Positions 1 to 6,514 of a stretch of DNA of 6,514 nt are shown here, one piece after another. The notes beneath the pieces were generated by a model that saw only the letters and a list, made by a program, of their open reading frames with translations, did no database searches and was not told the origin of the DNA. The translations under genes and the position numbers were made by a program. Location of the stretch: IMG/VR virus record IMGVR_UViG_2737471834_000003. One strand, given 5' to 3'. Positions within the stretch are counted from its first letter, which is position 1. Each line of letters begins with the position of its first letter. This stretch comes from a virus. Taxonomy: Duplodnaviria; Heunggongvirae; Uroviricota; Caudoviricetes.

Positions 1-291
1 GTTCTCCTGGCTGTCACGCCAGCGACTGATTTCACCGTATTTCTGATTTCTGGCCTTTTCCAGTATCTCCTCTGTCACCACAAACGGCGTGACCTCACCC
101 CAGGCCCCTGATATCAGCCCTGACCAGAGCCTTAACCCGAATTCTGTCGGGTCTGAAGCTCTGGCAGTATAAGGTACATATACCCGATGACTGTCATCAG
201 AACGGTCTGCCATGAACACCTCACAGGTAATGCTGCCGTCTTCATTAAAACGGGCATTGCGGACGTCCGCTTCTGAATTCCTGGTATCCAT
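1..291 (-). CDS. Unidentified ORF immediately downstream of the side tail fiber, 5' part only (97 codons, continues past window start); candidate tail fiber assembly/chaperone protein by position
   Basis: Hand translation of the minus strand from the ATG at 291..289 gives an open frame of 97 codons to the window edge ([41 protein letters not shown]...); the other two minus frames hit stops within ~130 nt. The ATG overlaps the stf TAA stop by one base (TAATG), with GAGGG 8 nt upstream. Absent from the ORF track because its stop lies outside the window. No similarity to lambda Tfa that I can recall; function assigned by synteny only. Confidence 0.5.
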   Translation of the reverse strand, partial: MDTRNSEADVRNARFNEDGSITCEVFMADRSDDSHRVYVPYTARASDPTEFGLRLWSGLISGAWGEVTPFVVTEEILEKARNQKYGEISRWRDSQEN

Positions 292-2012
292 TATTTCACC
301 CTCAGAAAAAGCATTTTCTCTTCAGCTTCTGCATTTCCGCAGGCCATCCATATTCCTGACTGTACCGGGTCAAGCCGCTCTCCGGCCAGTTCATCTCCGT
401 AACTTACCGCATCCTGAGAAGCACAGAACAGGTAACTCCCCACACCACCGGCTACCGGACGACCGGCAAACTGCCACCATGAAGTGGTACCCAGCCCACT
501 GTAAGCCCTGGTGAATGCCTGCCCCATACAGTTAAGGAAAATCTGACCTGAAACATTCTCATTCGTCGGAACCTGCCACATCAGACCATATGCATAATTC
601 CCCGCGGCACCCGGAACGGGGTGGTCTTCACAGGCAAGGTAGTGGTTATATTTCAGCAACGGGAACTGAAGGGCAGAATACATAAAACCATGAGCCAGAA
701 TGCCCGTGAATTTTTTCGCAGTCTTTATCCCGTCTTCCGGGTAAACTCCGCTGGGTCCCATGGGTCCCTGAGGCCCCTGTGGGCCGGTAGCTCCCCGGGC
801 ACCGGTATCACCTTTATCGCCTTTCTCACCTTTTTCTCCCTGAGGCCCGGTATCGCCCCGGTCCCCTTTCTCTCCCTTTTCACCACGGGGGCCCTGTGGG
901 CCGGTCTCCCCCTGCGGTCCGGGCTCTCCCTGTGGTCCTGGCGTTTTTGCAATCTCCCTGGCTTCCTCCAGTGCCTTCAGTGCCCCCTGCTCATGTTCAC
1001 CTGCTGTCGTGGCACTGTCTTCCGCCTGGCTGACCAGTTGCTGCACCTGCCCGGCCTGTAGCTCCACAGACTGGCTTACAGCCACAACACTGTCTGCCAC
1101 ATGCTGAACATTCAGAGCCACGGACTCCGTCTGCGCTTTTATCTGTGCACTCTCTTCTGCACGACTGGCGGCCTCTGTGGCAAAACCCTCTGCCTCATTA
1201 CGTGCCGTTACCGTCTTCTGTAAATCACTGCTTACCTGCCGTGCACTCTGTGCAGCTTCGCTGGCATGCGTCCCCGACTCCACGGCACTGGCTGAAGACT
1301 CACTGGCTGCCTGTTGTGCCTGCTCCAGCAGCCGCTCAGTATCCTGTTTATCCTGCTGAACCTGTCCGGCATTTTCTGCCATTTCTGCAGCCAGTATATT
1401 CACCTGCTGACGCTGTTCTGCCACAACCTCTGCATTTTTCTGCACCGCATCAGCAAGGGTCTGCGTATTATCTCTTGCCTGTGCAGCCTCCACAGCATAT
1501 TGTCCGGCCTCCTGCGCACTTCCGGCTGCAGACTCTGCATTTTTCTGAGACTGCACCTCATAATTCTGCGATTTCCTTTCACTTTCCCGGGCAGCGGACG
1601 CCGATTCTGCCGCTGCCGCGGCGTCTGCGCCTGTTGCCTCCTTATCACGGGTAACCTGCTCAGACAGCGTAATAACGGTATTCACCATTATCTCAAAGCG
1701 TTTCATCACCTCAGGGCGCAAATCGCCATCTTTGGGAGCATCCAGAAATGCATTCAGCGTATCCGGCTTATCCGTCGGTGTGACATAAATCTCACCGGCT
1801 TTTACCGGAGCCCACCCTTCACGGAGAAGAAAAACATCATAAAATCCTGGCTCGGCTTCGATTAAATACCGCCCGTTACTGTCCGTAATACATTCCGCCA
1901 CAATGTGCACAATCACCGTCGGACTCGTTTTTCTGGACCGCAATTCAATTGAACACGCCTGCACCGGTTTACCCGCACCGTCTTTCAGTACACCAGATAT
2001 CTGTACGGCCAT
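291..2012 (-). CDS. stf: Side tail fiber protein (lambda Stf-like N-terminal domain, Ala/Gln-rich rod, collagen-like Gly-X-Y repeats, unrecognised C-terminal domain), 573 aa
   Basis: Track ORF 291..2030 (-). Residues 7-125 of the track protein ([18 protein letters not shown]...[12 protein letters not shown]) resemble the N-terminus of lambda Stf as I recall it ([18 protein letters not shown]...RPEALRRFELMV). I place the start at ATG 2012..2010 rather than the track's TTG at 2030 because GGAG lies 6 nt upstream of the ATG and the lambda homologue begins MAV. It follows J directly, as stf does in lambdoid phages. Confidence 0.85.
747..938 (-). repeat. Collagen-like repeat: 21 uninterrupted Gly-X-Y triplets within stf, including an imperfect ~45-bp tandem duplication
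   Basis: Track residues 365-428 read [64 protein letters not shown], with glycine at every third position. On the plus strand, units beginning ggtatc at ~804 and ~849 (period 45) align at roughly 60% identity. Confidence 0.85.
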
Positions 2013-2060
2013 ATACACTCCATAAGTCAATGTCAGCCCCGGAAGAGAGGATTCAGGAAT

Positions 2061-2090
2061 AACAATAAAAAAGGCGCCATTTCTGGCGCC
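2061..2090 (-). terminator. Rho-independent terminator-like hairpin downstream of J (minus strand)
   Basis: Minus-strand sequence GGCGCCA-GAAA-TGGCGCC (7-bp perfect GC-rich stem, GNRA-type loop; plus 2073..2090) followed directly by TTTTTTATTGTT, and sited 20 nt after the J stop. Confidence 0.7.
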
Positions 2091-2109
2091 AGTATATGGA
2101 TTATAAAAT

Positions 2110-5100
2110 TCAGCTAATCGTGATACCGGCTGTGGATTTTTTCATCACCACAACCAGCAAATCGCTGATACTTGCGGTGGGATACCAGTTATTCACCAGC
2201 CATGCTGACACCGAAAACTCCAGCGTCATGTGGCCGTGACCAGCTGGCATATCAATAACACCACTGTAAATCAGCGTATTATCCAGCGCGGTACGGTTAT
2301 AAATTTCAGCACCATTTTTCTTCACTATCAGGCGGCATGAGGAGTAAATATCAGTATGCTCTCTCTCATGCTTAGCGCCACTGAATGCCACCGCCGGAAT
2401 AACAATTTGCCGGTCAAACGGCTGATCGTCATAAACCCTGACGGTAATGGTCCCTGATGGCCACCGCTCCGGTGCCCGGGAGTCCCGGGGAAAAGCCTTA
2501 CCCACTGTTTTAACAATATCGCCTTCAATCTGGTTGGCTGACAGTTTTCCCAGAATCCGGCAGTTCTCATTTATCGTGACGTTGTTGAGTGTCCCGGAGT
2601 TCGCGTTCACGTTACCGCTGATATCCGCATTTTTCGCCGTCAGCCGCCCGTCCGGAGTCAGGGAAAACGCCGGAGGATTACCGCCACTGGTAATGGTGGG
2701 AGCCGTCAGATATTTCAGGAACACTTCATTCATGAATATCTGATCACCCTGACCAACAAACATCGGCTTTGTGTTGCCATTCGCAGGATTAACCATCGCA
2801 ATCCTGTCCGCCGCCAGCAGCACCTGACTCTGCATGCCGTCAGGGGTGTTCTCAATACCGGCACCAATACCCGCGATATAAAGGCGTCCGTCCTGCATCT
2901 GCTGCAGCTTCACAGCCCACATGCTGTTCAGGTTATTATTTGTATCAACCTGAACCTTCTGTATCTGCTGAATTGCCGCACTCTGGTCTTCCAGTTTCTT
3001 ATTGACGGTCTGCGTGATTTCATTGCTGACATCCGTAATGGACGTCCTGATTTCAGCCAGGTCAGGCGCAAGCTGACCGTTATCAATCTGCGTCCACAGC
3101 TCCTGAGCCAGATGGGTTTTCCCTATCTCGCCTTTGAAAAAATCCAGATAGCCGGATGCATCATCACTCGGCTGACCAACAGCCTCCACGAATGCCGATT
3201 TGCCAACGGTGTTCACACTGCGAACGTAAAAATAATAATCATGGCCCGGTTTGATATTGATACTGGCGGCTATCCAGTACAGCGCCGTGCCAAGATAGCG
3301 GGCTGTGGTTTCAACCTGCCTGATATCGGTAATCCGCTTTTCCGAGAACCAGAACTCAAACTGTACCGTCGGGTCATAAACGGCAAGATGCGGCGTGGCG
3401 GTTATCTGAAAATAGCCCGGCGTCAGCTCAATCCGCGACGGCACTGCAGGTGCGGCAATCCGGAACGATACCGATGCCGGATCGCCCTGCTGCCCCCACG
3501 CATTTACCGCCCGGACTGTCAGCCTGTAGTTCCCCAGCGCCAGCTGCCTGAAGCGGTATGTGGTTTCTGTCGTCCGGGCCGTGCTGACCAGCCGCTCACT
3601 GCCGTCGTCCGCTGCCACGGTCAGGCGAAGCATAAAGCTCACGCCCTTCACCACCTTCGGTGTGTCCCATCGCGCCAGCACCTGATATTCCCCGCTGTCT
3701 GCAGTGACTTCTGCGGTCAGGTGCTGCACCGCTGGCGGCGTGACACCATTCACCGTGCCACTCTGTTCGCCGTCAAAGTGCGCCCCGTTATCCACGATGG
3801 CCTCTTTTTCCGGCACATGCTGCACGGCGGTGATGGCATACGTGCCGTCGTCGTTCTCACGGATACTCACGCAGCGGAACAGGCGCTGGCGCAGCGTCGG
3901 CAGCTTCAGCCCCCATACGCTGTATTCAGCAACACCCTCAGGAACACGGCTCACTTTTACCTTCACGCCGTCGGTGACGGACTGAACCTCCACGCTGACC
4001 GGATTGCCACTTCCGTCAACCAGGCTTATCAGCGTGGTACCGGAGGATGGCAGCGTGATTTCACGGTCGAGCGTCAGCGTCCGGGTCTGGCTGTTCACCG
4101 CCAGCACACGACCACCGGTGCTGATACCGGCATAGTCATCATCGCAGATTTCAATAACATCGCCCGGTACATGGCGAAGCCCTTCTGCGCCGACGCTGAA
4201 ATCCACGGTCTGCGTCTCCAGCAGCTCCGTTTTAATCAGCCACAGCCCGGCGCGGTGTGCCTGCCCCCGGCTGGTACAGCCAAAGGCATCCATCTTCGTA
4301 ACATTACGACCGTAACGGGCAATGGCCTGCGTATCTTCAACAAGCTCTGTCGCCGTCTCCTGGCCGTTGTTCGGGTCAATCCAGTTCACCTCAACGGCAT
4401 TATGGCGGTCTTTCAGGGCGCTGAAGCTGTAGCGGAACGGCGCGCCATCATCCGGCATCACCACATTACTGCGGTTATAGGTCCACGCCTTATCCGATGG
4501 CCGGTCCTGCACGAACGTCAGCGTCTGCCCGTTCCATACCGGCATACAGCGCATCGCCGAGCAGAAATCACTGAGCACATCCCACGCCTTACGTTGTGTG
4601 GTCAGCCAGGCATTACAGGTGATGCGCGGCTCCGTGCCGCCAAAACCGTCCGGCACTGACTGGTCGCAGTACTGGCCGATGACATACAGCGCCCATTTAT
4701 CCACATCTGCCGCACCAAGACGTTTCCCCATGCCGTAGCGCGGGTGGGTCAGCATATCCCACAGACACCAGGCCGGGTTGTTGCTGTATGCCGGTTTTAA
4801 CGTTCCGTCCCAGATACCGCTGTATTGCCGCGTCTGCGGGTTATAGTTCGACGGAACCTGCAGAATACGACCACGAAAATGGTAAGTGCGGTTCACCTGC
4901 TGGCTGCCGAACTGCTCAGAATCCACCTGCACACCGACCAGTGCCGTGTTCGGGTAGCACTGTTTCACATCGATGATTTCGGTGTATGACGACCAGAGCG
5001 TTTTGTTCTGCAGCTGATCTGTGGTGCTGTCCGGCGTCATCCTGCGCATCCGGATATTGAACGGGCGCGGCGGCAGGTTACCCACCACCACCGATGCCAG

Positions 5101-5589
5101 ATACTGTGAGGTGGTTTTGCCTTTAATGGTGATGTCTTTTTCCGTCACCCAGCCACCGTTACGTTGTATCTGAACCAGCAGGCGGACTTCCGACGGATTC
5201 CGGTCCCCCTTTGAGGTGGTTTCCACCAGTGCCTGCACACCGAAGGTCAGGCGCAGACGGTCGATGTTTGCCGACGTGATGGTCCGGGTTATCGGCGTGT
5301 CGTATTTCACTTCCGCACCCAGTACCGTCTCGGAGCCGGAGGATTCAAACCCCTCCGGCGGTGTCTGCTCCTGTTCACCGGAACGGAACACCACCGTGGC
5401 ACCGGAAAAGTTGGTATTCCCCCCGCTGTCCAGTACCGGCGTACCATTCAGGCGGACACTTTTCAGCCCGTCAACCGGACCATAAACCGGTCCTTCACTG
5501 ATGGCGTCAATCACACTCAGCAACTGGGAGGATTTCAGGTTATCTCTGGCTTCACGGGGCGTATGCGCCTTACCGCCACCTTTACCCAT
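2110..5589 (-). CDS. J: Tail tip / central tail fiber host specificity protein J, 1159 aa
   Basis: Track ORF 2110..5592 (-). The protein ([34 protein letters not shown]...) is near-identical over long stretches to lambda gpJ as I recall it ([34 protein letters not shown]...), colinear for ~820 residues and then diverging. Start placed at ATG 5589..5587 (the track's first M is a GTG at 5592), with GGAGAG 3 nt upstream of that GTG. Confidence 0.97.
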
Positions 5590-5602
5590 CACTTACTCTC
5601 CA

Positions 5603-5628
5603 TAAAAAAAACCGCCCGGAGGCGGTTT
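5603..5628 (-). terminator. Terminator-like hairpin with U-tract in the I-J intergenic region, abutting the J ribosome-binding site
   Basis: Minus-strand sequence AAACCGCC-TCCG-GGCGGTTT (8-bp stem) followed by TTTTT and then ATGGAGAGTAAGTGATGG, which holds the J Shine-Dalgarno and start. I recall a very similar hairpin at the same place in phage lambda, but cannot verify that here. Confidence 0.6.
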
Positions 5629-5645
5629 CACATAAAACATTTGCA

Positions 5646-6317
5646 TCAGCGACCAATCACCACTACCTGACCGCCGCCCCCCTCATCAGCCGTGCTGATT
5701 TCCTGTGAAATCACCCGCGATCCCACGAGCATTTCACCGTACAGAACCGGCAGAACATTGCCCTGGGCAACCATGTTATCCAGTGAGGAAAAATAGGTAT
5801 TCTGCTTACCGTTATCCGTTGTCTGCATGCGGGGCGTTTTCGGTTTCGGGGCCAGCATCTGCGCCACACCCCCCAGAATCATACTGGCACCGAGAGAAAA
5901 CAGGATACCGGTCATACCACCGGCCCCAATGGCTGCCCCCCATGCTGCAAGGGTGGCTCCGGCAGTAAAGAATGATCCGGCAATGGCGGCAGCCCCCAGA
6001 ACAATCTGGAATACGCCCCCTGACTTAGCCCCGGCGACTCTGGGAACAATATGAATCACAGCGCCGTCAGGCAGAGTCTCATGTAACTGCGCCGTTAACC
6101 CGGACGTGCTGACGTCCCGCCCGGCAATCCGTACCTGATACCAGCCGTTGCTCAGTTTCTGACGAAACGCAGGGAGCTGTGTGGCCAGCGCCCGGATGGC
6201 TTCTGCCCCCGTTTTCACACGCAGGTCGATGCGGCGGCCAAATCGTTGCAAATCCCCGTAAAGGCAGATGCGTGCCATGCCCGGTGACGCCAGACGGAGT
6301 GTGTGCGTCGCTGCCAT
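5646..6317 (-). CDS. I: Tail assembly protein I, 223 aa
   Basis: Track ORF 5646..6317 (-). The protein (MAATHTLRLASPGMARICLYGDLQRFGRRIDLRVKTGAEAIRALATQLPAFRQK...) has the same length as, and is almost identical to, lambda gpI as I recall it. Its ATG at 6317..6315 lies inside the 3' end of K, as in lambda. Confidence 0.95.
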   Translation of the reverse strand: MAATHTLRLASPGMARICLYGDLQRFGRRIDLRVKTGAEAIRALATQLPAFRQKLSNGWYQVRIAGRDVSTSGLTAQLHETLPDGAVIHIVPRVAGAKSGGVFQIVLGAAAIAGSFFTAGATLAAWGAAIGAGGMTGILFSLGASMILGGVAQMLAPKPKTPRMQTTDNGKQNTYFSSLDNMVAQGNVLPVLYGEMLVGSRVISQEISTADEGGGGQVVVIGR

Positions 6318-6514
6318 TTGTCGGTGTACCTCTCTCGTTTGCTCAGTTGTTCAGGAATATGGTGCAGCAGCTCGCCGTCACCACAGTAAATGGCGGCATG
6401 ATTGGCAACAGGCGAGCCAAAACAACACAGCAGCACGTCGCCTGCCTGTGCCTCATGCGGTGAGACCCGGTAAAAACCCTGTGTTTCAAGGTTATCCAGA
6501 TAGAGATTCTGACC
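6215..6514 (-). CDS. K: Tail assembly protein K, C-terminal 99 codons (N-terminus lies beyond the window end)
   Basis: Hand translation of the minus strand from the window edge gives GQNLYLDNLETQGFYRVSPHEAQAGDVLLCCFGSPVANHAAIYCGDGELLHHIPEQLSKRERYTDKWQRRTHSVWRHRAWHASAFTGICNDLAAASTCV*, matching the C-terminus of lambda gpK as I recall it (...NLYLDNLEATGLYQVPLSAAQPGDVLLCCFGSSVPNHAAIYCGDGELLHHIPEQLSKRERYTDKWQRRTHSLWRHRAW...). The track's start at 6436 is an internal GTG (Val), not the real start. Confidence 0.92.
   Translation of the reverse strand, partial: GQNLYLDNLETQGFYRVSPHEAQAGDVLLCCFGSPVANHAAIYCGDGELLHHIPEQLSKRERYTDKWQRRTHSVWRHRAWHASAFTGICNDLAAASTCV

What the first reader, a model, noticed from the sequence alone, without database searches (positions are those of the whole stretch)
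291..2012. Mosaic side tail fiber: lambda-Stf-like N-terminal domain fused to a different rod and distal domain
Only the first ~120 residues resemble lambda Stf, the part expected to dock the fiber on the tail tip. The remainder is an Ala/Gln/Glu-rich low-complexity segment (~951..1643), a collagen-like segment (747..938) and a ~150-residue C-terminal domain (294..746) I cannot place. This architecture suggests domain shuffling at the host-range determinant.
Basis: partly seen in the sequence, partly recalled or inferred. Interest (0 to 1): 0.55.

Follow-up and report, generated by a model that had tools for sequence, protein, structure and literature searches.

The report
Collagen-shafted prophage side tail fibre
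This gene encodes a side tail fibre of a lambda-like E. coli prophage, assembled from exchangeable modules (tail-docking domain, coiled-coil and collagen shaft, uncharacterised receptor-binding knob with its own chaperone gene); it is a new member of an already described class rather than a new kind of thing.

Summary
The gene (291-2012, minus strand, 573 aa) follows gene J in a lambdoid prophage tail module. Residues 1-113 are 50% identical to lambda Stf and match the solved Ur-lambda collar domain. Residues 101-358 form an unbroken heptad coiled coil, the same kind of element as lambda Stf's proximal rod. Residues 359-421 are 21 Gly-X-Y triplets. Residues 423-573 form an all-beta knob with no Pfam or PDB sequence match; its predicted fold resembles distal domains of phage receptor-binding proteins. 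This PfN / coiled coil / collagen / variable C-terminus layout is the published EPcl class of E. coli prophage collagen-like fibres (Ghosh 2012). The N-domain plus about two thirds of the rod is shared with Stf fibres carrying other tips. The distal rod, collagen and knob are shared with a different set. The knob family sits on lambda-, T7- and P2-type fibre scaffolds and was followed by a DUF4376 gene (the chaperone type tested in Alteromonas phage V22) in every context with readable downstream sequence, directly in nine of ten. That gene starts at the fibre's stop codon here. The receptor is unknown. Verdict: new member of a known kind, modest interest.

The parts
291..2012 (-). Side tail fibre gene (573 aa; stop at 291-293)
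   Evidence: ORF. SD plus ATG. Annotated 'prophage tail fiber N-terminal domain-containing protein' in the 8 matching E. coli genomes. The exact protein occurs in 10 contigs. dN/dS against close alleles is 0.12-0.32.
1638..2012 (-). PfN / collar domain plus linker (residues 1-125): docks the fibre on the tail
   Evidence: Pfam PF08400, E 3e-40. 50% identical to lambda Stf 1-113. Matches PDB 9e7m/9mgh, the Ur-lambda Stf collar domain, over residues 1-92, E 1e-21. DNA similarity to other E. coli stf genes (72-77%) stops at 1638.
939..1712 (-). Continuous heptad coiled-coil shaft (residues 101-358; 'PCoil')
   Evidence: 3.5-residue periodicity power 5.84 against 0.56 +/- 0.27 in shuffles, 0 of 500. 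Residues 150-290 are 40-55% identical to the rods of Stf-type fibres P0049/P0052/P0057. The equivalent region of EPclA was shown experimentally to be a trimeric alpha-helical coil (PMC3368898).
933..986 (-). Conserved coil-to-collagen joint [18 protein letters not shown] (residues 343-360); candidate recombination joint
   Evidence: The motif is present in 22 of 162 fetched relatives, 20 of which also carry the knob motif. It occurs on PfN-type and T7-type scaffolds.
747..938 (-). Collagen triple-helix segment, 21 G-X-Y triplets (residues 359-422)
   Evidence: Regex count. Pfam PF01391, E 1e-15. 9- and 18-bp tandem repeats in the DNA. A frameshifted allele broken inside this repeat exists elsewhere (P0044).
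294..746 (-). C-terminal all-beta knob (residues 423-573), the presumed receptor-binding domain. The last ~35-50 residues are a conserved terminal element.
1..291 (-). 5' part (97 codons) of the DUF4376 gene, the presumed cognate fibre chaperone. Its ATG overlaps the fibre's stop codon by 1 nt.
   Evidence: Translation. The full 203-aa gene is seen in L004-L008 with Pfam DUF4376, E 1.5e-19, and PHROG 1141. DUF4376 proteins are tail-fibre chaperones in Alteromonas phages V22 and A5 (PMC7289586, PMC10579305).
2063..2090 (-). J-stf intergenic joint: terminator-like hairpin (2073-2090) with a T-run. Homology to the widespread J module ends at 2063.
   Evidence: Hairpin with 7 pairs, 6 of them G-C, followed by TTTTTTATT. 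Megablast matches in more than 4,600 E. coli genomes and in phages stop at 2063.

Best explanation
The gene encodes the side tail fibre of a lambda-like siphovirus prophage of E. coli.

Proposed mechanism:
1. By homology with Ur-lambda Stf, three chains form one fibre.
2. Their N-terminal beta domains (residues 1-~92) join a 12-subunit collar around the tail-tube / tail-tip junction.
3. A short linker leads into a ~258-residue trimeric coiled coil, then a 63-residue collagen triple helix. Using textbook rises per residue, these span roughly 38 + 18 nm.
4. The shaft ends in a ~130-residue all-beta knob that makes the first, reversible contact with a surface receptor. That receptor is still unknown.
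5. The downstream, translationally coupled DUF4376 protein is the knob's intermolecular chaperone or transient cap.

The gene is a recombinant of exchangeable modules. PfN plus the proximal rod is one module. The distal rod joint, collagen, knob and chaperone gene form another.

Shown here: the domain identities, the heptad and G-X-Y periodicities, the synteny, the modular distribution and the co-variation of knob and chaperone. Inferred: trimer state, collar docking, receptor binding by the knob, and the chaperone role.
For: - Position: directly after K-I-J in a lambdoid tail module.
- N-terminal domain: matches Pfam PfN and the solved Ur-lambda collar domain. The collar and coiled-coil architecture is described in PMC12617516.
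- Shaft: heptad periodicity, 0 of 500 shuffles reach it. 21 G-X-Y triplets. EPclA, with the same layout, was shown to be a trimer with a collagen helix, a coiled coil and a dumbbell shape (PMC3368898).
- Modularity: the knob family occurs on PfN, T7-type (PF03906) and P2-type (PF12571) N-termini.
- Chaperone linkage: a DUF4376 gene follows in all 10 contexts where the downstream sequence could be read, directly in 9, and after one inserted opposite-strand gene at P0008. The P0007 contig and locus L014 end too early to tell.
- Co-variation: knob and chaperone identity matrices correlate, Mantel r 0.80, p ~6e-4, for 9 pairs.
- Published chaperone role of DUF4376: V22 gp27 is essential for active fibres.
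- Selection: purifying, dN/dS 0.12-0.32.
- Allelic variation: concentrated in the collagen and the N-terminal two thirds of the knob, while PfN and the rod are almost identical.
Against: - No experiment bears on this protein or any member of its knob family, and the receptor is unknown.
- No isolated phage in the 50,697-record collection carries this fibre or knob, so assembly into virions is unproven.
- In one prophage that carries the identical fibre, gpM is only 44% identical to lambda gpM. One of the three gpM contact residues reported for the collar (W6) is not conserved.
- Co-variation of knob and chaperone could reflect linkage alone.
Confidence: 0.8

Rival explanations
1. The knob is only an adaptor or trimerisation module. 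The true adhesin is the DUF4376 protein, which stays bound at the fibre tip in the way T2 gp38 does, or the 'tail fiber adhesin' gene that follows the collagen fibre in Stx2-86.
For: - PHROG 1141, which the DUF4376 protein matches at E 8e-72, is labelled 'tail fiber protein'.
- Stx2-86 gp21, a collagen fibre, is followed by a gene annotated 'tail fiber adhesin'.
- The Alteromonas work proposes that such chaperones may remain as transient caps.
- PfC of EPclA is a trimerisation module.
Against: - The published experimental role of DUF4376 proteins is as a chaperone.
- The DUF4376 half of the protein is not especially variable. Mean pairwise identity is 45-52% in both halves.
- The allelic hot-spot lies in the knob, not in the chaperone's 5' end.
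- The knob's fold neighbours are receptor-binding domains.
Confidence: 0.12
2. The gene is a relic in a defective prophage and makes no functional fibre. Its mosaic look is just decay and patchwork.
For: - One carrier genome has an IS66 insertion in the tail module.
- A frameshifted allele exists (P0044).
- Lambda's own laboratory stf is frameshifted.
- No isolated phage carries the gene.
Against: - The ORF is intact with a good SD.
- It is identical in 10 contigs from different assemblies.
- dN/dS is 0.12-0.32.
- Full tail modules flank it in L002 and L004-L006.
- The start of the chaperone gene is coupled to its stop codon.
Confidence: 0.05
3. The collagen-plus-globular-head layout is a C1q/BclA-like module aimed at eukaryotic (host animal) ligands rather than a bacterial receptor.
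For: - A collagen stalk followed by a ~140-aa head mimics the C1q and BclA layout.
- BclA (1wck) appears in the PDB sequence hits, and one relative is labelled 'BclA protein' by its source.
- The carrier strains with a stated host are bovine or buffalo.
Against: - The BclA hit covers only the collagen repeats, residues 360-424.
- Gene position, PfN collar domain and chaperone all point to a virion fibre.
Confidence: 0.03

Closest known systems
EPcl proteins (EHEC prophage collagen-like proteins A-D; Ghosh et al. 2012, PMC3368898), especially the EPclC* example EC55989_1078 of E. coli 55989
   Same: - Same order of parts: PfN, Ala-rich coiled coil (PCoil), collagen, then a C-terminal domain.
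- Same genomic slot after J in lambdoid prophages.
- EC55989_1078 sits at the same chromosomal site (beside hyaA) and is also followed by a DUF4376 gene.
- Its last ~35 residues match the end of this knob's profile, hhalign probability 86%.
   Different: - There is no PfC (PF06820) domain, so it is not EPclA or EPclB.
- The EPclD example Stx2-86 gp21 ends in an unrelated C-terminal region. By eye it looks like an S74-type intramolecular chaperone, but this was not tested.
- The coiled coil is about twice as long (233-258 aa against 88-116) and is richer in Gln and Val.
- The knob carries an extra ~80-residue beta region that the short 55989 C-terminus lacks.
Lambda (Ur-lambda) side tail fibre Stf with its chaperone Tfa
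   Same: - The N-terminal collar domain is homologous: 50% identity, and a PDB 9e7m/9mgh match.
- A long trimeric coiled coil follows it.
- Same position in the late operon.
- A small assembly gene follows the fibre gene.
   Different: - There is no significant sequence similarity beyond residue 113.
- It has no Pf2 repeats, no gp37-like distal domain and no His-rich tip.
- It has collagen plus a beta knob instead.
- The partner is a DUF4376 protein rather than a Caudo_TAP Tfa.
- There is no lom gene between J and stf.
- The receptor therefore need not be OmpC.
Alteromonas phage V22 gp26/gp27 and A5 gp8/gp9 (tail fibre plus DUF4376 chaperone; PMC7289586, PMC10579305)
   Same: - A DUF4376 gene lies immediately downstream of the fibre gene.
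- Fibre tip and chaperone are shared as a unit between phages of different morphotypes.
   Different: - Similarity between the fibre proteins themselves was not tested.
- Hosts and phage types differ.
- The chaperone requirement is untested here.
R-type pyocin fibres (PDB 6cl5, 6cl6, 6cu2) and Staphylococcus phage RBPs (5efv, 9euf)
   Different: - Only 10-16% identity, with partial overlap.
- No sequence-level relation.
- Their ligands cannot be transferred to this protein.

Membership tests
Lambda Stf-type side tail fibres (phage_tail_N family, PF08400) | N-terminal PfN domain above Pfam's gathering score | tested here: met
   137.7 bits against a cut-off of 26.6, residues 1-132.
Lambda Stf-type side tail fibres (phage_tail_N family, PF08400) | Homology to the solved collar domain of Ur-lambda Stf | tested here: met
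   PDB 9e7m/9mgh chain, residues 1-92 aligned to 1-92, E 1e-21. 50.4% identity to lambda orf-401 over residues 1-113.
Lambda Stf-type side tail fibres (phage_tail_N family, PF08400) | Gene lies just downstream of J in a lambdoid tail operon | tested here: met
   K-I-J-stf order in the window and in L001, L002 and L004-L009.
Lambda Stf-type side tail fibres (phage_tail_N family, PF08400) | Twelve N-domains form a collar at the gpV/gpM junction; four trimeric fibres per virion | not testable with these tools
   Needs virions or multimer modelling. Of the three gpM contact residues reported, K2 and R80 align with the same residue in the gpM of a prophage carrying the identical fibre, and W6 aligns with Leu.
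EPcl collagen-like prophage proteins (Ghosh 2012) | PfN, then a heptad Ala-rich coiled coil, then a (G-X-Y)n collagen domain | tested here: met
   Class definition.
EPclA/EPclB subtypes | C-terminal PfC domain (PF06820) | tested here: not met
   No PF06820 hit at E<=1.
EPclD subtype (Stx2-86 gp21) | C-terminal region like that of Stx2-86 gp21 | tested here: not met
   tblastn of the knob against all phage records, including Stx2-86, found nothing at E<=10 from that phage. The gp21 C-terminus reads as a different domain.
EPclC* subtype (EC55989_1078) | C-terminal region like that of EC55989_1078 | tested here: inconclusive
   Only the last 35 profile columns align (hhalign probability 86%, E 5e-6). 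The preceding ~80 residues of the knob have no counterpart.
DUF4376-chaperoned tail fibres (V22 gp26/gp27 type) | DUF4376 gene immediately downstream of the fibre gene | tested here: met
   The ATG overlaps the fibre's stop codon. Pfam DUF4376, E 1.5e-19.
DUF4376-chaperoned tail fibres (V22 gp26/gp27 type) | Fibre needs the chaperone to fold or become active | not testable with these tools
   Indirect evidence only: co-occurrence in all 10 contexts with readable downstream sequence, and co-variation with Mantel r 0.80.
C1q/TNF-like or BclA-like collagen-headed proteins | C-terminal jelly-roll head of the C1q/TNF fold | tested here: not met

The most novel reading that the evidence does not exclude
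The ~130-residue knob and its DUF4376 partner form an unnamed, horizontally mobile receptor-binding cassette. It plugs onto sipho-, podo- and myovirus fibre scaffolds through a conserved 'EIAKTPGP' joint. It is held together by a conserved C-terminal element (G-x-x-V-A-G-x-x-L ... P-G-T-W ... F-x-R-I/V) that serves as the chaperone's docking site. The window carries a deep-branching, rare lineage of this cassette: at most 45% identical to any other cluster, and present in 8 of 5,426 complete E. coli genomes, with bovine or buffalo hosts wherever a host is stated. This lineage would recognise a receptor not yet used by any studied coliphage.
Probability: 0.35. Interest if true: 0.45.

Novelty: new member of a known kind. 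Interest (0 to 1): 0.25.

Why it matters
Side tail fibres set the first contact between temperate phages and their hosts. They therefore shape which E. coli strains can receive prophage-borne genes. This locus adds little conceptually, because modular tail fibres and collagen-like prophage fibres are well described.

It does offer three practical things:
- It pins down a compact, unannotated knob family (no Pfam model) that always travels with a DUF4376 chaperone and occurs on three different fibre scaffolds.
- It suggests where the swap joints lie.
- It shows which part of the knob varies between alleles.

These points are useful for annotating receptor-binding proteins and for engineering fibre chimeras (lambda, pyocins, phage-based delivery) aimed at livestock-associated E. 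coli.

Tried and rejected
- AlphaFold2 on the knob without an alignment gave pLDDT 35 and was discarded.
- The word-indexed protein search with the knob found only its own 97% cluster. The exhaustive HMMER search was needed to find the family.
- Megablast of the gene and tblastn of the knob against 50,697 phage records found nothing useful beyond the N-domain.
- An exact look-up of the protein's cluster returned 'not in the collection'.
- Profile-profile comparison of the knob family with the tips of P0049/P0052-type fibres was not significant (probability 2%). I therefore do not claim that all DUF4376-partnered tips share the terminal motif. Only the 55989 EPclC* tip does, at 86%.
- I expected a C1q/BclA-like head from the collagen-plus-head layout. 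The fold search rejected it.
- NCBIfam hits to Scl and Lcl collagen adhesins lie far below their cut-offs and reflect G-X-Y repeats only.
- The PHROG alignment that runs through the rod was not taken as proof of homology to lambda's rod, because composition-corrected BLAST to lambda Stf stops at residue 113.

Full report
WHAT IS THERE

The window is a 6,514-bp E. coli contig (JUDC01000028.1, reversed). It carries, on the minus strand, the end of a lambdoid tail operon:
- a partial K (C40 peptidase);
- I at 5646-6317 (the longest ORF; homologues are annotated from a later start as 190 aa);
- J (2110-5592);
- the gene in question (291-2012, 573 aa);
- the first 97 codons of a further gene (1-291).

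Between J and the fibre gene lies a terminator-like hairpin (2073-2090, followed by a T-run). Unlike lambda, there is no lom gene here.

THE FOUR SEGMENTS

(i) Residues 1-132 match Pfam phage_tail_N (E 3e-40). Residues 1-113 are 50.4% identical to lambda Stf, and nothing beyond that aligns once composition is corrected. Residues 1-92 match the solved N-terminal domain of Ur-lambda Stf (PDB 9e7m/9mgh, E 1e-21). In that structure twelve such domains form a collar at the gpV/gpM junction. Each of four fibres is a trimer whose residues 102-393 form a coiled coil (PMC12617516).

(ii) Residues 101-358 are not merely low-complexity. Small and hydrophobic residues recur with an exact 3.5-residue period (power 5.84 against 0.56 +/- 0.27; 0 of 500 shuffles). 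This is an unbroken heptad coiled coil, the 'PCoil' that Ghosh et al. showed to be a trimeric alpha-helical domain in EPclA. The rod is therefore the same kind of element as lambda's, not a different one.

(iii) Residues 359-421 are 21 G-X-Y triplets.

(iv) Residues 423-573 have no Pfam, NCBIfam or PDB sequence match.

THE C-TERMINAL DOMAIN

An exhaustive HMMER scan of 1.84 billion cluster representatives found 25 hits. Beyond the knob's own 97% cluster, 18 of them have E<=1.2e-20 at 37-45% identity. The domain is always at the extreme C-terminus, in proteins of 131-667 aa.

With an alignment of these sequences, AlphaFold2 gives a confident all-beta model. Mean pLDDT is 85.6, and the C-terminal half is above 90. 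The first ~20 residues are low-confidence and look like a neck.

THE PARTNER GENE

The fibre's stop codon overlaps the ATG of a 203-aa protein with a C-terminal DUF4376 domain (E 1.5e-19). A 125-aa DUF1353 protein follows, and then the prophage ends.

DUF4376 proteins are the tail-fibre chaperones of Alteromonas phages V22 and A5. V22 gp27 is essential for producing active fibres. They have also been proposed to act as transient caps (PMC7289586, PMC10579305).

THE CASSETTE

Knob-family members sit on three non-homologous N-terminal anchors: lambda-type PfN, T7-type (PF03906) and P2-type (PF12571). They occur in siphovirus, podovirus-like (SU10 adaptor) and P2-like myovirus contexts.

In all ten contexts with readable downstream sequence a DUF4376 gene follows the fibre gene. 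Nine times it follows directly. Once (P0008) it follows after an inserted opposite-strand gene. Two further contexts were uninformative, because the P0007 contig and locus L014 end too early.

Pairwise identities of knobs and chaperones co-vary (Mantel r 0.80, p ~6e-4, 9 pairs). The window's knob and its chaperone are both about 37-45% identical to all the others, so this is a deep, separate lineage.

WHERE THE JOINTS ARE

Three scales of comparison give consistent answers.

At the DNA level, more than 4,600 E. coli genomes and many lambda-like phages match the J module, but only down to position 2063. Only 8 of 5,426 complete genomes carry the rest.

At the protein level, residues 1-~290 align at 50-55% with Stf-type fibres of 517-801 aa that continue into other C-terminal tips, three of them via Pf2 repeats (P0049, P0052, P0054, P0057; P0063 aligns over 1-232 at 59%). 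Within these alignments PfN is about 80% identical and the rod 40-55%. Residues 270-573 instead align at 39% with collagen-plus-knob fibres whose N-domains are only 33-35% identical (P0045, P0019). The exchange point is therefore in the distal rod, next to a conserved joint, [14 protein letters not shown] (residues 343-360). That joint recurs on PfN and T7-type scaffolds.

Among near-identical alleles, PfN and the rod (window 900-2030) are almost invariant. Differences pile up at 450-900 (distal collagen and knob residues ~371-521) and in the C-terminal part of J. The last ~50 knob residues and the chaperone's 5' end are again conserved. Overall dN/dS is 0.12-0.32, which indicates purifying selection.

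RELATION TO THE KNOWN CLASS

PfN / PCoil / collagen / C-terminal domain is the EPcl architecture (PMC3368898). This protein lacks PfC (PF06820), so it is not EPclA or EPclB. The EPclD example Stx2-86 gp21 has an unrelated C-terminus.

The EPclC* example EC55989_1078 lies at the same chromosomal site beside hyaA and is also followed by a DUF4376 gene. Its short C-terminus matches the last 35 columns of the knob profile (G-x-x-V-A-G-x-x-L ... P-G-T-W ... F-x-R-I; hhalign probability 86%, E 5e-6). That points to a conserved terminal element, plausibly the chaperone-dependent trimerisation or docking piece. The preceding ~80 residues would then be the variable, specificity-bearing part. This last step is inference. 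A similar-looking motif in P0049-type tips, whose genes are also followed by DUF4376, was not statistically supported.

MECHANISM AND RIVALS

The best-supported reading (0.8) is a trimeric side fibre:
- a collar-docking N-domain;
- a ~38-nm coiled coil plus ~18-nm collagen shaft (lengths from textbook rises per residue, my inference);
- a receptor-binding beta knob matured by the DUF4376 chaperone;
- built by modular exchange.

The rivals are:
- the DUF4376 protein as the real tip adhesin (0.12);
- a non-functional relic (0.05);
- a C1q/BclA-like host-directed head (0.03).

The receptor cannot be named from these data.

VERDICT

It is a new member of a known kind, and interest is modest.

Noticed in passing
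window 2110-3190 (J, last ~360 aa): J is 94-99% identical to lambda J over residues 101-800. It then drops to 36%, 75%, 53% and 32% in successive stretches of the last 360 residues. DNA matches to lambda-like phages end at 2489, and matches to another prophage group end at 2063. The central fibre's receptor-binding end is therefore also a swapped module and need not bind LamB. Close alleles differ most here too, with 20-24 differences per 150 bp at 2100-2400.
   Followed up: partly
window 2063-2109: There is a strong terminator-like hairpin (GGCGCC-AGAAAT-GGCGCC plus a T-run) between J and the fibre gene, and no lom gene. Lambda, E. coli 55989 and loci L016, L027 and L028 all have lom in this position. 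The widespread J-module homology ends right after the hairpin.
   Followed up: partly
window 725-952 (alternative frame) and protein P0044: Another E. coli genome carries a 394-aa allele, 95% identical up to residue ~368, that shifts frame inside the collagen repeat and terminates. The collagen-coding DNA has 9- and 18-bp tandem repeats, which may make it prone to slippage.
   Followed up: partly
L004:12326-12703, L016:5964-6362 (downstream of the window): The DUF1353 gene after the chaperone is 83% identical between this prophage and L016. The knob and chaperone next to it are only 37-45% identical. This marks another mosaic boundary. PHROG 1158 labels the family 'tail assembly chaperone', and its role is unknown.
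   Followed up: no
E. coli genomes H1-H8: All carriers with a stated host are ruminant-associated (dairy water buffalo, Bos taurus twice, cattle). The other four give no host. Strain GXU-23-25-310 has two copies. Flanking genes differ between carriers (dusA, the sit operon, the hya operon), so the cassette sits in different prophages.
   Followed up: no
window 3112-4659 (+): A 515-aa ORF lies antisense to J. It sits wholly inside a conserved, well-supported gene and is most likely a by-product of J's codon composition. It was not examined further.
   Followed up: no
L024 and L025 (relatives P0012, P0005): In P2-like myovirus tail modules, a PfN-like collagen fibre with this knob follows the regular P2-type fibre. 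L025 carries two fibre-plus-DUF4376 pairs in tandem. The 'lambda' collar domain therefore also occurs in non-siphovirus contexts.
   Followed up: no
L004:4010-4351 (gpM of a prophage with the identical fibre): This gpM is only 44% identical to lambda gpM. Of the three lambda gpM residues reported to contact the Stf collar, K2 and R80 align with the same residue and W6 aligns with Leu. The docking surfaces may have co-diverged with PfN.
   Followed up: partly

Follow-up and report, generated by a model that had tools for sequence, protein, structure and literature searches.

The open reading frame that runs off the end of this 6,514-nt stretch of DNA (hereafter, the window) probably constitutes the 5'-terminal half of a gene of 203 codons encoding an intermolecular tail-fiber chaperone of the DUF4376 family, carried by a lambda-like E. 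coli prophage that sits beside tRNA-Ser and hyaA. Homology to characterized chaperones, gene order across related loci, and co-variation with the tip of the adjacent side tail fiber all point to this putative function.

The window covers contig JUDC01000028.1 (6514 bp; E. coli assembly GCA_000798075.1) from end to end, in reversed orientation, so that the frame is cut by the contig end and not by the choice of window. All real genes of the window are encoded on the minus strand and make up the distal portion of a tail module resembling that of lambda, which also includes a partial NlpC/P60 gpK-like gene (Table 1). The side tail fiber gene stf begins with an ATG at 2012, preceded by a GGAG 5 nt upstream, and unlike in lambda, the lom gene is absent between gpJ and stf.

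Table 1. Features of the window, and predicted secondary structure of the DUF4376-family protein (residue numbering; L followed by a number denotes a comparison record)
Feature	Position	Strand	Basis or remark
DUF4376-family gene, first 97 of 203 codons (putative Stf chaperone)	1..291	-	translation, relatives, PF14301, phrog_1141, AF2
TAATG overlap of stf stop TAA (293-291) and start ATG of the putative chaperone gene (291-289)	289..293	-	shared base 291
GAGGG Shine-Dalgarno-like motif	299..303	-	7-8 nt 5' of the ATG, within the stf 3' end
stf side tail fiber, 573 aa (RefSeq gene model)	291..2012	-	PF08400 3e-40, PF01391 1e-15
Terminator-like hairpin GGCGCCAGAAATGGCGCC then T6	2073..2090	-	consensus match only; in the 97-nt gap between gpJ stop and stf start
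gpJ central tail fiber / tip attachment protein, 1160 aa	2110..5592	-	six J-specific Pfam domains; gpJ annotated in L001, L002
gpI-like tail assembly protein (lambda)	5646..6218	-	PF06805 1e-28; 190 aa
N-terminal domain of the DUF4376-family protein	strands 10-15, 21-26, 38-43; helix 50-61		AF2
DUF4376 body	helices 74-96, 113-127, 149-183 (long); hairpins 101-110, 136-146		AF2

A gene cut by the contig end

Read along the minus strand, the junction between stf and the following frame is CTGAGGGTGAAATAATGGATACC. The preliminary description had noted a frame of at least 97 codons whose ATG shares one base with the stf stop codon, and both points hold: the frame contains no stop through the 97 codons between this ATG and position 1 of the window, and the chance of a random frame staying open over that length is (61/64)^97, or ~0.01 (hand calculation). 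A GAGG at 303-300, located 8 nt from the ATG, provides a plausible Shine-Dalgarno site. The same TAATG junction is found in L001, L002, and L005-L014, while other DUF4376 family members start either at a TAATG overlap or after a gap of 9-20 nt behind the fiber gene.

All 291 nt of the partial gene are present with 0 mismatches in six further E. coli records (L001, L005-L009), and the ORF comprises 203 codons in each of these six. Hence, no stop codon lies just past the window edge, and the very short peptide that the preliminary description had entertained did not materialize. The window includes the entire N-terminal fiber-matched domain of the protein along with the first helix (residues 74-96) of its DUF4376 body; the remaining 106 codons are absent from the GCA_000798075.1 contig, and the intact 203-codon form is known from other genomes. 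Comparison to close relatives yielded pN/pS ratios, based on small counts, of 0.09-0.33 for codons 1-97 and 0.13-0.17 for codons 98-203, indicating purifying selection on both parts of the gene.

The open frame thus belongs to a real gene whose truncation is due solely to the assembly. That GCA_000798075.1 would instead carry a truncated pseudogene, or that the frame would be an assembly artefact, is exceedingly unlikely: while the contig does end within the ORF, and other strains (e.g., TK3046) harbor remnants of this gene left by deletion, the gene is intact in the six genomes sharing the identical 291 nt, the tail module on the contig is wholly intact, and a contig edge at this location would be expected of a short-read assembly reaching a sequence that is repeated among prophages. 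In the TK3046 remnant (L093:3681-4491), a DUF4376 gene lacking its 5' end is joined directly to a truncated phage lysozyme gene, with the DUF1353 and Eib-like genes downstream still intact. This partial match was considered as a possible domain swap and rejected as a deletion remnant that is uninformative in this regard.

The two portions of the gene differ in divergence, with synonymous divergence ~4x higher in codons 98-203. This led us to suspect a recombination breakpoint at codon 97, which was rejected because the excess stems from a small mosaic patch in codons 179-195, where L005 differs from L001/L002 by 19 mismatches within ~50 nt in genes that are otherwise near-identical. A second mosaic patch between the same records is located in the stf shaft or tip region. 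The fiber-tip/chaperone junction itself was detected in only 8 of 5426 complete E. coli genomes, and a megablast search of the region against GenBank phages returned no match. When the 97-aa fragment was used as a protein query, the sole match was one 69-aa partial protein, which was discarded as a candidate for the missing half of the gene as it comes from another assembly (GCA_000818995.1).

DUF4376 membership, characterized relatives, and the comparison with Tfa

For full-length searches, the query was the 203-aa protein from genomes that share the identical 291 nt. Among Pfam families, it matched DUF4376 (PF14301) over residues 80-185 (71.4 bits for a cutoff of 25, E 1e-19) and no other family at E <= 1, and no NCBIfam model was matched. 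The 97-aa window fragment displayed no Pfam match because only the first ~18 residues of the PF14301 domain fall within the window. Both forms were recovered using PHROGs, with the 203-aa protein matching phrog_1141 end to end (6e-72) and the 97-aa fragment alone reaching 9.5e-26, and several other PHROGs matched only the C-terminal part (~60-74 to 198), in combination with different N-termini. The family is large, encompassing 633 clusters at 90% identity, for the most part prophage proteins from Salmonella and E. coli with lengths of 190-215 aa. Among these clusters, nearly all members named in their source are called "DUF4376 domain-containing protein", and labels of homologues otherwise disagree, ranging from "tail fiber protein" and "side tail fiber" to "tail fiber assembly protein" and "hypothetical". 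The N-terminal domain is narrower in distribution than the family as a whole, since an exhaustive phmmer search of 1.8 billion representatives returned 45 matches, essentially all of which are DUF4376 N-termini. Multi-stretch matches of this domain to BppU-type fiber (HxH repeats), EF-hand, and cadherin repeat proteins were rejected, as they are sums of 3-9-bit repeats and not homology.

An AF2 model built on P0002, a protein 98% identical to the target, with 116 aligned relatives (pLDDT 91.5, pTM 0.74), predicted an N-terminal domain of strands and one helix followed by a largely helical DUF4376 body (Table 1). Fold searches of the PDB with this model returned nothing specific, and a search of BFVD identified DUF4376 proteins of sipho-, myo-, podo-, and crAss-like phages, with E-values down to 8.5e-8.

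Two characterized proteins of Alteromonas phages annotated as tail fiber chaperones, V22 gp27 and A5 gp9, each match PF14301 as well. The profile of the target family (116 relatives) aligned to V22 gp27 with an hhalign probability of 93% (E 2.8e-7, 134 columns) and to A5 gp9 with a probability of 81% (E 1.2e-5), and the aligned regions of all three have in common a W-x-T-x-D-N motif and the C-terminal helix. As in the target, PF14301 occupies the C-terminal half of gp27 and gp9, which are ~195-240 aa in length and encoded right after a fiber gene, and both are predicted to combine three N-terminal strands with a beta-hairpin-bearing helical body, the layout also predicted for the target. The models published for these two proteins have the three strands extending the fiber-head sheet by beta-sheet augmentation (PMC10579305). 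There are also clear differences. The N-terminal domains of gp27 and gp9 are unrelated in sequence to that of the target, with alignments beginning around residue 50-58, and the target model displays two short hairpins instead of a long "tentacle". Whereas the Alteromonas fibers are of the knob type, the presumed client in the E. coli prophage is a collagen-repeat Stf of the lambda type that ends in an orphan tip. The start and stop codons overlap by one base instead of being separated by a 12-nt gap as in both V22 and A5, and the phage is an enterobacterial temperate siphophage.

Experimental evidence for chaperone activity is available for several of these relatives. The V22 GFP-gp26 fiber binds host cells only if co-expressed with gp27, which then separates fully from the still-functional fiber on size-exclusion chromatography (PMC7289586), and both gp27 and gp9 co-purify with their fibers (PMC7289586, PMC10579305). 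The A5 protein gp9 is more stably fiber-bound after purification, yet it is dispensable for a functional fiber, and a "transient cap" has been proposed (PMC10579305). Hence, DUF4376 membership is no guarantee of an essential chaperone role. Similarly, the H-fiber of the Campylobacter CJIE1 prophage needs the downstream DUF4376 gene, with co-expression required for this fiber to act as a receptor-binding protein on an R2 pyocin (PMC7882524). As in the E. coli prophage, the Campylobacter CJIE1-like protein is encoded after a fiber gene, here of the Mu/P2 type with a DUF3751 N-terminus, a likeness taken from the published description. DUF4376 chaperones have also been reported as similar to the intramolecular chaperones (Peptidase_S74 type) of T5 pb1 and the K1F endosialidase, which feature a helical trimer core and a beta-hairpin tentacle (PMC10579305).

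The region following a fiber gene is where Tfa proteins are encoded too, and we considered whether the target could be a divergent classical Tfa (Caudo_TAP, PF02413: lambda Tfa, Mu U, P2 G) of which only the variable N-terminus looks unfamiliar. The N-termini of Tfa proteins reportedly vary even within Caudo_TAP, so that an unfamiliar N-terminus alone does not exclude this family. In Tfa, the variable N-domain is said to bind the fiber tip while the conserved C-domain drives assembly. Lambda Tfa, Mu U (TfaMu), and P2 G accordingly share with the DUF4376 protein a genomic position, a similar size (194 and 175 aa for Tfa family members vs 203 aa), and a two-module logic of variable N-domain and conserved C-domain, and this suggests the same working model for both. 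DUF4376 has in addition been said to correspond to the C-terminus of Mu Tfa (PMC7882524). However, this last statement, i.e., that Mu U carries DUF4376, was not reproduced by Pfam: lambda Tfa, Mu U, and Mu U' matched PF02413 (127-148 bits, 1e-37 to 1e-43) and gave no match to DUF4376, whereas the 203-aa protein had no match to PF02413 at E <= 1. When the target-family profile was compared to a Caudo_TAP profile, the latter being shallow with 3 sequences (Tfa, U, U'), hhalign returned a probability of 0.8%, and no Caudo_TAP protein was found among the 50 best BFVD matches listed. BLASTP comparisons were likewise non-significant, with a 9-residue match to lambda Tfa at E 0.098 and an E-value of 23 against Mu U. 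There is hence no detectable sequence or profile similarity between the two groups, and the probability that the target is a Tfa is close to negligible, this reading being effectively refuted at the sequence level. Importantly, this exclusion rests on the C-terminal half of the protein, which lies outside of the window.

The observation in the preliminary description that the N-terminus is unlike that of lambda Tfa therefore stands, and the full ORF, once translated and searched against profiles, matched DUF4376 and not Caudo_TAP. The conserved C-terminal Tfa motif envisioned there did not come up as a PF02413 match at E <= 1, nor did any unrelated characterized family among Pfam and NCBIfam. 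The same description had left a choice between another chaperone family and an unrelated accessory gene: the first option is supported by PF14301 and by relatives with proven activity, and the second is not favored. Judged by its sequence, the protein belongs to the DUF4376 family, a kind of tail-fiber chaperone that has already been described and that appears unrelated to lambda Tfa. A location directly after a fiber gene is common to several unrelated chaperone families, and hence is not diagnostic by itself. Small proteins encoded after a distal fiber gene that chaperone or cap the tip also include T4 gp38 and T2/S16 gp38. The gp38 fold is a polyglycine sandwich, whereas the target is predicted to be helical and has no Pfam or PHROGs match to the gp38 families.

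Pairing with the fiber tip and putative mode of action

Across 80 IMG/VR loci, the DUF4376 gene was located <=20 nt after a long ORF on the same strand in nearly all cases where such an ORF was found. In 10 out of 10 sampled loci, this upstream ORF encodes a tail fiber of the lambda or P2 type, with phage_tail_N, Phage_tail_fib, Collagen, Phage_fiber_2, or gp37_trimer domains identified across the ten fibers. In the window, Stf is composed of a phage_tail_N domain, a long coiled-coil-like shaft rich in Ala, Gln, and Glu, collagen Gly-X-Y repeats (~760-950), and a C-terminal tip (~294-715), which is presumed to be the client of the chaperone. Following the collagen repeats, this tip (~140 aa) constitutes an orphan domain without any match in Pfam, PHROGs, or the PDB. 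A search of 5.8 billion proteins recovered a single cluster for it at 90% identity and no distant homologues, it occurs in 8 of the 5426 complete E. coli genomes, and a single-sequence AF2 model of it was unusable (pLDDT 36).

We then evaluated how the two proteins vary together using 54 non-redundant fiber/chaperone pairs. Identity between fiber tips was most strongly correlated with identity in the N-terminal chaperone segments, with rho values of 0.77 (residues 1-45), 0.75 (46-72), 0.54 (73-130), and 0.44 (131-end), or 0.79 and 0.49 for the N- and C-domains when the protein is split in two. For tips less than 20% identical, N-domains were also ~20% identical, while C-domains were still 53% identical. 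The C-terminal segment was in turn better correlated with the fiber shaft (rho 0.65) than with the tip (0.44), a pattern that would not be expected from pure distance-dependent linkage. While confounded by linkage and shared ancestry, this co-variation suggests that the tip and the N-domain behave as one exchange cassette.

Based on these patterns, we propose that the DUF4376 gene would be transcribed as part of the late tail operon together with stf, and that ribosomes ending at the stf TAA would reinitiate at the overlapping ATG, which we infer because of the TAATG overlap and the GAGG motif. The N-domain (~residues 8-72: three beta-strands and a helix) would then dock on the C-terminal tip of nascent Stf chains, possibly by beta-sheet augmentation as in the published V22/A5 models, and the helical DUF4376 body (~74-190, with two beta-hairpins and the W137-T-D-A-D-N motif) would self-associate, bringing three Stf C-termini in register. 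Trimerization of the tip and of the collagen-like shaft would proceed from the C-terminus, after which the protein would dissociate, or stay as a weakly bound fiber-tip cap.

This last option connects to the main rival explanation, namely that the protein would be a component of the distal side fiber retained in the virion as an adhesin or as a cap permanently bound to the tip, and involved in receptor recognition like T2/S16 gp38 or the fiber-bound Mu Tfa. We consider this reading unlikely, although it is not mutually exclusive with a chaperone function. The matched PHROG families are labeled "tail fiber protein", and homologues in GenBank are named "stf2: side tail fiber" or "tail fiber protein", but these labels seem to reflect gene position instead of experiments. 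The co-variation between N-domain and tip is what would be expected of an interacting partner, and A5 gp9 stays largely fiber-bound after purification, leading its authors to propose a cap (PMC10579305); V22 gp27, on the other hand, leaves its fiber without loss of function on size-exclusion chromatography (PMC7289586). The protein is also modeled as a small alpha/beta protein without fiber-like repeats or the exposed hypervariable loops of the gp38 type, and its most conserved part is the helical body rather than a surface expected to contact a receptor.

If the chaperone reading is correct, a common class of E. coli and Salmonella prophage fibers would use a DUF4376 chaperone rather than Tfa, adding an enterobacterial temperate siphophage to a family so far characterized in marine phages and a Campylobacter prophage. 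The fiber-matched part would be the N-terminal ~70 residues, with tip and N-domain traveling as one cassette, and stf/chaperone pairs would then have to move together when retargeting lambda-like particles or pyocins to new hosts. It would also allow many of the "DUF4376 domain-containing protein" annotations across the 633 clusters to be given a name. No new principle is revealed here: this is an ordinary gene, of modest use for fiber engineering and annotation.

Downstream genes and the end of the prophage

In the genomes where the locus is complete, the next gene lies just past window position 1 on the minus strand (L005:12326-12703, L001:6014-6391) and overlaps the stop codon of the DUF4376 gene by 8 nt (ATGAGTAA). 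It codes for a DUF1353 protein of 125 aa (PF07087, 2.6e-33). This protein is identical in length to the S. Typhi phospholipase A2 TtaP and retains its catalytic H70, D71, and D85, while the corresponding family is labeled "tail assembly chaperone" in PHROGs. The prophage ends directly after DUF1353, beside tRNA-Ser and hyaABCDEF (L005:12704-13400; L001:6550-6637), and stf, DUF4376, and DUF1353 are thus the last prophage genes. In some strains (L002:6796-7959; L093:5268-6557), DUF1353 is followed by an Eib-like gene with a YadA anchor (PF03895, 1e-16), an arrangement that matches ORF-191/eib of P-Eib phages, ORF-191 being a homologue of the target.

Prophage ends are regions where cargo genes accumulate, and the target could be viewed as an accessory or moron gene unrelated to fiber assembly that merely happens to share this location with DUF1353 and, depending on the strain, an Eib-like gene. 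Its rank among the last three prophage genes, the putative TtaP-like phospholipase encoded next to it, and the location of ORF-191 just upstream of the eib genes in P-Eib phages would all fit such a scenario. However, the gene follows a fiber gene in lambda-like, P2-like, podo-, and marine phages, whatever comes next, and DUF1353 follows DUF4376 in just 27 of the 59 related loci whose sequence extends far enough downstream, making the fiber the constant partner of the DUF4376 gene. Together with the demonstrated chaperone function of homologues, this makes an accessory role very improbable.

A different and rather improbable extension of the putative chaperone role would link the three genes in a translationally chained host-entry cassette, in which the DUF4376 protein would act as a releasable tip cap that recruits, or times the action of, a lipid-cleaving enzyme at the outer membrane. 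V22 encodes a permuted papain-like amidase in the slot occupied by DUF1353, which hints at a parallel. Were this the case, the typhoid-toxin islet gene ttaP would represent a domesticated gene from a tail-fiber operon. Finally, four related loci (L026-L029) carry two different DUF4376 genes in tandem after one fiber gene (3983-4561 and 4677-5321), followed by DUF1353.

Follow-up and report, generated by a model that had tools for sequence, protein, structure and literature searches.

The window, i.e., the whole 6,514-nt stretch of tailed-phage DNA analyzed here (Caudoviricetes; IMG/VR record IMGVR_UViG_2737471834_000003), covers the last part of a tail module resembling that of lambda, in which all genes are located on the minus strand (Table 1). 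A gap of 97 nt separates the stop codon of the central tail-tip gene J from the start of a side tail fiber gene (stf). The stf open reading frame spans positions 291-2030 when the TTG at 2030 given in the ORF list is taken as its start. The ATG at 2012 (MAVQISG...) is the start in annotated RefSeq homologues and leads to a protein of 573 aa, the N-terminus of which matches PF08400 (“Prophage tail fibre N-terminal”, E=3e-40 in Pfam), while residues 7-98 match a “Tail fiber protein” in the PDB (9e7m, E=4e-20). With both the PF08400 anchor and a position after J, Stf is a side tail fiber of the lambda Stf type. Because gpJ has its own C-terminal receptor-binding domain, Stf can be considered as an accessory (side) fiber. 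Anchor, site downstream of J and accessory role beside a J-based central fiber are thus shared with lambda Stf/Tfa, whereas the distal half is unrelated, the partner gene encodes a DUF4376 and not a Caudo_TAP protein, and neither lom nor orf401 lies between J and stf. In Ur-lambda, Stf is stated to speed adsorption and to widen receptor use (PMC3368898).

Table 1. Genes of the window and parts of the side tail fiber (Stf), with positions in the window.
Feature	Position	Strand	Remarks
gpI homologue	5646-6317	-	PF06805
gpJ, central tail-tip protein, complete, 1,160 aa	2110-5592	-	six J-specific Pfam domains including PF12421 (Ig_GpJ_C, E=4e-37)
Stf N-terminal virion-attachment domain (PfN, PF08400)	1617-2012	-	start codon ATG at 2012-2010; supported by PF08400, PDB 9e7m and the RefSeq start
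Ala/Gln/Glu-rich stalk, Stf residues 133-358	939-1616	-	A47, Q31, E28, S23 of 217 residues
Collagen-like triple-helix stalk, Stf residues 359-422	747-938	-	22nd triplet, GVY (422-424), extends into the tip
C-terminal tip domain, candidate receptor-recognition domain, Stf residues 423-573	294-746	-	all-beta model, uncatalogued family
Variable tip region, residues 12-90 of the tip (Stf 435-513)	474-710	-	all 23 allelic amino acid differences; proposed specificity loops
Tip region invariant among alleles, residues 91-150 of the tip (Stf 514-573)	294-473	-	0 nonsynonymous vs. 4 synonymous changes
DUF4376-type tail-fiber chaperone gene, first 97 codons	1-291	-	ATG at 291-289; continues beyond the window; complete product 203 aa

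The shaft of Stf comprises an Ala/Gln/Glu-rich stalk, presumed to be a trimeric coiled coil (the “PCoil” of Ghosh et al.), and a run of 22 Gly-X-Y triplets without breaks (residues 359-424), recognized as collagen in Pfam (PF01391, E=1e-15). The same PfN-PCoil-Col shaft is found in the EPclA-D proteins, encoded in lambdoid prophages of E. coli strains that are pathogens or come from animals. Of these, EPclA was shown to form trimers bearing a globular head at the C-terminus (Ghosh et al., 2012, PMC3368898). The fiber ends in a tip that a preliminary description had read as a globular C-terminal domain with scattered Trp, Tyr and Cys. Its translation and coordinates were exactly as described, with 151 aa ending in MLFLRVK and followed by the TAA at 293-291, and the composition was confirmed, with 4 Trp, 9 Tyr, 4 Cys and 8 Phe among 150 residues.

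The same description had matched this domain to no known fiber tip. Indeed, scans of the isolated tip returned no match in Pfam and PHROGs (E≤1) or in NCBIfam, none was obtained among PDB sequences at E≤10 with a single sequence or a 20-member profile, and three divergent members of the family, used as tblastn queries, found nothing in 50,697 phage records. A back-translated scan of species-representative genomes gave 76 pattern matches, 0 of which were confirmed. In view of these empty results in Pfam, PHROGs, NCBIfam, PDB sequences and phage records, the term “unknown family” is correct for curated resources. The candidate receptor-binding domain proposed at this place is supported as such, receptor binding being probable. 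Receptor-binding tips are extremely diverse and modular, so that a new tip family is expected instead of surprising.

Relatives were found in larger protein collections. When 5.8 billion proteins were searched with a word index, one cluster only was returned, 97% identical and from E. coli O8:H19, and exhaustive phmmer over 1.84 billion representatives retrieved 25 proteins at E≤1e-3, including 19 at E<1e-10 with 37-45% identity, in every one of which the match reached the C-terminal residue. Over the whole exhaustive HMMER search, homologues were 30-45% identical and fell into about 19 clusters at 50% identity, and the profile search returned mostly E. coli proteins named “collagen-like protein” or “hypothetical”. 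Because homologues persist at this level of identity and dN/dS is below 1 throughout, the tip is, judging from these comparisons, genuinely coding and under constraint rather than an ORF arising by chance. The family is rare and was present in 18 of 5,426 complete E. coli genomes: 8 carry the subfamily of the window, mostly from cattle or buffalo, and another 10 carry a commoner subfamily. IMG/VR contained one contig with the tip family (L012), with the layout J-stf-DUF4376 as in the window.

Upstream of the tip, three types of anchor were observed, namely PF08400 (lambda Stf), PF03906 (T7 fiber; P0004) and PF12571 (P2 gpH; P0013, which also carries the Phage_fiber_2 repeat PF03406). The tip is thus one of a small family that has been shuffled among anchors of siphovirus, podovirus and myovirus type, which, together with its linkage to a chaperone and its allelic variation in the first 90 residues (see below), adds to what had been described. 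Some members of the family have collagen repeats and others do not. This bears on the role of the tip, which could be a trimerization and registration nucleus for collagen folding alone, receptor contact taking place elsewhere or not at all. Such a role as nucleus was shown for the PfC domain of EPclA fibers (PMC3368898). Yet the tip is also present on the collagen-free fibers P0013, P0018 and P0023, it is swapped between anchors in the manner of receptor-binding tips, and against the about 64 aa of PfC it has 150 aa, the first half of which is rich in loops, varies among alleles and would be superfluous for a pure nucleus. A nucleus without any other function is unlikely, the two roles being compatible.

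Several known classes of C-terminal domain were considered for the tip. PfC itself (PF06820, Phage_fiber_C) was rejected, as neither the full protein nor the isolated domain gave a match at E≤1. The “PfC2” of EPclD was also rejected, as Stx2-86 gp21 ends in Peptidase_S74. A jelly-roll head of the C1q/TNF type (BclA, PDB 1wck) was discarded after sequence and fold comparison with the PDB. By its sequence, the tip belongs to no described tip family, be it PfC, S74, the Tfa-served tips or the C1q-like heads, and, with its DUF4376 partner, it adds to the EPclA-D scheme a C-terminal class not described before. The ending of Stx2-86 gp21, another collagen-bearing Stf-like fiber (EPclD class), suggests another function, since the tip, too, closes the protein behind a fibrous shaft and has about 150 aa: it could be an autoproteolytic intramolecular chaperone of the Peptidase_S74 type, cleaved off after folding. 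A search for such a motif, advised in the preliminary description, gave no match to Peptidase_S74 (PF13884) in the tip, whereas a scan of this kind did recover the domain in the control Stx2-86 gp21 (E=4e-8). Alignment of the tip-family profile with the C-terminus of gp21 by hhalign reached a probability of 0.3%. Moreover, the S74 fold is helix-rich with an autocleavage serine while the model of the tip is all-beta, and self-cleavage is extremely unlikely. What was found instead is a separate DUF4376 gene overlapping the stf stop, at the place where Stx2-86 gp21 is followed by a gene for a Gp38-like adhesin.

The stop codon of stf and the start codon of this partner gene overlap in the sequence TAATG. 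The part encoded in the window is 100% identical over 97 aa to the protein encoded at 7510-8121 of locus L001, annotated as DUF4376. The full-length chaperone matches phrog_1141 (E=6e-72) and PF14301 (DUF4376, E=1e-19), the latter being its sole Pfam match; Caudo_TAP (PF02413) is absent. A DUF4376 gene was located immediately 3' of the tip and on the same strand in all nine of nine distinct loci (ten with the window), whatever the anchor, and usually with a stop/start overlap between the two genes. These loci (L001, L002, L003, L004 (=L005), L006, L007 (=L008), L009 (=L010), L011 and L012, duplicates being counted once) are two E. coli chromosomes, six contigs obtained by exact-protein look-up for P0004, P0012, P0013, P0019, P0023 and P0025, and the IMG/VR contig. 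Therefore, the tip and its chaperone constitute a cassette. An apparent alternative pairing in H9/H10, where chaperone DNA lies beside a “glycoside hydrolase” gene, was rejected as a decayed prophage where, at about codon 41, a deletion has fused the chaperone to a truncated lysozyme gene.

Across the nine loci, the divergence of the tip followed that of chaperone residues 1-97 (Pearson 0.80-0.83) but not that of the DUF4376 part (0.08-0.32). For the whole chaperone, Mantel p values were 0.006-0.018. Spearman coefficients of this analysis, which covered nine non-independent loci, were weaker (0.38-0.69). Since these loci are few and related, the co-variation of tip and chaperone is suggestive at most.

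The arrangement is in line with that of Alteromonas phages V22 (gp26/gp27) and A5 (gp8/gp9) and of the receptor-binding proteins (RBPs) of Campylobacter Fletchervirus and CJIE1, where a DUF4376 gene of about 180-240 aa comes directly after the fiber, and in those systems as here the DUF4376 cassette is common to morphologically different phages. The fibers themselves differ, as the hosts of Stf are enterobacteria, its anchor is of the lambda Stf type and its shaft is collagen. In Alteromonas phages V22 and A5, DUF4376 proteins were characterized experimentally as fiber chaperones or transient caps, the need of the chaperone for a binding-competent fiber being established by experiment only for V22 gp26/gp27 (PMC10579305). 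In Campylobacter phages, they are presumed RBP chaperones (PMC10877375).

For the allelic variation, the alignment comprised four alleles of the subfamily found in the window, with 3-4 alleles per comparison. All 23 variable tip positions were in residues 1-90 and 0 in residues 91-150 (Fisher p=3e-6), and 16 of the 23 were outside predicted strands. Between alleles, residues 12-90 had a dN of 0.14-0.15 and an omega of 0.5-0.7. This is illustrated by the comparison of the window with strain R1, in which tip residues 12-90 gave a dN of 0.136, a dS of 0.197 and an omega of 0.69, while residues 91-150 showed 0 nonsynonymous and 4 synonymous changes and the chaperone an omega of 0.2. Within a patch of 15 codons (tip residues 16-30), 7 nonsynonymous changes stood against 1 synonymous change (omega about 2.4), but overall omega is below 1 in the variable part and 8 changes in the patch are too few for a claim of positive selection. 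The invariant part contains the residues Q91, G94, G102, G121, G130 and W132, which are conserved in the whole family, and is proposed to form a trimer core and/or a surface on which the chaperone docks.

Outside the tip, Stf was near-identical among alleles, with indels in the collagen consisting of whole triplets. The dS value rose tenfold along the protein, from 0.02 over residues 1-355 to about 0.2 from the collagen region on. Hence, the distal part has had a history of its own, as would follow from recombinational exchange. In the chaperone, alleles were 98% identical with a dN of 0.014, whereas the first half of the tip differed at 17-19 positions. From this difference in dN between tip and chaperone, variation of the specificity type resides in the fiber and not in its partner.

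These values also bear on the possibility that the DUF4376 protein stays on the fiber end as the adhesin, like gp38 of T2-type phages or as proposed for TfaMu, with the tip serving mainly as its docking platform. Such a role would agree with the label “tail fiber protein” of PHROG 1141, with the co-variation of the N-terminal domain of the chaperone with the tip, and with the cases of TfaMu, which stays bound and may contact LPS, and of the Alteromonas chaperones, which cap the fiber tip (PMC10579305). Against it, the chaperone is nearly constant between alleles while the first half of the tip varies, the Alteromonas chaperone, weakly bound, does not remain on the fiber, and the fiber of A5 attaches to cells in its absence (PMC10579305). 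A chaperone acting as adhesin is accordingly quite improbable. Like that of the pure nucleus, this explanation is less well supported than that of a recognition tip.

According to AlphaFold2, run as a monomer with an alignment of 19 sequences as input, the tip is an all-beta domain, modeled confidently (mean pLDDT 85.7, pTM 0.70) except for residues 1-20, which alone were weak. The preliminary description had proposed a Foldseek comparison of such a model. The best PDB matches were the R1/R2 pyocin fibers and were weak (E 0.02-0.09, TM about 0.4), while matches in BFVD were mostly tail fiber proteins (best E=1e-6), including proteins of Campylobacter phages CP21 and CP20 with 27-28% identity over about 55 columns at E about 1e-3. 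Other neighbors were Pa193 gp47, phage K gp144, NF5 RBP, T4 gp34 and Mu S. The similarity in fold is modest (TM about 0.4), the alignments covering about 90-110 of the 150 residues at 10-14% identity. As to receptor-binding proteins of known specificity, the comparison led to a class, mostly saccharide-binding fiber tips, and not to a specific receptor.

Among these neighbors, the fiber of R-type pyocins has a chaperone of the Tfa type and is not known to have one of the DUF4376 type. Its structure (R1 PALES_06171 / R2 PA0620; PDB 6cl5, 6cl6 and 6cu2) consists of knobs and a lectin-like “foot”, about 90 of the 150 tip residues superposing on it without detectable sequence similarity, and the shaft of Stf differs in being coiled coil and collagen. 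In the pyocin, the C-terminal lectin-like “foot” determines specificity for the LPS core (PMC11871291). The “tower” of Staphylococcus phage phi11 Gp45 and the C-terminal domains of phage K gp144 (PDB 5efv and 5m9f) are about 10% identical to the tip and come from phages of Gram-positive hosts. Some of the fold matches, i.e., the phi11 “tower” and T4 gp34, are without a proven receptor role; the proposed GlcNAc site of phi11 is in the propeller platform and not in the tower (PMC4901313).

Tailspikes also aligned with the tip, over 84-98 of about 580 residues. The tip could be a small glycan-degrading module, depolymerase or esterase, instead of a passive binder. The aligned portion is too short for a beta-helix catalytic body, no hydrolase, lyase or esterase family of Pfam or NCBIfam matched the tip, and 150 aa is small compared with known depolymerases. 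Enzymatic activity is very unlikely and, as for the intramolecular chaperone, can be regarded as essentially excluded. By analogy, the tip may work like the tips of R-type pyocins, of Mu/P2 and of fibers served by DUF4376 proteins.

Altogether, the tip is probably a trimeric receptor-recognition module, folded by a separate chaperone and exchanged with it as a cassette. Beyond the architecture, family membership, fold class, chaperone linkage and variability pattern observed above, we infer that the tip forms a trimer, depends on its chaperone and binds a receptor. In the proposed mechanism, the PfN domain would fix the fiber to the tail tip beside gpJ, and the coiled coil and collagen triple helix of the shaft would carry the all-beta module at the far end. 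The DUF4376 product, coupled translationally through TAATG, would be required or helpful for folding and trimerization of the tip. Once folded, the tip would set the register of the collagen helix and probably nucleate it, as PfC in EPclA. It would then be the first part to touch the bacterial surface, and reversibly so, with a specificity set by loops within about the first 90 residues, whereas about the last 60 residues would provide a conserved core and a surface matching the chaperone. Tip and chaperone would travel between phages as one cassette.

As for the receptor, the fold neighbors allow a guess, a surface saccharide such as LPS. A bolder version of the cassette, doubtful at present, is that tip and DUF4376 gene form a self-contained host-range unit, of a family unrecognized until now, jumping between siphovirus-, podovirus- and myovirus-type prophages. 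The absence of this unit from every cultured phage genome would then be due to a receptor missing from laboratory hosts. The example given for such a receptor, a type of LPS or capsule present in E. coli from livestock, is equally tentative. A longer shot is a ligand of the animal host, following the speculation on collagen-like prophage proteins in PMC3368898.

Beyond its value as a module, the tip is an ordinary instance of the known diversity of receptor-binding proteins. Fiber tips decide the targets of phages, engineered pyocins and tailocins, and a new tip family is a usable module. The boundaries of this module are clear, with the end of the collagen for the tip and the TAATG-coupled gene for the chaperone, the cassette of tip and chaperone is common to three tail morphotypes, and the variable region 12-90 together with the invariant region 91-150 suits the design of specificity swaps. 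The tip also extends the catalogue of C-terminal classes of collagen-like prophage fibers in pathogenic and livestock E. coli.

Synonymous divergence was followed along stf and its chaperone gene between the window and the Escherichia coli strain R1 allele (L002). In this comparison, which covered window segments 747-2012 and 294-746, the dS value was 0.02 over stf residues 1-355 and rose to about 0.2 in the collagen region and the C-terminal tip domain; tip residues 91-150 and the chaperone again gave lower values, of 0.06-0.10. Such a rise and fall suggests, from the sequence comparison, recombination breakpoints near stf residue 355 and inside the tip. Within the collagen region, alleles differ by whole Gly-X-Y triplets, so that the triple-helix register is preserved; relative to the window, the R1 allele has one GDK triplet deleted and one GPT triplet inserted. 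Upstream, only 97 nt separate stf from the central tail-tip gene J, and this interval contains no lom or orf401-like gene, unlike in lambda, where such a gene lies between J and stf.

The same tip family was also found in P2/HP1-like myovirus-type prophages, at three loci (L006, L007 and L011), each with a tandem pair of fibre genes. The first fibre is of the P2 gpH type, with its own chaperone or none annotated (in L007, this chaperone combines Caudo_TAP_N and DUF4376), and the second joins a lambda Stf-type N-terminus to a tip of the window family, followed by a DUF4376 chaperone. For the commoner tip subfamily, that of the IMG/VR contig L012, up to nine matching places per carrier E. coli genome were counted (median 4); these places may be full extra copies, partial remnants or short shared segments.

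At some loci, the DUF4376 chaperone gene is followed by a DUF1353 gene (117-126 aa), which overlaps the chaperone stop codon; no DUF1353 gene is present after the tip-chaperone cassette in three other tip-family loci (L004, L007 and L011). The PHROG 1158 label for the DUF1353 protein is "tail assembly chaperone." However, a study of TtaP, a DUF1353 protein of Salmonella Typhi, demonstrated that it is a phospholipase A2 and also pointed out its likeness to prophage DUF1353 proteins (PMC11525133).

Coordinates of the features discussed
Feature	Location	Remark
Collagen region of stf	window 747-938	
J-stf interval	window 2013-2109	
DUF1353 gene	L001 8114-8491; L002 8123-8503; L009 2204-2557	outside the window, just past position 1
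Tandem fibre genes	L006 2068-5991; L007 1448-6246; L011 2254-5826	
Decayed prophage end	L013 3681-4491	E. coli TK3046
P0025 to DUF1353 genes	L009 750-2557	
YadA C-terminal domain protein gene	L002 8907-10070; L013 5268-6557	trimeric autotransporter adhesin
EPclD-class collagen fibre region	L014 17173-19815	phage Stx2-86

In L013, the end of the same prophage survives in decayed form: a deletion joins a truncated lysozyme pseudogene to a DUF4376 gene missing about 40 N-terminal codons; the fibre and the entire tail module are lost and the DUF1353 gene is intact. Another locus, L009, looks like a prophage remnant retaining the distal cassette only: a 177-aa gene (P0025), encoding little beyond a divergent tip domain, has a YdaS-type gene as its neighbour, and DUF4376 and DUF1353 genes come after it. 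Just past the fibre/chaperone/DUF1353 genes, the prophage end in L002 and L013 carries a YadA C-terminal domain gene, which is possibly prophage cargo.

In phage Stx2-86, the same fibre scaffold as in the window is associated with a different solution: the EPclD-class collagen fibre ends C-terminally in a Peptidase_S74 intramolecular chaperone, and the next gene encodes a Gp38 N-terminal adhesin domain (PF21721), with a cor gene after that.

Follow-up and report, generated by a model that had tools for sequence, protein, structure and literature searches.

Gene content and domain layout

The window, that is, the whole 6,514-nt stretch of DNA that was analysed, carries genes K', I and J of a tail module and, directly downstream of J, a side tail fibre gene that encodes an uninterrupted run of collagen-like triplets. 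The features used below all lie on the minus strand.

2110..5589, minus: gene J (tail tip / central fibre), directly upstream of the fibre gene, with seven Pfam matches
291..2012, minus: side tail fibre gene encoding 573 aa, from the ATG at 2010-2012 to the stop codon at 291-293, identified by the ORF list, Pfam and PHROG
1617..2012, minus: PfN domain, aa 1-132, which attaches the fibre to the tail (PF08400, E=3.2e-40)
939..1616, minus: coiled-coil-like region of 226 aa, rich in Ala, Gln, Glu and Ser, assigned from composition
939..1029, minus: conserved pre-collagen junction, the apparent 5' boundary of an exchangeable module, from similarity limits in relatives
750..938, minus: collagen-like block, 21 uninterrupted Gly-X-Y triplets, aa 359-421, from the triplet listing and Pfam
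741..749, minus: 22nd triplet, GVY, at the border of the C-terminal domain and common to all alleles
294..740, minus: C-terminal domain, aa 425-573 (149 aa), delimited by homologue comparison and in no curated family
1..291, minus: 5' part of a DUF4376 gene, downstream of the fibre gene and running off the window, from its translation and PHROG 1141

Six of the seven Pfam matches of J are to gpJ or tail-tip families, and a homologue of 3480 nt is named gpJ. The collagen block is read in the ORF at 291..2030 on the minus strand, which holds the fibre gene; RefSeq homologues of this gene are 1722 nt long and named 'prophage tail fiber N-terminal domain-containing protein', and PHROG tail fibre families match its product. 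From the N-terminus, the order is PfN, coiled-coil-like region, collagen block and C-terminal domain. Residues 1-92 match residues 1-92 of lambda gpStf in PDB 9e7m (phmmer E=1.6e-21), and in Ur-lambda a collar made of twelve such N-terminal domains gives rise to four trimeric fibres (PMC12617516). The first-pass annotation had placed the block in a side-tail-fibre gene, and both the adjoining J gene and the match to the gpStf collar domain bear this out.

The 226-aa region consists of A 22.6%, Q 13.7%, E 12.8%, S 10.6%, V 8.4%, L 4.4% and I 1.3%, and the junction at its end includes an 18-residue motif that is kept in distant relatives. On the other side of the fibre gene, the ATG of the DUF4376 gene overlaps the fibre stop codon as TAATG, and its product matches PHROG 1141 'tail fiber protein' at E=9.5e-26. 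Homologues of this downstream gene carry the DUF4376 name and are followed by a DUF1353 gene. Close homologues of the fibre gene were found in E. coli chromosomal prophages, near tape measure, L, K, I and J genes. In the ungapped divergence profile, a 1-nt offset in the spacer between J and the fibre gene throws the part beyond window position 2000 out of alignment, and that part was set aside.

An uninterrupted collagen-like block

The block matches PF01391 at E=1.1e-15 with 57.6 bits against a cut-off of 27.2, far beyond chance, and the 21-triplet run described earlier is real. Its limits had been given as 747-938; the 21 triplets occupy 750-938, and starting at 747 brings in the Gly of the 22nd triplet. 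The X positions are filled by Pro (9), Glu (6), Asp (4) and Ala (2), and the Y positions by Gln (6), Lys (5), Thr (4), Arg (3) and one each of Pro, Met and Ser. Aromatic residues and Cys do not occur within the 21 triplets, and an RGD tripeptide is present (GDRGDT). Compared with the allele of relative L002, the block has a dN of 0.007 and a dS of 0.21 (dN/dS ~0.03); the collagen residues are thus under purifying selection.

Two further ORFs in this region, at 621-1061 on the plus strand and at 725-952 in an alternative minus-strand frame, have no Pfam match and were taken as by-products of repetitive G/C-rich coding. A frameshifted database entry (P0001) reads into the latter frame.

Periodicity within the block

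An internal 45-bp tandem duplication had been described within the block, and the tandem arrays were examined at both the protein and the DNA level.

849..893, minus: unit 1 of a 15-residue periodicity in its best register (triplets 6-10)
804..848, minus: unit 2 (triplets 11-15), matching unit 1 at 13/15 aa and 32/45 nt, with 5/15 third positions identical
892..942, minus: 18-nt (two-triplet) periodicity, GPQGEx, 2.8 copies (Tandem Repeats Finder period 18, 81% matches, score 67)

The two units originally proposed share 12 of 15 residues, and a better register, triplets 6-10 against 11-15, raises this to 13 of 15. Triplet shuffling gave p=0.005 for a 15-residue period and, with every period of four triplets or more considered, p=0.014, so that the protein-level part of the claim stands above chance. 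The DNA-level part does not hold. The 45-nt units are identical at 32 of 45 nt (71%) and at only 5-6 of 15 third codon positions (33-40%), the same codon is used in only 5 of the 12-13 residues kept between units, and the longest exact match at a spacing of 45 is 8 nt. Tandem Repeats Finder, the check that had been proposed, reported no period-45 array at a minimum score of 30. The strongest DNA-level tandem array it gives in the block is the 18-nt array at 892-942, and the others have a period of 9 (806-833 and 965-984).

The same evidence speaks to age. Synonymous sites between the two units are near random, whereas dS between alleles of the same gene in the block is only ~0.2. A truly recent array looks different: in relative L003, Tandem Repeats Finder detects a period of 54 in 5.4 copies with 89% matches and exact repeats of 41 nt. 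The description of the duplication as recent is therefore not upheld.

The central GEKGEKGD(R/K)GDT pattern, present twice, could be the relic of an old duplication or the product of selection on the charge pattern, and we lean modestly towards the former; the data fit both origins. KGE and KGD pairs stabilise the collagen triple helix. If Lys-Gly-Glu/Asp pairs are favoured in a hydroxyproline-free helix built from a very small residue alphabet, the pattern might have arisen twice by convergence with no duplication at any time, which we regard as possible though rather unlikely. Consistent with convergence, no residual similarity is left at synonymous positions, unrelated phage collagens also contain GEK, GDK and GDT triplets repeatedly, and the p-value is only 0.005-0.014. 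Yet five successive triplets in the same order (13 of 15 residues) exceed what composition-only shuffles produce, and unit duplication is a demonstrated mode of growth in sister lineages. The single-unit state of one relative, L010, came from a 72-nt deletion, so it is uninformative on this point.

A recent and unstable duplication, with fibre length shifting by gain or loss of 45-bp units, is very improbable. Its attractions are the periodicity at the protein level and the behaviour of relatives, in which collagen arrays of 10, 22, 28 and 34 triplets show growth unit by unit in steps of 6, as the L003 array illustrates. Against it, in addition to the divergence of the units and the missing period-45 array, no allele differs by 45 nt, the indels that are seen (9, 9 and 72 nt) lie at other junctions, and the collagen DNA of the independent genome L001 is identical. 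With synonymous sites so diverged, the 45-nt units would not be a recombination substrate. An unstable recent duplication, if true, would imply rapid length variation, and the data do not support this.

Length variation in relatives

Expansion and contraction of the repeats had also been predicted, with triplet counts in homologues as the check. In-frame length changes do occur among relatives, and none of them uses 45-bp units. Two segments of the window are affected.

810..818, minus: 9 nt, GATAAAGGT on the coding strand (a GDK triplet), missing from the WP_050939531.1 allele in DNA alignments
843..914, minus: 72-nt segment, in effect triplets 4-11, deleted in the L010 remnant allele by DNA comparison

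The WP_050939531.1 allele also carries one more triplet, ACGGGTCCA (GPT), between positions 753 and 752 of the window, and with these two compensating 9-nt indels its total is still 22 triplets. In L010, the gene is a truncated remnant that retains 14 triplets after the loss of 72 nt between 13-nt direct repeats; the L011 allele has such a 13-nt exact direct repeat, CCGGACCGCAGGG, at a spacing of 72. Every intact close allele found has 22 triplets (nine genomes or viral contigs with the lambda-type N-terminus, two with a different N-terminus and one metagenome contig), a constancy that rests on few independent alleles with two indel arrangements between them. Distant relatives range from 10 to 47 triplets. 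Length changes in this gene lineage would arise by slippage or recombination between direct repeats of 9-14 nt, which any Gly-Pro-Gln coding sequence would generate.

An exchangeable module and its distribution

Divergence along the gene is uneven. Between the window and L002, dS is 0-0.03 in PfN and the coiled-coil-like region and 0.15-0.21 in the collagen block and C-terminal domain, and divergence climbs sharply below window position ~1027. The similarity of L011 and L012 to the window begins at gene nt 984 (window 1029), and that of L010 at gene nt 960 (window 1053). L011 and L012 carry the same collagen block and C-terminal domain on a different N-terminus (weak PF12571 match), followed by DUF4376. 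On these sequence comparisons, the collagen block and C-terminal domain behave as one exchangeable module. The two, together with the downstream DUF4376 and DUF1353 genes, probably travel jointly as a host-range cassette, with recombination taking place just 5' of the block.

The C-terminal domain has a dN of 0.07 between the window and L002, against 0.003-0.008 in the other domains. It has no match in Pfam, PHROG or NCBIfam, in a profile search of the PDB only the collagen and PfN segments of the protein had matches, and tblastn found no match in 50,697 phage genomes. PF06820 (PfC) gave no match at E<=0.01 with the whole protein or at E<=1 with the C-terminal alignment. The domain shares 37-45% identity with the C-terminal ends of other PfN-collagen fibres of E. 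coli, and the motifs HPxPG and WWQFAG are conserved. A further profile search for homologues returned mostly partial, near-redundant E. coli sequences. An AlphaFold2 monomer model from a 13-sequence alignment (pLDDT 39.8, pTM 0.30) was too poor for use. The domain is presumed to be a trimerising, receptor-binding head.

The window allele is rare, being present in 8 of 5426 complete E. coli genomes, and megablast against the phage collection found the fibre gene in no deposited phage. Several of the prophages with the cassette come from cattle-associated strains.

A more far-reaching proposal is that stabilising selection holds the spacer at 22 triplets, and that block, C-terminal domain and DUF4376/DUF1353 form a self-contained cassette for host range, so far known from prophages alone, which is shifted between siphovirus- and myovirus-type fibres when recombination occurs at the conserved coiled-coil/collagen junction. 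We offer this as speculation that is probably wrong in its full form. Selection on length is suggested by the compensating +1/-1 triplet indels, by the same count on the myovirus-type N-terminus and by the fact that the sole shortened copy lies in a dead remnant gene. As an explanation of the compensated indels it is unproven, since a one-triplet gain and a one-triplet loss could readily coincide by chance.

A probable collagen helix in the distal shaft of a side tail fibre

The reading that best accounts for these observations, and that we hold to be very probable, is that a lambda-like E. coli prophage has a homotrimeric side tail fibre whose distal shaft is a collagen triple helix formed by the block, with length changes by way of short repeats and exchange as a cassette. 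The earlier proposal of a short collagen triple helix in a trimeric fibre finds support by analogy, in the architecture shared with the E. coli prophage collagen-like proteins (EPclPs) and in the trimeric lambda side fibres; trimer and triple helix are carried over from relatives whose C-terminal domain (PfC, PF06820) differs. Three PfN domains would dock on the tail-tip collar and the Ala/Gln/Glu-rich region would form a trimeric coiled coil, from which the conserved junction would pass the chain over to the Gly-X-Y helix. This helix would be ~18-19 nm long (63-66 residues at ~0.29 nm each) and stabilised by Pro in X together with Lys/Arg-Gly-Glu/Asp charge pairs, not by hydroxyproline. The 149-aa C-terminal domain would then trimerise and bind a cell-surface receptor. 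This mechanism has in part been shown for relatives, from which we infer it for the window protein.

The window protein might instead serve mainly as a bacterial surface adhesin that mimics host collagen, similar to streptococcal Scl or Legionella Lcl, possibly by means of the RGD tripeptide (GDRGDT). The protein does contain this tripeptide and has weak NCBIfam similarities to Scl2, Lcl and Scl1, but these are limited to the Gly-X-Y region and reach 39-61 bits against cut-offs of 325-500. Neither a signal peptide nor an anchor domain came up in family scans, the gene belongs to the tail module, with J on one side and fibre-accessory genes on the other, and the lambda Stf collar domain is present, all of which makes an adhesin highly improbable.

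Least credible of all is that the block reflects an error of sequencing or assembly or belongs to a pseudogene, with no collagen segment made: collagen coding DNA is rich in G/C homopolymers, two 1-nt G-run deletions split the gene in L007 (CP128576.1) and many database homologues are partial at contig ends, but the window frame is open from the ATG to the conserved C-terminus, the collagen DNA is identical base for base in the independent genome L001, the whole gene is 99.1-99.5% identical in L008 and L009, and dN/dS in the block is ~0.03. With an open frame into the C-terminal domain and an identical block in L001, the frameshift or assembly artefact named at the outset as a possible refutation was not found.

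Taken as a collagen shaft of a side tail fibre, the finding is a rare allele added to an already characterised family and not a new mechanism. Side tail fibres determine how fast lambdoid prophages adsorb and which hosts they can infect, and some of these prophages disseminate virulence genes among cattle-associated E. coli. Treating the collagen block and C-terminal head as the exchange unit, with the junction just upstream as the recombination site, should aid the reading of prophage mosaicism and fibre engineering. A practical consequence is that G/C homopolymers and repeats in such blocks break annotation, as in the one split gene and the many partial database entries encountered here.

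Comparison with known systems

Streptococcal Scl1 and Scl2 and Bacillus BclA form triple helices without hydroxyproline, carry a globular trimerising head and show length polymorphism of triplet repeats. These proteins have signal and anchor sequences and reside in the cell wall or exosporium, and they resemble the window protein in the Gly-X-Y region only, far below family cut-offs.

In antireceptors of Streptococcus thermophilus phages and in ORF8 of the virophage Guarani, collagen-like repeats flank or adjoin host-range domains; these repeats are called recombination hot spots, and an in-frame deletion accompanies a change of host range (PMC5601072; PMC7242381). The window lineage is similar in that the module boundary adjoins the collagen block and in-frame deletions occur, while the proteins and hosts are unrelated to the window fibre.

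Lambda (Ur-lambda) gpStf shares the homologous N-terminal collar domain and a gene at the end of the tail module, which in the window lies directly after J. Lambda side fibres are trimers (PMC12617516), and by analogy the window fibre would be trimeric and speed adsorption. Lambda Stf has no collagen block; it contains Phage_fiber_2 repeats, its distal region resembles gp37, and its assembly involves Tfa (PF02413). Pfam found no Phage_fiber_2 repeats (PF03406) in the window fibre, and the gene downstream is DUF4376 / PHROG 1141, not Tfa (Caudo_TAP, PF02413).

The closest parallels are the EPclPs, which experiment has shown to be trimers with a collagen triple helix (Ghosh et al. 2012, PMC3368898). 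For EPclA, a trimer, a CD triple-helix signal and a dumbbell morphology were demonstrated, and its equivalent of the 226-aa region is alpha-helical and trimeric (PMC3368898). Similar to EPclA (ECs2717 and paralogues in E. coli O157:H7 prophages), the window protein is encoded by a prophage side-tail-fibre gene and has PfN, an Ala-rich, putatively coiled-coil region and a single uninterrupted collagen block with Pro and Asp/Glu in X and Lys/Arg, Gln and Thr in Y. EPclP collagens in general have Pro (~48%) and Asp/Glu (~36%) in X, Lys/Arg, Gln, Thr and Ala in Y, and no Cys, Phe, His, Trp or Tyr (PMC3368898); the window block agrees with these preferences, with Pro in 9/21 and Asp/Glu in 10/21 of X positions and Lys/Arg (8), Gln (6) and Thr (4) in Y. 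The EPclP coiled-coil region (PCoil) is a low-complexity, Ala/Ser/Glu-rich segment nearly devoid of Leu, Ile and Val and predicted to be a trimeric coiled coil (PMC3368898). The region in the window is richer in Gln and Val and twice as long (~226 aa against 116 aa in EPclA). The collagen block, at 63-66 aa, is shorter than the 111 aa typical of EPclA, but EPclP collagen length varies in multiples of three and a 63-residue version, YYZ_gp70, is listed (PMC3368898).

The main difference lies at the C-terminus. EPclA ends in PfC (PF06820), whereas the window protein ends in the unrelated, uncurated 149-aa domain; with no PF06820 match, it is not EPclA or EPclB. Among relatives, P0052 resembles the description of EPclC, lacking PCoil and having two collagen blocks and a G-x-P-G-G-P-x-G interruption, and its C-terminal domain shares 43% identity with the one in the window protein. 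Compared by description only, we infer that the window domain corresponds to the 'PfC2' of EPclC/D. The window protein itself, read as PfN, a putative PCoil and Col with a non-PfC C-terminus, fits the classes with another C-terminus, EPclC*/EPclD.

Gene layout and domains of the fibre protein

The genes of the window all lie on the minus strand and together represent the distal end of a lambda-like tail module:

6320-6514 (-), K-like gene, partial
5646-6317 (-), tail assembly gene I (PF06805)
2110-5589 (-), tail-tip gene J, with seven Pfam matches (six to gpJ/tail-tip families)
291-2012 (-), fibre gene, 573 aa
1-291 (-), DUF4376 gene, start only, its ATG overlapping the stop codon of the fibre gene

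The fibre protein is divided as follows:

aa 1-132, PfN domain (PF08400, E=3.2e-40)
between PfN and the collagen block, Ala/Gln/Glu/Ser-rich region of 226 aa
Gly-X-Y segment, collagen block (Pfam Collagen match, E=1.1e-15)
window 294-740 (-), C-terminal domain (head) of 149 aa

A DUF4376 gene comes next after fibres with this head family in the window and in related loci L001, L002, L003, L007 and L012 without exception, in L003 within a P2-like context, and is followed by a DUF1353 gene in L001, L002 and L007, the loci that extend far enough. No canonical Tfa gene was found after the fibre in the window or in these five loci.

The collagen block and its periodicity

As proposed in the first-pass annotation, 21 Gly-X-Y triplets run without interruption in the frame of the fibre gene, at window 750-938. 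A 22nd triplet, GVY, lies at 741-749, and the annotated start at 747 takes in its Gly. The block is not an artefact, since the frame continues into the conserved C-terminal domain, where the alignment with homologues reaches the last residue, the 198 nt of the block are identical in the independent genome L001, and two IMG/VR contigs carry the whole fibre gene at 99.1-99.5% identity. An RGD tripeptide (GDRGDT; window 855-863, minus strand) sits within the triple-helical core and is kept in most alleles, with GDQGDT in its place in locus L011; the tripeptide is probably a by-product of the charge pattern.

The annotation had also described a recent 45-bp tandem duplication within the block. A periodicity is present in the protein, where the two units match at 12/15 residues, or at 13/15 in a register one triplet earlier, and where triplet shuffling equals it in 0.5% of trials at this one period and in 1.4% if all periods of 4 or more triplets are admitted. 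The DNA of the units is only 32/45 identical, however, with 5-6/15 third codon positions matching, the same codon at just 5 of the 12-13 residues that are conserved, and a longest exact match of 8 nt at spacing 45. Tandem Repeats Finder (minimum score 30) detected no period-45 array, reporting instead a period-18 array (GPQGEx, 2.8 copies, 892-942) and period-9 arrays (806-833 and 965-984). Locus L003, which encodes the 34-triplet homologue P0007, provides the contrast: its period-54 array (5.4 copies, 89% matches) has adjacent units that are 83-94% identical and an exact repeat of 41 nt, and is genuinely recent, unlike the window. Because the window units have diverged at the DNA level, a recent origin is unsupported. 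For the twofold pattern of the core, which could alternatively have arisen through convergence, we lean towards an old duplication.

Alleles and changes in triplet number

The fibre gene is rare: at megablast sensitivity, 5426 complete E. coli genomes include no more than 8 carriers. One carrier, from buffalo milk, is 99.3% identical to the window and the other seven are 95.9% identical; four of these seven were examined (L002, L004-L006), and all four encode the same protein, WP_050939531.1. Several of the seven strains were recorded from cattle, and the recorded hosts of carriers are cattle or buffalo (USA, Japan, China), with no host record for the others. The prophages occupy different chromosomal sites: that of L001 adjoins tRNA-Ser and the hya operon, and that of L002 lies near sitCD.

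Under a proper alignment, nine synonymous changes, one replacement and two 9-nt indels separate the collagen block of the WP_050939531.1 allele from that of the window. The GDK triplet at window 810-818 (GATAAAGGT) is missing from this allele and an extra GPT triplet (ACGGGTCCA) stands ahead of GPS, so that it likewise has 22 triplets. The same total is found in L008, L009, L011, L012 and L013 (IMG/VR and metagenome), and is constant in all intact close alleles. In the rearranged prophage of L010 (2267-2950), a remnant of the fibre gene truncated at its 5' end has kept the head; a 72-nt deletion, equivalent to window 843-914, leaves it with 14 triplets. The deletion junction coincides with a 13-nt exact direct repeat, CCGGACCGCAGGG, with a spacing of 72 in the L011 allele. 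Distant relatives with the head domain have 10, 11, 18, 22, 28, 34, 37, 41 or 47 triplets, one series rising in six-triplet steps. Counting triplets in homologues, as the annotation had suggested, thus reveals variation in distant relatives and in L010 but not among intact close alleles. The general idea of expansion and contraction is right, and known for the family, but the length events of this lineage run through short direct repeats, not 45-bp units.

Two exact direct repeats lie within the window block (741-938), one of 14 nt, ACCGGCCCACAGGG, at coding-strand offsets 33 and 150 (spacing 117), and one of 12 nt, GGGCCTCAGGGA, at offsets 90 and 162 (spacing 72); recombination at these pairs would delete 13 and 8 triplets, respectively, in frame. 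In Streptococcus thermophilus phages and a virophage, collagen-like repeats have been described as recombination joints beside host-range domains and as sites of in-frame deletion (PMC5601072, PMC7242381).

Locus L007 (CP128576.1, 1501-3220) carries the WP_050939531.1 allele, otherwise identical, with two single-G deletions inside the collagen block. They fall in a G5 and a G6 run, the counterparts of window 908-912 and about 858-863, and break the gene into ORFs of 394 and 159 aa (protein P0001). The split looks like a homopolymer sequencing error, with real pseudogenisation a conceivable alternative. Many database homologues of the head are labelled 'partial' and begin inside the collagen block at contig ends, which suggests that the repeats commonly break short-read assemblies.

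An exchangeable collagen-head module

Divergence between the window and WP_050939531.1 alleles, per domain (Nei-Gojobori method)
PfN: dS 0, dN 0.003
Coiled-coil region: dS 0.03, dN 0.008
Collagen block: dS 0.21, dN 0.007
C-terminal domain: dS 0.15, dN 0.07

The jump in dS between the coiled-coil region and the collagen block places a recombination boundary just upstream of the block, near window 980-1030. Collagen residues are strongly conserved and the head is the fast-evolving part.

Loci L011 and L012 (match at 2212-2950) confirm this boundary independently. They are 96-97% identical to the window in nucleotides only from window 1029 downwards, through the pre-collagen junction, the 22-triplet block and the head. 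Their N-terminus is unlike that of the window, with a weak match to PF12571 (tail-collar fibre N-terminal domain); a Phage_fiber_2 fragment and a Tfa-type gene lie upstream of the fibre gene and DUF4376 downstream, as in the window. Since the same junction, block and head are joined to another N-terminus, the collagen-head module seems to move between fibre types, with a joint approximately 30 codons upstream of the collagen block (window about 1029-1053). The junction segment, conserved even in 37-40% identical relatives, is where the coiled coil passes into the triple helix and is also the recombination joint.

The head matched no family in Pfam, PHROG or NCBIfam, and tblastn against 50,697 deposited phage genomes returned no match. 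An exhaustive HMMER search of 1.84 billion proteins (E<=0.001) found 25 representatives; apart from the near-identical P0121, the 19 at E<=1e-10 share 37-45% identity with the query. The relatives include C-termini of other E. coli PfN-collagen fibres, the head usually comes after a collagen block of 4-47 triplets, and the HPxPG and WWQFAG motifs are invariant. Despite being uncurated, the head forms a recognisable family.

Proposed structure and relation to known collagen-like fibres

By analogy with steps shown in relatives, the product would be a trimeric fibre anchored by PfN and continuing through a coiled coil and a hydroxyproline-free triple helix to a trimerising head. In the window protein the helix would be ~18-19 nm long (63-66 residues at ~0.29 nm each). 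Its stability would come from Pro at X positions and from Lys/Arg-Gly-Glu/Asp pairs, which cluster in the central GEKGEKGD(R/K)GDT x2 core; collagen peptide studies have established that such pairs are stabilising. The C-terminal domain is predicted to bind the receptor, and DUF4376 and DUF1353, putative accessory or chaperone genes, may encode a cognate chaperone or distal components of the fibre.

The PfN domain matches lambda gpStf residues 1-92 in PDB 9e7m (E=1.6e-21); the collar of Ur-lambda is built from twelve domains of this kind, and four trimeric side fibres extend from it (PMC12617516). The window protein has the architecture of the E. coli prophage collagen-like proteins (EPclPs; Ghosh et al. 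2012, PMC3368898), in which PfN, a PCoil region, the collagen block and a C-terminal domain follow in this order. EPclA has been shown to form trimers, to give a collagen CD signal that melts at 42 C and to have a dumbbell shape in the electron microscope, with a PCoil region that is alpha-helical and trimeric and a C-terminal domain that trimerises (PMC3368898). Through this homology, the annotated collagen triple helix in a trimeric fibre would hold.

In the window block, X positions are held by Pro (9/21) and Asp/Glu (10/21) and Y positions by Lys/Arg (8/21), Gln (6/21) and Thr (4/21), a usage that agrees with the EPclP table (PMC3368898). The collagen lengths tabulated there range from 27 to 322 residues, differ by multiples of three and include a 63-residue example, so variable block length was already documented for the family. 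Identity with EPclA or EPclB was rejected because the PfC domain (PF06820) is absent; matched by description, the head agrees with EPclC* and EPclD, the classes with a "different C-terminus". The window gene adds a rare allele to a family that is already known and characterised by experiment, and is distinguished by its longer coiled-coil region, short collagen block and uncurated head domain.

Follow-up and report, generated by a model that had tools for sequence, protein, structure and literature searches.

The DNA analysed here (the window) is a stretch of 6,514 nucleotides from a tailed virus. It carries a tail-tip gene block in which the product of gene J follows that of phage λ closely over most of its length and departs from it in the C-terminal third. 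The λ protein gpJ binds LamB, and the first-pass annotation of the window concluded from this departure that its J protein uses a different receptor. The locus raises the questions of which part of J determines the receptor and which receptor that is likely to be.

Gene J and its neighbourhood

The following features make up the tail-tip block, listed in order of their coordinates.

291..2012, minus strand: side-tail-fibre (Stf-like) gene, 573 aa, with Pfam phage_tail_N at aa 1-132 and collagen triple-helix repeats at aa 359-417
2073..2090, minus strand: terminator-like hairpin some 20 nt beyond the J stop, GGCGCCAGAAATGGCGCC then TTTTTTATTG
2110..5589, minus strand: gene J (central tail fibre / tip attachment protein), an open reading frame with ATG at 5589 and stop at 2110-2112, 1159 aa
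5646..6317, minus strand: tail assembly gene I, upstream of J with the gene order of λ, Pfam Lambda_tail_I
3' fragment, minus strand: K', Pfam NLPC_P60

The block K'-I-J-stf lies on one strand in the order found in λ and phage 21 (OL657228), and J holds the same K-I-J position as λ gpJ (NP_040600; PDB 8IYK, 8XCJ, 8XCK). No lom gene was found between J and stf in the window. In phage 21, too, J is directly followed by stf without lom, and a terminator is annotated at the same place, whereas lom sits between J and stf in λ, in VT1-Sakai (AP000400, an E. coli O157:H7 prophage) and in PhiR55_1.

Over its full length the J protein is 82% identical to λ J as taken from NC_001416 (945 of 1159 residues, 1938 bits), with a net gain of 27 residues (1159 aa versus 1132 aa). 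Six Pfam domains were matched well above the cut-offs, namely FNIII-A_GpJ (86-207), Phage-tail_3 (330-498), Ig_J (610-714), Ig_J_second (716-818) and, on the C-terminal side, Phage_Tail_Tip (872-1000) and Ig_GpJ_C (1029-1159), which indicates the full gpJ domain architecture. The domain order is that of λ gpJ: hub, FNIII-1, FNIII-2, helical shaft, beta-prism fibre and Ig-like receptor-binding domain (RBD); the names follow Ge and Wang 2024 (PMC11101478) and Pfam. The protein matches E. coli WP_047668139.1 exactly, and the corresponding cluster at 90% identity has 34,633 members. The J protein of the window is a λ-type tip attachment protein gpJ, in an ordinary E. coli prophage copy. An exact match of the protein shows the window to be the complete contig JUDC01000028.1 of an E. 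coli draft assembly (GCA_000798075.1). The window itself was not found verbatim in the complete-genome collection, where the best match was 96.9%.

Mosaic structure of the J protein

The comparison with λ and related phages divides J into the following parts.

3130..5589, minus strand: λ-like module, aa 1-820 (hub and two FNIII/Ig domains, ending in GYLDFFKG), delimited by identity to λ
2923..3129, minus strand: alpha-helical shaft (AHS), long variant, aa 821-889, delimited by divergence from λ and near-identity to phage 21, PhiR55_1 and VT1-Sakai
2587..2922, minus strand: central straight fibre (beta-prism), aa 890-1001, Pfam Phage_Tail_Tip aa 872-1000
2587-2769, minus strand: conserved junction block within the fibre, aa 941-1001, 88.5% identical to λ
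2113..2586, minus strand: RBD, aa 1002-1159, VT1-Sakai/1A2 class, predicted receptor OmpC, Pfam Ig_GpJ_C ('C-terminal receptor binding domain') aa 1029-1159

The N-terminal 820 residues are 95.1% identical to λ J, with 81.3% over aa 1-75 and 96.5% over aa 76-820. The motif GYLDFFKG occupies aa 813-820 in both proteins, and the first-pass annotation, which had J tracking λ J through this motif at about residue 820, placed the change correctly: the break falls exactly after it. The positions 2113-3129, singled out there as divergent, correspond exactly to J aa 821-1159. The stretch described as divergent and roughly 27 residues longer begins, in the string that was quoted, at aa 821; aa 821-889 are 17.4% identical to λ across 28 gap columns, a gain of 28 residues against the net 27 for the whole protein. 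Identity rises to 56.9% over aa 890-940 and to 88.5% over aa 941-1001, which contains the block that had been called conserved, and falls to 44.0% over the last 158 residues (aa 1002-1159), with indels in loop regions, in agreement with the statement that the last ~150 residues differ substantially. The λ sequence on which the first-pass annotation relied was accurate, and the C-terminus is clearly less conserved than aa 1-820; the conservation of the λ RBD is not found.

The sliding-window comparison of nucleotide identity, which had been proposed for locating breakpoints, gave a sharp one. Identity to λ is 91-100% over J nt 300-2250 and about 90% up to nt 2460, collapses from 89-100% to 31-38% at J nt ~2461 (window ~3129), recovers to 83% around aa 947-990 and is 46-58% in the last 160 codons. 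For phage 21 J, identity to the window runs at 91-99% as far as about aa 990 and falls to 44-59% in the RBD. In VT1-Sakai the relation is different: for most of the first 700 codons, where the J of the window is λ-like, nucleotide identity to the window is no higher than 59-86%, and from about aa 717 to the end it is 89-97%. For PhiR55_1 J the identity is 90% or higher from roughly codon 50 on. Such a step-like profile indicates mosaicism and not even drift. That lambdoid phages exchange the C-terminus of J as modules is textbook knowledge. By sequence comparison, aa 821-1159 resolve into separate recombination modules (shaft with fibre, conserved junction block, RBD) and do not read as one unit. 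The distal gpJ would have arisen through homologous recombination among three or more modules: a λ-like hub with two FNIII/Ig domains (aa 1-820), an alpha-helical shaft of the long type together with the beta-prism fibre, as in phage 21 and many E. coli prophages (aa 821-1001), and an Ig-like RBD of the VT1-Sakai / 1A2 class (aa ~1002-1159).

The long shaft accounts for the difference in length. The spacer from FFKG to MWAVK measures 69 aa in the window J as against 41 aa in λ and in phage 434 (OL657227), so that the shaft of the window is 28 aa longer than that of λ. It is 98-100% identical in phage 21, PhiR55_1 and VT1-Sakai. In phage 21 the long shaft shows 98.8% identity (79/80 aa) and the fibre 95.6% (87/91 aa); in VT1-Sakai the two parts are 97.5-97.8% identical to those of the window. 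No Pfam model was found over aa 819-871. An AlphaFold2 run on aa 813-1159 as a monomer, with an alignment of 11 sequences of near-identical homologues, placed, at low confidence, two helices (aa 814-836 and 842-891) interrupted at NGQLAP; with a mean pLDDT of 41 and a pTM of 0.35 the model was rejected as a structural basis, and its helix-break-helix pattern is weak support at most. The heptad periodicity of the long shaft is weak, with one clearly hydrophobic register (LIIKAVNV), and a canonical coiled coil is not claimed.

Both the LamB-using phage 21 and prophages of the OmpC class possess the long shaft, so it is not receptor-determining; the long helical stretch and fibre (aa 821-1001) form a module separate from the receptor determinant. 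The conserved block aa 941-1001 is the fibre/RBD junction, at which natural recombination plausibly also takes place. It is inside this block that the C-terminal parts of two engineered chimeras, 1A2 and A8, were fused to λ J, after ...KNADISG and ...NANSGTL respectively (1A2: Supplement 1 of PMC11338833).

The receptor-binding domain and its probable receptor

The RBDs of the compared J proteins fall into four classes by pairwise identity. The first includes the window, VT1-Sakai/1A2, PhiR55_1 and GXU, which are 91-97% identical to one another, the window being 94-97% identical to the other members; the second includes A8, phi330 and phage 21, at least 82% identical to one another and 61-67% to the class of the window; λ and 434 represent the third and the fourth. 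The RBD of the window is 97% identical to that of VT1-Sakai/1A2, 96% to PhiR55_1, 67-69% to phage 21, 59-64% to A8 (depending on the alignment), 44% to λ and 42% to 434. Phage 434, a classical OmpC user, has a λ-type J like that of the window, but its shaft is of the short λ type and its RBD belongs to an unrelated class. Since 434 J uses OmpC, the use of this porin is widespread among lambdoid J proteins. The RBD of phage 21 is of the A8/phi330 class (82% to A8), and its hairpins are unlike those of the window.

The first-pass annotation had proposed comparing the C-terminus with J proteins of known receptor, and the closest of these is the OmpC-assigned 1A2. The 1A2 DNA was taken from a machine-read PDF supplement of PMC11338833, with errors, and translated in patches, which left 7 of 168 positions unreadable; over the 161 readable positions of aa 992-1159 the window is identical to 1A2 at 156, and at every readable position the RBD of 1A2 equals that of VT1-Sakai J, to which the window is identical at 163 of 168 positions. 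Five differences separate the window from 1A2 (residue of the window first), all conservative: I1012V, I1025L, R1076K, K1090R and S1152A. Arginine at 1076 is the majority allele among 121 close homologues, and I1012, I1025 and S1152 are also present in the OmpC-using A8; the exchange of I for L at 1025 is probably neutral, since A8 also has I.

Of the hypervariable hairpins, which are putative porin contacts, DSRAPERW and VNNWYP are identical to those of 1A2 and VT1-Sakai, and the third reads HEREHTD in the window versus HEKEHTD in those two (R1076K). The hairpin positions were assigned by homology from contacts of phi330 predicted with AlphaFold3 (PMC12502783) and not from a structure of the window's class. 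R1076K lies in the hairpin homologous to ENFNSNNQQS of phi330, which is predicted by AlphaFold3 to enter the OmpC barrel (PMC12502783). The OmpC-dependent A8 (9wca/9wcb) and phi330 belong to the same Ig-like RBD fold family as the window and have the neck and the C-terminal strand (NNVTINENC...) in common with it; compared with A8, one hairpin of the window carries 4 inserted residues and another lacks 5. Among solved structures, aa 821-1159 match best PDB 9wca, 'A8 gpJ 713' (E = 2e-119; 1e-97 for λ gpJ). The entry 9wcb holds both A8 gpJ and an OmpC chain, which indicates direct binding of OmpC by an RBD with this fold.

The experimental evidence comes from λ gpJ chimeras, in which C-terminal parts of natural E. 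coli phage J proteins were placed on λ J (Brödel et al., Nature 2024, PMC11338833). 1A2 and A8 were picked with a lamB-deleted recipient as variants using another receptor, and their DNA delivery was assayed in a lamB/ompC double-deletion strain with plasmid-borne ompC variants (PMC11338833); the authors describe both as recognising OmpC instead of LamB (PMC11338833; bioRxiv 10.1101/2025.02.28.640725). With the OmpC of MG1655 as with that of EDL933, delivery by A8 extended to about 90% of cells, while 1A2 was efficient only on EDL933 OmpC of these two, which were characterised in detail, and poor on K-12 (MG1655) OmpC (PMC11338833). According to the authors, 21 of 23 OmpC variants were served efficiently by A8, 1A2 or both (PMC11338833). 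The text consulted for 1A2 (PMC11338833) is silent on whether this chimera can also use LamB. Among natural phages, the Stx phage phi330 (PV189401), the RBD of which is of the A8 type, forms no plaques on an ompC knockout, and plaque formation is restored by complementation (PMC12502783). The J protein of Gifsy-1, considered as a possible relative, uses OmpC, OmpX and BtuB; only 18% C-terminal identity to λ is given by the authors.

The literature search found no receptor experiments on this exact allele or on a natural phage of this exact RBD class. For PhiR55_1 and PhiR46_1 the sole mention found, the SNIPE paper (Nature 2026), gives dependence on ManYZ without naming an outer-membrane receptor. 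A receptor-prediction preprint of 2026 was set aside as a guide, as it covers gpJ of Drexlerviridae and not lambdoid J.

From the ~97% identity to the RBD of 1A2 we infer that OmpC is the best-supported receptor, and the J protein of the window probably uses OmpC rather than LamB. By analogy with the behaviour of 1A2, this use would most probably be accompanied by a preference for certain OmpC alleles. Meanwhile, 1A2 retains the short shaft and the fibre of λ itself, differing in this from the long-shafted window, so the last ~168 residues suffice for the receptor switch. The specificity is carried by only about the last 160-170 aa and not by the whole C-terminal third. The view of this third as one receptor determinant thus does not hold, as aa 821-1001 are common to the LamB-using phage 21, and 1A2 and A8 switch the receptor with λ's own stretch kept.

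The triggering mechanism can be inferred from known complexes. By analogy with the solved complexes of λ gpJ with LamB and A8 gpJ with OmpC, the trimeric RBD would dock its distal hairpin loops onto the extracellular face of the trimeric porin. In λ, the bases of the RBD spread, the beta-prism compacts and twists, the helical shaft flips, FNIII is released and the tail tip opens (PMC11101478). A similar signal may run up the fibre of the window J, through prism twist, shaft flip and FNIII release to opening of the tail tip and DNA ejection.

Lability of receptor choice and distribution of the domain

Phage 21 limits what divergence can say about the receptor. Its native receptor is LamB; with the single substitution I1025T, immediately ahead of the RBD, it gains OmpC, and with further changes OmpF as well (PMC11336670). 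Its RBD is only 46% identical to that of λ, and its putative contact hairpins hardly differ from those of the OmpC-using A8 and phi330. A phage with an RBD so far from that of λ still uses LamB, so divergence from λ alone does not imply a new receptor. The expectation of a receptor other than LamB is thus probably right in its conclusion, given the match to the RBD of 1A2, but was not justified by the divergence from which it had been drawn. Receptor choice in lambdoid J proteins is labile, and one residue can decide it; at position 1025, the one substituted in phage 21, the window and 1A2 differ (I versus L).

It is on this ground that continued use of LamB by the diverged RBD, alone or together with OmpC, has to be considered, the divergence then reflecting arms-race and recombination history. 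Phage 21 provides the precedent, with an RBD 67% identical to that of the window, and the two share the entire module of shaft and fibre at 96-99% identity. In the neck, I1012, I1025 and S1152 are the residues of phage 21 and not of 1A2, although, as noted, A8 also has all three and uses OmpC. The distal hairpins of the window, however, are unlike those of phage 21, with the 4-aa insertion (DSRAPERW), the 5-aa deletion (HE-REHTD) and VNNWYP. Apart from R1076K they are the hairpins of 1A2, and 1A2 was selected and assayed in strains deleted for lamB. Use of LamB by the window J therefore appears unlikely. It is also doubtful, if conceivable, that the combination of a phage-21-like neck (I1012, I1025, S1152) with 1A2-like hairpins carrying R1076 makes this J a natural dual user of LamB and OmpC, or gives it a range of OmpC alleles unlike that of 1A2, and that the longer shaft alters the reach of the fibre or the triggering threshold.

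The assignment of 1A2 would not be transferable if J recognised a different protein of the outer membrane (OmpF, for example, or some other porin), or if its use of OmpC were confined to alleles unlike the tested ones. Single substitutions have shifted the J proteins of λ and phage 21 between LamB, OmpC and OmpF (PMC11101478, PMC11336670), 1A2 is itself already allele-selective, being efficient on EDL933 OmpC and not on MG1655 OmpC (PMC11338833), and R1076K lies within a putative contact hairpin. Against this, four of the five conservative differences from 1A2 lie outside the three hypervariable hairpins, the fifth, R1076, is the commonest natural allele, and A8 and 1A2 between them cover most of the OmpC variants assayed, which makes such a receptor very improbable. 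That J is a relic in a defective prophage, no longer an adsorption protein and with a divergence free of functional meaning, is hardly credible: the window stands alone as a 6.5-kb contig of a draft genome, the near-identical RBD of VT1-Sakai sits in a J split by a frameshift, and E. coli genomes hold a median of 2 copies of the RBD segment and up to 12, but the frame of 1159 codons is intact with its six Pfam domains matched at full length, K, I and stf are intact within the window, and the plaque-forming phages PhiR55_1 and PhiR46_1 carry the same module.

The reading of J as a probable OmpC user concerns a very common domain. Of 5426 complete E. coli genomes, 3796 (~70%) have a megablast match to the 504-nt RBD segment, and in 3350 of these the match covers at least 80% of the segment. 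The 339-aa C-terminus is 97% identical in VT1-Sakai, PPompW prophages, PhiR55_1 and PhiR46_1. A homologue search with aa 813-1159 returned 8000 matches; among the 120 listed, 118 were 98-99% identical and the other two 96% and 90%, a set fit for allele frequencies but without depth for structure prediction or covariation.

It is established that J is mosaic, that alternative RBD classes exist and that lambdoid phages such as 434, phi330 and Gifsy-1 use OmpC, and the RBD class described here has already been exploited to retarget λ particles to OmpC. The value of the present analysis is a sharper annotation, in which the receptor determinant comprises only the last 160-170 aa of J and the longer helical stretch is separate from it and independent of the receptor. 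It also brings a caution for lambdoid phages in general: divergence from λ J alone is no predictor of a receptor change, as phage 21 still uses LamB.

Genes downstream of J

The region between J, the gene of the λ-type central tail fibre protein, and the end of the window comprises the following features:

2031-2109: intergenic spacer separating J from stf
2090-2073, minus strand: terminator-like hairpin 3' of the J stop
291-2012, minus strand: Stf-like protein of 573 aa
1-291: start of a gene downstream of the Stf-like gene; related genomes label this gene DUF4376

The lom gene is absent after J (2031-2109), and J is followed by the hairpin and directly by the side-tail-fibre gene. Phage 21 (OL657228) likewise carries its side-tail-fibre gene directly after J and a terminator, without lom, whereas λ, the VT1-Sakai prophage and phage PhiR55_1 possess lom at this position. 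In phage 21, the sitABCD iron/manganese ABC transporter operon (9815-13020) is also located downstream of the tail fibre genes; it is a cargo (moron) region with no relation to the J finding.

The Stf-like protein has phage_tail_N as its N-terminal domain, a stretch rich in Ala, Gln and Glu, and collagen Gly-X-Y repeats (aa ~359-417 and further on). The Pfam search gave no match for its C-terminal domain of ~150 aa.

Reading frame opposite J

3112-4659, plus strand: open reading frame of 515 aa, antisense to J

No support was found for this frame as a gene; most likely the GC-rich coding strand opposite gives rise to it as a side effect.

Mosaicism at the two ends of J

2113-2620: stretch of the receptor-binding domain (RBD) with micro-mosaicism
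5365-5589: J aa 1-75

From ~aa 922 to ~aa 1040, J of the E. coli GXU-23-25-310 prophage has 99-100% nucleotide identity to J of the window. Its identity is only 81-88% in the distal RBD, a part in which VT1-Sakai and PhiR55_1 reach 90-96%. The neck residues I1012, I1025 and S1152 are those of phage 21 and of the engineered λ chimera A8, not those of the chimera 1A2. The RBD is micro-mosaic. J of the Sakai Stx1 prophage (AP000400, 3548-7020) bears the 1A2-type RBD; since its annotation consists of two overlapping ORFs, 'truncated by a mutation', this copy is probably defective.

At the opposite end, the first 75 codons of J show only 79-81% nucleotide identity (81% in amino acids) with λ, in contrast to 99% identity with J of GXU-23-25-310. 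This pattern of identity marks an additional mosaic boundary close to the junction of J with the tail assembly gene I.
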